Below are positions 1 through 64,000 of a DNA stretch of 64,000 nucleotides, one piece after another. Under the pieces are notes generated by a model. It was not told the origin of the DNA and made no database searches. It saw nothing but the letters and a program-made list of their open reading frames with translations. The stretch spans positions 96,001-160,000 of the IMG/VR virus record IMGVR_UViG_3300042010_000129; one strand, written 5' to 3'. Numbering within the stretch: position 1 is the stretch's first letter; each line of letters begins with the position of its first letter. Made by a program: the position numbers and the translations under genes. The stretch is from a virus (Duplodnaviria; Caudoviricetes).

Positions 1-12
1 GGAACTGTTACT

Positions 13-3000
13 ATGAGCGAATTAACCATCAGGTCGCCAAATGGCGCGTGGGTTGACATTTGCGCCAGCGAATGGAAAGTTCTGCAAGAAGACGGTACGT
101 GGAAAGAAATTGATCCCGTGAATGATTTGCGCGTTCGTCACGGTTCGAATGATTATTGGCTGCAAATCAATTGTGATCAGGACGCGGCTTATTGCCCGCC
201 GGAACAATTGGCTGATTGCTGGCCCGGTTACAGCGGCAATTTCGACAGTTCCGAATTCAAACCCGGTGGCCCAACTGGTTATTTGGTTTGCGATTGCGAC
301 GGACTCAATTGCAAAACGTACACCGGCCACACACCGAGTTATAACGTAAAAGGCGGTCGGTTTATTTCGACCAGTCCTGTCGTTGAGAAAACAATTGCAC
401 AATCGTTGCCGACTACCCTGTTTGGTTCGGAAGCAGAAATCACTGAGGTTTTGGTTTACGCCGGTACACGCAGCGGCCATATCGAAGTGTCTGCACTCGA
501 ACTTGATACAGGTGTTCGCGTTCGCGTTTACAACGATTGCATTTTGCTCGGAGATTCCGACGTAAGCGGCGATTATTTCAACGTCTTTTTCAACACCGAA
601 CCACCGGAAACAAACGAGGACGATTGTGGCGATCCAATTCCTGCAAACAATTTCCTCACAGTTCGCGTTGACGCTCCAGCCGGTTCGCGCTGGCGTGTAA
701 AACTTGGCGATGTAAACGTCGATCAAATCACAAGTTTCCAACGGCCTGCCCCGTGCTTCGGTACGTTTGGCCCGAACCTGCCCTGCTTCGTCAACGATGA
801 AAACTATTTGTTGCCGGGTGAAGCGGTTTACGAAAATGTGCATTATTTGCCAACCACTGGCCGCGTCGATATTGACCTGACTGTGAACGGCATTGATCCG
901 GTTCATTTCCAAGTGTTTTACAACGGTGGCCTGATCGGTGATTTAGTTACGAATAACACGCCGCAATTAACGCAGGTTGCTGCAACCCTGACGTTCAACC
1001 ATAACGTGGTTGGCGGCGATAACTTCGTGATTATTCGTTACACGGCCCCGCGACAATACAACGATTGGCATTATTCGATTTTCTGCCCCGGTATGCGCGG
1101 CTCGCGAATCAACATGATGGAATGCATGGGTGTGCCTGATCCCGTGCCTTACGACGTTCTCTGTCGGCCCCTGAATGAATCGCTTGACCCGTACCACGCA
1201 ATCGTCAGCCGTGGCGCCCACACCGCAGATATTTATTACGACTACGCGGGTAAAGCTCGCGGCGATATCGTGGTGGAATATTTCGCGACGGATGCTGTGC
1301 AATTGCTGTTTTACCAAGGCAGTTATCCGAACGAAACTCTGCTGGCCGGTACGGTTTCCACAATCAGCGGACACAACCGTTTTTACTTCCGTTTTGAACC
1401 ACAAAACGGATCGGTTGTTCACGTGCGCGTTATTGGCCCGTGCTGCCCGGATTGGGCATTCACCATGAGTTGCCCGGTTCCGCCGCCTGTGTTGAATATT
1501 GCAGACGCGGAAATTGTTCGTGGATCGAAAGGCCAAACTTCGTATCTGTGTTTTGACGTAGTTTTGGAGAATAAAACTCCGCGCCGTACCACGTTCAATT
1601 GGGACACAACGCCACTCACCGCAATTGTTTCGAATGACGGATCTTGCACCGTTACAGAAACCGTTCCGAACTCGCCATTCTGCAATATCTTGGCGACTGG
1701 TTCCGGCGTCGAAGCAGGTTCTTCGAACGATACGTGGATTGGTTATTCGTGCTACCGAATTCGTTCGAGTTTGCACAGTCCGAACTGCGCGGTTGGCGGT
1801 CAGTATTACGTTGTCGAAACAGAAATCGAATTGCCTTATTCCGGCACGTACACAATCGTCGGTTGTGCGGACGATAACATGGTCGTTTATTTGGACTGTG
1901 TTCCGAAAATGTCGGCGCCTTCGTGGGAATGGGCAGCATCTGCGCAAATCACGGCAAACGCTGGATGGCAGACGCTTTCCATCATGTATCAGAACGTCCC
2001 GAACTGCACACCGGGTTGGGCGAAACTGGTAATCCTGAATAGCGCGGGTCAGGTTGTTTTTGCGACCAGTCCTTATACGCATTTGTGGCGTTCTAAGGTC
2101 GGTGGCATCACTGCAAATCCTCCGCCGTTGAGCATCACTTACGGCGCGGATTACAACAAAGTTTTGGGCAGCGGTGCAATCGAAGCTTGCCAACTTTCTA
2201 CCCGTATTTGTGTTCCAGTTTGCGGCACTGATTTGATGGGGCCAGACGTAACCTTTTTGCTGTCGTTGAAAGATTTGACGACCGCAGAGCCGGGGAAAAT
2301 GTCTGCAATCGGCACCATTAAAAACAACAACCAATTTAATTGCAGCCAAAATCCTTTGGACGCAGTTTCTGGTTACGGCCTGAACACTTATATCAACCGT
2401 GGCGCATACAACATGTACACGGGCGACCTGCTGACGTATGGCTCGGGTCAGAAAATCATGGAAGCCGATATCAACATTCCGGCGTCCGGACTTTATACGT
2501 TTTTCTTCCACGGAATGGATCATGCAGTTCTGACAATGGATTGCCAACAAATCGCGGCGGTTAGTGGTGCTGGCGGTGGTGTTCGTGCATGGGCGCCTGC
2601 AAATAAAGGCTTCCGTAAATTCGCAATCACTTACGCAATGAGCGCTTCGAATAGTGCGCGTCCCGGCTACGCTGCACTTGTGATTATGGATACGCAAAAC
2701 CGCGTTGTTTACGCATCGCATCCTGATCACTGGCGCGGTAAAGTTTTGAACGCTGGTACTCCGCCAAGCTGCAATCAATTCGCGACCAGCTGCCTCATTT
2801 CTGGTAACTCGATTCAGGAACAACAATCGGGCGGCGGTGGATCGACTGGTTACACCGTAGGATACGGATCTGTGCAGGTGCGAACTTCTTTGCACGGCAA
2901 CGGACACCAACCGAACGGCATTAACTATTCGCTGCAATATTCACCGAATCTTCCGGCTGGTGTTTACACCATGCTTTGGACGGCGGATGACGTTTCGAGT

Positions 3001-3627
3001 TTTTATGTGAACTGCGTTCACGTGCGTGATAAAAATTCGAACTGGCGCACAATTGATTCGTTCCAGTTTGCGCATCCGGGCGGTGCGGTTCCGTTGACGG
3101 TTATTTATCGCAACACAGGCGGCAACGTAGCGTGGGTGAACTGGGCAATTCTGAACAGTGCCGGGCAAGCCGTTTCTGTTTCGCGTCCGGGCCTTCCGGG
3201 TGAAGCATCGGCAGTCGGTGACGTGGTTGCCGCAACTGTTGGCGTTCCACTGTACAACACGGTTTATCGTGGTCGTTTGATGACGCATATTTCGCGCTCC
3301 ATCGGTTCCGGTGGTACTAACTATGCGTGGTGGAGTGCTGAACGCGATATCGTTATTCCGGCTGACGGCGATTATTACATTGTCGGCGGTGCTGATGATG
3401 CGTTGGGCGTTTACATCGGTTGCCAAGGTCGTGGCATTGGTGGCGAGCGGTTCCAGTTGAAAGCTGGCGCACAGAAAATGCAAATCCGTTGCTACAACTA
3501 TAAATCTGGAAACCCGAACTATTTCTGGTTCACGCTTTACAACTCGGCAGGTCAAGTTGTCTATGACAGCAGCGCAGCCGGTTGGAAAGGCAAGTGGACG
3601 GATCTGGATTTCTCTGGATTGAGCTAA
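13..3627 (+). CDS. Large Cys-rich virion/tail adhesin-like protein: 3 beta-sandwich repeats, split Calx-beta, 4 PA14-like domains
   Basis: 1204 aa ORF. Four internal repeats with (A/G)DD-x5-C and a LNSAGQVV-like end. Calx-beta-like LNIADAEIV...TA and DY...GTIKNN halves. Confidence 0.7.
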   Translation: MSELTIRSPNGAWVDICASEWKVLQEDGTWKEIDPVNDLRVRHGSNDYWLQINCDQDAAYCPPEQLADCWPGYSGNFDSSEFKPGGPTGYLVCDCDGLNCKTYTGHTPSYNVKGGRFISTSPVVEKTIAQSLPTTLFGSEAEITEVLVYAGTRSGHIEVSALELDTGVRVRVYNDCILLGDSDVSGDYFNVFFNTEPPETNEDDCGDPIPANNFLTVRVDAPAGSRWRVKLGDVNVDQITSFQRPAPCFGTFGPNLPCFVNDENYLLPGEAVYENVHYLPTTGRVDIDLTVNGIDPVHFQVFYNGGLIGDLVTNNTPQLTQVAATLTFNHNVVGGDNFVIIRYTAPRQYNDWHYSIFCPGMRGSRINMMECMGVPDPVPYDVLCRPLNESLDPYHAIVSRGAHTADIYYDYAGKARGDIVVEYFATDAVQLLFYQGSYPNETLLAGTVSTISGHNRFYFRFEPQNGSVVHVRVIGPCCPDWAFTMSCPVPPPVLNIADAEIVRGSKGQTSYLCFDVVLENKTPRRTTFNWDTTPLTAIVSNDGSCTVTETVPNSPFCNILATGSGVEAGSSNDTWIGYSCYRIRSSLHSPNCAVGGQYYVVETEIELPYSGTYTIVGCADDNMVVYLDCVPKMSAPSWEWAASAQITANAGWQTLSIMYQNVPNCTPGWAKLVILNSAGQVVFATSPYTHLWRSKVGGITANPPPLSITYGADYNKVLGSGAIEACQLSTRICVPVCGTDLMGPDVTFLLSLKDLTTAEPGKMSAIGTIKNNNQFNCSQNPLDAVSGYGLNTYINRGAYNMYTGDLLTYGSGQKIMEADINIPASGLYTFFFHGMDHAVLTMDCQQIAAVSGAGGGVRAWAPANKGFRKFAITYAMSASNSARPGYAALVIMDTQNRVVYASHPDHWRGKVLNAGTPPSCNQFATSCLISGNSIQEQQSGGGGSTGYTVGYGSVQVRTSLHGNGHQPNGINYSLQYSPNLPAGVYTMLWTADDVSSFYVNCVHVRDKNSNWRTIDSFQFAHPGGAVPLTVIYRNTGGNVAWVNWAILNSAGQAVSVSRPGLPGEASAVGDVVAATVGVPLYNTVYRGRLMTHISRSIGSGGTNYAWWSAERDIVIPADGDYYIVGGADDALGVYIGCQGRGIGGERFQLKAGAQKMQIRCYNYKSGNPNYFWFTLYNSAGQVVYDSSAAGWKGKWTDLDFSGLS

Positions 3628-3638
3628 GGTGAAAATAA

Positions 3639-5672
<2,034 letters not shown>

Positions 5673-5677
5673 TGACG

Positions 5678-5707
5678 AAAAGGGGCCTATTTTTTGGCCC
5701 CTTTTTT
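5678..5707 (+). terminator. Intrinsic terminator
   Basis: AAAAGGGGCC-TATTTTTT-GGCCCCTTTTTT, directly followed by GGAG SD. Confidence 0.8.
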
Positions 5708-5717
5708 GGAGTTTTTT

Positions 5718-8700
5718 ATGGCATTGATTAAACTAAATGGCACGGCGCTCGCCTCTTCACAGTGGAACGATTTCGGAACTATTGCCGCGATCAACGACGG
5801 CAACAACGCAACCGGTTGGTCTGGTGGTGGCGTTAGTTCTACGGCTGACTGGGCCGCGATTCTATTTGCAGGCGCAGAAAAAGCAAAACAAGTAGACGCC
5901 TATTTCTATTCGTGGGGCAACACGATTGTAATCGGCTACGCGAATGCTGCACCGACTTCGAAAGCAAGTTTTACCGTTGTCAGAACAATTGACATTCGCA
6001 CGCAACCGAATGACGACCTCGGTGTGCCGTGGGCGCGGCTTACGAAAAACACGATTATTTTACCGGGCGACGTGGCCGGTACTTATTGGGGCATTTACAC
6101 CAACGACGTAGGGCCGGGTATTCTCGGATTTAACGGCGGTGGCCTCGACCGCGCACGCATCATGGAATTGAATTTCTACAAAGATGACGTGATTGTTCCT
6201 GCTGTTCCATCCGGGCCAAACCCGAAACCTCCATCCGGCTCGCCAGCCATCCCGTTCGCCACAACTCCCGGTGGTTGGACACGGACTGAAATTGCAGTAA
6301 ATGGCAGCGGGACATTCACACCGGGTGTCGATACCACGCTGATTGCAGTTGGTTTGCAGGGCGCTGGTGCTGGTGGTCGAGTCAACGTATCGACAACTGG
6401 TTTAACTACGCCTAATGATTCCACATTAAATGGCGGCGACACTTTTATTTCTAATGCGAGTGGGCAAATTGCGGTGGCCCCCGGTGGCATTGGAAACGCT
6501 ACTCCATTTTTGCCGAAATTTCCGGGTAGCCTCGGAACGCTTTGTGATTGGATTCGCGCAACTGATGGAAGTGGCCGCGCAGGCGGAACAACTGCCATCG
6601 GATCGAACACCAGTGTGGCAGGTGGTGCGTCGTTTATGGGTGGTACGGCGGGCACCGTAATTACGGGCGGTCTTGCTACGCAGAATACAAACGGCCCGGT
6701 TACTGCGACCACGACATTTACAGGAACTGCTGCACTTCCATTTACGCCGACGTATGTAAACGCAAACCGAAATTCCAGTTTGGGCCTTGTGACAACGAAC
6801 GGTTTGGCGCCGTCCGCTGGAAATCCAACAACCGGTTCCATTGAATATTCGTTCAAAGCTTATGCGGGACAGGCGATTACCGTTAACGCCGTTGCGGTTA
6901 CTCCAGCCGGAACCTGTACGCTCACGTATTATTTGAACGGTGTTGCAAAAGGAACACTCGTTGCCTCAACCGGCACCGCATTTCCTGTAGTTTTCACACC
7001 CGAAGTTGATGGCACTCAAACCATTAAATTCGAACTGATTATTACCGCAACTACAGGCTCCCCTCCGATCTGCCGTCTGACGAACATGACGATGACCGGT
7101 GTTGGTCAGGCCGGTGCGCAATCCGGTGCATCCGGTCGTGCTGCTACATTCTTTTTCTTACCTGACGGCCCATTTGATTATACGGTCGGTAAAGGTGGTA
7201 TTGGTCAACCCGGTGGGCAAGCCATAACAGCTTCGCATCACGGTACACGCGGTTCTGGTGGCGGTGGCGGTGGTGGTAACGGCGGCGATGGCGTAATCGT
7301 TATTTACGAATACAAAAGCCCATTACCTCTGGAAAAAGCACCAACGCCACTTTTCCCCACCTACAACCAATCGCTAACCAACGAAGTTCTGGCGGCGTAC
7401 CGCACGAATTATACCGGCACTGCTTCTGTAACAGCTGGTTTGGGCTGGGGATCGCAAACCGCATTTACGCATAAACTTCGACCACGCACGAAATTTGTGT
7501 TGGCAGTGATGACCGGCCCCGGTGGTCAGTGGCGCGGTACTAACGTTGCCTTGGAACCGGATCAATCGCTGCCTACCGTGTTAACGTCTGGTTCGATTGT
7601 AAATACGGCGGAATCTGGTTGGACGGGTAAAACTTATGGTGGCTCTACCGGTAACGGTGGCATCGGCGGCAATATGCTGCCAGCCGATAACGTTTTGTTC
7701 GGTGCAAAAGGTACGACAGGGCAAGGCTCTGGCGCTTCTGATACAAACCAATCTGTAATTGCCGGTAGTTTTGGTAGTGGTGGACAGTCGAGTTATTTGA
7801 ACATTGCTGGCGGCGGTTGTGGCGGTTACGGATTAGTCGCAATTTCTAGCGCGCAATTCAACGAAAGTCGCACACTGGATTTGTTGATCGGTAACACCGG
7901 AACATCGGCAGGCGCTGGTGCAATTTTCATCTACGAATCGGAAACTGATTACGGCCCTTTCATTACGCAATTGGCAGAAGAAATTCTGTTTCAAAGCGGA
8001 ATTGCTGCAACCGCAACAACGCAAACTGCCGAACAGGTTTTGATCAAACAGACTGACGCCGGTTCGAACATTTCGCAAACGTCGGAAAACATTCTGTACA
8101 AGGAATCCGACAGCGCGAACAACCTGCAAGTTTCGCATGCGCATATTGCGTTTGTTGTTGATGCTGACGATCCTGCCACAACGGTTTCGCAGAACTCCGA
8201 AAACATTCTGTACCGCAGCGGCCCTGCCTCGACCAACATTTCGGTTTCGGCTGAACAAGTGTTTATGAAGGTAGGCACTCTACCGTTCCGCATTAGCAAC
8301 ACCGTGGAATTGGTTTTCGCCGCTGAATTACCGTCTGTTTTCTGGTTGAATTTCGGCACCATTCAATACCCGATGATTCGTCAATCCTACGATTCGCAAA
8401 TTGGCCGTGCAACCTCGGTTCAACCGGGCGCGTATATTCAATTGGAATCGCCCCACATGGAAGGCACGACGCTGGTTGTAAACGGCGTGGAAGTGGGATT
8501 GAGTTCGCCAGTTGCGAATAACGATCAGGTATTCATTCGTGGTGGTATTACCAACTTTTTCCAAACGGAAATGAACGTCTATACCTACTACACGAAGAAC
8601 GGGACAATCGCCCGCGAATTGGTAGGTCAATGGAAATTCACACGTGAGCCGCTGACGCCGACAGTTAGTCGCAAATATAGCGTGCCGTACACGAACACCA

Positions 8701-9911
8701 GTTGGATTAAAACGCACAACTATTTCAGTCTGGCAAATATCGTGTCTGTTTGGACGCAGGCCCGGACAATGCTCGGCGCCACACTCGAATCGTTCTATGT
8801 TTCCGGACGTTCCGCGTTGGCAAATTTGACCAGCACGTTTACAAAAGCATTGGCCTCTATGTTCCGTGGCCCGGATGCAATTGCTGATCAGAAAAACCAT
8901 TCCACATTTGAAGGCCCCGACGCAGACTTCACGCAAGCGTTGACCACTGAGTTCCGTGGCCCGGACGCAATCATTACTAAAGCGCAGGAAACAAACACTG
9001 CGTCGAATAATGCAGCGAACGATAATCCTCCGAATGTTCATTTGGAAGATGTGTTTGGTTTTGAGCAATCTTACCTCGGTCTGAAACCTGAAGACTTGTT
9101 CGATTTTGAACAGTATCAGCAGCACATTGACCAATACGAAAACACAAATTTCGAAGGCAATACCGCGAAAGGTTTCGGCCTCACGCTCGCCCTCGAATAC
9201 AAAATGATTGGCCCCGTGGGATCGGCATTGGTTCACAAAGATTACGAATATAACGCGGTTGGTAAATCGTATTCTTCTGAACAAATTTTCACTGCTATTC
9301 CAAACAGCGGCGTCGGCATTCCGTTCTTCATGAGTTTCATTGGAACGATTGCATATTCTGTTTTGGTTGCAACTGATTATACCAAATCGGCACCAGCAGG
9401 AACCGGCACGTGGTTGTTGCCTACGGGCGATGCTTACGTGGGTCGCAATGGCTTCGGTTCGTTTGCATTTACTGGAACGGAAAAAGCAAATGCGCATCCG
9501 GAATTGGCGGATCGTGAAGTTTATGTGCATCACGCGCACGAACAGGGCTATTTCACAACCAGTCCAATTATGCACAAAGTTGGGTTCGGAACGTTTGAGA
9601 AATTCGGCATTATTACGAAGGTTTATTCCAGCGTATTCGGATTGGGCAGCGTTCATGTGAAACAGAACTCGGCAATGGCTCCATTGAGTGCGTACCGACC
9701 AGCCGAGGCAGTGAGTGGGCGCAGTAATCAGGCCAGTTTGTATATGGGCTTCGATTCGTTGCAGGATGTTCAGGATTACACCGAACAGTATTCCGGCGTA
9801 ACGACGTTGCAAATGTATAACGGCTACGTTTACAACCTTGAGGTAGATAAATCGTTTGTTTGCGAAATCTATTTCAACGGGCCTATTTCCGGTCTTATTC
9901 AAGGAGGTTAA
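5718..9911 (+). CDS. Large tail/virion protein: discoidin-like N-terminus, Gly-rich domains, short repeats
   Basis: ATG 5718 has GGAG SD (track start 5694 lies inside the terminator). AINDGNNATGWS motif. GAGAGG and GGNGGDGVIVIYEY Gly-rich motifs. Confidence 0.7.
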   Translation: MALIKLNGTALASSQWNDFGTIAAINDGNNATGWSGGGVSSTADWAAILFAGAEKAKQVDAYFYSWGNTIVIGYANAAPTSKASFTVVRTIDIRTQPNDDLGVPWARLTKNTIILPGDVAGTYWGIYTNDVGPGILGFNGGGLDRARIMELNFYKDDVIVPAVPSGPNPKPPSGSPAIPFATTPGGWTRTEIAVNGSGTFTPGVDTTLIAVGLQGAGAGGRVNVSTTGLTTPNDSTLNGGDTFISNASGQIAVAPGGIGNATPFLPKFPGSLGTLCDWIRATDGSGRAGGTTAIGSNTSVAGGASFMGGTAGTVITGGLATQNTNGPVTATTTFTGTAALPFTPTYVNANRNSSLGLVTTNGLAPSAGNPTTGSIEYSFKAYAGQAITVNAVAVTPAGTCTLTYYLNGVAKGTLVASTGTAFPVVFTPEVDGTQTIKFELIITATTGSPPICRLTNMTMTGVGQAGAQSGASGRAATFFFLPDGPFDYTVGKGGIGQPGGQAITASHHGTRGSGGGGGGGNGGDGVIVIYEYKSPLPLEKAPTPLFPTYNQSLTNEVLAAYRTNYTGTASVTAGLGWGSQTAFTHKLRPRTKFVLAVMTGPGGQWRGTNVALEPDQSLPTVLTSGSIVNTAESGWTGKTYGGSTGNGGIGGNMLPADNVLFGAKGTTGQGSGASDTNQSVIAGSFGSGGQSSYLNIAGGGCGGYGLVAISSAQFNESRTLDLLIGNTGTSAGAGAIFIYESETDYGPFITQLAEEILFQSGIAATATTQTAEQVLIKQTDAGSNISQTSENILYKESDSANNLQVSHAHIAFVVDADDPATTVSQNSENILYRSGPASTNISVSAEQVFMKVGTLPFRISNTVELVFAAELPSVFWLNFGTIQYPMIRQSYDSQIGRATSVQPGAYIQLESPHMEGTTLVVNGVEVGLSSPVANNDQVFIRGGITNFFQTEMNVYTYYTKNGTIARELVGQWKFTREPLTPTVSRKYSVPYTNTSWIKTHNYFSLANIVSVWTQARTMLGATLESFYVSGRSALANLTSTFTKALASMFRGPDAIADQKNHSTFEGPDADFTQALTTEFRGPDAIITKAQETNTASNNAANDNPPNVHLEDVFGFEQSYLGLKPEDLFDFEQYQQHIDQYENTNFEGNTAKGFGLTLALEYKMIGPVGSALVHKDYEYNAVGKSYSSEQIFTAIPNSGVGIPFFMSFIGTIAYSVLVATDYTKSAPAGTGTWLLPTGDAYVGRNGFGSFAFTGTEKANAHPELADREVYVHHAHEQGYFTTSPIMHKVGFGTFEKFGIITKVYSSVFGLGSVHVKQNSAMAPLSAYRPAEAVSGRSNQASLYMGFDSLQDVQDYTEQYSGVTTLQMYNGYVYNLEVDKSFVCEIYFNGPISGLIQGG

Positions 9912-9937
9912 TTTAATAGAAACGTTGGAGAACTCAC

Positions 9938-10360
9938 ATGGCGCTGACACCAGTAAAAAAGCTAAGTGAAGTCGGCAACCGGGTACGCAAGTATTTCGAA
10001 TTGAAAACCTTGCTACTCGCCCCCAACGCTTCTGAATCCTTTGTGATTGATAGCGGTTCGTCCGCTATCGTCCAAAGACTAGAAGTTAGTGGGCCGTGCG
10101 TGGTTGAAGTTTTCGGGACAGAAACACACAATCCGATCATTGATAAAACCCCGTATAAGTTTGTCGCCGTCGCTGGCCATCTTGTGGATGATGGCTCAAC
10201 AACCCTTCGGGATGGAACCGTAATTAAATCGCGACAATATTCGATTTTTGTGAATTTGGAAAACCCGATCCGTCCGCAGGTGTACGGTCAAATCACGAAC
10301 TCGCAGCCAGTCGCAGCCAGCATCACAATTAAACTTATGTACCTGACCGTCGAGGATTAA
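9938..10360 (+). CDS. Putative virion structural protein
   Basis: 140 aa, GGAG SD, beta-rich, within the tail operon. Confidence 0.6.
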   Translation: MALTPVKKLSEVGNRVRKYFELKTLLLAPNASESFVIDSGSSAIVQRLEVSGPCVVEVFGTETHNPIIDKTPYKFVAVAGHLVDDGSTTLRDGTVIKSRQYSIFVNLENPIRPQVYGQITNSQPVAASITIKLMYLTVED

Positions 10361-10362
10361 AA

Positions 10363-11553
10363 ATGGGTATCGCAATTCTGAAAGAAGGTTTTGTCACAGC
10401 GGGCAAAGTTACGCTCGATGTGATCGACACCATGTTGGCAAACGGTTTCACCGCCGTTTTCCCTGTTGATGGTTCCGGTGTTTATCAAAAACCGGTTGGC
10501 GCGGCGCTTGAAGAATTCGTGGTAACTCTCGAAGCTGGCCCCGACGTTGATCCACTCAACAAAGTAGGCGTGACGCCAAAACAACCTTGGCGCATTAACT
10601 TCAGCGTAACCGATAACGCAACGTTGGGCGTTTTTGTCGGTAGTTCCAACGCGCTTCCGGCTGACGGTTCGATTCCGTATACCTCGGATACCGTGACCAC
10701 TACCACCGTAACCGGCGCCACTAAAAACACCCGTCTGGTGGGCGCGAAAGGTATTGTCGGTGCTGATTACACGCCGCCACGCAAAGCGAAATCTGCGTCT
10801 TCGCAAGTCGATAAAGATTTCTTCACCGATCAGAGCGAATTCGCTCCGCACTGGAACAACCCAACCGAAGGTTTTATCAACCGTCGGAATAAAGTTTGGC
10901 TGGATATCATTTCCACCACTCCACCGGGTATCGGCGGCAACGTTGCTGCTGAAGTTCTTCCGGTTTATCCAACCGAACCAGAAAAAGATATCTCCAACAC
11001 CTACCCGCTTTCGTACTACCTCGCAATTACTGATCGCGGTGTTTTCCTGTCGATCTGGCAGGGTTCCGTTACCGACATGCAGGGCCAAGATTTTTCGTGG
11101 CTGCTGGTTCAGCGTCCGGTTAAACGTGATACCGGTCTGGTTGTCACCGAAGGCAAGGCCCCGGTTTTCTGCGTGAACAGCGTAGGCAACCAAATCAACC
11201 GTTTCGTGGTTCGTGAATCTGACGTAACCGACGCCAGCGCAATTATCAGCGCCGTGGTCGATACCAAAGACGGCACCGCCATTATCAACGACAAAAAACA
11301 GGTTGGTGTTTCCGAAAATAACCAGTACATCGTTAACTATCCGTCGCGCCTGAATACTCCGCGCTACGCATACACCTACGAACTGGACATGATCGGTTTC
11401 GCATCGGCCACCGTTATTTCCGGCACCACGGAAGTTCCGCAAACCCTGTACGGTGAAGCGCAGCCGCGTACCTACCTCGGCATGCATTCCAACCTTCCGG
11501 CAAACAACGGCATGCGCATTGTCGCCCTGAAACTCGGCGCTGGCATTGCGTAA
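10363..11553 (+). CDS. Putative tail structural protein (paralogue of next gene)
   Basis: Shares QRPV..GKAPVFCV, INRF.VRE.DV, RLNT.RYAYT.ELDM and GMRIV.LK with 11567-12619. Confidence 0.7.
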   Translation: MGIAILKEGFVTAGKVTLDVIDTMLANGFTAVFPVDGSGVYQKPVGAALEEFVVTLEAGPDVDPLNKVGVTPKQPWRINFSVTDNATLGVFVGSSNALPADGSIPYTSDTVTTTTVTGATKNTRLVGAKGIVGADYTPPRKAKSASSQVDKDFFTDQSEFAPHWNNPTEGFINRRNKVWLDIISTTPPGIGGNVAAEVLPVYPTEPEKDISNTYPLSYYLAITDRGVFLSIWQGSVTDMQGQDFSWLLVQRPVKRDTGLVVTEGKAPVFCVNSVGNQINRFVVRESDVTDASAIISAVVDTKDGTAIINDKKQVGVSENNQYIVNYPSRLNTPRYAYTYELDMIGFASATVISGTTEVPQTLYGEAQPRTYLGMHSNLPANNGMRIVALKLGAGIA

Positions 11554-11566
11554 GGAGAAATAAATA

Positions 11567-12619
11567 ATGGCAGTTTCTGGATTTTATGTTCGCCGCAGCG
11601 GTTATACGCATGTGGGCGAATTGATGCTCGCAGTAATCAACGACCTTTCCACTAACGGTTTCACCGTGCGCTTTCCTGCTGCGTGGGTTCCACCGGTTGA
11701 CCCTGCTGGCCGCGCCGCTTTTAAAGTGACGCTCGAAGCAAGCGAAACCGTTGACCCACTCAACGCCACCGCTCTGCAAAATAAACAACCGTGGCGCATT
11801 CAGGTTCAAGTTTTCGACAAACACACCGCAGGTTTCACCGTTGGTTCGCAGCAGTCTTTGCGCACCGATGGTTCGGCCAGCTACGGCACCCAAGGCACCA
11901 CCACGAAAACCCTGAAAGGCCCGCTCGGTGCTGTCGGCGGTTACTACACCAAAAACCCGGCTGATCTGGCGACGTTTGCACCAGACCCAACCAAACCGGC
12001 AGAAGGTTTTATCAACCGCACTTCCCGCGTTGTTTTGAACGCGTTGGATTTGTCCGATAGTTTCCCGATGACTTATTCGCTTTCGATCACTCCACGCGGC
12101 GTGTCGTTGTGCATTTGGGAAGACTACGTTTCTGACAGCGGCGCAACCGCCGTTTCGTGGGTTGTAATTCAGCGCCCGGTAAATCGTGAAAACGGCGAAA
12201 TCGTTATCACGGGTAAAGCGCCGGTCTTCTGCGTATACAGCACGAACGGAACCATTAACCGTTTCATCGTGCGAGAACAGGACGTGCTGCGCCCTTCGGA
12301 TTCCGTGGACGCAACCAAAGACACGGATTACAACAACGCATTTCTCAATTCTCTGGAACAAGTAGCAATTTCCGAGGGTAATAAATACGTCGTTTCGTTC
12401 ATGTCGCGTCTCAACACCACCCGTTACGCGTACACCCACGAACTGGATATGGTCGGTTATACCTCGGCTGACGTGGTTTCGGAAAACACCGAAATTCCTC
12501 TGACTGTTTACGGCGAAGCAACGCCGCGTAAATACGTTTCGCTTCTGGCGAACGGTGCGAATAACACCGGCATGCGTATTGTGACACTCAAGGAAGGCGG
12601 CGGTATTTCGCTGACTTAA
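11567..12619 (+). CDS. Putative tail structural protein (paralogue of previous gene)
   Basis: AAGGAG SD. Co-linear similarity to 10363-11553. Confidence 0.7.
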   Translation: MAVSGFYVRRSGYTHVGELMLAVINDLSTNGFTVRFPAAWVPPVDPAGRAAFKVTLEASETVDPLNATALQNKQPWRIQVQVFDKHTAGFTVGSQQSLRTDGSASYGTQGTTTKTLKGPLGAVGGYYTKNPADLATFAPDPTKPAEGFINRTSRVVLNALDLSDSFPMTYSLSITPRGVSLCIWEDYVSDSGATAVSWVVIQRPVNRENGEIVITGKAPVFCVYSTNGTINRFIVREQDVLRPSDSVDATKDTDYNNAFLNSLEQVAISEGNKYVVSFMSRLNTTRYAYTHELDMVGYTSADVVSENTEIPLTVYGEATPRKYVSLLANGANNTGMRIVTLKEGGGISLT

Positions 12620-12641
12620 TACAGGGAATATGTTTCCCTCG

Positions 12642-12671
12642 AAAGGGGGCCTTGTGCCCCCTTTTCTTTTT
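12642..12671 (+). terminator. Intrinsic terminator
   Basis: AAAGGGGGC-CTTGT-GCCCCCTTT-TCTTTTT, followed by GGAG SD. Confidence 0.8.
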
Positions 12672-12683
12672 GGAGAATTTCCT

Positions 12684-13748
12684 ATGTCGCTTTTGCAACA
12701 CGATGGATTTGATAACTACGGCACGACCACACTGAATGGCGTGGGCACCGTGGCAAATATTCAATGGTTGAGTCGCGGTTATGTGCAGCCTACCGCTGCA
12801 TGTTCCTGCTCGACCGCCTACGGTAAAAACAGCGGTTCGCTTGGTATTGGTTTGAGTGGTTCGACCACCGATCAGACTTGGATTAAACGTCCAATTAAAC
12901 CGGAATCTTTTTTCTCGACCGGTGCCGCATACACTCCGACCATTCGCGTCGTAAAAGGTTTTGCCGCACGTTTCGTTATTCAGCCAACGGGCAACCTGCA
13001 ATTTGCACGAATCGCAGGCGTGAACGTTTCGGTTGGTTCCGATTGGTACATTTACGTCGATGGCGTGAACACCAATTACCAAATCGAACTGAACATCTGG
13101 AACTTCGTTGAATTGGTTGTAGATATCGAAAACAACAAATTCGAGTTGTGGATGAGCGAAGTGAAGATCGTCGAAAAAGCGATCACCGGATACACCCTCG
13201 ATTTTTGGGAGATTCGTTCGCAATTCACTAGCGGCGGTAACACCAGCATTTATCTGCACGTTGACGACCATTATTTGCTGGACGGCACTGGCCCGTACAA
13301 CAATGCGCGGATCGGTAAATGCACGACTTTGACCCGTTATCCGACCGCAGATTTTTCTGTACAGATGACGCCACTGTCGGGCACCACGAACTTCCCGCAG
13401 GTTAACCAAGCGACACCGGATAACGATTCCACTTACGTCAGTTCTGCTGTTGCTGGCGCGACGGATTTGTACACCAACGTTTCCGCAATTCCAACAATCG
13501 ACGACGCTGCAATTCGTGCGGTTTCGATTGCCCCGTCTGCGCGTATGCTGGAACCGGATTCGCTGTCGGTTACTGCCGTTATTAACGTGGCCGGAACTGA
13601 GGCTGTTGGCTATCGGATGAAATTGAAAGCTGCGACGTACACCAGTGCTGCGCATATTTTCGAAACCAGTCCTGCAACCTCTTTGCCTTGGACTCCGACG
13701 GAAGCACAGAACGTTCGTTTCGGTCAGCGCATTTTGCCGAAGCCCTGA
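12684..13748 (+). CDS. Putative tail protein, concanavalin/LamG-like N-terminus
   Basis: ATG 12684 with GGAG SD. MSLLQHDGFDNY start. WNFVELVVD...FELW beta-sandwich pattern. Confidence 0.6.
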   Translation: MSLLQHDGFDNYGTTTLNGVGTVANIQWLSRGYVQPTAACSCSTAYGKNSGSLGIGLSGSTTDQTWIKRPIKPESFFSTGAAYTPTIRVVKGFAARFVIQPTGNLQFARIAGVNVSVGSDWYIYVDGVNTNYQIELNIWNFVELVVDIENNKFELWMSEVKIVEKAITGYTLDFWEIRSQFTSGGNTSIYLHVDDHYLLDGTGPYNNARIGKCTTLTRYPTADFSVQMTPLSGTTNFPQVNQATPDNDSTYVSSAVAGATDLYTNVSAIPTIDDAAIRAVSIAPSARMLEPDSLSVTAVINVAGTEAVGYRMKLKAATYTSAAHIFETSPATSLPWTPTEAQNVRFGQRILPKP

Positions 13749-13765
13749 TTAATTAGGGGAAACAT

Positions 13766-15658
13766 ATGGCACTTATTTATGCTGACGATTATCAGCAGTG
13801 GGCAACAGCGGCCAGTACCAACATAAAGGCCGCTGGTTTATATCCGCAATACTTGGGCCAAAACGTTCCGGGCTACCTGAGTGAAATGCAGGGCCTCGGT
13901 ATTTATGTGCCGTCTTATGCGCAAGGGTACGGCGGCGCTAACTCGATTCTGTATTCGCTTTATTTCGATACGCAGCGCGGCGCATTGTGTGCCGTGCAGC
14001 CGCGTTCCCCAGCCGATGGACAATCTGCATCGGCCTCGGGATTGCGTCGAAAATTCGATTACGAAGGTGACACGCTTTATTTCGGAACTACGATTGAATT
14101 CGGCGGCGTCACCAGCCAATTCAATGGCGACTTTCTGATCTTCGGAAGCAGCCCTGATAGCGTGGTGTTCACAGGTTCCGATCAGGTCGGTGCGTATCTT
14201 TACGGTGTGGGAATTGACGCGGATGGTTTTTTCACATTCAACGGCGTTTCCACAACCGTGCCTGCGTATTACAAACCTGCGACCGTGCTGTGCTATATCG
14301 ACTTGGTGTTCACGCCGACGACTATGGAACTCTGGATTAATGACGTGCTGGCCGCGACACAAGCGCGCACCAACATAAAATTGAAAGAGTTCGGATTAAC
14401 TGCCGGGAAATTGGTAAAGACTTCTGGTGTGAATTTCTGTTTGTGGATTCACAGCGTAATTATTGCCGACAACACGCCGGGATTCGGCCAGCGTATCGGG
14501 CGCAAGCGAGCGAAGACTGAACAGATTCAAACCACGCCGACAATTGAATCCTCGTTGATTCCTGCGTCCGGTTATATTCCGCTGTCGATCATCCGCCAGT
14601 TTGCATCGGGGCCAACAAACGAATCCGACGTGAACATGATTGGTAGTTTGGTTTCGCCTTTGCCCTACGTGCGAAATGATTTTGGTGGCACACGGACAGC
14701 CGCAAAGAAACCGTATGCGTCTGCAATGAATATTCAGGTAAAACGTTTATTTCCGGCAGCTGACGGAATGTCGGTTCACCCGTATGTGACAATTGCTGGA
14801 ACCAAAGTTTACGGGGATAAGGTGTTGCCGTCTTCGACGTGGAAAATGTTTCACGTGCCGCTTCCAATTGCAGCTGATCAAAACTTCAACGCCTTCAATT
14901 TCGGTTACGAACACGACTACAAAGAACTAAATAAAGTTTACGCAGTTGATCGACAAAATACCGAAGTGTACGGCCCGGAAAATACCTCCAATTCGCAATG
15001 GTGGAACGCGAACGATCTTATCGCGTTTGACTCTAGCCGACTTGGTGGCACCGGGAACTTCTCGGACTTTACCGGGAAAACAATTGTGGCTGCGTCGGGC
15101 ACGTTGCCGACTGCAAACAATTATCCGTTCAAGGCTAACGAGGCGTTCCAGTATGGGCAGGGCATCGACCTCAACGTTAACGGCGCGCTATTCACGCCGC
15201 TGACAGGCACCACGCTGGCGCAACCACACACCATTGATTTCTGGTTTAAAGAATCGGTGGATAACGCAATTTCCGCACTGCTTGGCATTTACACCAACAC
15301 CACAAACACCGCGTCGTTTATGGAACTGCACACGCACGATACGCAGACGACGAAAATGGCGTTGTGGAACAACAATGCGACTGCGCGGTTTATTTCTGCG
15401 TGGGACACTTTCAAATCCAGCACCACATGGCGGCATTACGCGGTCACGTATGACGGCACAACCGTTTCGATTTATATTGACGGCGTGTTGCTCGGGACAA
15501 TTACGTGGACGATTCTGGCGTTTGCTCCGACCTTTGGTTTGGCGCACCGTGCTTACTGGAGACAGGACACGGCTTCGCGTCTGATCATTGAGCGTTATCG
15601 CGTTCGTTCTGGTGTGGCGTTCGCAGGCAACTTCAATCCGGAAACAATCTACACTTGA
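13766..15658 (+). CDS. Putative tail fibre with C-terminal LamG domain
   Basis: TIDFWFK...HYAVTYDGTTVSIYIDGVL...RYRVRSG LamG signature. N-terminal organisation similar to the preceding gene. Confidence 0.7.
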   Translation: MALIYADDYQQWATAASTNIKAAGLYPQYLGQNVPGYLSEMQGLGIYVPSYAQGYGGANSILYSLYFDTQRGALCAVQPRSPADGQSASASGLRRKFDYEGDTLYFGTTIEFGGVTSQFNGDFLIFGSSPDSVVFTGSDQVGAYLYGVGIDADGFFTFNGVSTTVPAYYKPATVLCYIDLVFTPTTMELWINDVLAATQARTNIKLKEFGLTAGKLVKTSGVNFCLWIHSVIIADNTPGFGQRIGRKRAKTEQIQTTPTIESSLIPASGYIPLSIIRQFASGPTNESDVNMIGSLVSPLPYVRNDFGGTRTAAKKPYASAMNIQVKRLFPAADGMSVHPYVTIAGTKVYGDKVLPSSTWKMFHVPLPIAADQNFNAFNFGYEHDYKELNKVYAVDRQNTEVYGPENTSNSQWWNANDLIAFDSSRLGGTGNFSDFTGKTIVAASGTLPTANNYPFKANEAFQYGQGIDLNVNGALFTPLTGTTLAQPHTIDFWFKESVDNAISALLGIYTNTTNTASFMELHTHDTQTTKMALWNNNATARFISAWDTFKSSTTWRHYAVTYDGTTVSIYIDGVLLGTITWTILAFAPTFGLAHRAYWRQDTASRLIIERYRVRSGVAFAGNFNPETIYT

Positions 15659-15664
15659 TGCACC

Positions 15665-15693
15665 AAAATGCCCTGAGAAATCGGGGCATTTTT
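15665..15693 (+). terminator. Intrinsic terminator
   Basis: AAAATGCCC...GGGCATTTTT, followed by AAGGAG SD. Confidence 0.7.
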
Positions 15694-15706
15694 CTAAGGA
15701 GTGGCT

Positions 15707-17815
15707 ATGAAGTTACTGAATACCATCGTGTTGCCAAATCAATTGGCGGCACAGGGAATTAACCACGTTGCCATTTACCAAAATGGTGCAGTTTCTACCT
15801 ACCTGAAAGACAAAGTAAATTCTAAACTCACGGCTACCGGGCCGACGACCGCTGTGCCAAATGCGCGGGCCGTCCGAATCAGTCCGAGCGGTGAATATAT
15901 CGGTGTGCAAAGCGACACCAAAACCGTGCGCATTCGCAACGGTGTGCAGGAATCTTTCGACAATAACGTGGGCGCTTTCGGCATTGCTGACACGGGCCAC
16001 ATTGTGATGATCGCGCTGGCGTCCGGCGCCGTGCAGGTTATTGATTCGTCGGTAACAAACCTGACTGTAGCCGTAACCGACGACGACCGCGTGGTGTGTG
16101 CGAAAGGCCGCTACATGGTTTACAACCGCGCACGAACCATCACCGCTCAATATTCTGATTTGGTGTTGACGCCTGTAGCCTCCGCAAAAGAAATCGTTTA
16201 CGTGACGCATGATCACAACGGAAAATTCGTTGTGTTTTATTCGGACAATACTTTCAGCTACGACGGCGCAGCGGCTAAAACGTTCAACGCCCCGGCCCAA
16301 GGTTTCCGTGACGTGGGCGACCAGATTCTTTGTACCGATATGAAAAATGATTGGGCGCTAAGTCATTCCAAACCGCTGGCATTTCCTGAACGGGTTCGCC
16401 CGTTTAAATGGACGGCACCCGCAGACCAGAATACCGATTTCGCCAACCTGCTTTTGATGGCGCCGGGTTCCGGTTTTGCTTCAGCCAATTTCGATTTGAA
16501 GAATGGTTTGGCCGTTACAGCTGCTGCCGTAACTTCGGTTACGGATTCACCCTACGGCGCTACCGGGAAGAGTTTAAATTTCAACGGCACCACGTCTGCG
16601 CTGGTTACAAACGACAGTGCGAATATTCAATTGGCAGGTAACGATTTCACAATCGAATTGTTCGTGAAAATCTCTTCGATTGCTGCTGTTGGTGCATCTG
16701 CTATTTTCAACAAAGGTGCAACCGCAAACGTTGATGCATCGGCCTACGCCTTGCTTGCAAACGCTTCGAAAACTTTCACATTTTCCGCATCGTTTAACGG
16801 TTCTGCATATCAGGTCGGCACCACGAATTGGGGATCGTTTGAATTTGACGTGTGGACGCACATTGCAATCACACGGAAAGGAAACGTGTGGCGTTGTTTC
16901 CAGAATGGAAAATTGCAGGCGAAATTTACTGTCGCTGGTTCTCTGTTTGCACACGCCGGGCGTGGTATTCAGCTTGGGCATTTGCGCTCAACAAACTTCG
17001 CAACCGGCCCGCTGGCCTACCAACTGGGCGGCAACATTAACGGATTCCAGATTCTGAATTATGCGAAATATACGCATGATTTTTATCCGGAAACTCTTTC
17101 TACCACACCGGCCCTGCCATCGAATGGTGTACCGGGCGCAGGTTCCCCGATTGTTGGTGATGCAGCATTGGGTTATTACGGCACCGTGACCAGCACCGCG
17201 CTTATTTCTGGCGATGCACTGGCGTCCGCTGTTGGCCTTACTGCTGGCGTTTCGGTCAACACTGATACCGCGTGGTTGAAATTCGCATCGAACGGGAAAA
17301 CTTTGTTCGTTCCGAAATTGCCAATCCGTTCGTTTATCAGCTGGCCCCAACTTTATGCAGCCGGTTTGGTTTACGGTTTGGATTCTGGTATCGGGCTGTC
17401 GCCGTTGCCAACCGGTGCAACTGTGCAGCAAACCAAACGCGTAACAATTAACGGAAACGTTTACAAAGTTCGTTTGCTTACGGGCGGCAATTCCGATCCG
17501 TACCCAAGCGGCGAATTCAACGTTAGCAACCCGCTGAATGCGCTCGAATCCGAATACACGAAATTGGTTCAGCGTTGCTGGGCACAAGATCCAAACGGTG
17601 CGCCATGGGATAACTTCACCATTGAAGAACTGGGTTCCAATAACGGAACGCATTTAACGTGGTGCCAAGAATCGCACCCATACAGCGGCCCGGCCCGTGT
17701 GCATCGGGGCATTTCTGGCCCGGCTGGTTTCGGTGCAACAGACGGCAATTATACAGACGTTAGTGGCTATACATTCATGTGGCGTCCGGTATTGGAATTG
17801 ATTGGGCCAGCCTAA
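15707..17815 (+). CDS. Putative tail fibre: LamG domain plus C-terminal C-type-lectin-like virion domain
   Basis: NDFTIELFVK...WTHIAITRKG...FQNG LamG pattern. C-terminal GYYGTV..ISGDALA..GLTAG..WLKF..ISW..LY.AG.VYG...RVHRG...WRPVLEL. Confidence 0.7.
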   Translation: MKLLNTIVLPNQLAAQGINHVAIYQNGAVSTYLKDKVNSKLTATGPTTAVPNARAVRISPSGEYIGVQSDTKTVRIRNGVQESFDNNVGAFGIADTGHIVMIALASGAVQVIDSSVTNLTVAVTDDDRVVCAKGRYMVYNRARTITAQYSDLVLTPVASAKEIVYVTHDHNGKFVVFYSDNTFSYDGAAAKTFNAPAQGFRDVGDQILCTDMKNDWALSHSKPLAFPERVRPFKWTAPADQNTDFANLLLMAPGSGFASANFDLKNGLAVTAAAVTSVTDSPYGATGKSLNFNGTTSALVTNDSANIQLAGNDFTIELFVKISSIAAVGASAIFNKGATANVDASAYALLANASKTFTFSASFNGSAYQVGTTNWGSFEFDVWTHIAITRKGNVWRCFQNGKLQAKFTVAGSLFAHAGRGIQLGHLRSTNFATGPLAYQLGGNINGFQILNYAKYTHDFYPETLSTTPALPSNGVPGAGSPIVGDAALGYYGTVTSTALISGDALASAVGLTAGVSVNTDTAWLKFASNGKTLFVPKLPIRSFISWPQLYAAGLVYGLDSGIGLSPLPTGATVQQTKRVTINGNVYKVRLLTGGNSDPYPSGEFNVSNPLNALESEYTKLVQRCWAQDPNGAPWDNFTIEELGSNNGTHLTWCQESHPYSGPARVHRGISGPAGFGATDGNYTDVSGYTFMWRPVLELIGPA

Positions 17816-17846
17816 TCATTAAATGGATTTAATTCGAGGGGTTCCA

Positions 17847-18608
17847 ATGCGTTTTATTCTCGCCACCGTAATTTATCTATATAGTTCGATGCTTTGGTGC
17901 CAAGAACTGTACGTGCAATCTCAGACTATCACCGACCTTTACGGCTCAGTTTTTCTCGATAAACGAGACGCAAAAAACGTGATATTTCTGGAGCGGCAAG
18001 CGAAACCTTCCGAGGTCAAACATGCCGTAACGCAATACGCCTTGGTTCACAAGTTCGACAAGATAGTGGTACTCGGACAAAAGCAGGATTTGGAAGGCGA
18101 ATACTTTCCGATCCTGACGCAATTCGAAGTGCCAGCAATCCTAACCGGATCGCCAGTCTATCTGCTGCAAGGGACGGGCCGTCTCGCGCAAGACAGAAAG
18201 AAAATGTTTGAGAGTTTGAAGCCCGAAGAGTTCGAAGTCAAAACTGATTACGACCTACGGAAAGCACTTGTCGCCATCCAGAAAAAGCCGAAAGGTTTTA
18301 TCGTGATCAACGTATTCTCGATGGCGGATTCGTGGGGCGACAAACGCAACTATCAGACAATTGAAGAAACTGTAATTCTGCACAGGACTGGTCACGTTGA
18401 GGTCGGTGTGTGTTACGCCGGATTTAAAACGGCGCTTGCGGTTGGCCCTACAGCCGATCCCATAGACGTAAAAACGGTCTTGGCCTCCGGTAAATCCGGA
18501 AGCTTGTGTGCAAACCTTGACCGTCTGCGTCTACTGGATAGATTGGATCTATATTCGCAGTCGGCAGGGAAATTCTACCGTGTCAATTCTCACGCGTTCG
18601 ACGATTAG
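17847..18608 (+). CDS. Secreted protein, possible periplasmic-binding-protein type 1 (ABC_sub_bind-like) fold
   Basis: Signal peptide MRFILATVIYLYSSMLWC, GAGGGG SD. FEVKTDYDLRKALVAI and LCANLDRLRLL resemble the ABC_sub_bind C-lobe. Confidence 0.4.
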   Translation: MRFILATVIYLYSSMLWCQELYVQSQTITDLYGSVFLDKRDAKNVIFLERQAKPSEVKHAVTQYALVHKFDKIVVLGQKQDLEGEYFPILTQFEVPAILTGSPVYLLQGTGRLAQDRKKMFESLKPEEFEVKTDYDLRKALVAIQKKPKGFIVINVFSMADSWGDKRNYQTIEETVILHRTGHVEVGVCYAGFKTALAVGPTADPIDVKTVLASGKSGSLCANLDRLRLLDRLDLYSQSAGKFYRVNSHAFDD

Positions 18609-18864
18609 CAAAGTAATAATCTTGAGCATCGTGGTCGTAATGGTTTGGTCACTGGCTTCATTCAATTGGAACCGACCAAACAAACCCACGGTGCGAGAGA
18701 GTTACGAATGCATTGTAAAAATATGCAGTGATCTTCCGGGGGCTGGGGACGCTTGCTTGGTGCAAAAACCGAAAATAACTAAAATAATAATCAGCGAATT
18801 TGAAGGCGCTGTGACGGTGCAATTCACCCCAACCACAGATAGGTGCGCCGATGGGAGCGATTGA
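18580..18864 (+). CDS. Small membrane-anchored periplasmic protein with 4 Cys
   Basis: GTG start after GCAGGGA. One hydrophobic segment. C-x3-C...C...C. Confidence 0.5.
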   Translation: MSILTRSTISKVIILSIVVVMVWSLASFNWNRPNKPTVRESYECIVKICSDLPGAGDACLVQKPKITKIIISEFEGAVTVQFTPTTDRCADGSD

Positions 18865-19333
18865 CGTTCTTTACTCCAGTCCGATCCCGGTATCATTGGC
18901 GATTGGATTCAATCTGATATTGCTGGCTGTCGGCTGGTTGTTTGTTCTGCCTTTGCATGAGGAAGTAAAATCCCTTCGTAAGCGGGCTGAAAATTTCGAC
19001 AACAGCTACATTCAGAGTGTTGATGCAATTAAAAAAATGCAGGACGATTTGGACGAAATTCTTGGTGTGGTAAAACACCCGGACACACAGGCCTTAACGT
19101 CTTTGGCAGTTGTTTGCGATGCTTTAATGTCACAGGTAAATGACATTCGCAACAATTTAGGTAAGGAAGACCCGAGGGAACGTGCCGAGCTTTTGAATTT
19201 GCTTGAATCTCTTGAACGTAATTCGGAACGCATTCTGCGCACGGTTTCTGATGTAAGCGATAAACAAAGTCAAGTTACGGGCTTAATGCTCGGATTAGGC
19301 ATGCAGCGCGGCAACCCGCCTCGCGGCGTTTGA
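18851..19333 (+). CDS. Membrane-anchored coiled-coil protein
   Basis: N-terminal TM (LAIGFNLILLAVGWLFVLPL), then helical heptads. Confidence 0.65.
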   Translation: MGAIDVLYSSPIPVSLAIGFNLILLAVGWLFVLPLHEEVKSLRKRAENFDNSYIQSVDAIKKMQDDLDEILGVVKHPDTQALTSLAVVCDALMSQVNDIRNNLGKEDPRERAELLNLLESLERNSERILRTVSDVSDKQSQVTGLMLGLGMQRGNPPRGV

Positions 19334-19340
19334 GGCTCAT

Positions 19341-20132
19341 ATGGCACCTTTCACTCCTAACAATATCCGTTTTCGTTCTGTCGCCGCATACACTCTTGAG
19401 CATTTCTATAGCACGAAAGCCTACATGCTCGACGTGGTGATTAACGAGCAAAACCAATTCAGCGAAGCAGCGAAAGAAACGCTGCTTTTGCTTTTCAATT
19501 CGTACAGCAAGTGGGCCACGGATATCGAACAGATATTCCTGAACCGCCCGACGCTGACACGACAAGAAATTGAAGCGACCTTGGACGCCGAAGCAGAATT
19601 ACAGGCACGCCACCGTCAAATCTTCGAAGAAAATACGCATTTGTTTTTGCCGAAGTTCATCGAGATTTGGTACAGCGTAAACGCCCACACTCGCAAAGCT
19701 TTCCACACGCTCATTCGCAGCGCAGAAGGACAATCGCATCTTGAGGCCTACCCCATTATCATGGCGGCACTCGGATCGAATCTGCAAAACTGCATGTACG
19801 AACTTTACGAAATTGATTGTTTGCTCGGCGGCGATTTTGTTGAAGACCGTTGCAGTACCAACCGTTCGAATAGCAACCGAATGGTGATTTATGTGGACAA
19901 TTTCGCCCTAGATTATTTTTACAAAACGGGCGTGTTTATGTGTGAAGAAAGGATTCGATACTACAATACAATTGCATGTCGTCGATTACCAACCCTCGTA
20001 AAAAATCATTCCACCTGTAACCTCAGTTACTCCGGTGTAATCGAAGGGGACGAACCGCTGGCAACCCTTTTGAAGCGGTGTGCAGAATACGTCGATATTA
20101 TTGATGTAGAGACGCCGCGAAATCCAGCATAA
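19341..20132 (+). CDS. Hypothetical helical protein
   Basis: 263 aa ORF with GAGG SD, in frame-coupled block. Confidence 0.6.
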   Translation: MAPFTPNNIRFRSVAAYTLEHFYSTKAYMLDVVINEQNQFSEAAKETLLLLFNSYSKWATDIEQIFLNRPTLTRQEIEATLDAEAELQARHRQIFEENTHLFLPKFIEIWYSVNAHTRKAFHTLIRSAEGQSHLEAYPIIMAALGSNLQNCMYELYEIDCLLGGDFVEDRCSTNRSNSNRMVIYVDNFALDYFYKTGVFMCEERIRYYNTIACRRLPTLVKNHSTCNLSYSGVIEGDEPLATLLKRCAEYVDIIDVETPRNPA

Positions 20133-20149
20133 GGAAAGAGGATTTTAAA

Positions 20150-21199
20150 ATGGCTGCAAATATCAATGGTAGCTTGCGCGTAGCCGGTCAGGTTCTGAAC
20201 CTGAAACCGGAAAACCTCGCCGCTGACCCAACGGGTGGCGGTCTGGTTGAATCGCGTCTTTGGTACAACACTGTTTCGAAAGCATTCAAGTTTTACAACG
20301 GCACGGGCGTCGTTGATTTGTCTGCTGGCGGTATTTCGCAAGAAGACCTCGAAACCGCCCTTCTGCCGTATGCAGAAACCACCGATGTAAACACTGCAAT
20401 TTCGACCGCCGTTGCCGATTTGGTAAATGGCACCGAAATGCAGAGCGCAATCGACAACGCACTGGCTGGTCTGGATTTCCAAGAAGATATTCTTGGTTTT
20501 GAAACCGATTTTGCTGGCGTTGCCGGTCGTTACATTCTGGTCGATGGCCTGTCTGGCATTACTCCGACCGTGGGTAACGCAAACGATATCGTCGAAGTAA
20601 CCGCAGGCGGTGAAGCCACCGTGCTTGCTTACGACGTTTCGGTTGCTGGCCCCGGCGCTCTGGTTTGGAATCGTGCAGCAGCCAACGGCGGCGCATGGTA
20701 TCGCTGGAACGGCACCAACTGGGCCGTGTTCGGTGGTCTGTCGGGCTTCACCGCTGGCAACGGTTTGGAAGATGTGGAAGGCACCGTTTCGGTTAAAGCT
20801 TCCAACGCTTCTATCGTGGTCGCTGCTGGTGGTATTTCGGTTGGTGATTTGTCGGCCACTTATGTGACCCCGGCTGCGCAAACTACTGCGATTTCCACCG
20901 CGCTTGCGGATTACGCAACCGATACCGAATTGACCGCCGTTGCTGACGACGTGACCGCTTTGGAAACTCAATTGGGCGCCAGTTTCTTTGCGTTCGATTC
21001 GGGAGCCACTTCGGCCACCACTCACACCATCACTCACAACCTGAATTTCCGTTGGCCGATTGTTCAGCTTGTTGATCCGACCACCAATCAGATCATCACC
21101 GCTGACAGTGTGGAATTCACCACTGTGAACGAACTGGTTGTAACCTTGAGCGTGGCCGCGACTCTGCGCGCTTCGATCAGCTGGGTGAAAACTGCGTAA
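20150..21199 (+). CDS. Putative virion fibre/baseplate-associated protein
   Basis: Ala/Gly/Thr-rich. RLWYNT...FKFYNG, AGNGL and THTITHNLN motifs typical of phage fibre proteins. Confidence 0.65.
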   Translation: MAANINGSLRVAGQVLNLKPENLAADPTGGGLVESRLWYNTVSKAFKFYNGTGVVDLSAGGISQEDLETALLPYAETTDVNTAISTAVADLVNGTEMQSAIDNALAGLDFQEDILGFETDFAGVAGRYILVDGLSGITPTVGNANDIVEVTAGGEATVLAYDVSVAGPGALVWNRAAANGGAWYRWNGTNWAVFGGLSGFTAGNGLEDVEGTVSVKASNASIVVAAGGISVGDLSATYVTPAAQTTAISTALADYATDTELTAVADDVTALETQLGASFFAFDSGATSATTHTITHNLNFRWPIVQLVDPTTNQIITADSVEFTTVNELVVTLSVAATLRASISWVKTA

Positions 21200-21220
21200 T
21201 GCAATTGCTGTAAACTGATC

Positions 21221-21250
21221 GGGGGCCATGTGCCCCCTTTCTTTTCTTTT
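21221..21250 (+). terminator. Intrinsic terminator
   Basis: GGGGGC-CATGT-GCCCCC-TTTCTTTTCTTTT; nearly identical to the 12.65 kb terminator. Confidence 0.8.
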
Positions 21251-21269
21251 GTTTCGGGGGAGGTTTTTT

Positions 21270-21440
21270 ATGCTGGTCTGGATTGATGCAAAACCTGTGA
21301 AAAATGAAGCGATGAAACGCAAAATGAAACGCCTGACAAAACGGAAAGTTCTGAACCGTCAAGACACCATCGACGACGAAGGTCTGACTGCTGGTCAGGG
21401 ACGCGGGCCGGAAACTCCATTCAATAAACAGGGACTGTAA
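21270..21440 (+). CDS. Small basic hypothetical protein
   Basis: GGAGG SD, ATG 21270, 56 aa, K/R-rich. Confidence 0.55.
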   Translation: MLVWIDAKPVKNEAMKRKMKRLTKRKVLNRQDTIDDEGLTAGQGRGPETPFNKQGL

Positions 21441-21441
21441 A

Positions 21442-21705
21442 ATGGAAACAATCAAAAAATACGGGGGTTATTTTCTGGCGGGGATCATCTTCGTGCTGTC
21501 GATTGCAGCCGTAGTTTTTCAACGCAAAGAGAAACCACAACCCGAGGCCGACACTTTCAAAGGCGACCGACTGGAAGACAAGGTGCAAGTTGCACCGATT
21601 CAGGAAGCGCACGAACACATAACAGAAGTCCTGAAGCCCGTTCCAAAGACGGAATCCAAGGACATGGCGAGCGCGATTGACGCGTGGAAAAAAGCAGGAG
21701 ATTAG
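21442..21705 (+). CDS. Membrane protein with one N-terminal TM (possible i-spanin or antiholin)
   Basis: Basic N-terminus, TM YFLAGIIFVLSIAAVVF, hydrophilic tail; lies in the lysis cassette. Confidence 0.5.
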   Translation: METIKKYGGYFLAGIIFVLSIAAVVFQRKEKPQPEADTFKGDRLEDKVQVAPIQEAHEHITEVLKPVPKTESKDMASAIDAWKKAGD

Positions 21706-21708
21706 ATC

Positions 21709-22215
21709 GTGGAATTTCTCGTTAAGAGCATCGAAAAGATGATTGAAATTCCGTTGGAAGATGCAGGCGGATTTTTCTTCTGCACACTGGCGGGTGTGAT
21801 TGTTAACTGGATTTGGAAATGCAAACGCGAAGGGATCAAGCTCAGTTCGTACTGGCTTGACGATTTGAAGGGAACCGTTCTGGTTTTTGCTGGCGCATTC
21901 GCAGCATTTCTCACGACCGTGATTCTCGAACCGGGTGTTGGCAAAGCAACCTATTTCGCAATCGGTATTGCTGCTGATTCGATGATTGGTAAACCACCAC
22001 TTCCCCTTGATGTGCGCGTGGCCCTCACGAAAATGAAGGACGCACAAAATGAAATGGCTAATTCTGGCGGCATTATTGTTCCTCCCGGCGTGTTCAAGCC
22101 AGACCCAACTGCCGCCGCAGTCGAACATGCAATTGAAAAAGTTGGACAGAATTACGTTGCAGGCGTCACTACCGGAAAGGCCGACGCCGCTGTCGATCCA
22201 GTCCAACGGAGTTGA
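21709..22215 (+). CDS. Holin-like membrane protein
   Basis: AGGAG SD and GTG start. About 3 hydrophobic segments. Upstream of the endolysin. Confidence 0.5.
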   Translation: MEFLVKSIEKMIEIPLEDAGGFFFCTLAGVIVNWIWKCKREGIKLSSYWLDDLKGTVLVFAGAFAAFLTTVILEPGVGKATYFAIGIAADSMIGKPPLPLDVRVALTKMKDAQNEMANSGGIIVPPGVFKPDPTAAAVEHAIEKVGQNYVAGVTTGKADAAVDPVQRS

Positions 22216-22495
22216 ATACGCGGGCTTCACTCTGACGCAATTGGATCAGTTGAGCGATTACGCAAAACAATCCAAGAAAAATACCGACGGATTAAATCTT
22301 TTGGCTGGCGCGCATAACCAGACAATTGATCAATATAATTTGATGGTAGATATTGCGAAACAGCAGGAGGCCCGCGCCAACGAGAACTACGCTCGCTACG
22401 TGCAGGAATTTGACGACCACCAAAACGATAAGCGCTGGTGGTCTGTTGAGAAGATTTTTTGGCAGGCGATAGCAATTATCGGCCTAGCACTTTAA
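22049..22495 (+). CDS. Lipoprotein with C-terminal hydrophobic anchor; spanin candidate
   Basis: MKWLILAALLFLPA-C lipobox, AAGGA SD, coiled-coil middle, C-terminal IFWQAIAIIGLAL. Confidence 0.65.
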   Translation: MKWLILAALLFLPACSSQTQLPPQSNMQLKKLDRITLQASLPERPTPLSIQSNGVEYAGFTLTQLDQLSDYAKQSKKNTDGLNLLAGAHNQTIDQYNLMVDIAKQQEARANENYARYVQEFDDHQNDKRWWSVEKIFWQAIAIIGLAL

Positions 22496-22508
22496 ACCGG
22501 GGACGATT

Positions 22509-22952
22509 ATGCGTATCAGCGAAAACTACACCGACCTTGATGTTGGGTTCGATCTTGTGGCGGTAAAAAACAGGATCAACAACACGCCGCCAATTGAGGC
22601 GCTGCGTGCTGCTGAAAAGGTTGCGGAAAACATTCTTGAACCACTGCGAAAAGAATTCGATTTTCGCATCGTGAGTTGGTACAGGAGTCCGGTGCTGGAA
22701 CGTGAGTATTGCAAGGCCAGTTATTACGATTGGTTGCGTGCGAATGGTCTGCCGTTCAACGAAACGAATTGGGTCAAGTACCTCAACGAAAAACAGCATG
22801 TGTTGGGCGTTGCTGTGTCGCTGATTTCCAACGATGCACAAGCGATCTTCGACCACCTGCAAAACCAAACGTTTGACCTGCTGCAAATGCGCGACGGATA
22901 CATTCACGTTTCGTATGTAGAAAATGCCAACCGCAAAATGGTTCTGGCCTAA
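22509..22952 (+). CDS. Peptidase M15 family endolysin-like protein
   Basis: IVSWYRSP...QHVLGVAV...YIHVSY match the Peptidase M15A S-x-Y-R, H and H-V-S motifs. Confidence 0.75.
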   Translation: MRISENYTDLDVGFDLVAVKNRINNTPPIEALRAAEKVAENILEPLRKEFDFRIVSWYRSPVLEREYCKASYYDWLRANGLPFNETNWVKYLNEKQHVLGVAVSLISNDAQAIFDHLQNQTFDLLQMRDGYIHVSYVENANRKMVLA

Positions 22953-22982
22953 TAAAACTTCCCGCATAAGAGGAATCACAAA

Positions 22983-23423
22983 ATGTCCATGTTTGAAATG
23001 ACCGTTCCAAAACGCACGCTGTTTTTCATGGGGCCTCAACGCGCAGGTAAAACATTGGCAATGCAGCAACTGGTGAAAATGAGCGCGGAACTGCGCCAAC
23101 GCATCCTGTTGGTGGGCGAGCCGAACAACCTGCATGCGTTCATGTCGGACGCTGACCTGTACCAGTCCGGGGCACACATCGACCACCTGCCCATGGTGCC
23201 GCGTGAGGCGACCGCGCAGCACCTCCGCGCATCGGACTATGACCTTGTGGCGTTCGTCGGCTCCACGGTGTTTGTAGAGCCGGGCAAGGTGCTTATGTAC
23301 GGCGAGCCACCGGCTGGCATCGTGGCGTTCTTCGGGCGCCTGTGTGAGCCTACCGCCATGGTGCCGCGTGTGTTCTTTGAGACGCATTACAACGGCCACG
23401 ACCGCGCTGTTGCAGTCGGTTAA
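22983..23423 (+). CDS. Small P-loop-containing protein
   Basis: FFMGPQRAGKT Walker A near the N-terminus; GAGG SD. Confidence 0.55.
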   Translation: MSMFEMTVPKRTLFFMGPQRAGKTLAMQQLVKMSAELRQRILLVGEPNNLHAFMSDADLYQSGAHIDHLPMVPREATAQHLRASDYDLVAFVGSTVFVEPGKVLMYGEPPAGIVAFFGRLCEPTAMVPRVFFETHYNGHDRAVAVG

Positions 23424-23431
23424 TTTGAAGC

Positions 23432-23473
23432 AAAAAAAGCCCCCGAATCCAATTAAGGAAACGGGGGCTTTTT
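23432..23473. terminator. Bidirectional intrinsic terminator at the strand switch
   Basis: AAAAAGCCCCCG / CGGGGGCTTTTT inverted repeat between convergent genes. Confidence 0.85.
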
Positions 23474-23484
23474 CGTTTGGGCCT

Positions 23485-24063
23485 TTAATCAACCCACTTT
23501 CTGCACAGCCAATCAAACAGCGATTGCGTGCTGTGACGATGCGTGATCATGTACGTTTTCAGCTTGTCGATGTTGAAGCCGGTTTGCTGAATCATGTTGG
23601 CGACGACTGTGATATTGCCCGCCATGAGTTGGCTGTAAAAACGTTCGTCGATATCTTCGCTGGTGCCTTCGCCGGGCAACATGAACTGCTGCTGTTTGGT
23701 CAGTGGCGACATAATCACGCCACGATGAATTGCCTTGAGCAAAGTCATGTAGAAGCGATCAAGTTTTCCGAACATCATTTGGTCAATATCGGAATAGAAA
23801 TACGATGGATAAAAATCCACCGGTTCCATTGCGTCAATCTTTTTGATGTACGGGGCGATGCGCACCGATGGCAGAACGTGGCCGTAATATTCAACGTCAC
23901 CGCTTTTGCCATCCTGACCGACATGGATGCGGGCGAATGGTTCACCGACGCAGGCGTGCGTATAACGCGGCGACCCTTCTTCGGTATGGCTCGGATACAG
24001 TTGCAAAATTCCGTCTTCTTTCAGCAATCGGTTTAATTGCTCTTTAGATAAAATCAAGGCCAC
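23485..24063 (-). CDS. Hypothetical protein
   Basis: 192 aa ORF on the dominant strand. Confidence 0.6.
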   Translation of the reverse strand: MALILSKEQLNRLLKEDGILQLYPSHTEEGSPRYTHACVGEPFARIHVGQDGKSGDVEYYGHVLPSVRIAPYIKKIDAMEPVDFYPSYFYSDIDQMMFGKLDRFYMTLLKAIHRGVIMSPLTKQQQFMLPGEGTSEDIDERFYSQLMAGNITVVANMIQQTGFNIDKLKTYMITHRHSTQSLFDWLCRKWVD

Positions 24064-24364
24064 TTTTTGACACCTCCTTGGGTTTCACTTTCTTGATAAT
24101 GCGCCGCTTGCGCAATTCCTTCAGAACCGATTCGCGGTCAGGCATCACGATTTCTATCAACATGAAATCCTGCATTTTCTCAGGAATGTAGATCGAAGAC
24201 ATTGCGCCTTCTCGCCTTGTAAATTTCACGCCAGATTCCGACAGGGTTTCCGACGCCAGCACCGTGAAAGGTTCGTCAACCAAATCGTCTTCCTTCGACA
24301 CAACCCAGTAATGTTTGCCGGGCTGGCCTTCACGCGGAAATAACAGATTTAATTTCTGGCTCAT
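24044..24364 (-). CDS. Hypothetical protein
   Basis: 106 aa; ATGA overlap with upstream gene. Confidence 0.6.
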   Translation of the reverse strand: MSQKLNLLFPREGQPGKHYWVVSKEDDLVDEPFTVLASETLSESGVKFTRREGAMSSIYIPEKMQDFMLIEIVMPDRESVLKELRKRRIIKKVKPKEVSKSGLDFI

Positions 24365-24618
24365 ACCAGCCTCAAGCCGATTTTCTCGGCGCTGATTACC
24401 ACCAATGGAACCGGGCAGTTTTCTTGATCGTCGTAGTCTTCGAACACTGGTCGATAGCCGAAATTCTTCACCGACTTTTCATAGACTTCGCGATAACCAT
24501 CACGAACAATCCAAGGGCCTTGCCCGCCCGCTACCAGATCGGCCCAAACCATACCGAGTTCGAAACCGATACGCATTTCCAGCGTCATGTCTTCGAGTTG
24601 ACCGAACGGATCTTCCAT
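24361..24618 (-). CDS. Hypothetical protein
   Basis: 85 aa, tightly coupled. Confidence 0.6.
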   Translation of the reverse strand: MEDPFGQLEDMTLEMRIGFELGMVWADLVAGGQGPWIVRDGYREVYEKSVKNFGYRPVFEDYDDQENCPVPLVVISAEKIGLRLV

Positions 24619-24619
24619 A

Positions 24620-25429
24620 TCAGTCGTCGCTCAGGGTTGTCATCAGTGCTTTGAACGCACGGAATTTTTCCAGCGCTTTGTTTTCGTGATCGCGAAGTTC
24701 TTCGACTTCGAGCATCGACGTTTCCAGCTTGTCGCGTAGGGTGTTCATGCGTGCGCCGAATTCTTCCGTCAGCTTGTTCATGCGCGAACCGAATTCATCG
24801 TTGAGGGTATCCATTTCCAGCGAAAGGCTGCTGACAACTTCGAGCGCCAAGTCGGCGGCGGATTGTTGGGCAGGTACGGTTTTGGCGATGGCATTCATTT
24901 CAACGGTTTCCTTAACAACGGTTTCTGGTTTGATTTGTGCTGCTTTTGTAGATTTTTCCGCGACGGCTTTTTCTACGGCTTCCACACTCACCGGACGGCC
25001 CATAGCGGAGTCACGCAGAATGCTCATGGATTCATCACTGATTCCGGCAATGCTTTCTGCAATTTCCAAAACGGGCTTCGGTGGCACATACGGCACTGCG
25101 ATTTTACGCAAAGCTTTCGCGTCCATGAAATCGCCAAGCTTCGGCGGCGTCACGATATCGGAAACAGCTTCACGCAATTCGCGAATTTTCACAGCCTCGC
25201 GCTGGAAACAATCACGCTTCACTTCTTTGATCAGGCCGCGATCTTTTAGACCGCCAAGCGCGGCACGTACCCGCTTGTGTTCGGCGCCAGATTTCCCCGC
25301 CGTTTGCATTTGGCGGTTGATTTGTTCTGCTGACCAGACTTCTTGTATCGGTACAAATTCGAACAGCTTCGCTTCGAGGCTGTTGCATCCTGCCAATAAC
25401 TGCTGCTGCCTTGCTTCAGAAATCGCCAT
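24620..25429 (-). CDS. Putative winged-helix protein with C-terminal coiled coil
   Basis: WSAEQINRQM...VRAALGGLKDRGLIKE wHTH pattern; start re-assigned to MAISEA. Confidence 0.5.
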   Translation of the reverse strand: MAISEARQQQLLAGCNSLEAKLFEFVPIQEVWSAEQINRQMQTAGKSGAEHKRVRAALGGLKDRGLIKEVKRDCFQREAVKIRELREAVSDIVTPPKLGDFMDAKALRKIAVPYVPPKPVLEIAESIAGISDESMSILRDSAMGRPVSVEAVEKAVAEKSTKAAQIKPETVVKETVEMNAIAKTVPAQQSAADLALEVVSSLSLEMDTLNDEFGSRMNKLTEEFGARMNTLRDKLETSMLEVEELRDHENKALEKFRAFKALMTTLSDD

Positions 25430-25433
25430 ACTT

Positions 25434-26096
25434 TTATTCGTCTTCTGTCCGGTTGTAGGTCGGTAGCCACTCACATTCGTTTTGTGGTACATCCATGATG
25501 AACGCGTAGAAAGCACGCGAAGGGGGAACGCCCAAGCGGATATATTCGATCAACCCGCCCGGCCATTTCCAGCCCTTGTACTTGTATTCACAGTTTCCGC
25601 GATTCTCGCCAGTGATGCGGCAAATGCTGAAACCACGATAGCGCGCTTCGTCTGCCACGTCTTCAATGTCGGCCAATTTATTGATGAAGTGTTGCACATC
25701 AAATTCAGGAATTTGCCAGATGTACGGCCACGGCAATTCGGCGTCTTGGCGGTCGAGAAATGCGGCGGTGTGACGACCGGGGCCTACGTGTTCAACCATC
25801 AGTTCCCGTTGGCGCCAGTAGCCCTCGACGTGGAAAGGAAAACGCGAATCGCCGTTGTTGCGTTGGTGATTCAAAAAGCCTTCCTGATATTGGCTAGGCA
25901 CAGGCAGCTTTGGCGGTTCAGCCTTCACGAATTTATAACCGGCATGTTCTTCGGAACTGAACACGAATTCATCGTCGATTCCGATGTAGGTGAAAACACC
26001 GTTGACCGCGACGTTGATGATTTCGATATCGCCGTTGGGCAGGTAAACCCAGTACAGGCCCTTATCTTTAATTTCCCACCAATCCAAAACTTTCAT
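25434..26096 (-). CDS. Hypothetical protein, tandem family member 3
   Basis: LDWWEIKDKGLYWV N-terminus. Confidence 0.6.
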   Translation of the reverse strand: MKVLDWWEIKDKGLYWVYLPNGDIEIINVAVNGVFTYIGIDDEFVFSSEEHAGYKFVKAEPPKLPVPSQYQEGFLNHQRNNGDSRFPFHVEGYWRQRELMVEHVGPGRHTAAFLDRQDAELPWPYIWQIPEFDVQHFINKLADIEDVADEARYRGFSICRITGENRGNCEYKYKGWKWPGGLIEYIRLGVPPSRAFYAFIMDVPQNECEWLPTYNRTEDE

Positions 26097-26101
26097 TGTC
26101 A

Positions 26102-26377
26102 CTACCCTGAAAAATATTCGAGTTCTTTCGGAAGCTGCGGCGGCAAATCAATCGCCACAAACACGTGGGTATTTTCGCGGAAACGCCAAAGCACTGAGTC
26201 ATTCATTTGCACGCAGGTGTATACGGATTCTTCGCCTTTGTGTTTCATGCGAATTTCGATGATGTTCCGATCATCCGGATCAGCACGGTCAATCATCCAG
26301 TACGAAACGCCAACCTCAAGCTGGCGCCAGTCCGTGATAAATTTCGTGAGCAAACGACCTTCGTAGGGTTCGCTCAT
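26102..26377 (-). CDS. Hypothetical protein, tandem family member 2
   Basis: TDWRQLEVGVSYWM N-terminus. Confidence 0.6.
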   Translation of the reverse strand: MSEPYEGRLLTKFITDWRQLEVGVSYWMIDRADPDDRNIIEIRMKHKGEESVYTCVQMNDSVLWRFRENTHVFVAIDLPPQLPKELEYFSG

Positions 26378-26943
26378 GCCGTGGCCTGCTTGAATGCTGC
26401 GTTCAGGATTTTGCGTTCGATAACGTGACGGAAATCCTCAGTGTCGGAATCGTGGTAACGGGCACCAACCCAAACAAAACTCCAACCGCCATTTCCAGCC
26501 AGACGCACGATCAACGCGCCTTCACCGGCCAGCCCCGTGTAGATTTCCAGCAGGCAGTTTACGAACCGTGGCAGATGGTACATAAAACCCGGAAACCGTT
26601 CGGCTTCATTCGCGGGAGTTTTCAACGAAATGCCGGGACTGTTCAAAATGCCGGACGCTTCGATTGCATCGGTCAGCATTTTGCAGTGGATTTCAGCGTC
26701 GAATTCCTCGGCTTCAGTTGCAGGTTCAGGTGCCGCGACATTGAAGTTTGGCACTTCAACCTTCACGAAGAAATATTCGTCTTGGAAATTGTTGTGTACC
26801 AAATCTTCCCACACTTCGGCACCGATAACGCCGATGGTGCCACCGTCGTACTCGACCACGGAATAAATCTGCGTGTCGCTTTTGAGAACTTTCCAGTACA
26901 AACCATTTTCGGTCAGCTGGTGCCACTCAAGATACTTATCCAT
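26374..26943 (-). CDS. Hypothetical protein, tandem family member 1
   Basis: LEWHQLTENGLYWK N-terminus; TAATG overlap, GAGG SD. Confidence 0.6.
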   Translation of the reverse strand: MDKYLEWHQLTENGLYWKVLKSDTQIYSVVEYDGGTIGVIGAEVWEDLVHNNFQDEYFFVKVEVPNFNVAAPEPATEAEEFDAEIHCKMLTDAIEASGILNSPGISLKTPANEAERFPGFMYHLPRFVNCLLEIYTGLAGEGALIVRLAGNGGWSFVWVGARYHDSDTEDFRHVIERKILNAAFKQATA

Positions 26944-27272
26944 TAATCGGCCCTCATGATCATTCGTCGGACTGTCTGCGCGTGGCATTGTTTGGGCCAG
27001 CAATGGCAGGTCAGTCGCAGGTTTTCACCGCGCAAATATCTGGTGCGCAATTCCATAATTCGCTTCCAATATTTCCCTTTCTTCTGCATACGTCTTTCTG
27101 CGTAGGCATCATAAAGCGCACAGCTTTTCTTTCGTGAGCCGGTTTCGCTAATCGGGTATTTGTTCCCGAATATCGTTTTGCGATCCACGCGCACATCACT
27201 GTAACCGGGTTTAGGCGGATCGTTGACCCGCCCCACAATCACGGTGCCTGTAGAACCAAACAAACCCGCCAT
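26943..27272 (-). CDS. DUF4326-like protein
   Basis: VDRKTIFGNKY...R...L.GENLRLTCHCWPKQCHA matches DUF4326 (GNP; L.C.C.P..CH). Confidence 0.7.
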   Translation of the reverse strand: MAGLFGSTGTVIVGRVNDPPKPGYSDVRVDRKTIFGNKYPISETGSRKKSCALYDAYAERRMQKKGKYWKRIMELRTRYLRGENLRLTCHCWPKQCHAQTVRRMIMRAD

Positions 27273-27875
27273 TTATTCCTCGGATTTGCAGACTACTTCC
27301 CGCTCGACACGGCGCAGAGATTCCGCCAGCATTTTTGCCATCGGGTGCGCTTTGCAACCGGGGCCGTAGGACACGTCAAACGAATCGTTGTCCAGATCGA
27401 CAGTGACGGCCAGCTTCGGAAGTTCTGGATGGCGAATGGTGAAGAACGCTTTTTCTTCCGTGTCCTGCATCATATGCACATCGGAAAATTCCAACTTCTG
27501 GATATCCGCGATCAGTGCAGCCTTCCACTTTTCCAGATGCGTGATCAGCGGATTGGATTCGGTCGGAATTACTTCACGGAAAGCGCGAACTGCTTCGTCC
27601 CGCAGGTATCCGTAATCGCCCGATTTTGGCACCACGAAATAATTGCCGTCGAGGTCGATCATCAGGTTAATGCGCAGAGTGCCCGACCACTTTTGCACGT
27701 AACCGCGAACCGTGGTGCCGATGCATTTCTTATTTTCGTGACTGCTCCACCACGTAGGGCCGTTGGCTTCCCACGTAACAGCGCGTCCACCTTCAGCGGT
27801 ATCGACCGGCAGGTTTTTCGAAGCGGCTTTGCACCATTTGCGCAGACGATCTTTCAGCAGATTGTTATCCATCAC
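27273..27875 (-). CDS. Hypothetical protein
   Basis: 200 aa; ATGA overlap. Confidence 0.6.
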   Translation of the reverse strand: MMDNNLLKDRLRKWCKAASKNLPVDTAEGGRAVTWEANGPTWWSSHENKKCIGTTVRGYVQKWSGTLRINLMIDLDGNYFVVPKSGDYGYLRDEAVRAFREVIPTESNPLITHLEKWKAALIADIQKLEFSDVHMMQDTEEKAFFTIRHPELPKLAVTVDLDNDSFDVSYGPGCKAHPMAKMLAESLRRVEREVVCKSEE

Positions 27876-28594
27876 ATGACCTCAAGTTCAAGGAACGTAT
27901 ATTCTTGTCGCCGGGTGATCCGCGTATACACTTCGATATCCGGCAGTTCGATATTTTCCGAAGTGGTGCGGTGATCCAGAATCTCAGGCATGATTTCAAA
28001 TTCACGCATGGAAGCCATCACATTTTCGTTCTTCACAATAGACGCCAACAAATCGCGCCGACCGCCACCGCCCATGATTTGCATGCGGTTATCATAGTGA
28101 CCGATTTGCAGCGCATAAACACCGGGATCAGCAGCTTTTCCAGTCAGATGCCTACGCAAATCCGAATGACCGTTCATAGAGTGCCCCCGTGCGTCACAGG
28201 TGATCCAGAACAGTTCTACGTCGATGCCTTTTGGCTGAATGATGTAACCCGGTCTACATTGACGGGAACTTTTCTTCGCTTCCAAAGGCATTTTTGCATA
28301 GGTGTAAAATTCTTTTAATGCAGTGGCCGCATATTCTTCGTACAACGGCCAATCAGCATGGGCACGCTCAAATGCCTGTTGAACCCGGCGGAACGAGTCC
28401 GCCAGATTCTCACCAGTAGGCTGGATTCTCTCCCCTCCCGCATGGTTTACCCAAACATCCGGCGCCCCCAAGAATTTCTCGTGAATCGCCACCTCGAAAC
28501 GGTCGGTGATGATTGACAAGGCAAATGCGTCTTCGCGGATAAATTTCTTACCTACGAGTTCTTCAACTGCTGGAATAAATTCTTGGAGTTCCAT
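27872..28594 (-). CDS. Hypothetical protein
   Basis: 240 aa. Confidence 0.6.
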   Translation of the reverse strand: MELQEFIPAVEELVGKKFIREDAFALSIITDRFEVAIHEKFLGAPDVWVNHAGGERIQPTGENLADSFRRVQQAFERAHADWPLYEEYAATALKEFYTYAKMPLEAKKSSRQCRPGYIIQPKGIDVELFWITCDARGHSMNGHSDLRRHLTGKAADPGVYALQIGHYDNRMQIMGGGGRRDLLASIVKNENVMASMREFEIMPEILDHRTTSENIELPDIEVYTRITRRQEYTFLELEVM

Positions 28595-28600
28595 TTGGAT

Positions 28601-29563
28601 TTACCCGCGATTGGTCGGAGTGAACTTCATTTTACCGTTCGGCAATTTCTCGAAAGTACCAGTGGTATGCAAGATGCCAGCGCCGAGGCGCCACATGGAT
28701 TGCGGGAAACCTTCGATGGATTCCAGAATCGGCGTGGTTTCGATTTCAGCAGGATTGGTGATGGTCACGTAAACCCCATCACGCCACATTTTGAAACCTT
28801 CGTGCGTTACGCGCAGCAAACAAACGTCAGGGAAATCCTTCAGCACGATATCGCAGAACGGGAAATCATACTGATACGACGGACGCTCCTGTACTTGATG
28901 GCGGAACGAACGAACCGGGACAAGGTTCAGATAATCCTGAACGATTGCCATACCGCCACGATGCCAAACCTTCGAAACAGCGGCTGCTTTCTCGACAGTG
29001 TTGATGTATTTTTCCGCATGCTCGAAATCGACCATGTTGATTACATCGTCACGTTTGGTTGGGCCGGAGCGGTAATTGATCCGGTACTCCCACTTTTTCG
29101 TATCGCACGTAATCACGATGCGACCACCGGGACAGGTGGAGGCATACACGAAGTACGGACGTTTTTCGCTGGCTTCCTTTTCGATAAAGCCGTTGGAACC
29201 GATGGCAGCTGCCAAACGATTCAGGAAATCATGAGTTTGAATCGAGATTTCCGGATCGCAAGGTTTTTCCTTAGCAGCTTGAAGACGATGCGAAACGCTA
29301 AGCAGCATTTCTTTATCGTAATCGTCACCGGCAGGGATGCTGCAATTGACAGCCAGTTCGTCGTCGGAATTAAGCGTTACATCCAGCGAGAAATACTTAT
29401 CAGTGCAGCGGTTGTAGACTTCGAATGCAAGGCCCTCGACAGCAGGCCCGTTAGTGCCACCGCTTGCGATGGTGCCAACGGATTTCTTCGAGAGTGGCAA
29501 ACCAGCAGGGAAAGCTTGGTTTACGATTGCACGTAATTGGTCATGCATAGATTGCATCGTCAT
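28601..29563 (-). CDS. Hypothetical protein
   Basis: 320 aa, AGGA SD. Confidence 0.6.
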   Translation of the reverse strand: MTMQSMHDQLRAIVNQAFPAGLPLSKKSVGTIASGGTNGPAVEGLAFEVYNRCTDKYFSLDVTLNSDDELAVNCSIPAGDDYDKEMLLSVSHRLQAAKEKPCDPEISIQTHDFLNRLAAAIGSNGFIEKEASEKRPYFVYASTCPGGRIVITCDTKKWEYRINYRSGPTKRDDVINMVDFEHAEKYINTVEKAAAVSKVWHRGGMAIVQDYLNLVPVRSFRHQVQERPSYQYDFPFCDIVLKDFPDVCLLRVTHEGFKMWRDGVYVTITNPAEIETTPILESIEGFPQSMWRLGAGILHTTGTFEKLPNGKMKFTPTNRG

Positions 29564-29614
29564 CTTCCTTTGGTGGGGATGTTGCGGTTGGTACAGCGTT
29601 GGTGTTGCCCTTTA

Positions 29615-29626
29615 TATTTACAGTTT
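29615..29626 (-). promoter_or_regulatory. AAACTGTAAATA motif, putative phage promoter
   Basis: Exact 12-mer, intergenic, after a TGA stop. Confidence 0.6.
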
Positions 29627-29631
29627 TTAAA

Positions 29632-30618
29632 TCACTCGGCCAACTGAAGGGGCCGCATGCGATCTTCGATGATTGCGACGGCCTTGCGGCTGATATCGTG
29701 CATACTGCAAGTGCAGGTCACACGTGCATTGTCGTATACGCGGAACCACAATTTGAAATCTTTATCCGTTTTGGAATGCAGCGTAACACCCGCCGATTCA
29801 ATCAGGCCTTTCAGTGGCCCGGTCTTATGCACTTCGGCCCGAACGCTGCCCACGACGAAAAGGTCAAGGTCTGCGAAGTCCGGGTTATCGTCAATGGCCA
29901 GCGTCAGGTCGCACAGAGTCTTTTCCGGACGGATGCGTTTGATTGGACAAACGTAGTCGGCATCACCGATTACAATCCAACCCAAATCCGATTCGTCTTC
30001 GAGTTCATAGCGAACGTTTTCAGACACGAACATATCCATTTGGCGACTGCCGCAACGCCGCTCGGAAATCTTGTCGTATTCGGTGATTGGAACGGCTGCA
30101 ATTTCTTCTGCGCTCTGTGCCGTCAGTACGTGGCCGGATCGTTTGAACACACCGCCAAGGGCCGTGCGCGATGGCTGGTATTTGATACCGGAACCGTACA
30201 CGTTGAACAGCACTAAATCAGAACCTTCGAGGATAACGTCCACACGCGGGCGCAGGTTGTATTCCCATTTGTAAAACACTTCGGCTTTACGGATCTTTTC
30301 CAGTTCTTGAATCAGCTGCTCGATGCGCAGGATTTCTTTTTTGCGCGCTTCGTAACGGGTGATGATTGCGAACGCCAGATGCATCAACACATGGTCGTAA
30401 TCAATTTCACCCTCGGCCCCACGCATCGGACGCATTTCGAGGTCGATGCCCGGCGCGGTGAACGTGACTTTTTCCACGCTGCGCTCGCCGTACATGAGAT
30501 ATTCGATACGCAGTTTGCCACGGTCAGTTTCGACAAAATCATCGCCGCATTGCAGCCGGTCGAATTCACCGTTAATGTGTTCCTGACATTTCAGAACAAA
30601 CGTTTCGAGATTCATCAA
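29632..30618 (-). CDS. Hypothetical protein
   Basis: 328 aa; ATGA overlap. Confidence 0.6.
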   Translation of the reverse strand: MMNLETFVLKCQEHINGEFDRLQCGDDFVETDRGKLRIEYLMYGERSVEKVTFTAPGIDLEMRPMRGAEGEIDYDHVLMHLAFAIITRYEARKKEILRIEQLIQELEKIRKAEVFYKWEYNLRPRVDVILEGSDLVLFNVYGSGIKYQPSRTALGGVFKRSGHVLTAQSAEEIAAVPITEYDKISERRCGSRQMDMFVSENVRYELEDESDLGWIVIGDADYVCPIKRIRPEKTLCDLTLAIDDNPDFADLDLFVVGSVRAEVHKTGPLKGLIESAGVTLHSKTDKDFKLWFRVYDNARVTCTCSMHDISRKAVAIIEDRMRPLQLAE

Positions 30619-30857
30619 ACGATCCTTAGCCGTGGTCGGCAGATATTTTTAACCATCTGGATTAACCGGTCGTTCTCTTCGAACACAACGCCGGTTGCTT
30701 CCACTTCGTGCGGGTTTTCCCACACCTTAATAATTCCGAGGCTCACGCCACACACCGTGATCATCCAGCCGGTGAAGTCGCGGTCATTGTGACAGCCACA
30801 AATGTCATTCAGATGCAGACGAAAAATGTCCTGAAGTTCTTCTTTCTGATCGGTCAT
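30615..30857 (-). CDS. Hypothetical protein
   Basis: 80 aa, AGGA SD. Confidence 0.55.
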   Translation of the reverse strand: MTDQKEELQDIFRLHLNDICGCHNDRDFTGWMITVCGVSLGIIKVWENPHEVEATGVVFEENDRLIQMVKNICRPRLRIV

Positions 30858-30880
30858 AATTTCCTACCCTAGAAAGAGCG

Positions 30881-30902
30881 ATGGCGCCCCGGAGGACGCC
30901 AT
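30881..30902 (-). terminator. Hairpin, probable terminator
   Basis: ATGGCGTCC-TCCG-GGGCGCCAT with a weak U tract. Confidence 0.55.
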
Positions 30903-30908
30903 TTGCTT

Positions 30909-31427
30909 TTACGCGGCTTTCTTCAATTTTGCAGGCTTCAATTTCTTGATCGCCTCTTTGTCTTTCTTCGGCAGCTTCTTGATTTCGTCAAGGAACTTGT
31001 GGTGTTCCCGGCTCAGCTTATCGCGAGCTTCCGGAAGGGTGAACCACTTGCGTTTCCGCATGTGCTTTTCCTGCCAGTCGTCCAGCTGCGTGTGAAACTC
31101 CATCGCGTACATCACGACGTTTTGTTTCATGCCGTCTTTTTCGTATTGGAACTTGCCGATCTTTTTGGTAACGGTGCCGGAAACTCCCGCCTCTTCCCAA
31201 CATTCTTTCGCTGCGTTTTCGCGAGCGTCCAAATGCTTTTCCTGACCGCCTTTGGTAAAGCCCCACCAAGCGCCTTTCTTCAATTTCTTGACCAGACAAA
31301 CTTGACGGATACCATCCTTGTCCCGGTAAGGAATGCAGCCCGATTGTTCACGGACTTTCATTTTCTTTTTCTTTTCCGGTTTTTTGGATTTGGCTACTGC
31401 GATTTGGAGTTCTACCTGCATTTGCAT
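30909..31427 (-). CDS. NUDIX hydrolase (DIPP/ApnA-like), Lys-rich termini
   Basis: KGGQEKHLDARENAAKECWEEAGV Nudix box; REQSGCIPYR and RKRKWF flanks. Confidence 0.85.
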   Translation of the reverse strand: MQMQVELQIAVAKSKKPEKKKKMKVREQSGCIPYRDKDGIRQVCLVKKLKKGAWWGFTKGGQEKHLDARENAAKECWEEAGVSGTVTKKIGKFQYEKDGMKQNVVMYAMEFHTQLDDWQEKHMRKRKWFTLPEARDKLSREHHKFLDEIKKLPKKDKEAIKKLKPAKLKKAA

Positions 31428-31447
31428 ACAGCCCCTTGTTAGTTAAT

Positions 31448-31471
31448 GGAACGGGGGAATAACCCCATCCC
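31448..31471 (-). other. 9-bp hairpin downstream of promoter motif
   Basis: GGGATGGGG-TTATTC-CCCCGTTCC with two G-U pairs on the minus strand. Confidence 0.55.
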
Positions 31472-31493
31472 TATTAAATTACTGCTCACTGTA

Positions 31494-31505
31494 TATTTAC
31501 AGTTT
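31494..31505 (-). promoter_or_regulatory. AAACTGTAAATA motif
   Basis: Exact 12-mer overlapping a TAA stop; embedded in palindrome ACTGTA-N4-TACAGT. Confidence 0.6.
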
Positions 31506-32336
31506 TGCGGGGGCCGCTTTAAAGCCTAGTGCGTACAGCGTTACGGACTTCTTGTCACCGTCCAACAGTCGGTCAGTGGTTGCGCAATGTGCGGTGCGGA
31601 ATGTGCCTACACATTTCTCAGAAACCCACGACAAACCATATTCAAACGCCACGTCGAGGAACGCACCGGGATTGAGCAAGGTAGCGACTTCGTTGCCGAC
31701 CACTTCGTATTTCCGCTTCGGCATTTCCTGCGTGAACATTTCTTCAATTCGGCAAAGGAATTGCGACGTGTTGGAAAAATAGAAATAGTTCCGTGGCCCT
31801 TCTGGTTCGTCACCGTCTTCTAGTTCATCGTCGTATCCGGGCAGTTGGAACATTTCCGTTGCAACGAATTTGAAAATGCCTTGGTGCCTGTGCGCACCAC
31901 TGGTCTTTGCCAGATAGGCAACGATGTGTTTGCCAAGAAAGAAATATGCCAGATGCATTCTCGGCAGATCGGTGGTGCGAGCTTCTAACGGCGTGCCCGT
32001 TGCCCGAAACGATTCGAGAATTAAATCAATTGCTCCCTTGGTTTTATTCCGGAAATCTTTGTTGTATGCCGCCCCCTTGATCAGGTGGTCGATGCATTCC
32101 TGTTGCTGGCGTATCGGACGGGGGAAGCGTTCGTGAGTAATGCCGCTGTATTGCGCGGTGTATTTTTTGCCGGGAACGTTTTTGGTCAGGACAACTTTTA
32201 TCCCGTCTTTTTCCAGAAGAATGGCGGCGGCTTCGTCGTCACGTTCATGGAAACGCAGCACACCGTCCGCCACAAAACCAGCGGCCAGCAATTGGTCGGT
32301 AAAATCTTTCGCATCAACCGGATTAAACTTTGGCAT
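31497..32336 (-). CDS. Hypothetical protein
   Basis: 279 aa. Confidence 0.6.
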   Translation of the reverse strand: MPKFNPVDAKDFTDQLLAAGFVADGVLRFHERDDEAAAILLEKDGIKVVLTKNVPGKKYTAQYSGITHERFPRPIRQQQECIDHLIKGAAYNKDFRNKTKGAIDLILESFRATGTPLEARTTDLPRMHLAYFFLGKHIVAYLAKTSGAHRHQGIFKFVATEMFQLPGYDDELEDGDEPEGPRNYFYFSNTSQFLCRIEEMFTQEMPKRKYEVVGNEVATLLNPGAFLDVAFEYGLSWVSEKCVGTFRTAHCATTDRLLDGDKKSVTLYALGFKAAPAKL

Positions 32337-32655
32337 CTGGTTTCACCGCTACACGCGTCGTGCCGTAAGTGCTAACCTGTTGGAAAAGCGCTTCGTCGAT
32401 TTCTTTACGCGACTCAAGGCGCAGAGTTTCCGAACGCCCACGGCAGTAAACTTTGCCGTTGTCGCCGTAGTTGCAGAACCCGGCGCTGATCGCTTTACCG
32501 GGGCGGTGGCCGTTACCCGATTTGCGAATCGCCATGTAGGTTGTTTCGTACATTTTGTCGTGGTTGATTGACTTCGGAAACATCACCGGAATGTTGTGCG
32601 TCGCGCCGTCTTCGTCGGTGGTTTCCAGCACGATATATTTGAATGCTTCGCTCAT
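32323..32655 (-). CDS. Hypothetical protein
   Basis: 110 aa; KYIV...PVMFP..INH...SAGF...G.SETL.L.SR pattern seen in other phages. Confidence 0.6.
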   Translation of the reverse strand: MSEAFKYIVLETTDEDGATHNIPVMFPKSINHDKMYETTYMAIRKSGNGHRPGKAISAGFCNYGDNGKVYCRGRSETLRLESRKEIDEALFQQVSTYGTTRVAVKPDAKV

Positions 32656-32981
32656 TGTTCCGGATTCCTTGCCACGATGCTGATCGTTTCGCGATTGAGT
32701 TGTACCAGACTTTTTTCCAGTACGCCGAGTTCGGTGTTCAGGAGGGCCACGCGTTGTTTGGTTTTTTCGACTTTGTTTTTCACGAAATCAATCAACCACA
32801 ACTGCGCTTCACGTTCGGTGGCAAACGACACCATAGGCTTAGCCGCCGTGGCCCAACTGGCCCATGCGCCCTGCATATAATACTGCGGGATATAAAGCTC
32901 ACTGAGTTTGATACCCGGCGCCGGTACGCGACAGAAAACGCGAAACGGAATTTGACTGCTATTGTCCATAGGGCCGTCCAT
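32652..32981 (-). CDS. Hypothetical protein
   Basis: 109 aa, C-terminal coiled coil. Confidence 0.55.
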   Translation of the reverse strand: MDGPMDNSSQIPFRVFCRVPAPGIKLSELYIPQYYMQGAWASWATAAKPMVSFATEREAQLWLIDFVKNKVEKTKQRVALLNTELGVLEKSLVQLNRETISIVARNPEQ

Positions 32982-33216
32982 TACTTTTGATCACGATTCG
33001 TTTTCCGTTTAAGTCGCGGCATACGGAACCGTAAATGATTCGGTGGCTGCGTGAAGGCCAGCGAACAGCTTCGTGATATTCCGACACGAACGTCAGGTCG
33101 TTCATGGTACACAGCAGCACACGACCTTCTGCAATTTCACGCGCCTGTTTTTCTTTCGGGGATTCGGTGGCACAACCCGCCAGAAACACCGCGAATAAAA
33201 CGATTAGATATTTCAT
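32959..33216 (-). CDS. Small lipoprotein
   Basis: MKYLIVLFAVFLAG-C lipobox. Confidence 0.65.
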   Translation of the reverse strand: MKYLIVLFAVFLAGCATESPKEKQAREIAEGRVLLCTMNDLTFVSEYHEAVRWPSRSHRIIYGSVCRDLNGKRIVIKSNGRPYGQ

Positions 33217-33428
33217 GGTTTCAAATCGTCACGGGCGGCTTTGAATGACGCCACAGCACCATCACGAATGTGCGAAGCCAGAATGTAGAATCCACATACA
33301 ACACGTGCCACAAAATCCAACACACGGGATTCGCTTTCCCACGACTGATCTTCGCGCTTATTGTTCACGGCAAACATGACGCCATAAACCAAGAAAACCA
33401 GAACCACCAACAGCACTAAATATTTCAT
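33213..33428 (-). CDS. Small membrane protein
   Basis: Two hydrophobic segments; GGAG SD before ATG 33428. Confidence 0.55.
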   Translation of the reverse strand: MKYLVLLVVLVFLVYGVMFAVNNKREDQSWESESRVLDFVARVVCGFYILASHIRDGAVASFKAARDDLKP

Positions 33429-33479
33429 TGTCCCTTGCTCCAAAGGCGCCCACCGATTGTGGCAGACGCCGTTTTCAGA

Positions 33480-33695
33480 TTATTTGACGCTGCGTTTTTT
33501 GATCATGCGGTGCGCCGCGAAAAACGAATCACGCAGGAAATCCCACACGATTAGCAGCGCAGCCCACAGTCCGACCACGAAATAGAAGAGCGGCGTCCAC
33601 CAACGGGCGTTGTCTTTGTCGTCTTTGCTGATATCGTAAGAGAACCAGACCGCGTAACCGATCCACACCAGAAAAATGAAATAAACCAGTGGCAT
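33480..33695 (-). CDS. Small membrane protein
   Basis: Two TM segments; TAATG coupling to the ATP-grasp gene. Confidence 0.6.
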   Translation of the reverse strand: MPLVYFIFLVWIGYAVWFSYDISKDDKDNARWWTPLFYFVVGLWAALLIVWDFLRDSFFAAHRMIKKRSVK

Positions 33696-35065
33696 TATTC
33701 GTCTTCCTCTTCTTCGTGTTTTTCGGGCATGTCGTTGATCAACACGTGCGGAATAAACCGCTCGTTCTTCCACGACAACGTTGGGGCATCGAATTCACGA
33801 ATGCACATTGTGGCCGCTGTCGATTCACGCATGGAATTGTAATCGGATGCAACGTCAGGAACCATGAACATTCCGATGATGAAATTGTTCCGGCCTTCGA
33901 CTTTGTGCGGTGCATGGTACGCCTGATAAACGCAGTCGTCGCCTTTGTACGGGCCATCGGTGACGTGAGTTGTTGCACCTTGGGCGTCAAAGATTTCGAC
34001 GTTGCTACTCATGCGACCAACACGTGGTTTTTTCACGTAAGAAACTTTATCGGTTTCGAATTTACGCTCGTTCACGTAGGTCGGAATCACTGGCAAATCG
34101 CCGTAACGCTCTGCGAACGCTGCGTCGGTTTCCAGCAGGCGCCAGATGTAGGCCCAAATACCTTTGTTGCTGGTAAACCAGCGCCACGCCGGTTCGAGCA
34201 TGGTGGTATAGGATGCCCAGTTCTGCCATTCCTTGTACGCCTGCGGGAATGCCGCGACCATTTCTTCCCACGGCACCAACGCGAAAATAACCGTCAGCGG
34301 ATTTTCACCGATGTGGAACGGGTTGGTTTTGTTGTTGAAGTCGTAGTCGATTTCCGTAACGTCTGCGAAAAGGCACACGTTGTTTTCGCCAAGAATTTGC
34401 GCGATAACTTCGGAGGTCGCAGTGTCCTCAAACGAATTGCTTTCGTGAATCACGGCAGCGTTGCCCGGAATCTCGCCCATGTCGCCAATCATGGTTTGCA
34501 GCAGCGGGTAAAAACTATTCAGCTGCAATTCGTTGTCACCGGTCACGGTTTCGCAAACCTGATTCTGGAACGAAACAGATTCGAAAAGCATGGTCGGCGT
34601 GTCGCCGTTGAATTCGTAGATCCCGGTCACTTCCTCAGTCACAGGATCGAACGCAGCGTCGAAGCGACCGTAGATAGCCTGACGGGCAGACCCATGGTCA
34701 CGATAGGAGAACTTCGCGTAGTCGATGAAATACGGATGTTTGCGGAGGAAATCACAGCCCATAAAATACATGAGCGTTTCATTCGATTCGTTGAAGAGTT
34801 TCCCGACAGCCTCAACCAGCATTGCGTATGCACGTTCGAAAGTGACTTCGATTTTCGCGCAGGAACTCAGATGCAGATTGTAAACCGGCATGTGGGAACT
34901 GTGTTCGAGGGGGAACGCAAAATATTCTTTTACGTCCGAGTAGAATTCCGCGTCTGCTTCGGATTCTGGCTTCGGCATTTCGCGGTAGAAGGCTTGAGTC
35001 CACGGCAATTCCTCGACCATCAGTTTGTTCAGGTCGAAGCCGATATTGTGATACGTGCAATGCAT
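33695..35065 (-). CDS. Glutathionylspermidine synthase-family ATP-grasp ligase (YgiC/YjfC-like)
   Basis: GRFD, EFNGDTPT, PWEEM, EPAW..TSNK, YVKKP.VGR..NV and VYQ motifs. Confidence 0.85.
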   Translation of the reverse strand: MHCTYHNIGFDLNKLMVEELPWTQAFYREMPKPESEADAEFYSDVKEYFAFPLEHSSHMPVYNLHLSSCAKIEVTFERAYAMLVEAVGKLFNESNETLMYFMGCDFLRKHPYFIDYAKFSYRDHGSARQAIYGRFDAAFDPVTEEVTGIYEFNGDTPTMLFESVSFQNQVCETVTGDNELQLNSFYPLLQTMIGDMGEIPGNAAVIHESNSFEDTATSEVIAQILGENNVCLFADVTEIDYDFNNKTNPFHIGENPLTVIFALVPWEEMVAAFPQAYKEWQNWASYTTMLEPAWRWFTSNKGIWAYIWRLLETDAAFAERYGDLPVIPTYVNERKFETDKVSYVKKPRVGRMSSNVEIFDAQGATTHVTDGPYKGDDCVYQAYHAPHKVEGRNNFIIGMFMVPDVASDYNSMRESTAATMCIREFDAPTLSWKNERFIPHVLINDMPEKHEEEEDE

Positions 35066-35095
35066 GAATAACTTCCTTGGAAAAATGCGAAAAGA

Positions 35096-35758
35096 TTACG
35101 AGCCGGAACCGTGGGATGCTGCACGGGCACCGCCACCACCGGACATTACGCCAGACGCACGCGATGCAGCCGCCGCTTTATACGTGGCCGGGGCACTCGA
35201 CGGGCTTGCACGCCACTGCGAAACGCGGTTGTTCATGTTCGAACGATACGACGGGCTAGACGTGACGGCAGCGCGATTATTATTCATCAGCATTGAGGTA
35301 TACGCAGCCGAGCCGCTGTTACGGCATTTGCGGCGATCTTGTTCGTTGCATTGCGTGGTTTGCAACGGCTGGTGCTGCTGCTGATATTGTTGCATACCGC
35401 CGTTTTGGTTCATCATTTTCGCCAACGCGTAACCACCGAGGGCAGCAGCGCCAGCACCGGCCACTAAGGGCCATACAGAATCGCTGCTCTGGCCGTTCGC
35501 TTCTTCACGCACGATATGCAATTGCTTTTCGCCATTCGGGCCGACGCCGTAATACGCATCTTTTACCGATGGATCTTTCGTTTGCAATTCCTTGATCGTG
35601 GCTTGCAAATCTTTTTCGTCTTCTGCGAGTTGTGCGCGGGTTGCTTGACCGGCCTCTTCGTCAACGTAGGCCTGTTCTTCAGCGTAGTCCGGGCTATCGT
35701 CACAGCCAGCGAGAATTACCAAACTTGCTGCTGCCAAAGCAATGACTTTTTTGTTCAC
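35096..35758 (-). CDS. YgiB/DUF1190-like lipoprotein with Gly/Ser-rich tail
   Basis: LVILAG-C lipobox; low-complexity SGGGGARAASHGSGS end; directly upstream of the YgiC-like gene. Confidence 0.6.
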   Translation of the reverse strand: MNKKVIALAAASLVILAGCDDSPDYAEEQAYVDEEAGQATRAQLAEDEKDLQATIKELQTKDPSVKDAYYGVGPNGEKQLHIVREEANGQSSDSVWPLVAGAGAAALGGYALAKMMNQNGGMQQYQQQHQPLQTTQCNEQDRRKCRNSGSAAYTSMLMNNNRAAVTSSPSYRSNMNNRVSQWRASPSSAPATYKAAAASRASGVMSGGGGARAASHGSGS

Positions 35759-35785
35759 TTCATTTGTTTCCTTAATGGGATGAAT

Positions 35786-35818
35786 GGGTCAGAAAAATCC
35801 TGACCCTTTGTATTTACA
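35786..35818 (-). promoter_or_regulatory. TGTAAATA motif variant followed by a 7-bp hairpin
   Basis: TAA-TGTAAATA-CAAA-GGGTCAG-N7-CTGACCC. Confidence 0.5.
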
Positions 35819-36433
35819 TTATTCGGTGCGGTCGATGCGCCCTTGCTGCTGTTCGTAATCGCCTTCAGACCACGCCGGGGCATCAGGATCGTTTGCTTCC
35901 TCAACTTCGCGTGCGTGCATTTCTTCGTACATCGCTTTATCAGGATGTGGAATACCCGCGACAACCATTTCCATGCACTGCGGGCAATGGTACATACCCA
36001 TCGGCGCACCACACCACATTTCCGGATGTTCGATACACTCGCCGTTGTTTTTGTACACGCGGAAAACAACGGTGCGGATGTTGCCGGTTTCTTCGTTCTT
36101 CAACACACGGAACGCGGTGTGGAATTCGTCCCAGTCGTATTTGAGCGCATGCGTAAAAGCACCGATCAATTTCATTTGTTCTTCTTGCTGATCAGCGGTG
36201 CCCGACAGACAGAAAACGAAAGTCAGACATTGCGTGGTCGGCTCGCCTTTTCCTTCGATGAAAAAGTTTTTGCCGTCTTTGTAGCGGAAGGGCACGATGC
36301 TGGTCGGCCCGGCGATGGAATCGAAAGAAATGCCGAGTGCTTCACCGTCGAACGGCGGCAGTTCCACATCCCACAAAACATCACGCTGCGTACCGTTGAA
36401 AACTACGACGACTTCACCTTTAACCAACGACAT
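35819..36433 (-). CDS. Hypothetical protein with Cys/His cluster
   Basis: Start MSLVKG; WCGAPMGMYHCPQC motif. Confidence 0.55.
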   Translation of the reverse strand: MSLVKGEVVVVFNGTQRDVLWDVELPPFDGEALGISFDSIAGPTSIVPFRYKDGKNFFIEGKGEPTTQCLTFVFCLSGTADQQEEQMKLIGAFTHALKYDWDEFHTAFRVLKNEETGNIRTVVFRVYKNNGECIEHPEMWCGAPMGMYHCPQCMEMVVAGIPHPDKAMYEEMHAREVEEANDPDAPAWSEGDYEQQQGRIDRTE

Positions 36434-36860
36434 AAAACACCTCAGTAAATGATTGAATTGTTCGTGCGACCAAAGCCTGCACAATCGAATCGTCCGACTG
36501 GTAAGGCAAGCACGGATCATCCCACACGTCAGGCAGCGAATAATCGCCGTCGTAATTCGGTTCGAGCCATAGCAGGCCCTCTTCTTCCCGGTGGCCTTGC
36601 GGGCAGCATTTGATAACGCATTCGCGCATTTCCACACCGTACAGACGCATCAACTGGTGTTCGCTAATGTAATGCTGCTGGCCGTCGTTTTTACTGATCA
36701 CATAATTGGGAACGATCAGGAAATGTTTTTCATTCTGCGAACGAATTTGAGGACGACGCGCCATCATTTCCTCGACTGCTGCTTTCCCGTGAGGCGACCG
36801 CATGTAGTCGATTATTTCCTGTTGGTGTGGCGGAAGTTCAACGCCTTTGTGTTTGGTCAT
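36420..36860 (-). CDS. Hypothetical protein
   Basis: ATGA overlap with the AmrZ-like gene. Confidence 0.55.
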   Translation of the reverse strand: MTKHKGVELPPHQQEIIDYMRSPHGKAAVEEMMARRPQIRSQNEKHFLIVPNYVISKNDGQQHYISEHQLMRLYGVEMRECVIKCCPQGHREEEGLLWLEPNYDGDYSLPDVWDDPCLPYQSDDSIVQALVARTIQSFTEVFYVVG

Positions 36861-37528
36861 GGTTTTGGTGCTTCCAAATCCGTCGCCAAAACTTCTACGC
36901 AACCGCCGCCTTGCATTTCCACGCGGGCCATCACCCTTTGCTGTGTGAGACTTCCGCCGATCCACATGTGGCGCACGATGCCGTTACGCCGTGCAGTGCT
37001 GACGTAAACCGGCATGCCTTCCTGCGCAATAAATTGTGGCTTCGGTGGCAAATAATCCGGGCCGTATGCGCGGGGCAGCGACTTGATAGCGGCTTCCAGT
37101 TTTTCGAAGGTCATACAGTTGATATCCGAAACTTCGAGCTTAGGAAGTCCCTGCACGTTTACCGGTTTCGGCATCGCCAGAACTTCTTTGATTTCTGCTT
37201 CGAGTTTCGTGCCGTCAACATCGTGAGCGTGAGAATCGAATTCGACCGCGCTATGGAACCAGTCACCGACTTCAAGCAAACGCACGAACAGCGCACGCAT
37301 TACCCGGTTCTGTGCTTCCAGTTCTGCACTGCTGCGCAGCGAATCTAGGCTAGGAATGGTGCCGGTTTGTTTATGAATTTCCAGCATCATTTCAATCCAC
37401 GAAATGATTTCACTGTTCATGCTGCGGTGCTGGCTGTCCGCGATGGATTTGATTTCTTCACGCATGCCGTCCAAAAGACGCAACACGAATTTATCGGCGG
37501 TACGGCTGCTGTATGTTTTTGCACTCAC
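36857..37528 (-). CDS. amrZ: AmrZ-like Arc/ribbon-helix-helix regulator with long C-terminal extension
   Basis: TYSSRTADKFVLRLLDGMREEIKSIADSQHRSMNSEII closely matches Pseudomonas AmrZ as recalled. Confidence 0.85.
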   Translation of the reverse strand: MSAKTYSSRTADKFVLRLLDGMREEIKSIADSQHRSMNSEIISWIEMMLEIHKQTGTIPSLDSLRSSAELEAQNRVMRALFVRLLEVGDWFHSAVEFDSHAHDVDGTKLEAEIKEVLAMPKPVNVQGLPKLEVSDINCMTFEKLEAAIKSLPRAYGPDYLPPKPQFIAQEGMPVYVSTARRNGIVRHMWIGGSLTQQRVMARVEMQGGGCVEVLATDLEAPKP

Positions 37529-37530
37529 GA

Positions 37531-38307
37531 TTATTTCCCCACCAAAGCCATTGCCAGCTGATCATCCAGCGACGGTTTATTGCGCAGATTGATCTTGAAA
37601 TATTTGCGAGTCAGTTGCTCAAGGCTCGCCAGTTCCCGCGCCACCGGATCACTCGAAGTTTGTTGCACGACGCATTCCACTTCTTTGATGGTGGTGATTC
37701 CGTATTTGAAAATGTACGGCAGGAAAAGTTTGTACGGGCCGAAGGTGCAAATCGCTTTCTTGCAAACGGTGCCCGGCACACGTTTTTCCGGCCACGTTTC
37801 TTGCAGAACTTTGATCACGTCGTCAACGGTTTTTACCTGCTTGTATTCATGCAGATAATCCATTTCGATTATGCCTTCGTCCTCATAATGCAAACTGAAC
37901 AGACGATCCCCGTTCAACTTCAGCGAAAACGCTGCATGCCATGGGCTGTCGAAGAAACGCTTTTTGACCGGTCGGCGATTTTTACGCGGAGGCCTCTTTG
38001 CAGGCTGCACCGTATGTACGCCCATTTCGTACAAACGAATTTCAATGGCGTCACACAGAGCGCTAAACGCAGCAAGATCAGCTTTGATTTTGTCTGCGTA
38101 AATCAGAACCTGTTTGAGGATTGTGGCGTCCATTGTGCGCGACGTGTACGTGTGTTCTTTGTCGTTGCAGACGACACGCACCCGGCCATCGAAAGTCAGC
38201 AACGATACGTCGATGTGATGGAACGCCAAGCGATCCCCACGCTGGCGGTGAAAGCCGTACTCAAGCAGCTGCGCGATCAGACCTGCGCGTTTTTCTTCCT
38301 GACTCAT
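37531..38307 (-). CDS. Hypothetical protein
   Basis: 258 aa. Confidence 0.6.
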   Translation of the reverse strand: MSQEEKRAGLIAQLLEYGFHRQRGDRLAFHHIDVSLLTFDGRVRVVCNDKEHTYTSRTMDATILKQVLIYADKIKADLAAFSALCDAIEIRLYEMGVHTVQPAKRPPRKNRRPVKKRFFDSPWHAAFSLKLNGDRLFSLHYEDEGIIEMDYLHEYKQVKTVDDVIKVLQETWPEKRVPGTVCKKAICTFGPYKLFLPYIFKYGITTIKEVECVVQQTSSDPVARELASLEQLTRKYFKINLRNKPSLDDQLAMALVGK

Positions 38308-39149
38308 GCAAAATCCCCTTGGCCCGACACTTCCAAAGCAGCAGTTTTCTTTTTGATGTACTCGAAGAATTCTTCGGTGGTAATCGCACGGCGCAACTTG
38401 ATTTCCGTGTAATGCATAGGTTCCGGGTAATCCTTCACCAGTTCGTGCAGGTCGGCGTTTTCCGTCGAGAACCGTTGCACGTTTGCCACGCGGTCGATAA
38501 CGCTGGTCACGCCATGGGTGAACATGAACGGCACGAAATCTTCGTGAGATTTGAACGTGATAATGGATTTGCCTTTGAACACAATGCGTTCGTCGGTGCC
38601 CGGCCAGTATTGCGTCTTGGAACCCAGCAGAATTTCGAATACTTCGTCCGCTGTTTCTACGTCGTAATCTTCGAACTGAATGTTCATCACGGTTTTGTTT
38701 CTGGCCCCGGCATACGCCAGATCAAACAGCGGTTCGGCCTTGTACGCATTCGTGTAGAACTTGCACACGTGCGTATCAACGTCGTCACGCTTCCAGAAAC
38801 CGATTACGCCCATTTGTTTTGCCCGGTGCAGGACGTCGGCACGCAGCGCATCGTAGGCCACCACGGACGAAGCACGCAACGCCATTTCTGATTCGATATA
38901 GGCCACGATTTCTTCGGCTGGCGTTTCTTGTGGCACCATCGAAAAGTTTTTGTACGTCACGATATCAACCGTGATTTCGTCGGCTGCAATTCGCACGCAC
39001 GCGTTGTCGTCGGTTTTCAGTTCATAAAGCATGTCGTCATCGTCAGACCATTCGGCGCGGACGAACTTGTTTTTCTTCAGGCACGCAGTGAGCGCAGGAC
39101 GACGGATAGGTTTCAATTTCTTAGCCATTTTTCTTGCACTCACTTGCAC
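38304..39149 (-). CDS. Hypothetical protein
   Basis: 281 aa; ATGA overlap. Confidence 0.6.
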   Translation of the reverse strand: MQVSARKMAKKLKPIRRPALTACLKKNKFVRAEWSDDDDMLYELKTDDNACVRIAADEITVDIVTYKNFSMVPQETPAEEIVAYIESEMALRASSVVAYDALRADVLHRAKQMGVIGFWKRDDVDTHVCKFYTNAYKAEPLFDLAYAGARNKTVMNIQFEDYDVETADEVFEILLGSKTQYWPGTDERIVFKGKSIITFKSHEDFVPFMFTHGVTSVIDRVANVQRFSTENADLHELVKDYPEPMHYTEIKLRRAITTEEFFEYIKKKTAALEVSGQGDFA

Positions 39150-39724
39150 ATGGTTTTGTAGGAAACGGTAGCGGCGTTTTTGCCGTTATCCATAAAGAAC
39201 GAATACGATTCTGCAATTTCGATACGCGGATTCCAGCGCTTGCCGTCCGACATTTCTTGTTTCTTGCTGGTGCCATCCGGCATGTGAGCCAGAATGGTGA
39301 TATCGGAATCAGCAGGGTCGATACGCGTTTCTTCTGTTTGTTGCTTAGTATCGTAAAACTTCCAACCGAGAACCGTGTAGTAGCGATACGAATAATCGCG
39401 GGTGCCTTTCACCGTCCGTTCACCGACTTTGAAAATGCATTGCGACTGGTGCGAACCGTAGCGATCCCAATCCTGCACAATGTTCGCCCGGTACGTCCAA
39501 CCCACGGCCCCGGCCAGACCAATTAACCCAAGCAACGCCAGCAGAAAATACAGGCGGAAAACCCATTTCGACCAACGCGCTTTGCGGTCGTATTTCGCTT
39601 TGTCTTCGCGATCATTCTGGATGATTTCGTCAAGCGCTTGCTCTGCGCGCTCGGCTGCTTCCGCATTCAGGTTTTCGTTCAGTTGAGTCATGTCTATTTC
39701 TTCCCCAGTAGAATGAGTGTTCAC
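39140..39724 (-). CDS. Single-pass membrane protein
   Basis: TM LYFLLALLGLIGLAGAVGW; two Cys in the distal domain. Confidence 0.6.
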   Translation of the reverse strand: MNTHSTGEEIDMTQLNENLNAEAAERAEQALDEIIQNDREDKAKYDRKARWSKWVFRLYFLLALLGLIGLAGAVGWTYRANIVQDWDRYGSHQSQCIFKVGERTVKGTRDYSYRYYTVLGWKFYDTKQQTEETRIDPADSDITILAHMPDGTSKKQEMSDGKRWNPRIEIAESYSFFMDNGKNAATVSYKTMCK

Positions 39725-39733
39725 GTCCGTTCC

Positions 39734-40279
39734 TTAATACTTGTCCGCAAAGAATTCAATCTTTGCTTTGTGTTTTGACGACAGAAACGGATCGTGAGTA
39801 TGCACCAAATCAGTATCCGTAAAAACGTGGGTCTTATCACAAACAAACTGACAGCGATTGGTCGCCAGCACTTCAGTGGAGCGTGCCCAGTTCAACATCA
39901 TGCGCACCCGCGTCAAATTCATCAGCGGCTGCGTGTACGCCACGTGGTAAACATTTCGCTGACCGCGTGGAATATAATTGTGCAGGATCGCTAAGCTGCT
40001 TCCCTCAACCCAAAACAAATTCGCGGGCTGTTCCAAGAAGACTTTTTGCGTCAGCCATTTTTGTTTCAACACAAGAATTTTCTTGCGAAGTTTCAGTGTG
40101 TATTCCACCACTGCCCTATCACGACCGAAGGTAGCCCCATCGACCAACTGTTTCAGTATCATGCTTGTGGAAGCATAGATTTCCCCTTTGCGCGCACAGA
40201 CCGTTGCGATCTTTTTCTGCTCACGTAAACCGTTAAGCTCTACGGTAAATTTCAGTGCGCCTTCGGTGGTATCAAACAT
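39734..40279 (-). CDS. Hypothetical protein
   Basis: 181 aa. Confidence 0.6.
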   Translation of the reverse strand: MFDTTEGALKFTVELNGLREQKKIATVCARKGEIYASTSMILKQLVDGATFGRDRAVVEYTLKLRKKILVLKQKWLTQKVFLEQPANLFWVEGSSLAILHNYIPRGQRNVYHVAYTQPLMNLTRVRMMLNWARSTEVLATNRCQFVCDKTHVFTDTDLVHTHDPFLSSKHKAKIEFFADKY

Positions 40280-40302
40280 CGGGATTTTCCTTGTACCCTT
40301 GA

Positions 40303-40680
40303 TTATATTTTGCGGCCCACAGTCGTCGGGTCTACGTCATCAGTCAAATACTGATAAGGCCCTTTCGAATAATGAGGCGCAATACGTTTTTTCTTTTTCT
40401 CGGTTTCTTCTTGTGCGATCCGTTCACGCGCCTCCCAGTCGTGCCCCTCTTCGAGAAAAATTCCTTCCTCGGTCACGGTGATCGACGGCGCGCTCGGGAT
40501 ATGTTTTACATCGCTGGTTCGGTAGTTCACCAAAAGGGATGATCCATCATCCTTTTTCTTTTTCTCTTTTGGCAACGAACCATCAGGCAGACGGCCCACT
40601 TGTTTTGCAAGCTTCGCCAATTCTGCCTGTTCCCGCGCTTGCTTTTGTTTTCGCTGCTGTTGCTGTTTGCGGGTCAGCAT
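40303..40680 (-). CDS. Hypothetical basic protein
   Basis: RIAPHYSKGPYQYLTD C-terminal motif seen in other phages. Confidence 0.6.
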   Translation of the reverse strand: MLTRKQQQQRKQKQAREQAELAKLAKQVGRLPDGSLPKEKKKKDDGSSLLVNYRTSDVKHIPSAPSITVTEEGIFLEEGHDWEARERIAQEETEKKKKRIAPHYSKGPYQYLTDDVDPTTVGRKI

Positions 40681-40684
40681 CGGA

Positions 40685-41068
40685 TTATTCCTCTTTCTGT
40701 TCCTGTTCCGATACAGGCTCTGCGGCAACGGGTTCACCGACTGGAACACTGGCAAAAGTTTCTGCGATCTTTTCCAGTTCTTCCGGTGCGATATCCTGCG
40801 GCACGCTCAGATTGATGAAACCGATTTGCGGATTTTCTTCACCGATGTAATCAGCGGCGCGCATCAGGATTTCATCCTTCAGGCCACGGCTACCGTATTC
40901 GCGACCGTTGATGGTTTGGGTCAGTTGGCACGACAGAAACATATTCTGCACCACGCCCACACCAGCACTAACAATCGGCCACGGGAATTGAACCTGATTC
41001 AGATCCACGTCGTTACCGAAAATCATCGGTACTTCGGATTCGTTGATTTTTACGATTACATATTTCAT
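40685..41068 (-). CDS. Hypothetical protein
   Basis: MKYVIV...PMIF...SAG...G...DE; echoes 32323-32655. Confidence 0.55.
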   Translation of the reverse strand: MKYVIVKINESEVPMIFGNDVDLNQVQFPWPIVSAGVGVVQNMFLSCQLTQTINGREYGSRGLKDEILMRAADYIGEENPQIGFINLSVPQDIAPEELEKIAETFASVPVGEPVAAEPVSEQEQKEE

Positions 41069-41078
41069 GATTTTTTAC

Positions 41079-41309
41079 TCAGTGATGAACTGCGTTTTCC
41101 AGAAGATCAGTAATGTCGTCGTAACTGATCAGTGCTTTGTTTTGCTCGATGTTGAATGAGCCTTCGCTAACCGTTGCGACAATTTCGAAATCGCCGGAAA
41201 GTTCGCGTGGAACTGCTGCAACATAGAAGTCGCCGTAGCGGTGGATATCGGTGGCGCGGACAGCAACAAAGCTGTCTTTGTTTCGTGAGGCATAAACCCG
41301 AAGGGACAT
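41079..41309 (-). CDS. Hypothetical protein
   Basis: 76 aa, GGAG SD. Confidence 0.55.
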   Translation of the reverse strand: MSLRVYASRNKDSFVAVRATDIHRYGDFYVAAVPRELSGDFEIVATVSEGSFNIEQNKALISYDDITDLLENAVHH

Positions 41310-41387
41310 AGCAGTTTCTCCAAACTAGATCGTGTCATAATTTCCCCTTTGTTGTGGCTCGGTGAATGGCCCGTGCCGAATGTTGTG

Positions 41388-41840
41388 TTACTTGGCTTTC
41401 GCTTTTTTGATTTTAGGCAACGGCGCGTGCGTGTCGCTGATCCGGGTGTACAAATTCCCCTTGGCCGTGCGCTCACAAATAAATTCGTTGTGGTCGCGTA
41501 CCCACTGCGCAAACGCAGAATGCCAAGCACTGGAAATTTTCAGAGACGATAGGCCTTTGTGCGAATGCAGACGGATCATCAAATCGTACAGGTTAAACCG
41601 TATACCGATTTTCAGTTTGCGTGCATACGGAACCAGCACGTCCCACGTCAGGCTGGCAGTATCAACCGGCTGGCGTTCCTCTTCGCAACATACGCTCAGG
41701 TGCTGACGCAAAATGCACTCGACAACATGTTCCAAAGAACGCCCGGAACTTTCCGCACATTCGTGAAGCGAACGTACCACACGCGGATCAAGATCCAACG
41801 ACAGATTTACCGACGTTAATTCCATTTCTTGCCCACTCAT
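41388..41840 (-). CDS. Putative ribbon-helix-helix DNA-binding protein with second domain
   Basis: VNLSLDLDPRVVRSLHECAESSGRSLEHVVECILRQHL RHH pattern. Confidence 0.55.
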   Translation of the reverse strand: MSGQEMELTSVNLSLDLDPRVVRSLHECAESSGRSLEHVVECILRQHLSVCCEEERQPVDTASLTWDVLVPYARKLKIGIRFNLYDLMIRLHSHKGLSSLKISSAWHSAFAQWVRDHNEFICERTAKGNLYTRISDTHAPLPKIKKAKAK

Positions 41841-41933
41841 TTTTATTGCCCCGTTTTTACAGCTGATCCCACTGCGCGAACAGCCGATCCATTTCACCGT
41901 TGTGGTTGCCCATGGGCACAGCGGCGCGTTGTT

Positions 41934-42125
41934 TTACGGTTCCTGCTGCCAATCGGCTTCGATCAGCTGCACTTTGAAGTTGCGCGCCAGTATTCGGCTT
42001 TCCGCCAAGGTGAATTGTCGGGCGCGTAGTCTGCTTTTGCATGTGTAAACCTTGTCTTCGGTAATCTTGAAAATGTAGGAGCCTTCTGAAAGCCTCGCTA
42101 CATATTTACAGTTTTTGTTGTCCAT
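41934..42125 (-). CDS. Hypothetical protein
   Basis: 63 aa; start uncertain. Confidence 0.4.
   Translation of the reverse strand: MDNKNCKYVARLSEGSYIFKITEDKVYTCKSRLRARQFTLAESRILARNFKVQLIEADWQQEP
42103..42114 (-). promoter_or_regulatory. AAACTGTAAATA motif
   Basis: Exact 12-mer overlapping a TAA stop. Confidence 0.55.
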
Positions 42126-42384
42126 CTTTGCGCACCTTATGTGCCCACAACAACAGCCCCAGCAACGCCACTTGACCGGCCACTGAAATAATCTGAATCA
42201 GCACGACCAGCACACGCTGCGTTGAACCTGCAATCGACAGATCGTAGGCCTTGCCGAAAAAGAAATTGCACAGGCCCAAGCACACAACCATGATCGCAAT
42301 TGCCAGACGGTTAGACCAGATGGCCCTCGCTTTGCCCTGACGTTCCTTTTCGCGCCGCTTGAGTTCGCGATTTAAATCAACCAT
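42106..42384 (-). CDS. Membrane protein
   Basis: Two hydrophobic segments. Confidence 0.6.
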   Translation of the reverse strand: MVDLNRELKRREKERQGKARAIWSNRLAIAIMVVCLGLCNFFFGKAYDLSIAGSTQRVLVVLIQIISVAGQVALLGLLLWAHKVRKDGQQKL

Positions 42385-43042
42385 TCTTCAGCGCCTCGAT
42401 GCATGTGATACGTGCGTCAAGTGTGCGCTGCCAAACGTATTCCCCGGCCTGCGTGTGCATCACTGCGCCTTTCAGAAAAGCGATTTGATTCGGGATAGCA
42501 TCAACCGGAATGACGCCCATTTCTTCGCACAGGTCAAACATCACATATTGAATGCAGTGCGGTTCCAAACTTTCCATCAGGTCAGCATCGCGCAGGCAGC
42601 ATTCCAAAATGCTCGCCGGTTCAATCGGGAACGCCATGTCGCGGAATTCCGTGCAGCGAATTGCACGTTCGATAATTCCGATTCCAGCCGGGCCGAAATA
42701 ATCATGCACGCATTCAGCGCCACGCAAACCTTTCACCGCGATTTCGATATTGTTGATATCCGGGCCTTTGCCGGTGTGGCCGAAATCGTGAAACAGTGCA
42801 GCGACAATTCCGCGTGCGTAATCAGCCTTCAGGCGCCAGCCGCTGGCCGTCATCAGTTCCACGAAACGCCACGCTACACGGATGCAGTGATCGGGGTTGT
42901 GGTACGCATTGCCGGTTTCGAATTGCGGTTCCTGCACATAACGATAAATCGTGGACAGACCGTATTCTTCGACCAGCGCTTCGAACATCGACAGCCGATA
43001 CATCGCGGCAATGTCGAGTTGCATATTCGGAATGAGGCTCAT
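42377..43042 (-). CDS. HD-domain phosphohydrolase
   Basis: YHNPDH, AALFHDFGH and LRDADL (H...HD...D). Confidence 0.8.
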   Translation of the reverse strand: MSLIPNMQLDIAAMYRLSMFEALVEEYGLSTIYRYVQEPQFETGNAYHNPDHCIRVAWRFVELMTASGWRLKADYARGIVAALFHDFGHTGKGPDINNIEIAVKGLRGAECVHDYFGPAGIGIIERAIRCTEFRDMAFPIEPASILECCLRDADLMESLEPHCIQYVMFDLCEEMGVIPVDAIPNQIAFLKGAVMHTQAGEYVWQRTLDARITCIEALKNG

Positions 43043-43476
43043 GGGAAAACTCCGATATTTGTGAGGATACCAAATACACCGCCCAGCGTTCCGCCCAGCA
43101 CCATGTAACCAACAGAACGCCAGCCGTGGATTTCTTGCAGCGCCAATTTCCAGCGGTATTCCTGCGTCATGAAAAACCCGTCTTCTACGTCTGGCAGGCA
43201 ACCGGTTTTCGTGAAGTGCTGCAACAGTGGAAGCATGCGCTTAACCTGCCCTTGGGTCAGATGCATGCGCGTGTCGCTGTGCAGGTCGAGGCCTTCAGGA
43301 AACTCGAAAGGCACCCAACCTTTGCCCGCCACACAATGGCGCGTGTTCGATTCGTTAACGCCGAACCAGATAGCGCCCTCGGTTGCGAGACTGCTTTCCT
43401 GCAACGAACATTTAACGCCGTAGCGGTCGTCAAATTCCATCCGGGCCAAACCACGCTCTGTATTTCGTGCAATCAT
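43039..43476 (-). CDS. Conserved phage hypothetical protein with C-terminal TM
   Basis: TERG...F.DRYG.KCSLQESSLA...IWFG...RMHLT..QV..LP.L..F..TG.L family motif. Confidence 0.6.
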   Translation of the reverse strand: MIARNTERGLARMEFDDRYGVKCSLQESSLATEGAIWFGVNESNTRHCVAGKGWVPFEFPEGLDLHSDTRMHLTQGQVKRMLPLLQHFTKTGCLPDVEDGFFMTQEYRWKLALQEIHGWRSVGYMVLGGTLGGVFGILTNIGVFP

Positions 43477-43742
43477 TTTTCGTTCCCTGTATTCAAAACT
43501 TTCGGATCGACACTTTCGAAAGGATTCGGTGACGTACTATCAACAATATCGACTGCGATTCGTGCGCAGGCATTGCCGTCGAGGATCTTGATGATTTCCG
43601 TCGAGTAGGCCCGGCGTGCTTTGTTCCAGCCTTCCTGCCATTCCTTACGCGGCACATCGTCAAACGCCTGCGGATAAACACCGAGATTAATGCTCAGGAT
43701 TTTGTGCAGCGTTTCTGCCAACTGCTTTTCAACCTCAGTCAT
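43473..43742 (-). CDS. Hypothetical protein
   Basis: 89 aa. Confidence 0.55.
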   Translation of the reverse strand: MTEVEKQLAETLHKILSINLGVYPQAFDDVPRKEWQEGWNKARRAYSTEIIKILDGNACARIAVDIVDSTSPNPFESVDPKVLNTGNEK

Positions 43743-43912
43743 TTTTTAATCTCCACCTTGACCGTGATATCCAGATAGACAATAAACGCGATGAAACAGA
43801 ATCGCGTAAATGCATCCTGATATTTATGTTTGTAAATGTCGGTGATCATCATGACGATCAGCCCGGCAAGCACAACCCACTTCACGGTCTTGACGCTGAC
43901 GTTAGGAAGCAT
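43739..43912 (-). CDS. Small membrane protein
   Basis: Two short TM segments; start re-assigned. Confidence 0.5.
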   Translation of the reverse strand: MLPNVSVKTVKWVVLAGLIVMMITDIYKHKYQDAFTRFCFIAFIVYLDITVKVEIKK

Positions 43913-44477
43913 TCTGTTCTTCCAGCCGCTGTTCGATCCGGTCTTCTGCTGCGCGTTCTTCAGCGAGTTCACGTTCCAGAATTTCGTCACGCTTTTTCTG
44001 GAATTCTGCCCGCCACTTTTTCATGATCTTGCCACGCGAACCTTCCAGATCATTTACCACGATCAGGCCCGGCCCAACCATACGCCGCATTTTGCGAACT
44101 ACGGCCTTCAGGTCAAACGACCATTCCCGATACATGCCATCGACTTCACCCAACAATTCCGGATCGCGAACTTCCAGAACATATTGCCACTGGATACGCA
44201 TGCGACGACCACGCTTTTTCTGTTCGTCGATGTAGTGCCGGGCGCTGTTGTAATTGCCCGCTTCCCACGCGCACGGTGTGGAATAACCGCCACGATCCCA
44301 TTCCTGAATTTCGAAACCTTCGATGCGCAGCACTGCATCACAATCGCGAAACAGCGGGCGATATTTCGGATTGATTTGGATGTGGTTGCGCTTCCACCGC
44401 CGCATTATCCAACTGCCGTAAATCGGATGGTCAGGCGACACACCCGAAAACTCGCAAACCTTTTCAATTCCCGCCAT
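43902..44477 (-). CDS. Hypothetical protein
   Basis: Start MAGIEKVCEFSG. Confidence 0.6.
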   Translation of the reverse strand: MAGIEKVCEFSGVSPDHPIYGSWIMRRWKRNHIQINPKYRPLFRDCDAVLRIEGFEIQEWDRGGYSTPCAWEAGNYNSARHYIDEQKKRGRRMRIQWQYVLEVRDPELLGEVDGMYREWSFDLKAVVRKMRRMVGPGLIVVNDLEGSRGKIMKKWRAEFQKKRDEILERELAEERAAEDRIEQRLEEQNAS

Positions 44478-44904
44478 TGAATTTCTTCCTGATAAAATAA
44501 ATTTCGCCGCCCACCATCCAGCAACCGACGATGAACGCAATCACCAGCCCGACGCTGCCGAACAACTTGTAGAAAAACCCTATCGACGTTTGTTCACGCT
44601 TGTCGATGCTGTACGGCCACAAAACCTCAATCGGTTTATTTCCTTCGCGCTCGAATTGGCGGTACAGGCTGTCACCGATGCTGTCACTGAATTTCAGGCC
44701 AGTTTCTTTATCTACAAAATACCCGTAGGTGTTGTAATAGTGCTGTGCTTTGACCTGCGAGTGTTGCGCGTTGGTGTCGATCATGCGCGCACTACGCATA
44801 ACCTTTTCTTCACGGTGCTGGCCGACCTTGTAAAGCTCGACGCTGCCCCAACCCAACAACGCGGCACCGACGATAATTGACCACGCGATAATTCGCTGAC
44901 GCAT
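44464..44904 (-). CDS. Two-TM membrane protein
   Basis: Terminal TM segments flanking a soluble loop. Confidence 0.6.
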   Translation of the reverse strand: MRQRIIAWSIIVGAALLGWGSVELYKVGQHREEKVMRSARMIDTNAQHSQVKAQHYYNTYGYFVDKETGLKFSDSIGDSLYRQFEREGNKPIEVLWPYSIDKREQTSIGFFYKLFGSVGLVIAFIVGCWMVGGEIYFIRKKFNGGN

Positions 44905-45944
44905 CACATGAAATCCCCGTACTTGGCTTTCCATTCTGCGTCTTCTCTGGCACGCACTTTTTCACGCAATTCTGCACGCTCTTTCTTTTCGTAAGCGGCG
45001 CCGATTTCTTCCAGCTGCCGTGCAACCCACTTGCGCCCATTCTTCTCGCGCTTGACCAGATAGTTCACAGCGTCTTTATGCTTGAACTTTTTCCGGGCCT
45101 TTTCGTACAACTGCGTGAGACGGTCGGTCGGATTGTACAGGTACTGCATATCGCCCATTTTGTAATCGAGGGCGAAATGGTACGGGCTAGCGCTGCGTTT
45201 CTTTGGCCTATCAATAACAAAACAGTCAACGTTTCGCTTCATGCGTTCGAGCGTCCCTTCCAAATCCATATCGGCTTCGAGGTCGATATAAAGCTTTCCT
45301 TCATGTGCTTCAGCAAATGCCTTCAGCCACAATTCAGAATTCGTGGCTTGGATCGGCCAGTTGCGATTTGTCTTTGCCCGGATTTCCATCGGCACATGCA
45401 TCGGCTGGTTATACCAACTGTTCAAAGGAATTCCACCGTTCAACATTGTGTTGAGCGAATGTAACCCGGTCAGGATTGGAACGCCGGTTTTACGATGGCC
45501 CTTGTACTCCGGAATATTATCCGCAAAACGCTTCGCCATTTCAGCAAGACTTTCGCGCTGGTGTTCCTTTGGTTCGAACGCCTCGAATATACCACCGGGG
45601 CTAACGCTAACCACATCGTCGAACATGCCCGGATAATTCATGTAACCGTGCATTCCCATTTGTTCGCCGGTTTCCCACATGCGCCGCATCACTTCGGTTT
45701 TTCCGCCGCCCTTTGGAAGGTTGGCGCCGATTGTACCGCCGCTGCTTCCCCAGCGCTTGCTGGTGATGCTACTCCACTGCCAAGGCCACAGACGCGGCTT
45801 TGCTGCGAACGCGAATTGACGCGGGCCGTGTACAACCATGTCGCGCATTTCACGCCAAGCAATGGCGGTTTGTTCATCGCTCTTCGGATCTTTGCCAAGC
45901 AGGCCGATGTAATCCGTTGGTTTGTCGTCAGGCCGATTGTTCAT
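44904..45944 (-). CDS. Hypothetical protein
   Basis: 346 aa; contains GANLPKGGGKT and LYIDLE, possibly a P-loop remnant. Confidence 0.55.
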   Translation of the reverse strand: MNNRPDDKPTDYIGLLGKDPKSDEQTAIAWREMRDMVVHGPRQFAFAAKPRLWPWQWSSITSKRWGSSGGTIGANLPKGGGKTEVMRRMWETGEQMGMHGYMNYPGMFDDVVSVSPGGIFEAFEPKEHQRESLAEMAKRFADNIPEYKGHRKTGVPILTGLHSLNTMLNGGIPLNSWYNQPMHVPMEIRAKTNRNWPIQATNSELWLKAFAEAHEGKLYIDLEADMDLEGTLERMKRNVDCFVIDRPKKRSASPYHFALDYKMGDMQYLYNPTDRLTQLYEKARKKFKHKDAVNYLVKREKNGRKWVARQLEEIGAAYEKKERAELREKVRAREDAEWKAKYGDFM

Positions 45945-46116
45945 CGCTCTTCCTTCGCTTGATTTCCAGCACAGCAGCCGAAACTAATTTCGCTCTGCTT
46001 TTTGGTTTTAAATGGCGGTACTCTTCGTTCAAACTTTTAACGATTTGATCCGCCGACATTCCTTTGGCGAGCCGCACCAGCATGAGGTCTACGGCTACGT
46101 CGATTTCTGTACGCAT
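45928..46116 (-). CDS. Hypothetical protein
   Basis: 62 aa, helical. Confidence 0.5.
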   Translation of the reverse strand: MRTEIDVAVDLMLVRLAKGMSADQIVKSLNEEYRHLKPKSRAKLVSAAVLEIKRRKSDEQSA

Positions 46117-46118
46117 TT

Positions 46119-46523
46119 TCAGGCCCGCAATTGACGCAGGCGGCTCACACCACGGCGGAAAGTGTCGGTGTAAAACTCGATGCGGTAAGGACGTTCTAGC
46201 ACCGTGAAGGCGTCGTAGAAGTCGATAGCCGGGCCGTCTTCGTCACAGGACAGAGGCAGCGTAATGTACGGGCACTGATCATGGCTGGAACTGATCTTGA
46301 AAGAAATCGCTTTTTCGATTTCACGAATTGCGATTTCGATCAGTTCTTCAATCGAATCGCTTTTGTGTTCCTTGCCGTCGAAGAAGAAATGGTAGGTGCC
46401 GTTTTTCGTGTTGTACGCCAGATATTCTTCTTCGGTGCAGGGGAACGTAGCATGCAGCAACGTCGGCACAATACTCATGAAAAACTGGCCGGGGAATTTC
46501 AACAGGGTTTGCACAGGAATCAT
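46119..46523 (-). CDS. Hypothetical protein
   Basis: Start uncertain (46574 or 46523). Confidence 0.5.
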   Translation of the reverse strand: MIPVQTLLKFPGQFFMSIVPTLLHATFPCTEEEYLAYNTKNGTYHFFFDGKEHKSDSIEELIEIAIREIEKAISFKISSSHDQCPYITLPLSCDEDGPAIDFYDAFTVLERPYRIEFYTDTFRRGVSRLRQLRA

Positions 46524-46530
46524 ACGGTTC

Positions 46531-47046
46531 TCACTTTTCGTTGTATTCACGGGTACGTTTTTTGATGTGTTCACGACTCAATTTCCAAATATCTTGGTCG
46601 CGCATTGAGTCACGGAATTCGGTGGTCATCAGGCCGTACATATCCGAGCCTTGACCTTTGCTGTTTACTGCCCAGTCCGAATTACCTTCCATCACGTGCG
46701 ACAGGCGCCCGGTGGTTTGCATAAGTGCGTGCAGGCGTCCGGGGTTTTGCAAATACGCTTCACGGATCGCAATGCGCATTGTGTCGATGCGTTTGGTCTG
46801 GTGGTCTTCGCGCTTTTTGCCACCGGCCTTTTTCGAAGCGTGGTATTTCGCTTTGTACGGACAGTAGGCGTCGAGGATCTTTGTCCGCAATTCTTTTTCA
46901 GAAACGTCCAGCGAATAAAACTGGTACATCTGTTCGATGGATTTGAACAGGCGTTTCTTGTAGTAGAACGGTGAAGGCCACATGGCGCTCCACATCGGAT
47001 TTTCATACGAGTTAAACGGTGTGGTCTTTACTGCTTTCTTCGCCAT
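46531..47046 (-). CDS. Divergent NADAR (YbiA-like) protein
   Basis: SAMWPSPF...FKSIEQMYQ...IL...AK...K..TM..A......NP...L..T...SDWA....GSDMYG....FR follows NADAR spacing. Confidence 0.6.
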   Translation of the reverse strand: MAKKAVKTTPFNSYENPMWSAMWPSPFYYKKRLFKSIEQMYQFYSLDVSEKELRTKILDAYCPYKAKYHASKKAGGKKREDHQTKRIDTMRIAIREAYLQNPGRLHALMQTTGRLSHVMEGNSDWAVNSKGQGSDMYGLMTTEFRDSMRDQDIWKLSREHIKKRTREYNEK

Positions 47047-47233
47047 CTTTTTTAGAACCGTATGGGCAAGGTAAGTGAACGCGTTTGAGCATTGCGCGGG
47101 CTTGGTCAGCGGAAACGTATTTGATTCCGTTTTCATCCATGTATTCGGTGGCTTCGCGTGGCCGAATTCGAATTACAGTTGTAGCGCCGGGCCACGTGCA
47201 AGGATCAGGGCCTTCCTCACGAATTTTAATCAT
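47012..47233 (-). CDS. Hypothetical protein
   Basis: 73 aa; ATGA overlap. Confidence 0.45.
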   Translation of the reverse strand: MIKIREEGPDPCTWPGATTVIRIRPREATEYMDENGIKYVSADQARAMLKRVHLPCPYGSKKDGEESSKDHTV

Positions 47234-47502
47234 CGCGTTTTCCTTTCGACAATTTCAATCAGCACGAACTGCGCATCGCCTTCATGCGTAGTCATCCAGT
47301 GGTCGAGTTTCTGGTAAGCCAAATCGCGATCAGTGAAAAACGGTTGGCCCAAATGGTTTTGATTCAACGGTTCCGGATTGATGTGATTTTTATCACGGTC
47401 GATAATGACCATTTTATCCGGATCAACCAGACGTTCACCTCTTTGGGTATCCTGCAAAATGCGCCAGACATACCGCGCTTTAATGTTTGTGAAATAACGC
47501 AT
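47230..47502 (-). CDS. Hypothetical protein
   Basis: 90 aa. Confidence 0.55.
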   Translation of the reverse strand: MRYFTNIKARYVWRILQDTQRGERLVDPDKMVIIDRDKNHINPEPLNQNHLGQPFFTDRDLAYQKLDHWMTTHEGDAQFVLIEIVERKTR

Positions 47503-47520
47503 CTTTCATTGTCCCTAAGT

Positions 47521-47542
47521 GGGATGCCCCGAAGGGCACCCC
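47521..47542 (-). other. cUUCGg tetraloop hairpin
   Basis: GGGGTGCCC-TTCG-GGGCATCCC; no U tract. Confidence 0.7.
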
Positions 47543-47548
47543 GTGCTT

Positions 47549-48187
47549 TTAGTCGCAACCACCGGGGCTGCTGTCGTTGTTGTTCGACGGCGAATCATAG
47601 CTCTCAGAACGGCTAGGCGACGAATAGGATTCGCTGCGGCTCGGTGCAGGCTCAGGCGCAGAATAAACCGGGCTGCATTGCTGTGCAGTGTGGCTAGGCG
47701 AACCGGGATAACCTTCGGTTGCCTGTACTTGCGGAACTTCCACCACGTGCGCCCGGAAATCCGAATCGACTACTGCAAAAGCGGTAGCCGTAAGCAGAGC
47801 GCTGTTGTCTGGTTGGGAACTTTCCAGCGGTTCGCGATCATTACGGCGACGGCGATTCAAATCGCTCGCCATATCACCAGAACGCACGTCGGACTTTGGG
47901 CCTTGGGTTTGCCCGTGTCCGTGCGTGCCTTTCACTTGGTACGGCAAATTGTCAGCGTGTGCAGCGCCAGACAAAACAGCAATGCGATTGCGGCATTCGT
48001 CCAGCTTCTGATCCCGCTCTGCAAGTTTGCGCACGTAGTCGCGATTTGCAGCCTGCAATTGATGCACTTCGTTTTCCAACGTCACGCGATCTTTTTGCAT
48101 TTCTTTTTGGCGCGCAACGAACGCTTTCCATGCCTGCGTGTTGAACAGTACGTCGTACCAGCAAAACGATTTTACGAATACGCTCAT
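47549..48187 (-). CDS. Coiled-coil protein with Ser/Pro-rich low-complexity tail
   Basis: SRSESYSSPSRSESYDSPS repeat; ATGA overlap. Confidence 0.6.
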   Translation of the reverse strand: MSVFVKSFCWYDVLFNTQAWKAFVARQKEMQKDRVTLENEVHQLQAANRDYVRKLAERDQKLDECRNRIAVLSGAAHADNLPYQVKGTHGHGQTQGPKSDVRSGDMASDLNRRRRNDREPLESSQPDNSALLTATAFAVVDSDFRAHVVEVPQVQATEGYPGSPSHTAQQCSPVYSAPEPAPSRSESYSSPSRSESYDSPSNNNDSSPGGCD

Positions 48188-49026
48188 TGTGCGTTCCATC
48201 CGAGGTTAGCGAACAAGTCTTCACCGATTTCATAATCGGCGTCCAAACTGTTCAGGTGTTCAGCGAAAAGTTTCGACCAGTTTTCCAGTTCAACGCCCGG
48301 ATAAACCGAGGCGAAATCACGCAGTGCAACAGGCGGAATAAAATCGACGCCTTTTTCACGCGATCCAACAGTAACGCCTTTGCGCAGACGCAGACGCAGT
48401 GCGACCGCCACATGCAAACGACCGACGTTATCAGTTGCATCGAAAATCAAACCTTCGAAGTGCAGCGAAGCCAGATGCGCCAGACTGTGAACAGTGGCGA
48501 TCAAACGTTCTGCGGGTGTGCCTTCGTTTTCCCACGCGACGAATTTCTCGCCGTTGACGAACCACGTCATTTCTTCGAACGCTTCACGCATCACGTTGTA
48601 AAGCAGCGTGGCGTATGCGTCGATAACGCTGGTCGGAATACCGCCCGCATTGATTACGGTTTTTACGTCGAGGAAATCGGTATGTCCACCGGGGCACAGC
48701 GAGCCACGGCCCTGCAAATCCGATTCGCCGTTACCTTCCCGCGCACGCATGTACGGATTCACTACCGGCTGAAATGCTGGCGTGCCGTGTTCTTCGACCG
48801 TGAAGTAATTCAGCCACTGCGCATAATCGCGGTTGCCTTTGTACGACTCGCCCCAGTGCAGGGATTCGTCGAGGTCTTCACGCTGGCCGATAATCAGACC
48901 GCGTTTGGTCAGGTTCAGGAATTGTTGAAAATCAACTTTCACAAAACCTTTGCCACCCAAACCGAGTTGCGGAATGTCTTGCAAAACTTTGCGGCGAATT
49001 GCCACGATAGATTCTGGATATTTCAA
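48184..49026 (-). CDS. NUDIX-family phosphoesterase (COG4112/YmaB-like)
   Basis: Y.R..G.GE..L.G..SL..GGH.D...REAFEE...GLIFDATDNVGRLHVAV. Confidence 0.7.
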   Translation of the reverse strand: MKYPESIVAIRRKVLQDIPQLGLGGKGFVKVDFQQFLNLTKRGLIIGQREDLDESLHWGESYKGNRDYAQWLNYFTVEEHGTPAFQPVVNPYMRAREGNGESDLQGRGSLCPGGHTDFLDVKTVINAGGIPTSVIDAYATLLYNVMREAFEEMTWFVNGEKFVAWENEGTPAERLIATVHSLAHLASLHFEGLIFDATDNVGRLHVAVALRLRLRKGVTVGSREKGVDFIPPVALRDFASVYPGVELENWSKLFAEHLNSLDADYEIGEDLFANLGWNAQ

Positions 49027-49043
49027 AACGGTGTTCCTCTAAA

Positions 49044-49078
49044 GGTAGGGCCTGCCCGGATTGGACAAGCATCCTACC
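49044..49078 (-). other. Long hairpin downstream of promoter motif
   Basis: GGTAGG/CCTACC plus GCTTGTCC/GGGCAGGC with G-U pairs on the minus strand. Confidence 0.55.
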
Positions 49079-49083
49079 CCTAG

Positions 49084-49095
49084 TATTTACAGTTT
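49084..49095 (-). promoter_or_regulatory. AAACTGTAAATA motif
   Basis: Exact 12-mer, intergenic, after a TGA stop. Confidence 0.6.
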
Positions 49096-49097
49096 AA

Positions 49098-49613
49098 TCA
49101 GGAACGACCGCCAAGCTTCAGCGACAGGCCCGCATAGCGCAAACGAACGTCAGGCCCTGCGAATACATCGGCAAACGCGTCACCGGTTTCAACCGTGAAC
49201 GGAACGACCATACCAGAAGCGTTCGTGCAGGACAGGCGGAACGTGCCGTGCAAATCGGCGTACACCCAAATTTCATCGTCCGGGCGTTTTGCAGCAAACT
49301 TCTGAATCTCTTTGATCTTTTCGGAATGATCCCCGATGGTCGCAGCAGGAGAAACAGAAACCAATTCGAAGCGGCCTTCGAAATCCGTAACGAATTTACG
49401 ATAATGTTCGTCGTTGCCGAAATACTGCGTGAAGCGCAACCACAACGACGCCGGATTCATTTCGTCTTCCAGATACAGAAACGAAATCGGGCGCGGTTCC
49501 GATCGGTGACGTTCTATCATCATGTCGGTGTATAGGCCACCCATGACGGTGTTGGTTACACCCGCACCGGGGCGCGATTGTGCAGCGATCATTTCGGGAA
49601 AAACGTATTTCAT
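49098..49613 (-). CDS. Degenerate RecA/DnaB-like P-loop protein
   Basis: IAAQSRPGAGVT...FLYLEDEMNPASLWLR. Confidence 0.45.
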   Translation of the reverse strand: MKYVFPEMIAAQSRPGAGVTNTVMGGLYTDMMIERHRSEPRPISFLYLEDEMNPASLWLRFTQYFGNDEHYRKFVTDFEGRFELVSVSPAATIGDHSEKIKEIQKFAAKRPDDEIWVYADLHGTFRLSCTNASGMVVPFTVETGDAFADVFAGPDVRLRYAGLSLKLGGRS

Positions 49614-50110
49614 TGTGGGCGTCCTACGCGACGATCTACGGAACCAGCGAAACGAACCAAACTCGGTGCGTCCATCGCCAGCGTTACGATTTCAATTTCG
49701 ACATTCGGATTATCGAAAAGGAAATTTTGGAAATCTGCGTCCACGTCCGCGTCGATAAAATAAACGTGGGGCAGTGTGCCGGAAACACGCACCGACATAT
49801 CGTGTTTCAGATCCATGTAAACATGCAGCGGTTTATCCGGGTGCTGCTGCGCAACCGCTTTCATCTGGCCCATGATGTACGACACGTGATGCACTGTGAA
49901 AACTTTCACCGTGTCGATCATGTCAGCAATACGACCGGCGCCTTCTTTTTCTTGCAGCTTTTTCAGCAACGACAAACCATTTTCTTCTGCCGAGAAATAC
50001 AGGAATTGACGCCCGTCGCGGTAGCGGTCGAAATGGTGACGCAGATGCGAGAACGCAGCAGAAGAACTTCCACAGCCGGTCATTGCAAATGTCAAAAGTT
50101 TAGGCAGCAT
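49610..50110 (-). CDS. Degenerate RecA/KaiC-like P-loop protein
   Basis: FAMTGCGSSS...FLYFSAEENGLSLLKKL. Confidence 0.45.
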   Translation of the reverse strand: MLPKLLTFAMTGCGSSSAAFSHLRHHFDRYRDGRQFLYFSAEENGLSLLKKLQEKEGAGRIADMIDTVKVFTVHHVSYIMGQMKAVAQQHPDKPLHVYMDLKHDMSVRVSGTLPHVYFIDADVDADFQNFLFDNPNVEIEIVTLAMDAPSLVRFAGSVDRRVGRPQ

Positions 50111-50113
50111 TTT

Positions 50114-50515
50114 TTACTCCACGAACAGTGTGATTGTTGCAACGTCGTCACGTGCCATCTGACGTTTGATTGTGTCGCTGGTGATTTCCACCGGCAACCA
50201 ATCGCCTGCGTCTTGCTTGTATTTGATTTGGTCGGGCATCCAATAAACGATATGGATATTCGGCGCCAAATCACCCGGCAGGTTTTTGTAATACTCGATG
50301 CATTCGTCTACCCGGCCAACACCGTGGCAAACTGCAACCGCTTTGCTTGGCTTCTGGAACTCGCCCATGACGCGCAGTTGTTGCGGCAACAAATCCTGAT
50401 CGGCAACAACCACGATAAGCGACTCGAAACGCTCCAGACGCTTGCCGATGGTGTGGCCCAACAGAAACGTCGATTGTGAACGGTCGGTGCCGGTAATCAC
50501 GTTGTAGGTTTTCAT
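50114..50515 (-). CDS. Possible degenerate P-loop protein
   Basis: YNVITGTDRSQSTFLL...LIVVVAD. Confidence 0.35.
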   Translation of the reverse strand: MKTYNVITGTDRSQSTFLLGHTIGKRLERFESLIVVVADQDLLPQQLRVMGEFQKPSKAVAVCHGVGRVDECIEYYKNLPGDLAPNIHIVYWMPDQIKYKQDAGDWLPVEITSDTIKRQMARDDVATITLFVE

Positions 50516-51219
50516 TCTGGTTTCTCCAAAAGAGTCAGACCGTGCCCATAGATTGCCTCGATTGCTTCGTATGCCTCTTCCTCAGATGCATACGTCCAAC
50601 GACCGGCAGGTTTATCACCCACATACAGCATCGAATTTTCTTGCGCCTTTTGCGGATCTACTTCGTTGACCACCAGCACCCACGCATGGAAATTCCATTC
50701 GTCTTTCCCGCCTGTGATTTTGTACGGCGTCAATTTGCTTTCGCCCTGCGCGACAGACTTGGCGAATGTGTCACCGGTAATCAGGCACACAGGGTGTTTT
50801 TTGTAACGTTCACGCTCGCGATTTTCACGCAGACGCTGACGACGCATTTTTTCTTCTTTCGCGTCGTCTTCCCGGCGTTGTTCTTTCTCAGCAGAAATGC
50901 GCAGCGTGCCCGCCGTGATTTCCTGTTCGAGTTGCTTGGCGTATTCGGTGCCGTCGAACGAACCGCTTTGACTCAGAACGCGCTTGGCTTTTACCGAAAT
51001 TGCCGGATGATCATCCAGTTTCTTTTTCGGCACCAAATCAATAACTGCGGCCAGTGCGAATTCCGCTTCGGTACGCATGTCGTTGACACGGTTCAGTCGG
51101 TTCATAACCGCTGTCTGCATTGCGAGAATAAGCGGCCCCATCCATTCCGGGTTTTCTTCGATAACGTCCATCACGTTTTGGAAGAACCGTTCTTTTTTCA
51201 TCGGATCGAAATCGTTCAT
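50512..51219 (-). CDS. Hypothetical protein
   Basis: 235 aa; charged central helix. Confidence 0.6.
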   Translation of the reverse strand: MNDFDPMKKERFFQNVMDVIEENPEWMGPLILAMQTAVMNRLNRVNDMRTEAEFALAAVIDLVPKKKLDDHPAISVKAKRVLSQSGSFDGTEYAKQLEQEITAGTLRISAEKEQRREDDAKEEKMRRQRLRENRERERYKKHPVCLITGDTFAKSVAQGESKLTPYKITGGKDEWNFHAWVLVVNEVDPQKAQENSMLYVGDKPAGRWTYASEEEAYEAIEAIYGHGLTLLEKPE

Positions 51220-51827
51220 TCTTCGGCTTCCTCTTCTTCCAGTGTCCCTAACAAATCGGCGTGGTGCCGGGACATGTGTTCGCTAATGTTCGCCATCAGT
51301 GCAGCGGTCATTTCGAGAAACCGTTTGGTGAAGGCACGCTCTTTATACAGGAACAGCTGACGGTCGCGCTGGTCACGCAGGCCACGCCACAACCTCACCA
51401 GATCCTGCGGTTTATTTTCTTCGATGAATTCACACAGCAATTTGTGCAAACCTTTTCTGTACCATTCCACCATTATTTCGGTGTCGTGGTCACGGTCGTA
51501 ATCACCCAGTGTCACAGGCAACACTAGACGCCAGCGCTCAGGTGCCGACGCAATGAAATCAATTGCAGCCACCGCGCCGTTGCCATAACCGAGGCGAATC
51601 AGTGCATCACGTTCGTCGAAGGCTTCCACAGAATCCATCTGCGAATTCTTGCTGCGCCAGTGAACCCACCACGTGCCCAGCGTGCGAATTTCAGTGTTGC
51701 CGTTTTTCATCGACAGGCGCAGGTCGCCCAACCGGGTAAAGAAACTGATTTCTTCAGCCGTTGGATTTTGGTAATTCTTCAGGTCGAAATGCGCCAGCAA
51801 ATCGTCAATCAACTTTTCGTGATTCAC
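51216..51827 (-). CDS. Hypothetical protein
   Basis: GTGA overlap start. Confidence 0.6.
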   Translation of the reverse strand: MNHEKLIDDLLAHFDLKNYQNPTAEEISFFTRLGDLRLSMKNGNTEIRTLGTWWVHWRSKNSQMDSVEAFDERDALIRLGYGNGAVAAIDFIASAPERWRLVLPVTLGDYDRDHDTEIMVEWYRKGLHKLLCEFIEENKPQDLVRLWRGLRDQRDRQLFLYKERAFTKRFLEMTAALMANISEHMSRHHADLLGTLEEEEAEE

Positions 51828-52585
51828 TTGCCGTTCTCCACATTCATTTTCACGTCGTGTGTACGAACCAGAACCCACACCTTCGTCGGCTCGACTTTGA
51901 TTTCCGGCAAAACGTAATTGCTGGTAATCGAATAATGCTCAAGCGCCGGAACGAAAGTGAATGGGCCACCTTCGATGAAATTGCCGTGTGCTTCAGGTGC
52001 GTGCCCATCGACGTAAACCTGCCCGACAGGCGAACCGAGGGAAAGCGTCATGTTGTTGAAATGGTGGTGCGCCACACGTTCGCTTTCGTGAGTGTTGTAG
52101 CAATTGTCCACCACGAAATAATCGTGACCGGCCAGAAATTTGTAGAACGTATTCTGACCCAAGCGATTCAATTTCACCCACGCCTGAATACCGATACGAA
52201 TTGCGTTGTCGTGGCCCTGCGCCTCGCGTGTGTAGATCGTGAATTCGATCCACTCCGGGGCTTTGGTGATATCCCGAACGAAGTTGGCGTACAGCGCACA
52301 GCAGCACGCCAGACGCAGGTAATCTTCGACCGCTTTCGTTTCTTCGTCGGTGGTCGGCACGTGCAACTGTTCGTGCCAATCCCAATCAATACCATCGCCG
52401 TGGGTTTCCACTTTCTTGCGGTACACGTTGATCGTGTTTTTGTTGAACTTGATGCGGACGCCTTCCGCCTGAATCAGACAGCCCCAGCGCGACGGTTCAT
52501 TCTCGAACGGAACTGCACGCGCCGTGAAATATTCCAGCACGAAATTAATGTGTTTTTGTAGCGGATGTGGTGCAGTCATTCTCAT
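51824..52585 (-). CDS. Hypothetical protein
   Basis: ATGA overlap start. Confidence 0.6.
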   Translation of the reverse strand: MRMTAPHPLQKHINFVLEYFTARAVPFENEPSRWGCLIQAEGVRIKFNKNTINVYRKKVETHGDGIDWDWHEQLHVPTTDEETKAVEDYLRLACCCALYANFVRDITKAPEWIEFTIYTREAQGHDNAIRIGIQAWVKLNRLGQNTFYKFLAGHDYFVVDNCYNTHESERVAHHHFNNMTLSLGSPVGQVYVDGHAPEAHGNFIEGGPFTFVPALEHYSITSNYVLPEIKVEPTKVWVLVRTHDVKMNVENGK

Positions 52586-53346
52586 ACGTCCCATTCATGA
52601 GGAAAAATAAGCGGCAGCGGCATTTGATCGCGTGGAACGAGTACGAGGAAATTATCCTGCATTACGCGGCCCTCTACGATTTGAATGCCTACGGCTTCGC
52701 ATTCTTCTTTGTTGTTCACGACCATTTTCTGACGACGCTCAAACCACGCCAGCACCATGTTCGTATCGACCGGCAAATAATCGAAAGGCTTGTAGGCACT
52801 TTCTGCAAATACTTGGAACGGCCCCTGATTCAATTTCGTGAAGTCTTTTTGCTTGCGCAAGAAAGGCTTTTTCACGCCGACGAATTTCGCCTTTGTTCCT
52901 GAGTCACTGATCACGCGCCGGTAAGCTTCGTGATTGGTGTTCAGGCCACGCACGCGGTACAGGGCATAGATGCTTATATAATCTGCATCGTCCCAATACT
53001 TGCGGCCCTTCAGGAAAGAACGCTCGCCAACTGCAAACACGATTTCCGGAACATTGAAGCCCGGCATTGTGCGCCAGCGTCGGAACTCCTGCGCGATATC
53101 CGCAACGCCTGTCAGCGCTTCGAGTGCAGTATCGGAATAGCGAAACTTCCCGATAATAATTGGCCCCATCGTTGCGAGATTTACGATGTGGTCAGAATAC
53201 GCGTAGGCTCGAATCACGTATTCGGTTGCGGTGAACGTGACAGACAGCCCATCGGTCGCGACTTCATTTTCAGAATCCGCAAACGGCACCGTGCGACCAT
53301 CCAGCAGGTCAATAAAGTGCTGCTGAAATTGTTTATCCTTATCCAT
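52582..53346 (-). CDS. Hypothetical protein
   Basis: 254 aa; N-terminus resembles that of 51824-52585. Confidence 0.6.
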   Translation of the reverse strand: MDKDKQFQQHFIDLLDGRTVPFADSENEVATDGLSVTFTATEYVIRAYAYSDHIVNLATMGPIIIGKFRYSDTALEALTGVADIAQEFRRWRTMPGFNVPEIVFAVGERSFLKGRKYWDDADYISIYALYRVRGLNTNHEAYRRVISDSGTKAKFVGVKKPFLRKQKDFTKLNQGPFQVFAESAYKPFDYLPVDTNMVLAWFERRQKMVVNNKEECEAVGIQIVEGRVMQDNFLVLVPRDQMPLPLIFPHEWDV

Positions 53347-54448
53347 TGTTCACGTCCATAAGTTTGGCGATCACGTTGTAGAAATCGCTGATTTCGATTC
53401 GGTTCGCCGTGTGCAGTTCTTTACGAACAAACGCGCCGTTCTTTTCCATCACGAAAATCAGATAGGCCTGATTGTGATGATCCATTGCCGTGACCAGAAC
53501 GCCCTTGTGGTTAGGGCAATCATGGCGCACCACTTCGAATTCGTTGGTGCTGCGAACGAACGCGACCAAACGATCATCAGGGCAGTACGTCAGGCGCTCT
53601 TTAAGGCCTTCTATGGCCGCGTAACCAACGCCGTCGTGAATTCCCATCAGTCCGTTGTGCGGTGCGCCTGTAATCGCTTGCAGAACGAAACCCACAATGT
53701 CTTGACCTCGGGTTGGCAAATCGAATTGACTCACGTCGCCATGCGCCGTTTCGATCAGCACGCTTTTACTCGACTTGCGGTATTTGATCGTTACGTTGCC
53801 ACCGATTGTCCAGACGGTGCCGACGCCTTCGGGCCAGTATTCGAATTCACGATCATGCAACGCCGCGCAATGTTCCAGCGCACGCGATAACTCGTCTTCG
53901 TTTTTCGGTATGCCGCCAAAATCTGCGATAAACGATTTCCAGCGTTCCAGAAACTGCGCCATTTTTTGTGCGCGGTATCCGTCTTTAAACAGGCTGCGCA
54001 ATTCCATCACGGCGTTTGCCAGCAGCAAATGTTTTGCAGCCACCGGCACACGCACAGGACGCACAGTGTCATCGACCACCACGCCGTTTGCCACGCTGAG
54101 CATCGGCAATTCCCCACGCACAAATTTCATGAGGTTACGAACGTGCAGACCGGCCCACGGAAATACGACGGCTTGCATTGTGTGTTGCCGGTGAACTTGT
54201 GCCATGTCGTACAGGTGGTTCATGAGGCCGTGCGCAACAGCGGTCGGATTGTAGATATCGAAAGGCTCACCGACTTTCGGAAACACGTTGCCGAAAATGG
54301 TGCGGTTCTTGCGCCCGAATTTATCGAACACCTCAACGCAGAAATTCGCGGGCTTATGCATATTGTCCTCGAACACCACGTCGTACATTTCGTGAAACCC
54401 GCGATGGTCGGTAGCCATTTCCAAAACTTGATGCGGAGACAGGTTCAT
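53339..54448 (-). CDS. Hypothetical protein
   Basis: 369 aa. Confidence 0.6.
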   Translation of the reverse strand: MNLSPHQVLEMATDHRGFHEMYDVVFEDNMHKPANFCVEVFDKFGRKNRTIFGNVFPKVGEPFDIYNPTAVAHGLMNHLYDMAQVHRQHTMQAVVFPWAGLHVRNLMKFVRGELPMLSVANGVVVDDTVRPVRVPVAAKHLLLANAVMELRSLFKDGYRAQKMAQFLERWKSFIADFGGIPKNEDELSRALEHCAALHDREFEYWPEGVGTVWTIGGNVTIKYRKSSKSVLIETAHGDVSQFDLPTRGQDIVGFVLQAITGAPHNGLMGIHDGVGYAAIEGLKERLTYCPDDRLVAFVRSTNEFEVVRHDCPNHKGVLVTAMDHHNQAYLIFVMEKNGAFVRKELHTANRIEISDFYNVIAKLMDVNNG

Positions 54449-54849
54449 GCAGATTGTTCCTTATATTCGTCTTCGAAGGATTCGCGAAGCCCGGTGGCCT
54501 CGGCTAATTTTTGATCCCAATTTCGCAGATAGGTATTTTCGTTACCTATGTGAATCATTTGGGGTTTCCCGGTAACTGGATTGCACACCGCAAAGCGATG
54601 CTTAATCTGGTTGCCGTCTTTCACCGTGTAATGCGTGATGCCCACGGGAAGCTCACTCGTTTTATTTGAGCGAGCTTTTGTTTCGAGTTTACGCGGTGGT
54701 GCGTCTTCAGGTTCGATTTCGCGCACAGCAGCGGCATACGACTGCTCACGGCTACCGAAATCAATATCTAAAAACTTTGTGCGCTGGGTTCCAAAGCGCT
54801 CGGGGATATACCATCCGGTTTGAATGGCGTTACGATAAATCTTTTTCAT
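54445..54849 (-). CDS. Putative AP2-like DNA-binding protein
   Basis: TKFLDIDFGSREQSYAAAV and NKTSELPVGI...QKLAEATGLR resemble tandem AP2-like modules. Confidence 0.4.
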   Translation of the reverse strand: MKKIYRNAIQTGWYIPERFGTQRTKFLDIDFGSREQSYAAAVREIEPEDAPPRKLETKARSNKTSELPVGITHYTVKDGNQIKHRFAVCNPVTGKPQMIHIGNENTYLRNWDQKLAEATGLRESFEDEYKEQSA

Positions 54850-55478
54850 GGTTTGGCATAATATACACTCGCTTCGTGGGCCGGAATAACGGCACTCATA
54901 AAATCACCCGTGGGCGAAGTGAAAACGTCGAGGCGCCTGAATTCTTCTTCAAGCTCTTCGATTTGTTGGCGATTCTCCATCTGCACCACGAATGCATTTT
55001 CACGCACCGGGCACAGCGTCCAGCAATAACGGTCGGTGCGCAAATGATTGCGCCGCGTGTCGATCCAGATTTTCTTTCCTGCACCGTCACCAACGTAGGC
55101 GTAACGACGCGCCTCGGGCACGTGGTCAAGATCCACGCCCAACACATCAATAAACTTACGGCGGAACTTAGGCGAGACTACAGACGCCCCACGCACCCAT
55201 TTAGAACGCGTCTCGGGTTTGCATACAAGGTCGAGGTTCACACCCTGCCGTTGCAGTTCGAGAATGTGGTAAGCGTACAGGGCCAACCGCCATTCATTTT
55301 CGAAGTCGTCTAGAACGCTAAGCGCTTTAACCTCTTCCAACGGCGGCAAATACATTCCCGTGCCGTATGCGTGCAGCGTTGCAGTTGCACGCTCAACAGA
55401 CCAATCCATTTTGGCAGCGAAAGGATCGACGATAGAACGATTGCCTGCCATAGCACCAATCGACGAATAAAACATCAT
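54846..55478 (-). CDS. Hypothetical protein
   Basis: 210 aa, GAGGG SD. Confidence 0.6.
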   Translation of the reverse strand: MMFYSSIGAMAGNRSIVDPFAAKMDWSVERATATLHAYGTGMYLPPLEEVKALSVLDDFENEWRLALYAYHILELQRQGVNLDLVCKPETRSKWVRGASVVSPKFRRKFIDVLGVDLDHVPEARRYAYVGDGAGKKIWIDTRRNHLRTDRYCWTLCPVRENAFVVQMENRQQIEELEEEFRRLDVFTSPTGDFMSAVIPAHEASVYYAKP

Positions 55479-55528
55479 GAAAAACCCTCTGATCCCGATT
55501 TGGTTTCTTAAAAAATTTACTGCCGTGT

Positions 55529-55563
55529 AAAAAATAAATGGGCCACCTATCCAAGCATGGCCC
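55529..55563 (-). terminator. Intrinsic terminator
   Basis: GGGCCA...TGGCCC-ATTTATTTTTT. Confidence 0.7.
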
Positions 55564-55569
55564 GGCGCG

Positions 55570-57072
55570 TCAGACGAAAGTCACGCTGTTCATAAAGAAC
55601 GAATCGTCATCAGGGCTGATACCTGTTTCCGGATGGAAATTCGATTCGGCTTCCGCGCTGATCGGCAGATGCATCACGTTATGTTCATCGACATAAATGC
55701 CGTGGATATTCAGAATCGCACGACCAGCATTCAAATTGCCTTGGTGTTCACGCAGACTGGCAACGCCGCGATGTGGGCCGTTGTCATAAACTTTGTTGTC
55801 CAGATAATAAACGCGGAAATTCATTTCATGAACAGACATTCTGTATTCGTCGAACGCGCCCGCCGAATCCTCACGTTCGAACAAAACGCCGCGTGGTGCG
55901 CCAGCCGCCAGCAACAAAAATTCTGCTGCTGTAAAATGCGCGCCGTTGTCCGTCAGACGAATCGACTTACCCGGCAACGACGACATGAACGCAGACGGGT
56001 TTTGCGGAATGTCTTGGATGATTTCGAATTCCATCCCGGCAACGGCCTTGCGGTCGAAGCCTACGCCTTTCAGAACGGTTTCCAGTTGATCACCGCTCAG
56101 GGTATCGAAGTAATGGAAAACACGCTCTACGGCGTCCTGTAGGCTCGCTGTAGTGGCGAAGAACGAATAGCCTTGCTTGTCCTCGCCTACGATCACTTCT
56201 ACGCGATCCTTGCGCACCACGGCGCGGAATACGCTGGTGATGAAAGTCCACGAAAGATCGCGAACGTCAGCGGCGTTATTTGCATAATGACGGAACGTGG
56301 TCGGCCACAATTCCAACATTGCCCGGAACGCTTTGAGTTGCGACAGACTTTCGTAATCTTGAAAATCGACGTGCTGCACATTGCGTTCGTAATCGTCGGT
56401 CAGGTAATGCACCCGATTCAAATCGCGCTCGGTGAACAGGTCGTAAACTTCATCACCGGCAGAATATGCAGGAAGCACTTTCTTTTTCGGTGGCTGTTGG
56501 AATTCGTCGATTTCCAGCGGCGAACCTTCGCACAGGTAAATGCCTTGGCTCTCCAGTTCCTCTAACGTTTCGTCGCTAGGAGTTGCCACTTCGTCACGCC
56601 AGTTTTTAATCGACTGCGCGCTGTACAGCTTTTGCACCAATGCGATTTGATCCGCCGACAACTGACTGAGGTTGTAGCTAATCAACGCACGGCGATATGC
56701 GCGGTTCACGTCCTGCCTGCTGCAACTGCTCATTGCAATAAGCATATCGTTGGTGATGTGGCGGATTGCGTCCGGTTTTTCACCTTCGGCATAGTCGATA
56801 TACAGACGCGCCGAATCCATGTCATCGAAAGCACCCGCGTAATTTTTCAGCGCCGAGTGTTGCTCATTCCACAGTTTGCGGAATTGCAGAGGCTTTGCCT
56901 TTTTGATCGGGGCCGACGCAAAGGATTCAGTCGGGCGCACCAGACGACCTTTTGCGACAGGCTTTGTCTTTACAGGTTTTTTCTCGACGACAGGTTTTGC
57001 AGCCGCTGGCTTTTTAACAACCGCTTTCTTTTCAGTTGGCGATTTGGTCACTGGGTTAGATTTTGCAGCCAT
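55570..57072 (-). CDS. Hypothetical protein with Lys/Pro/Ala-rich (histone H1-like) N-terminus
   Basis: 500 aa; AGGAG SD; KKAVVKKPAAAKPVVEKKPVKTKPVAK. Confidence 0.65.
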   Translation of the reverse strand: MAAKSNPVTKSPTEKKAVVKKPAAAKPVVEKKPVKTKPVAKGRLVRPTESFASAPIKKAKPLQFRKLWNEQHSALKNYAGAFDDMDSARLYIDYAEGEKPDAIRHITNDMLIAMSSCSRQDVNRAYRRALISYNLSQLSADQIALVQKLYSAQSIKNWRDEVATPSDETLEELESQGIYLCEGSPLEIDEFQQPPKKKVLPAYSAGDEVYDLFTERDLNRVHYLTDDYERNVQHVDFQDYESLSQLKAFRAMLELWPTTFRHYANNAADVRDLSWTFITSVFRAVVRKDRVEVIVGEDKQGYSFFATTASLQDAVERVFHYFDTLSGDQLETVLKGVGFDRKAVAGMEFEIIQDIPQNPSAFMSSLPGKSIRLTDNGAHFTAAEFLLLAAGAPRGVLFEREDSAGAFDEYRMSVHEMNFRVYYLDNKVYDNGPHRGVASLREHQGNLNAGRAILNIHGIYVDEHNVMHLPISAEAESNFHPETGISPDDDSFFMNSVTFV

Positions 57073-57092
57073 TGGGTGTTTCTCCTAAAGGC

Positions 57093-57115
57093 GGGGGCCG
57101 CGTTGGCATGCCCCC
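57093..57115 (-). terminator. Hairpin / weak terminator before SD
   Basis: GGGGGC...GCCCCC-GCCTTT-AGGAG. Confidence 0.5.
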
Positions 57116-57126
57116 TGTTCGGTATT

Positions 57127-57933
57127 TTAGTTTTTGACTTCTTGCGCTGCCAGTTCGGCAAAGCGCGAATCAATCGTGCAGAGATATTTCAAGATACGTT
57201 TCGGGAAATTCAGAACCGAAACCGCACCGCTGTAGATTTCATGCGACGACGATTGACCGCTGTTCATGTCGTGGAAGAACAGGAGTTCGCCAACCGTCAT
57301 TTTGTAATAACGAGTGTGGCCGTAATTTGGCACACGCTCTTGCAGACGTTTCCACGCTGCATCCGAACCACGCCCAAGCATGAGCAATTCGAATTCGTTT
57401 TTGCTTACAACAGTCAACACATGCACGTTGCCGAAACGGGTCACGGTGTTTTCAAACCAGCGCGCACGGAATTCCTGATCAACAAGGGCCTGCACATATT
57501 CAATGCGCTCGCCAGTTTCGTCAGCGATGATTGCCATTTGCTCGGCAGTAGGAACAAACGTGCCGTTGTGGCGGAACAATTGTTCGCGCAGATTTGGAAG
57601 CGGCAACGATTTAAACGTTTCCATGTACAGGTTCACAAAGTCGGTGAACGGTGTCGCGGTTTCCGCTTCGTCGAAATACTCGCCAACCTGATAAACGTGC
57701 GAACGTTCAACGCGGGTTTTCTTTCCACGGATCAGCCATTGCTTGGCAACGCCCAACTGGCGAACGTCGAGCATTGTCCAAACATTCGGGCACGCCTGAT
57801 TAAAAAGCAGGTCGGCTTCCTCACGGGACAACGCAATTACGTGCGCTTCCATTTTCTTCACCACGGTATCCAACACGGTGAAAATGTAGTGGAACGAATA
57901 AAGCGAGCTAGTGGTACGTGCATTTGCAGCCAT
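57127..57933 (-). CDS. Hypothetical protein
   Basis: 268 aa, GAGG SD. Confidence 0.6.
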   Translation of the reverse strand: MAANARTTSSLYSFHYIFTVLDTVVKKMEAHVIALSREEADLLFNQACPNVWTMLDVRQLGVAKQWLIRGKKTRVERSHVYQVGEYFDEAETATPFTDFVNLYMETFKSLPLPNLREQLFRHNGTFVPTAEQMAIIADETGERIEYVQALVDQEFRARWFENTVTRFGNVHVLTVVSKNEFELLMLGRGSDAAWKRLQERVPNYGHTRYYKMTVGELLFFHDMNSGQSSSHEIYSGAVSVLNFPKRILKYLCTIDSRFAELAAQEVKN

Positions 57934-57952
57934 TGATGAAACCTCGTAGGGG

Positions 57953-58204
57953 CTAGTAGAAACACAAAAGAAGAAACAGCAGACCGAACATCACCATATT
58001 GGCGCGTTCGACTTTGGTTGTGCTTGGATCGGTGGCGCGTCCAACAAAGAACAGCGCAACCACACAAACCAGAAAACCGATGATACCTATCACAGCGTGC
58101 GCCGTTGGAATGCGTAACGCAGTTCCAAACAGCACTATAAGCAGCCCCACAAAACCATAGTGGGGGCGCATCCATACAGCATGCCTAGCTTTCATTGTAC
58201 CCAT
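57953..58204 (-). CDS. Three-TM membrane protein
   Basis: Three hydrophobic segments. Confidence 0.6.
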   Translation of the reverse strand: MGTMKARHAVWMRPHYGFVGLLIVLFGTALRIPTAHAVIGIIGFLVCVVALFFVGRATDPSTTKVERANMVMFGLLFLLLCFY

Positions 58205-58339
58205 CGAAACTTCCCTTAATCCGTGAGGGTTGTAAGACCGGGCAGCGAATGCCCAGCCGCCATACTGGCATCGCTAGGCGTCCGGTGTCAAGTTCTCCAC
58301 ACGGATCAAGGGTTTAGGCTCTGAAGCTGCTGTATGGCG
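58205..58339 (-). ncRNA. Putative structured leader/ncRNA, overlapping a possible sigma70 promoter
   Basis: 13-bp stem 58213-25/58300-12, 8-bp stem 58258-65/58332-39, and a local hairpin. TTGACA-N18-CAGTAT with TGn. Confidence 0.4.
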
Positions 58340-58798
58340 TTAGGCGTCGGTAGCCTCGGCAAGCAGGGCCGCGACCTTTGCCAGCTTCACGGCTTCGTGC
58401 TGCTCGGGCGACATGATCGAGGCCAACCCGGCGTCGATATCGAACCACTGACGTTTGCGCAGTTCGAACTCTTCCCAACTCACATACGACAGGAAAGAGG
58501 CGCGATAGAAAATCTCACGCTGAATCTTTTCGTCGTGGGTATCAGTTGCCGGGTAATGCAAAACTTCGTCGTAAATCTTTTCGTGCAGTTGAATGCCGAC
58601 GCCTGCCTCTTCAGCATATTCCTTCTTGGCGTTTTCTTCAGGCGTCAAACCTTCCTCGACGCCACCTTTCGGCAAAACCCACAGGCCGGGGAATTTCAAA
58701 GACGTGACCAGCATCACTTTCGAAAGGGTGTTATCCAGCATCACGGCGCCGGAAGTGGTACGGGTGTAATTCAGGTTTTCAGATTTTTGAACGAACAT
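58340..58798 (-). CDS. NUDIX hydrolase
   Basis: WVLPKGGVEEGLTPEENAKKEYAEEAGV. Confidence 0.9.
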   Translation of the reverse strand: MFVQKSENLNYTRTTSGAVMLDNTLSKVMLVTSLKFPGLWVLPKGGVEEGLTPEENAKKEYAEEAGVGIQLHEKIYDEVLHYPATDTHDEKIQREIFYRASFLSYVSWEEFELRKRQWFDIDAGLASIMSPEQHEAVKLAKVAALLAEATDA

Positions 58799-58823
58799 GC
58801 GTATTCCTTAAATGGTCAGCGAA

Positions 58824-59069
58824 TTAATAACGTGCAGAGTTTTGGCGAGCGGCCTGCGCCAGCATCACAAGGTTTTCCAGATCGTCGAAACCTTGCCAGC
58901 CCTTGCCGTTGTGAATTTCCATCCCGGCCACCACGTCAGTTTTGCACACGTGGTCAGAAAGATCAGAGCGATACGATTCCTCGGATTCGTTTTCGAGCGG
59001 GGCACGGAAGCCATACATTTGTGCAGCGCCTGCCAACTGCGTCATATCTTTGAATTTGGTACGCATCAA
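58824..59069 (-). CDS. Hypothetical protein
   Basis: 81 aa. Confidence 0.5.
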   Translation of the reverse strand: MMRTKFKDMTQLAGAAQMYGFRAPLENESEESYRSDLSDHVCKTDVVAGMEIHNGKGWQGFDDLENLVMLAQAARQNSARY

Positions 59070-59812
59070 TTTTCCTCCCGTGGAACCATAAGGTAAGTCA
59101 TGTCGGAACCGAATACAGAACCGAACAAATCCATCAAATGCGGATCAACCGTGAACTTCAGATCGAAGTTATCGAAATCGACGCGGATCTTGTAGGCGCG
59201 TGCCGTCATGTGGTGCCACACCATGTGAAAATATTCGTCCTCACAGGTATTTTCAGGCGGCACATAAAGTTCACCACGGCCATACACAACGCGCTGTGCA
59301 TACGCAGCATGCGTGACCTGCCGAAACAGTTCGTGAACCAAAACGCGACAGCGCTGAATTTCAAACTGATCATCGACAGGGTGTGCGCTTTGCAACGTTT
59401 TCGCAATGGTGAATTTCAATTCCGTTTCGTATTCATGGATAAACGTTTTAATAACGGTCGCCATGCCGATAAGGTCAGACAGCGCCACGCCACCGGGAAT
59501 GCCCCAATGCAGCACAGGGCCGAACCCCGGCTGTAAGTGCAGGATCGAATAACCATTGTGAAAAATCCGGTCACGGTCTGCTGCTGGCAGATGCTCAAAC
59601 CTCATGTTTATTTTTGGATGCGTCCGCCCTATTGGATCACGCGAATTGTGCAGCCAGTCTTCGACCAGCGTCTTCACAATAAAATGTGAATACTGCTGGG
59701 GCTTGGCCGCGCAATAAATCATCGCGTGATTAATTTTCGCATCTGGCGTAATGCACGCAGCCCTGTCGAACGTCAAACTGAATTTCGGGATAGCACATTT
59801 GAGAAACATCAC
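59066..59812 (-). CDS. Hypothetical protein
   Basis: 248 aa. Confidence 0.6.
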   Translation of the reverse strand: MMFLKCAIPKFSLTFDRAACITPDAKINHAMIYCAAKPQQYSHFIVKTLVEDWLHNSRDPIGRTHPKINMRFEHLPAADRDRIFHNGYSILHLQPGFGPVLHWGIPGGVALSDLIGMATVIKTFIHEYETELKFTIAKTLQSAHPVDDQFEIQRCRVLVHELFRQVTHAAYAQRVVYGRGELYVPPENTCEDEYFHMVWHHMTARAYKIRVDFDNFDLKFTVDPHLMDLFGSVFGSDMTYLMVPREEN

Positions 59813-60195
59813 AGCAGCCCCTTTTCAATCAAGTAGTCTTCGATTGCTTCACGTGCAACCCGGTCAATTTGTTTTGCGCGTCGGCCTTTCTTCGCCAGTT
59901 TCATTCGTTCATGGCGTTTTTTCATCAGCCGATCATGCAGCACCATTCCAGCAACCCAACCGGCCCCAGCGCCTACGCAACTGAAAAGCGAGTAATACGG
60001 ATTTTCCATCTTGAGTGCAGCAACGCCAATCGTCAGCATAATAATCAATTCGCAGGCGCTCATTGCAGACCCGCCACAAAATGCCATGATCTTGTGACCG
60101 CCTGAAGCTGCCTTGCTCTGCATCCCACGTAAAAGAGTGGTGACGAACAAAACACCACTCATGGACAATACAGTTGTCGCCATGTGCCAATCCAC
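59809..60195 (-). CDS. Membrane protein (3-4 TM)
   Basis: Hydrophobic core, basic C-terminus. Confidence 0.6.
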   Translation of the reverse strand: MDWHMATTVLSMSGVLFVTTLLRGMQSKAASGGHKIMAFCGGSAMSACELIIMLTIGVAALKMENPYYSLFSCVGAGAGWVAGMVLHDRLMKKRHERMKLAKKGRRAKQIDRVAREAIEDYLIEKGLL

Positions 60196-60740
60196 TACGA
60201 TGTTGCCCCCATTTTCTCAAGTGCGAAACGCATGGTGGTGTCGGTGATAATGCTGCAAACTTTCACCATATCGCCACTGCCTTTTTCCAGCACAACCAAG
60301 GCCGGGAATTTCGAAGAATCAATCGTGACGGCAATCGGCCAATCAAGACGAATGCGGCACTTGCCGGGAATGCGTGCGACTTTGCGCGCAGCGGTGTACA
60401 GCCCCGGCATAGAACGAACCAGCCACAAGTTTTTATGCAGGTGTTCGTATTGGTCGTGGTCGGGACTGTCGAATTCGATTGAAACACTATTTTTGTGCGG
60501 CTGCATTTGCTGCACAGCGTCGATCATTTGTTGGTCGGTGAAGAATTTCAGATCGTAAACGAGCGGGCCTTTCGGGCTTTCGCAAATCTGCATCCACCAT
60601 TGAACATCGTCACCGGTTTCTTCCGGGTAATTGCCGGTAAACTCGAATGGGCAATCTGCGCCCAAATCACTATAGGCCCTGACAAGACGCGGGATATCCG
60701 AGCGGTTGCGCACCGGAAATATATTACGCTTGTTTTCCAT
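60195..60740 (-). CDS. Hypothetical protein
   Basis: 181 aa, GGAAG SD. Confidence 0.6.
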   Translation of the reverse strand: MENKRNIFPVRNRSDIPRLVRAYSDLGADCPFEFTGNYPEETGDDVQWWMQICESPKGPLVYDLKFFTDQQMIDAVQQMQPHKNSVSIEFDSPDHDQYEHLHKNLWLVRSMPGLYTAARKVARIPGKCRIRLDWPIAVTIDSSKFPALVVLEKGSGDMVKVCSIITDTTMRFALEKMGATS

Positions 60741-60749
60741 TGTTCTTCC

Positions 60750-61331
60750 TTAGATCATTTTCGATTGGATTGAGTAGGAGCCTTCACCGGTCGAGCCGAT
60801 GAATGTTGCGTTTAAAATTGCGCGTTGTAAATCGTGGTACACACCAGCCCGCCATGCTGTGTAACTATCAGGTTTGGAATCAGGGTGAAATTGCAGACGG
60901 CGTTTTTCTTGTTCGTCGTACTCGAACAATTCATGCGCCACCAGATTGTCGATCATGTCCAGCAGCGTGCGCAATTCGCGCTCTTCCAGCAGCCCCCGTG
61001 CCACCATGTCGAAGTGTACCGAAACAAAACCATCATCCAGATAGGCGCTGAGTTTCGAACACGCATGCATGCACATCCGCTTCGATTTTTTCCAGAATTC
61101 ACGCGGTGCATTTCCGTCACCTATATACTCGGCTTGCGAAGCGCGGTGGCAGAACCGGGCAGCAGGCAGGAAAACTTCTTGGCGGAAGAATTCACGCAGT
61201 TCCTGTACTTGCTGATCCTTCGCCCGGATCTTGTTGAAACGTTCGTGAATGAAATGCGAAGGGAACCTGAAAATCACCGCATGTTCATGCTTGGTCAGCA
61301 TTTTCATCAGCCGATCATTTTTATCGAGCAT
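60750..61331 (-). CDS. Hypothetical protein
   Basis: 193 aa; TAATG overlap. Confidence 0.6.
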   Translation of the reverse strand: MLDKNDRLMKMLTKHEHAVIFRFPSHFIHERFNKIRAKDQQVQELREFFRQEVFLPAARFCHRASQAEYIGDGNAPREFWKKSKRMCMHACSKLSAYLDDGFVSVHFDMVARGLLEERELRTLLDMIDNLVAHELFEYDEQEKRRLQFHPDSKPDSYTAWRAGVYHDLQRAILNATFIGSTGEGSYSIQSKMI

Positions 61332-61675
61332 TACTTGTTCCCCAGCTGCGCTTCGAGTGCTTTCCGCTGTTCGATGGAATCGCGATACGTCCGGTACTTG
61401 TGCGCCAGATTATCGTTGCCCGGTTTCAGACACGACATGCGGCCCTGTGAAGCGCTGCTGGCGTAGCAAACCACATTCGCATCCGAATCGTAAAAGCGGG
61501 TCATGTCCGCTGCGCCCGGCCCATGGTTGAAAAACTCAATCATGAACGGCGACTGTTCAATATACTGATTGGTTTTGGTTTCTGCTTCGGCACGCGGAGA
61601 GTTCACGAAGTTCAGCGTCAGCGCCGTGACGATCATTGCGGAAATCAGCGAAAGGTTTCGGTAGTCGTGTCGCAT
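61331..61675 (-). CDS. Secreted/periplasmic small protein
   Basis: Signal-like N-terminus; RFYDSDANVVCY...SCL motif. Confidence 0.55.
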   Translation of the reverse strand: MRHDYRNLSLISAMIVTALTLNFVNSPRAEAETKTNQYIEQSPFMIEFFNHGPGAADMTRFYDSDANVVCYASSASQGRMSCLKPGNDNLAHKYRTYRDSIEQRKALEAQLGNK

Positions 61676-62103
61676 TAATTAACCCCATCCAGAATTTGAG
61701 CTTTGATCATGTCGAGAATACGATCCACGGAATCTGCGTGGTCGCACGCTTCTTTCACCGTCGAGAATTTCGTGCCCAGCGACAACCCGTGCGGCAACCG
61801 GGCTTTTTCCAAATCGAAACCGCCAACCAAACGCACGTACCAATCGCCATCCCAATAAACTTTCGTCCACTGACTTTCTCGATTGCGTTCGCCGCGTACA
61901 GTCACACCCTTGATCGGTGTGTTGTCGCCTACAATGTTGTTATGTTTGAGCCAATCATTCACAGGAATAAAAACGTTCACATCCTGCGTCATTTTAACTT
62001 TTACACCAACGAGCTTCCCGCAACACTCGCTCGTAAAAACTGGGGTTGTATAGTTCTGCAACGGCTGGTTGCAGTACGGGCACTGTAGATTTTCGTGGGT
62101 CAT
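61675..62103 (-). CDS. Zn-ribbon protein
   Basis: CPYC...ECCG at the N-terminus. Confidence 0.55.
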   Translation of the reverse strand: MTHENLQCPYCNQPLQNYTTPVFTSECCGKLVGVKVKMTQDVNVFIPVNDWLKHNNIVGDNTPIKGVTVRGERNRESQWTKVYWDGDWYVRLVGGFDLEKARLPHGLSLGTKFSTVKEACDHADSVDRILDMIKAQILDGVN

Positions 62104-62230
62104 TCGGTTTCGCTTCCACTTTGGTAAGCGCGCTACAATAAACGCAGCGCAATTTTAATTCCGAGGTCAGAAACAACGCCAGCATTTCCGGCGAGCAAAG
62201 CAGGCCTCGGCTACATCGTCGGCAATTCAT
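61994..62230 (-). CDS. Small Zn-finger-like protein
   Basis: CRRC...CVYC; ATGA overlap; 110-nt overlap with the next gene. Confidence 0.4.
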   Translation of the reverse strand: MNCRRCSRGLLCSPEMLALFLTSELKLRCVYCSALTKVEAKPNDPRKSTVPVLQPAVAELYNPSFYERVLREARWCKS

Positions 62231-62478
62231 GTGCGGTGCGCAGAACCGTCAAGTTCACCGGCACGCTTGAATTGATGAATCAAAAACTTTTCAGCAGATT
62301 CCAGTTCGGCTCGAACCTGATTATCCCGCTGATCCAAAAGGCGTTTACGTGCCTCATGGAAGTTTTGGTAGCGCAGTGCTTTCGAAAGATGTTCCTGCGC
62401 ATTCGCCAACTGAACACCGGTAATCCGACGCACGCGCCGGGCCACGGCTTTGAAAAGTTCCAGTGCGTTGTCATCCAT
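62227..62478 (-). CDS. Hypothetical helical protein (glyoxalase-superfamily-like N-domain)
   Basis: KAVARRVRR...LANAQEHLSKAL.YQNFHE pattern. Confidence 0.45.
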   Translation of the reverse strand: MDDNALELFKAVARRVRRITGVQLANAQEHLSKALRYQNFHEARKRLLDQRDNQVRAELESAEKFLIHQFKRAGELDGSAHRT

Positions 62479-62648
62479 TAACAGGTAATCCGTGGCGGTG
62501 TGATAAGGGTTTCATGTCCGCAACCGGGGCACACGTGGCGGTACTGCATACCACGCGGAATTACCATGCCGGTTGGTGGTCGGTGCGACAGGTTGAAACA
62601 CGGTTCTTTGTATTCCGGAATAGGCTCGAAGCCTGACTGCTTTTTCAT
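62478..62648 (-). CDS. Small protein with HxCxxC motif (absent from ORF track)
   Basis: Manual translation MKKQSGFEPIPEYKEPCFNLSHRPPTGMVIPRGMQYRHVCPGCGHETLITPPRITC; TAATG coupling. Confidence 0.55.
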   Translation of the reverse strand: MKKQSGFEPIPEYKEPCFNLSHRPPTGMVIPRGMQYRHVCPGCGHETLITPPRITC

Positions 62649-62660
62649 TGTCCCTACTCC

Positions 62661-62672
62661 AATTTACAGTTT
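62661..62672 (-). promoter_or_regulatory. AAACTGTAAATT motif (1 mismatch)
   Basis: Overlaps a TAA stop, 13 nt before the next ATG. Confidence 0.45.
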
Positions 62673-63125
62673 GGGCAACTGGTGAATTTTGATCCACTGA
62701 TCGTTCGGCGCAAGGTAATGCGTGCGCACCGATTTTTTATCGGTCTGGTATTTCGCGCCCTTGTGATGCAGCGAGATTGCCCACTGAACTTCGCCCGCGT
62801 TATCCACGATATAACCGGCTTCTTGAATCGCTGCGTCAACCCGCAGATGCCAATCCTTCAGCGCTTCGTTTTTAACGCGCTTCAGATGCGGAACACGCTC
62901 GGCCAATTCCCAACGGAAATCAGGATCAATTTTCAGTTCTGGCGCGTCGTGCATGTCACTGTGCAAAACCAGATCGTAAACCGCAACGCCGGACTTGGAT
63001 TGTTCGTAGTTGAAACGCAACGCGCAATCGGCGCCTTTGTGCTTATCCACGAAATCGCGAAGCTCCTGCATAGTCAAACCACCGGGTCGTTCGGTGCCGA
63101 TGCGAATGCTGTCGATTGCTTTCAT
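62664..63125 (-). CDS. Hypothetical protein
   Basis: Start MKAIDS, 1 nt after the upstream stop. Confidence 0.55.
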   Translation of the reverse strand: MKAIDSIRIGTERPGGLTMQELRDFVDKHKGADCALRFNYEQSKSGVAVYDLVLHSDMHDAPELKIDPDFRWELAERVPHLKRVKNEALKDWHLRVDAAIQEAGYIVDNAGEVQWAISLHHKGAKYQTDKKSVRTHYLAPNDQWIKIHQLPKL

Positions 63126-63126
63126 T

Positions 63127-63588
63127 TTAAACGTCCCTTTGCGCGAAGTTTTCTTTTGGCAGAACACCACCGGTAAACACGCAGGTCAGCAGGTCGGGAA
63201 CCTCTTCCATAATGCCCGGCAAATATTTGGTGAAGTCCACGCAGTGCAGCACACGCAATTTGTTGTAGGCGTCACGGCTACGGGCGTTCTGCGAAATCTT
63301 GAACCGGGTGATTGCAGAATCAATTTCGCAAATATCAATCCAGCCCTTGTTGAACATGGTGTCCACTTTGGCAACCAGATTCGTCAGCGCCTGCATTTGC
63401 CAAACGTCATCCATATTTTCCGGTTCAGGAAATACGATCAGGTCTGTGATTTTCTGCTTACGGAAAACGCGGATGCTCGGCGCTTCCTGACGGGAAGACT
63501 GTTGCGAAATGTGCGCCATCGCGGTCGATGCAGAAGGTGTGCTGTCCGTGTCTTTTACACGGGTGATTGAAAGTCCCAAAAAGTTCAT
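63127..63588 (-). CDS. Hypothetical protein
   Basis: 153 aa; ATGA overlap. Confidence 0.6.
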   Translation of the reverse strand: MNFLGLSITRVKDTDSTPSASTAMAHISQQSSRQEAPSIRVFRKQKITDLIVFPEPENMDDVWQMQALTNLVAKVDTMFNKGWIDICEIDSAITRFKISQNARSRDAYNKLRVLHCVDFTKYLPGIMEEVPDLLTCVFTGGVLPKENFAQRDV

Positions 63589-63842
63589 ACGGGTTTTCCC
63601 TGTTGCATGCGTGCGGCTCTTTTCGATTGCCCTGCACGGTCACGCCGAGATTGGTTTAAAAGCGGCCACTGAACATCGAGGAATTTACACGCCTCATAAA
63701 ATTTACGCCGGTCGTATCCGAGGATTTCGGCAGCGTGCGTTCTGCTGTGTCCAGTAGCCGCAAGTTCCCTGCACTTAGTTACAAGGCAGTCCGTTTTTTC
63801 CAGTTGCGTTTCGGTTTGTACGTCCGGTATTTCGTTTTGCAT
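63585..63842 (-). CDS. Putative HTH protein
   Basis: LAATGHSRTHAAEILGYDRRKFYE HTH pattern. Confidence 0.5.
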   Translation of the reverse strand: MQNEIPDVQTETQLEKTDCLVTKCRELAATGHSRTHAAEILGYDRRKFYEACKFLDVQWPLLNQSRRDRAGQSKRAARMQQGKPV

Positions 63843-63913
63843 ATCGCATACACCGTAACGGCCAGCGGCAGGCAATTCATGAACACCATGAAAAGGATAA
63901 ACAACGTTTTCAC
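63779..63913 (-). CDS. 44-aa TM plus basic tail peptide
   Basis: Manual translation MKTLFILFMVFMNCLPLAVTVYAICKTKYRTYKPKRNWKKRTAL; TAGTG coupling. Confidence 0.35.
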   Translation of the reverse strand: MKTLFILFMVFMNCLPLAVTVYAICKTKYRTYKPKRNWKKRTAL

Positions 63914-64000
63914 TATTCGCTCACTACCAGCTGAAGGTCATAGCCAAGATTCGCGCAGAACATCAGGATACGGGCGAGCGGCACTTGGCCCCGGCCCGTG
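63913..64000 (-). CDS. Partial CDS, C-terminus of a possible XRE-HTH protein
   Basis: ...TGRGQVPLARILMFCANLGYDLQLVVSE-stop runs off the window. Confidence 0.4.
   Translation of the reverse strand, partial: TGRGQVPLARILMFCANLGYDLQLVVSE

What the first reader, a model, noticed from the sequence alone, without database searches (positions are those of the whole stretch)
36857..37528. Phage-encoded AmrZ mimic with a long novel C-terminal extension
Seen: the N-terminal 38 aa are TYSSRTADKFVLRLLDGMREEIKSIADSQHRSMNSEII. By hand, about 29 of 38 match P. aeruginosa AmrZ as I recall it, including the extended N-arm and the DNA-reading beta strand. Established: AmrZ controls alginate, Psl/Pel, flagella, pili and c-di-GMP genes and represses type I-F CRISPR-Cas, and phage AmrZ homologues have been reported to repress CRISPR. 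Seen: the protein is 223 aa versus about 108 aa for the host, and its C-terminal half does not resemble the host tetramerisation domain. Inference: a host-regulon hijacker or dominant-negative heterodimer with an extra effector domain.
Basis: partly seen in the sequence, partly recalled or inferred. Interest (0 to 1): 0.72.

Follow-up and report, generated by a model that had tools for sequence, protein, structure and literature searches.

The report
Jumbo-phage AmrZ-like regulator with added domains
A giant Pseudomonas phage carries a real copy of the DNA-reading head of the host's master biofilm/motility regulator AmrZ, joined to two phage-specific domains instead of the host's own tail, so it is a new architectural variant of the already known phage "AmrZ mimics".

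Summary
Window 36857-37528 (minus strand) is a 223-aa gene. Eleven of the 12 AmrZ residues that contact DNA, support those contacts or join the two dimers are identical, and these 11 are invariant across 18 homologues.

The host's C-terminal tetramerisation and SadB-binding domain is absent. In its place are two parts:
- an acidic helix-loop-helix module of about 50 aa, which also occurs alone in small phage proteins of unknown function;
- a confident Tudor/KOW-like beta-barrel of about 60 aa.

The window belongs to a Lu11/HRDY3-like Pseudomonas jumbo phage. The three-part protein is a syntenic, conserved gene of that clade. It is present in HRDY3 and in large metagenomic contigs, and absent from Lu11. 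It lies inside a translationally coupled operon behind a phage-specific promoter-like motif.

Best reading: a sequence-specific regulator that uses AmrZ-type GGC operators, most likely on host AmrZ targets and free of host SadB/Lon control. Regulation of the phage's own genes is not excluded.

Phage AmrZ homologues of 126-146 aa are already published, so this is a new variant of a known kind. CRISPR repression and dominant-negative pairing remain untested. This scan had flagged the same stretch once before, on the same genome only.

The parts
36857..37528 (-). CDS of the 223-aa AmrZ-like protein (GTG start at 37528, TGA stop at 36859-36857)
   Evidence: full-length homologues; HRDY3 orthologue
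37379..37528 (-). [quoted passage not shown]
   Evidence: Pfam Arc E 6.5e-14; AmrZ 3QOQ E 3.8e-13; 69% identity to P. aeruginosa AmrZ. AmrZ Y11, S13, R14, K18, V20, R22, R28, H39, R40, N43 and E51 are all identical and invariant here.
37331..37378 (-). aa 51-66: conserved linker (HKQTGxIPxLDxLRS)
   Evidence: 80% mean identity across A1
37172..37330 (-). aa 67-119: acidic helix-loop-helix module (LLxxGxW[FYH]xSAxE[LF]D ... [VI]DGExxExE[IL]). It also occurs alone or in other fusions in small phage and metagenome proteins.
   Evidence: Profile search; sequences and alignment; AF2 model at pLDDT 81; net charge -6; tblastn hits to small proteins of Vibrio and Pseudoalteromonas phages
37040..37171 (-). 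aa 120-163: variable, poorly modelled linker, partly deleted in some homologues
36860..37039 (-). aa 164-223: Tudor/KOW/SH3-like beta-barrel
   Evidence: pLDDT 82-90; VIA Z 7.7, rmsd 2.4 over 56 aa to the ERCC6-L2 Tudor domain, then SMN Tudor and Spt5/NusG KOW; Foldseek UvrD C-terminal Tudor domain TM 0.70; CarD_TRCF_RID clusters among ESM Atlas structural neighbours
37536..37540 (-). SD-like GGGGA 7 nt before the GTG; the upstream gene's TAA stop lies at 37533-37531
   Evidence: read from the sequence
36857..36860 (-). ATGA overlap: the stop of this gene overlaps the ATG of the downstream 146-aa gene (phrog_7644), indicating translational coupling
42103..42110 (-). Promoter-like motif (AAAAC)TGTAAATA at the head of the minus-strand unit that holds the gene. 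The next copy, at 35811-35818, starts the following unit.
   Evidence: 6 copies against 1.2 expected, 5 of them intergenic on the minus strand. The same 11-mer occurs 21 times in Lu11 and 10 times in HRDY3, control 0. It coincides with the start of Lu11's annotated 'putative middle/late promoter' feature.

Best explanation
The gene encodes a sequence-specific DNA-binding regulator of a Lu11/HRDY3-like Pseudomonas jumbo phage. Its N-terminal 50 aa form an AmrZ-type ribbon-helix-helix. As in AmrZ, it should dimerise, insert a two-stranded sheet into the major groove and read 5'-GGC half-sites through K13, V15 and R17 (AmrZ K18, V20, R22). The N-arm (Y6, S8, R9) assists, and the dimer-dimer contacts are kept (H34, R35, E46). 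The host C-terminal domain is replaced. That domain tetramerises AmrZ and carries the SadB-binding motif that sends AmrZ to Lon. In its place are a phage-specific acidic helical module and a Tudor/KOW-like barrel. These most likely supply oligomerisation and/or a protein partner. Expressed from a phage operon during infection, the protein most likely occupies host AmrZ operators (motility, exopolysaccharide, c-di-GMP and, where present, cas genes). It would do so independently of host control of AmrZ level. Shown: the gene, its domains, residue conservation, synteny and clade distribution. Inferred: DNA specificity, host targets, escape from SadB/Lon and the role of the two extra domains.
For: Arc domain and AmrZ as the only PDB sequence hit. 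69% identity to P. aeruginosa AmrZ over aa 5-49, and 65-76% to chromosomal Pseudomonas AmrZ proteins generally. Eleven of the 12 AmrZ residues that contact DNA, support those contacts or join the dimers (PMC3325190) are identical and invariant in 18 homologues; the twelfth is E25 to D20. Even 37-50% identical family members keep YSSRTADKFVVRLPDGMR...HRSMNS. Shorter phage AmrZ homologues complement a delta-amrZ strain, and three of them repress Csy (10.1101/673095). Phage PhiPA1019 Gp53, an AmrZ-like RHH of 126 aa, binds the fleQ, pslA, amrZ and ftsZ promoters (PMC13650114). The AmrZ C-terminal domain is needed for tetramerisation and is the SadB/Lon handle (PMC12075610); no trace of it is present here. 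The three-module architecture is conserved and syntenic in large phage contigs and in HRDY3.
Against: No binding or expression data exist. The AmrZ-type GGC-N5-GCC pattern cannot be assessed on host DNA here, because no host genome is linked. The gene lies about 4.6 kb inside an operon behind a motif that Lu11's annotators call a putative middle/late promoter, which is not the classical place for an early host-takeover gene. Lu11 itself lacks the gene, so it is not essential to the clade. In the window's own subclade the strand reads VLRLL instead of VVRLP, which could shift affinity. Gp53 and AmrZ are reported to be functionally non-identical despite shared targets.
Confidence: 0.55

Rival explanations
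1. It regulates the phage's own genes. The AmrZ-like head recognises operators on the phage genome, for example to time or shut off phage transcription units. The similarity to AmrZ then reflects common descent, not mimicry of host sites.
For: It is a conserved, syntenic gene embedded in a phage operon. Arc and Mnt-type RHH proteins are classical phage self-regulators. It sits behind a phage-specific promoter motif.
Against: GGC-N5-GCC sites are not enriched in the 64-kb window (19 found, 17.8 expected) and none sits at the promoter motifs. Strict retention of every AmrZ base-reading residue across members as low as 37% identical fits a fixed external target. Only about a fifth of the phage genome could be examined.
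Confidence: 0.3
2. It is a dominant-negative poison of host AmrZ. The phage RHH forms mixed dimers or mixed tetramers with host AmrZ and inactivates or redirects it.
For: The RHH is 69% identical to AmrZ, the core hydrophobic positions are conserved, and the dimer-dimer residues H34, R35 and E46 are retained.
Against: RHH dimers are intertwined and usually fold together during synthesis. The end of helix B differs systematically (ISWIEMxLEIH against IARLEQSLxQE). The host tetramerisation domain is missing, so contacts through that domain are impossible. Nothing here tests this directly.
Confidence: 0.1
3. It is an RNA-polymerase-tethering factor. The Tudor-like barrel binds the RNAP beta subunit, as the CarD, Mfd and UvrD Tudor-like domains do. 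AmrZ-type sites would then become points where host RNAP is recruited or stalled.
For: The barrel's Foldseek neighbours include the UvrD C-terminal Tudor domain bound to the RNAP lobe (TM 0.70, rmsd 2.6), CdnL and Mfd. Five of the ten ESM Atlas structural-neighbour rows carry CarD_TRCF_RID.
Against: All E-values are weak (0.05 or worse). Eukaryotic Tudor and KOW domains score as well or better (Z 7.3-7.7). No sequence match to PF02559 was found. Small SH3-like barrels are ubiquitous in phages.
Confidence: 0.1
4. It is a ParG-like centromere-binding or antitoxin-type RHH protein. PHROG labels such as 'partition protein ATPase' hint at this.
For: phrog_2685 and phrog_795 carry that label and match aa 2-87 and 4-55. 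ParD-like and FitA-like Pfam models match weakly in distant family members.
Against: No ParA/ParF ATPase gene and no toxin gene lies next to it. The matched PHROG members are small RHH proteins, so the label is an annotation artefact. The best hits are AmrZ proteins specifically.
Confidence: 0.03

Closest known systems
AmrZ (AlgZ) of Pseudomonas aeruginosa, 108 aa, PDB 3QOQ
   Same: Arc-type RHH with an extended N-arm. 31/45 identity. K18, V20 and R22, the N-arm Y11, S13 and R14, the backbone contacts R28 and N43, and the dimer-dimer residues H39, R40 and E51 are all identical.
   Different: Twice as long. It lacks AmrZ residues 67-108, which hold the tetramerisation domain and the SadB/Lon motif Q91/A94/L95. 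It carries a helical module and a Tudor-like barrel instead. It is phage-encoded and sits in an operon, not behind an AlgU-dependent autoregulated promoter.
Published phage and plasmid AmrZ homologues (PaBG gp302, phi3, JBD68, Noxifer gp106; Borges et al., 10.1101/673095) and PhiPA1019 Gp53 (PMC13650114)
   Same: Phage-borne AmrZ-like RHH with conserved DNA-contact residues. PaBG belongs to the same wider jumbo-phage group as Lu11.
   Different: Those proteins are 126-146 aa and share only the RHH with this one. None has the middle module or the barrel. Their function was tested; this one's was not.
Pseudomonas phage HRDY3 XDJ14992.1, 'Arc-like DNA binding domain protein', 205 aa
   Same: True orthologue: 37.6% identity over 98% of the length, the same three modules, and the same neighbours (two paralogous genes upstream, a glutathionylspermidine-synthase-like gene and a NUDIX gene downstream).
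   Different: Divergent sequence, shorter variable linker, and only a generic annotation with no study found.
Bacterial Tudor-like RNAP-interacting domains (CarD/CdnL N-terminal domain, Mfd RID, UvrD C-terminal domain) and KOW domains (NusG/Spt5)
   Same: Five-stranded SH3-like barrel of about 55 aa, attached to a nucleic-acid-binding protein.
   Different: Fold-level resemblance only. There is no sequence-family match, and eukaryotic Tudor domains score equally well.
Mnt repressor of phage P22
   Same: A phage RHH repressor whose separate C-terminal domain mediates tetramerisation. It is a functional analogy for an RHH plus an added oligomerisation domain.
   Different: Unrelated C-terminal sequence, different operator specificity, and no barrel.

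Membership tests
Arc/MetJ ribbon-helix-helix superfamily (Pfam PF03869 Arc) | Significant match to the Arc-like DNA-binding domain profile | tested here: met
   E 6.5e-14, 52 bits against a cut-off of 20.4, aa 8-46
AmrZ family | Base-reading beta-strand residues K18, V20, R22 | tested here: met
   K13, V15 and R17 are identical and invariant in 18 homologues
AmrZ family | Extended N-terminus contributing Y11, S13 and R14 to DNA binding | tested here: met
   Y6, S8 and R9 are identical and invariant. Only 5 residues precede Y6, against 10 in AmrZ.
AmrZ family | Dimer-of-dimers interface residues H39, R40, E51 | tested here: met
   H34, R35 and E46 are identical and invariant
AmrZ family | C-terminal domain (residues 67-108) that mediates tetramerisation and carries the SadB-binding motif Q91/A94/L95 | tested here: not met
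   BLASTP to P. aeruginosa AmrZ aligns aa 5-49 only. The multiple alignment with AmrZ-like proteins shows no shared C-terminal columns.
AmrZ family | Binding to amrZ/algD/fleQ operators and complementation of a delta-amrZ strain | not testable with these tools
   Needs EMSA, DAP-seq and genetics
Mobile AmrZ homologues acting as CRISPR-Cas repressors (Borges et al.) | Repression of the type I-F csy/cas3 genes | not testable with these tools
   Three of the six synthesised homologues (PaBG, phi3, JBD68) repressed Csy; five of six complemented delta-amrZ. The host of this phage and its CRISPR content are unknown.
Tudor/KOW/SH3-like small barrels | Five-stranded barrel fold | tested here: met
   pLDDT 82-90. 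VIA Z 7.7 (rmsd 2.4, 56 aa) to 6hq9_B and Z 7.6 (rmsd 1.8, 52 aa) to 4qq6_A. This is fold level only, and Z is below 8.
CarD_TRCF_RID (PF02559) RNAP-interacting domain | Profile match, or a clear and specific structural match | tested here: inconclusive
   No Pfam hit at E up to 10. Structural neighbours include RID-bearing clusters and the UvrD, CdnL and Mfd domains, but at weak scores.
ParG/ParD-type partition or antitoxin RHH | Adjacent ParA-type ATPase or toxin partner | tested here: not met
   The neighbours have no such families in Pfam, PHROGs or PADLOC

The most novel reading that the evidence does not exclude
The protein is a bipartite hijacker. The AmrZ head parks it on the host's AmrZ operator set. 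The Tudor-like barrel, perhaps with the acidic module, grips host RNA polymerase or another host factor. The phage would thereby rewire a whole host regulon in a way the host's own AmrZ cannot, while evading SadB/Lon turnover. The stand-alone copies of the middle module in other phages would then be free-floating binders of that same host target.
Probability: 0.12. Interest if true: 0.78.

Novelty: new variant of a known kind. Interest (0 to 1): 0.5.

Why it matters
AmrZ sits at the hub of motility, exopolysaccharide, c-di-GMP and, in P. aeruginosa, CRISPR-Cas control. Phage copies of it are one of the few documented cases of a virus borrowing a host global regulator. This family shows that a whole clade of soil and plant Pseudomonas jumbo phages has kept the DNA-reading head almost letter-perfect while exchanging the regulatory tail for two other domains. 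It offers a natural experiment on what the AmrZ C-terminal domain does. It also provides a handle on an uncharacterised small phage module that is spread through Vibrio, Pseudoalteromonas and other phages. An isolate carrying an orthologue (HRDY3) exists, so the idea is directly testable.

Tried and rejected
- Megablast of 5 kb around the gene against phage records found no match. Only distant blastn and tblastn found HRDY3 and Lu11.
- No whole genome is held for the window, so only 64 kb of the roughly 290-kb phage could be scanned.
- Pfam, PHROGs and PDB sequence searches of aa 50-223 and of 17 homologues found nothing significant. PADLOC found nothing for the gene or five neighbours.
- The AF2 monomer of the full protein is poor outside the barrel (pLDDT 59.7). 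The RHH is mis-modelled as helices, as expected for an obligate dimer.
- Fold searches with the middle-module model gave only generic helical hairpins (VIA Z 5.4 or less; AFDB E above 1).
- AFDB Swiss-Prot hits to MutS2 reflect only 'long helices plus a KOW-like barrel' at rmsd about 30 A. BFVD gave only anonymous small barrels.
- Complex prediction on two copies of the middle module returned no verdict (score 0.27, mark 0.42). This says nothing either way about oligomerisation.
- AmrZ-type GGC-N5-GCC sites number 19 against 17.8 expected in the window. Tighter amrZ1-like patterns are at chance level.
- Sequencing-run search: the DNA is held by food, plant, rhizosphere and soil metagenomes. 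No RNA holder is listed, so there is no expression evidence.
- The ESM Atlas search by features gave no usable hit.
- No paper mentions HRDY3 or an RHH-Tudor phage fusion. The Lu11 genome note is not held.
- I did not build a tree of the 49-column RHH alignment. It has too few sites, and the shared three-module architecture already argues for a single origin.

Full report
**Observation**

The ORF at 36857..37528 on the minus strand encodes 223 aa from a GTG start. An SD-like GGGGA lies 7 nt upstream, and the stop codon of the preceding gene lies 2 nt before the GTG. The gene's own TGA overlaps the ATG of the next gene in an ATGA arrangement. It is therefore an internal, translationally coupled member of a minus-strand operon.

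Pfam finds an Arc-like domain at aa 8-46 (E 6.5e-14). The single PDB sequence hit is AmrZ (3QOQ, E 3.8e-13, aa 3-49). BLASTP against a 108-aa protein named AmrZ of P. aeruginosa gives 31/45 identities and no further similarity.

Eighteen full-length homologues (46-100% identity, 202-229 aa) occur on contigs up to 316 kb.

**What the DNA belongs to**

The window has no close relative among deposited phages. Distant searches match Pseudomonas jumbo phages HRDY3 (74% nucleotide identity over structural genes) and Lu11 (67%).

HRDY3 encodes a 205-aa 'Arc-like DNA binding domain protein' that is 37.6% identical over 98% of the query. It has the same neighbours: two roughly 280-aa genes upstream, and a glutathionylspermidine-synthase-like gene and a NUDIX gene downstream. 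Metagenomic relatives on 175-kb and 203-kb contigs show the same order. Lu11 has no copy. PaBG and Noxifer match only over the RHH.

Near-identical DNA is held by food, plant, rhizosphere and soil metagenomes from several studies. This fits a host among environmental pseudomonads.

**The AmrZ head**

The AmrZ-DNA structure paper (PMC3325190) names these residues:
- K18, V20 and R22 read the bases of 5'-GGC half-sites.
- Y11, S13 and R14 form the N-arm, with E25 stabilising it.
- R28 contacts the DNA backbone, and N43 positions R22.
- H39, R40 and E51 make the dimer-dimer contact.

With an offset of 5 these correspond to Y6, S8, R9, K13, V15, R17, D20, R23, H34, R35, N38 and E46. Eleven are identical and one (E25 to D20) is conservative. 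All eleven identical ones are invariant in the 18-sequence alignment.

More distant members recovered by a profile search, 37-50% identical overall, keep the same strand and often read YSSRTADKFVVRLPDGMR, exactly like cellular AmrZ. The nearest short proteins in a 5.8-billion-protein set are chromosomal Pseudomonas AmrZ proteins at 65-76% identity. No single species stands out. This argues for an old capture that has been maintained, not a recent one.

The inference that the protein binds AmrZ-type operators as a dimer, or a dimer of dimers, is therefore strong but not shown.

**The rest of the protein**

Nothing beyond residue 49 resembles AmrZ. A profile of aa 52-223 searched against 1.8 billion representatives found 28 proteins. 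They fall into three sets:
- About eight further proteins of roughly 200 aa with the same layout: Arc domain, middle module and barrel.
- About eighteen small proteins (60-158 aa) that share only aa 67-119. In these the segment stands alone or is fused to unrelated parts.
- One 802-aa protein with seven barrel-like repeats.

The shared segment carries the motif LLxxGxW[FYH]xSAxE[LF]D ... [VI]DGExxExE[IL]. It has a net charge of -6 and models as a helix-loop-helix hairpin (pLDDT 81). It has no informative structural neighbour.

One of the small proteins belongs to phrog_1273, of unknown function. It has relatives in 63 Vibrio and Pseudoalteromonas phage records. The middle part is therefore an independent, mobile phage module of unknown role.

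Residues 120-163 are variable and partly deleted in some homologues.

Residues 164-223 form a confident five-stranded barrel (pLDDT 82-90). Its best matches are:
- Tudor domains: Z 7.7, rmsd 2.4 over 56 aa to 6hq9_B, and Z 7.6 to SMN.
- KOW domains of Spt5 and NusG.
- Among Foldseek hits, the UvrD C-terminal Tudor domain bound to the RNAP lobe (TM 0.70), plus CdnL and Mfd.
- Several ESM Atlas structural neighbours carrying CarD_TRCF_RID.

All of these scores lie in the range where only a common fold can be claimed.

**Regulatory context**

The octamer TGTAAATA, usually preceded by AAAAC, occurs six times against 1.2 expected. Five copies are intergenic on the minus strand, each just ahead of a gene block. 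The copy at 42103-42110 heads the unit that contains this gene. The copy at 35811-35818 starts the next unit.

The 11-mer AACTGTAAATA occurs 21 times in Lu11 and 10 times in HRDY3, with none for the reversed control. Its first Lu11 site coincides with the start of the record's 'putative middle/late promoter' feature. In HRDY3 two copies bracket the unit that holds the orthologue.

The gene is thus probably transcribed from a phage-specific promoter class, not from an obvious sigma-70 early promoter. The timing itself is unknown.

**Mechanism**

Published work establishes several points:
- Pseudomonas phages and plasmids carry AmrZ homologues. Five of six tested homologues complement a delta-amrZ strain, and three repress Csy production (10.1101/673095).
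- A 126-aa AmrZ-like RHH from phage PhiPA1019 binds the fleQ, pslA, amrZ and ftsZ promoters and reshapes host physiology (PMC13650114).
- The AmrZ C-terminal domain mediates tetramerisation and carries the motif through which SadB delivers AmrZ to Lon (PMC12075610).

Against this background, the most economical reading is that this protein occupies AmrZ-type operators in the infected cell. It would be blind to the host's post-translational control of AmrZ. Its own C-terminal modules would supply oligomerisation and/or a partner. I put 0.55 on this composite statement, about 0.9 on 'AmrZ-specificity DNA-binding regulator', and roughly 0.45-0.5 on 'acts on host targets'.

The main rival is regulation of the phage's own genes (0.3). 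The window shows no excess of GGC-N5-GCC sites, but four fifths of the genome were not available. Dominant-negative pairing with host AmrZ (0.1) and RNAP tethering through the barrel (0.1) could coexist with the main model. A ParG-like or antitoxin role is unlikely (0.03).

CRISPR repression specifically is possible but speculative. The hosts of related isolates are P. putida and an unnamed pond-water Pseudomonas, and nothing links the phage to a host with a type I-F system.

**Comparison and novelty**

Works like: AmrZ and its published phage homologues. Membership: the protein meets every testable feature of the AmrZ DNA-binding domain but fails the C-terminal-domain feature. It is best called an AmrZ-type RHH fusion protein, not an AmrZ orthologue.

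The known phage homologues are 126-146 aa and share only the head. I found no paper on HRDY3 or on an RHH-Tudor fusion. This is a new variant of a known kind: interesting to phage-host regulation specialists but not categorically new.

The scan had flagged the same stretch once before, on the same genome only.

**Limits**

There are no expression data, no binding data and no host genome. A homodimer prediction for the middle module gave no verdict and is not used as evidence.

Noticed in passing
window 29615-29622, 31494-31501, 35811-35818, 42103-42110, 49084-49091 (all minus strand); also Lu11 and HRDY3: (AAAAC)TGTAAATA is an intergenic, strand-consistent promoter-like motif resembling the T4 late TATAAATA box. 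The 11-mer occurs 21 times in Lu11 and 10 times in HRDY3 (control 0). It coincides with the start of Lu11's annotated 'putative middle/late promoter' feature. Several copies are followed by a hairpin.
   Followed up: partly
window 37531-38307 (-) and 38304-39149 (-): The two genes just upstream of the AmrZ-like gene are distant paralogues (28% identity over 92 aa, E 4e-8). They have no family assignment, and the same pair precedes the orthologue in HRDY3.
   Followed up: partly
P0128-P0146 (metagenome proteins); Vibrio and Pseudoalteromonas phage records H15-H29: A module of about 45 aa (LLxxGxW[FY]xSAxELD...DGEELxxEI) exists as stand-alone 60-70-aa proteins. It also occurs in fusions with a Zn-ribbon-like N-terminus, with phrog_1273 and with other parts. 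It is an uncharacterised, widely spread phage module.
   Followed up: partly
P0136 (802 aa, metagenome): This protein has seven tandem stretches matching the barrel part of the profile. Weak Pfam hits are ORF29-like and RecO_N_2. It is a possible repeat protein built from the same small barrel.
   Followed up: no
Lu11 record JQ768459.1 (W01): Lu11 is the closest named relative after HRDY3, yet it has no detectable homologue of the three-module protein or of any AmrZ-like RHH. The gene is therefore accessory within the clade.
   Followed up: yes
window 36420-36860 (-) and 35819-36637 (-): The downstream coupled genes match only PHROGs of unknown function (phrog_7644; phrog_34602 and phrog_29033). 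The second has a Cys-rich stretch near its C-terminus (CPQC) with a weak zinc-finger hit.
   Followed up: no
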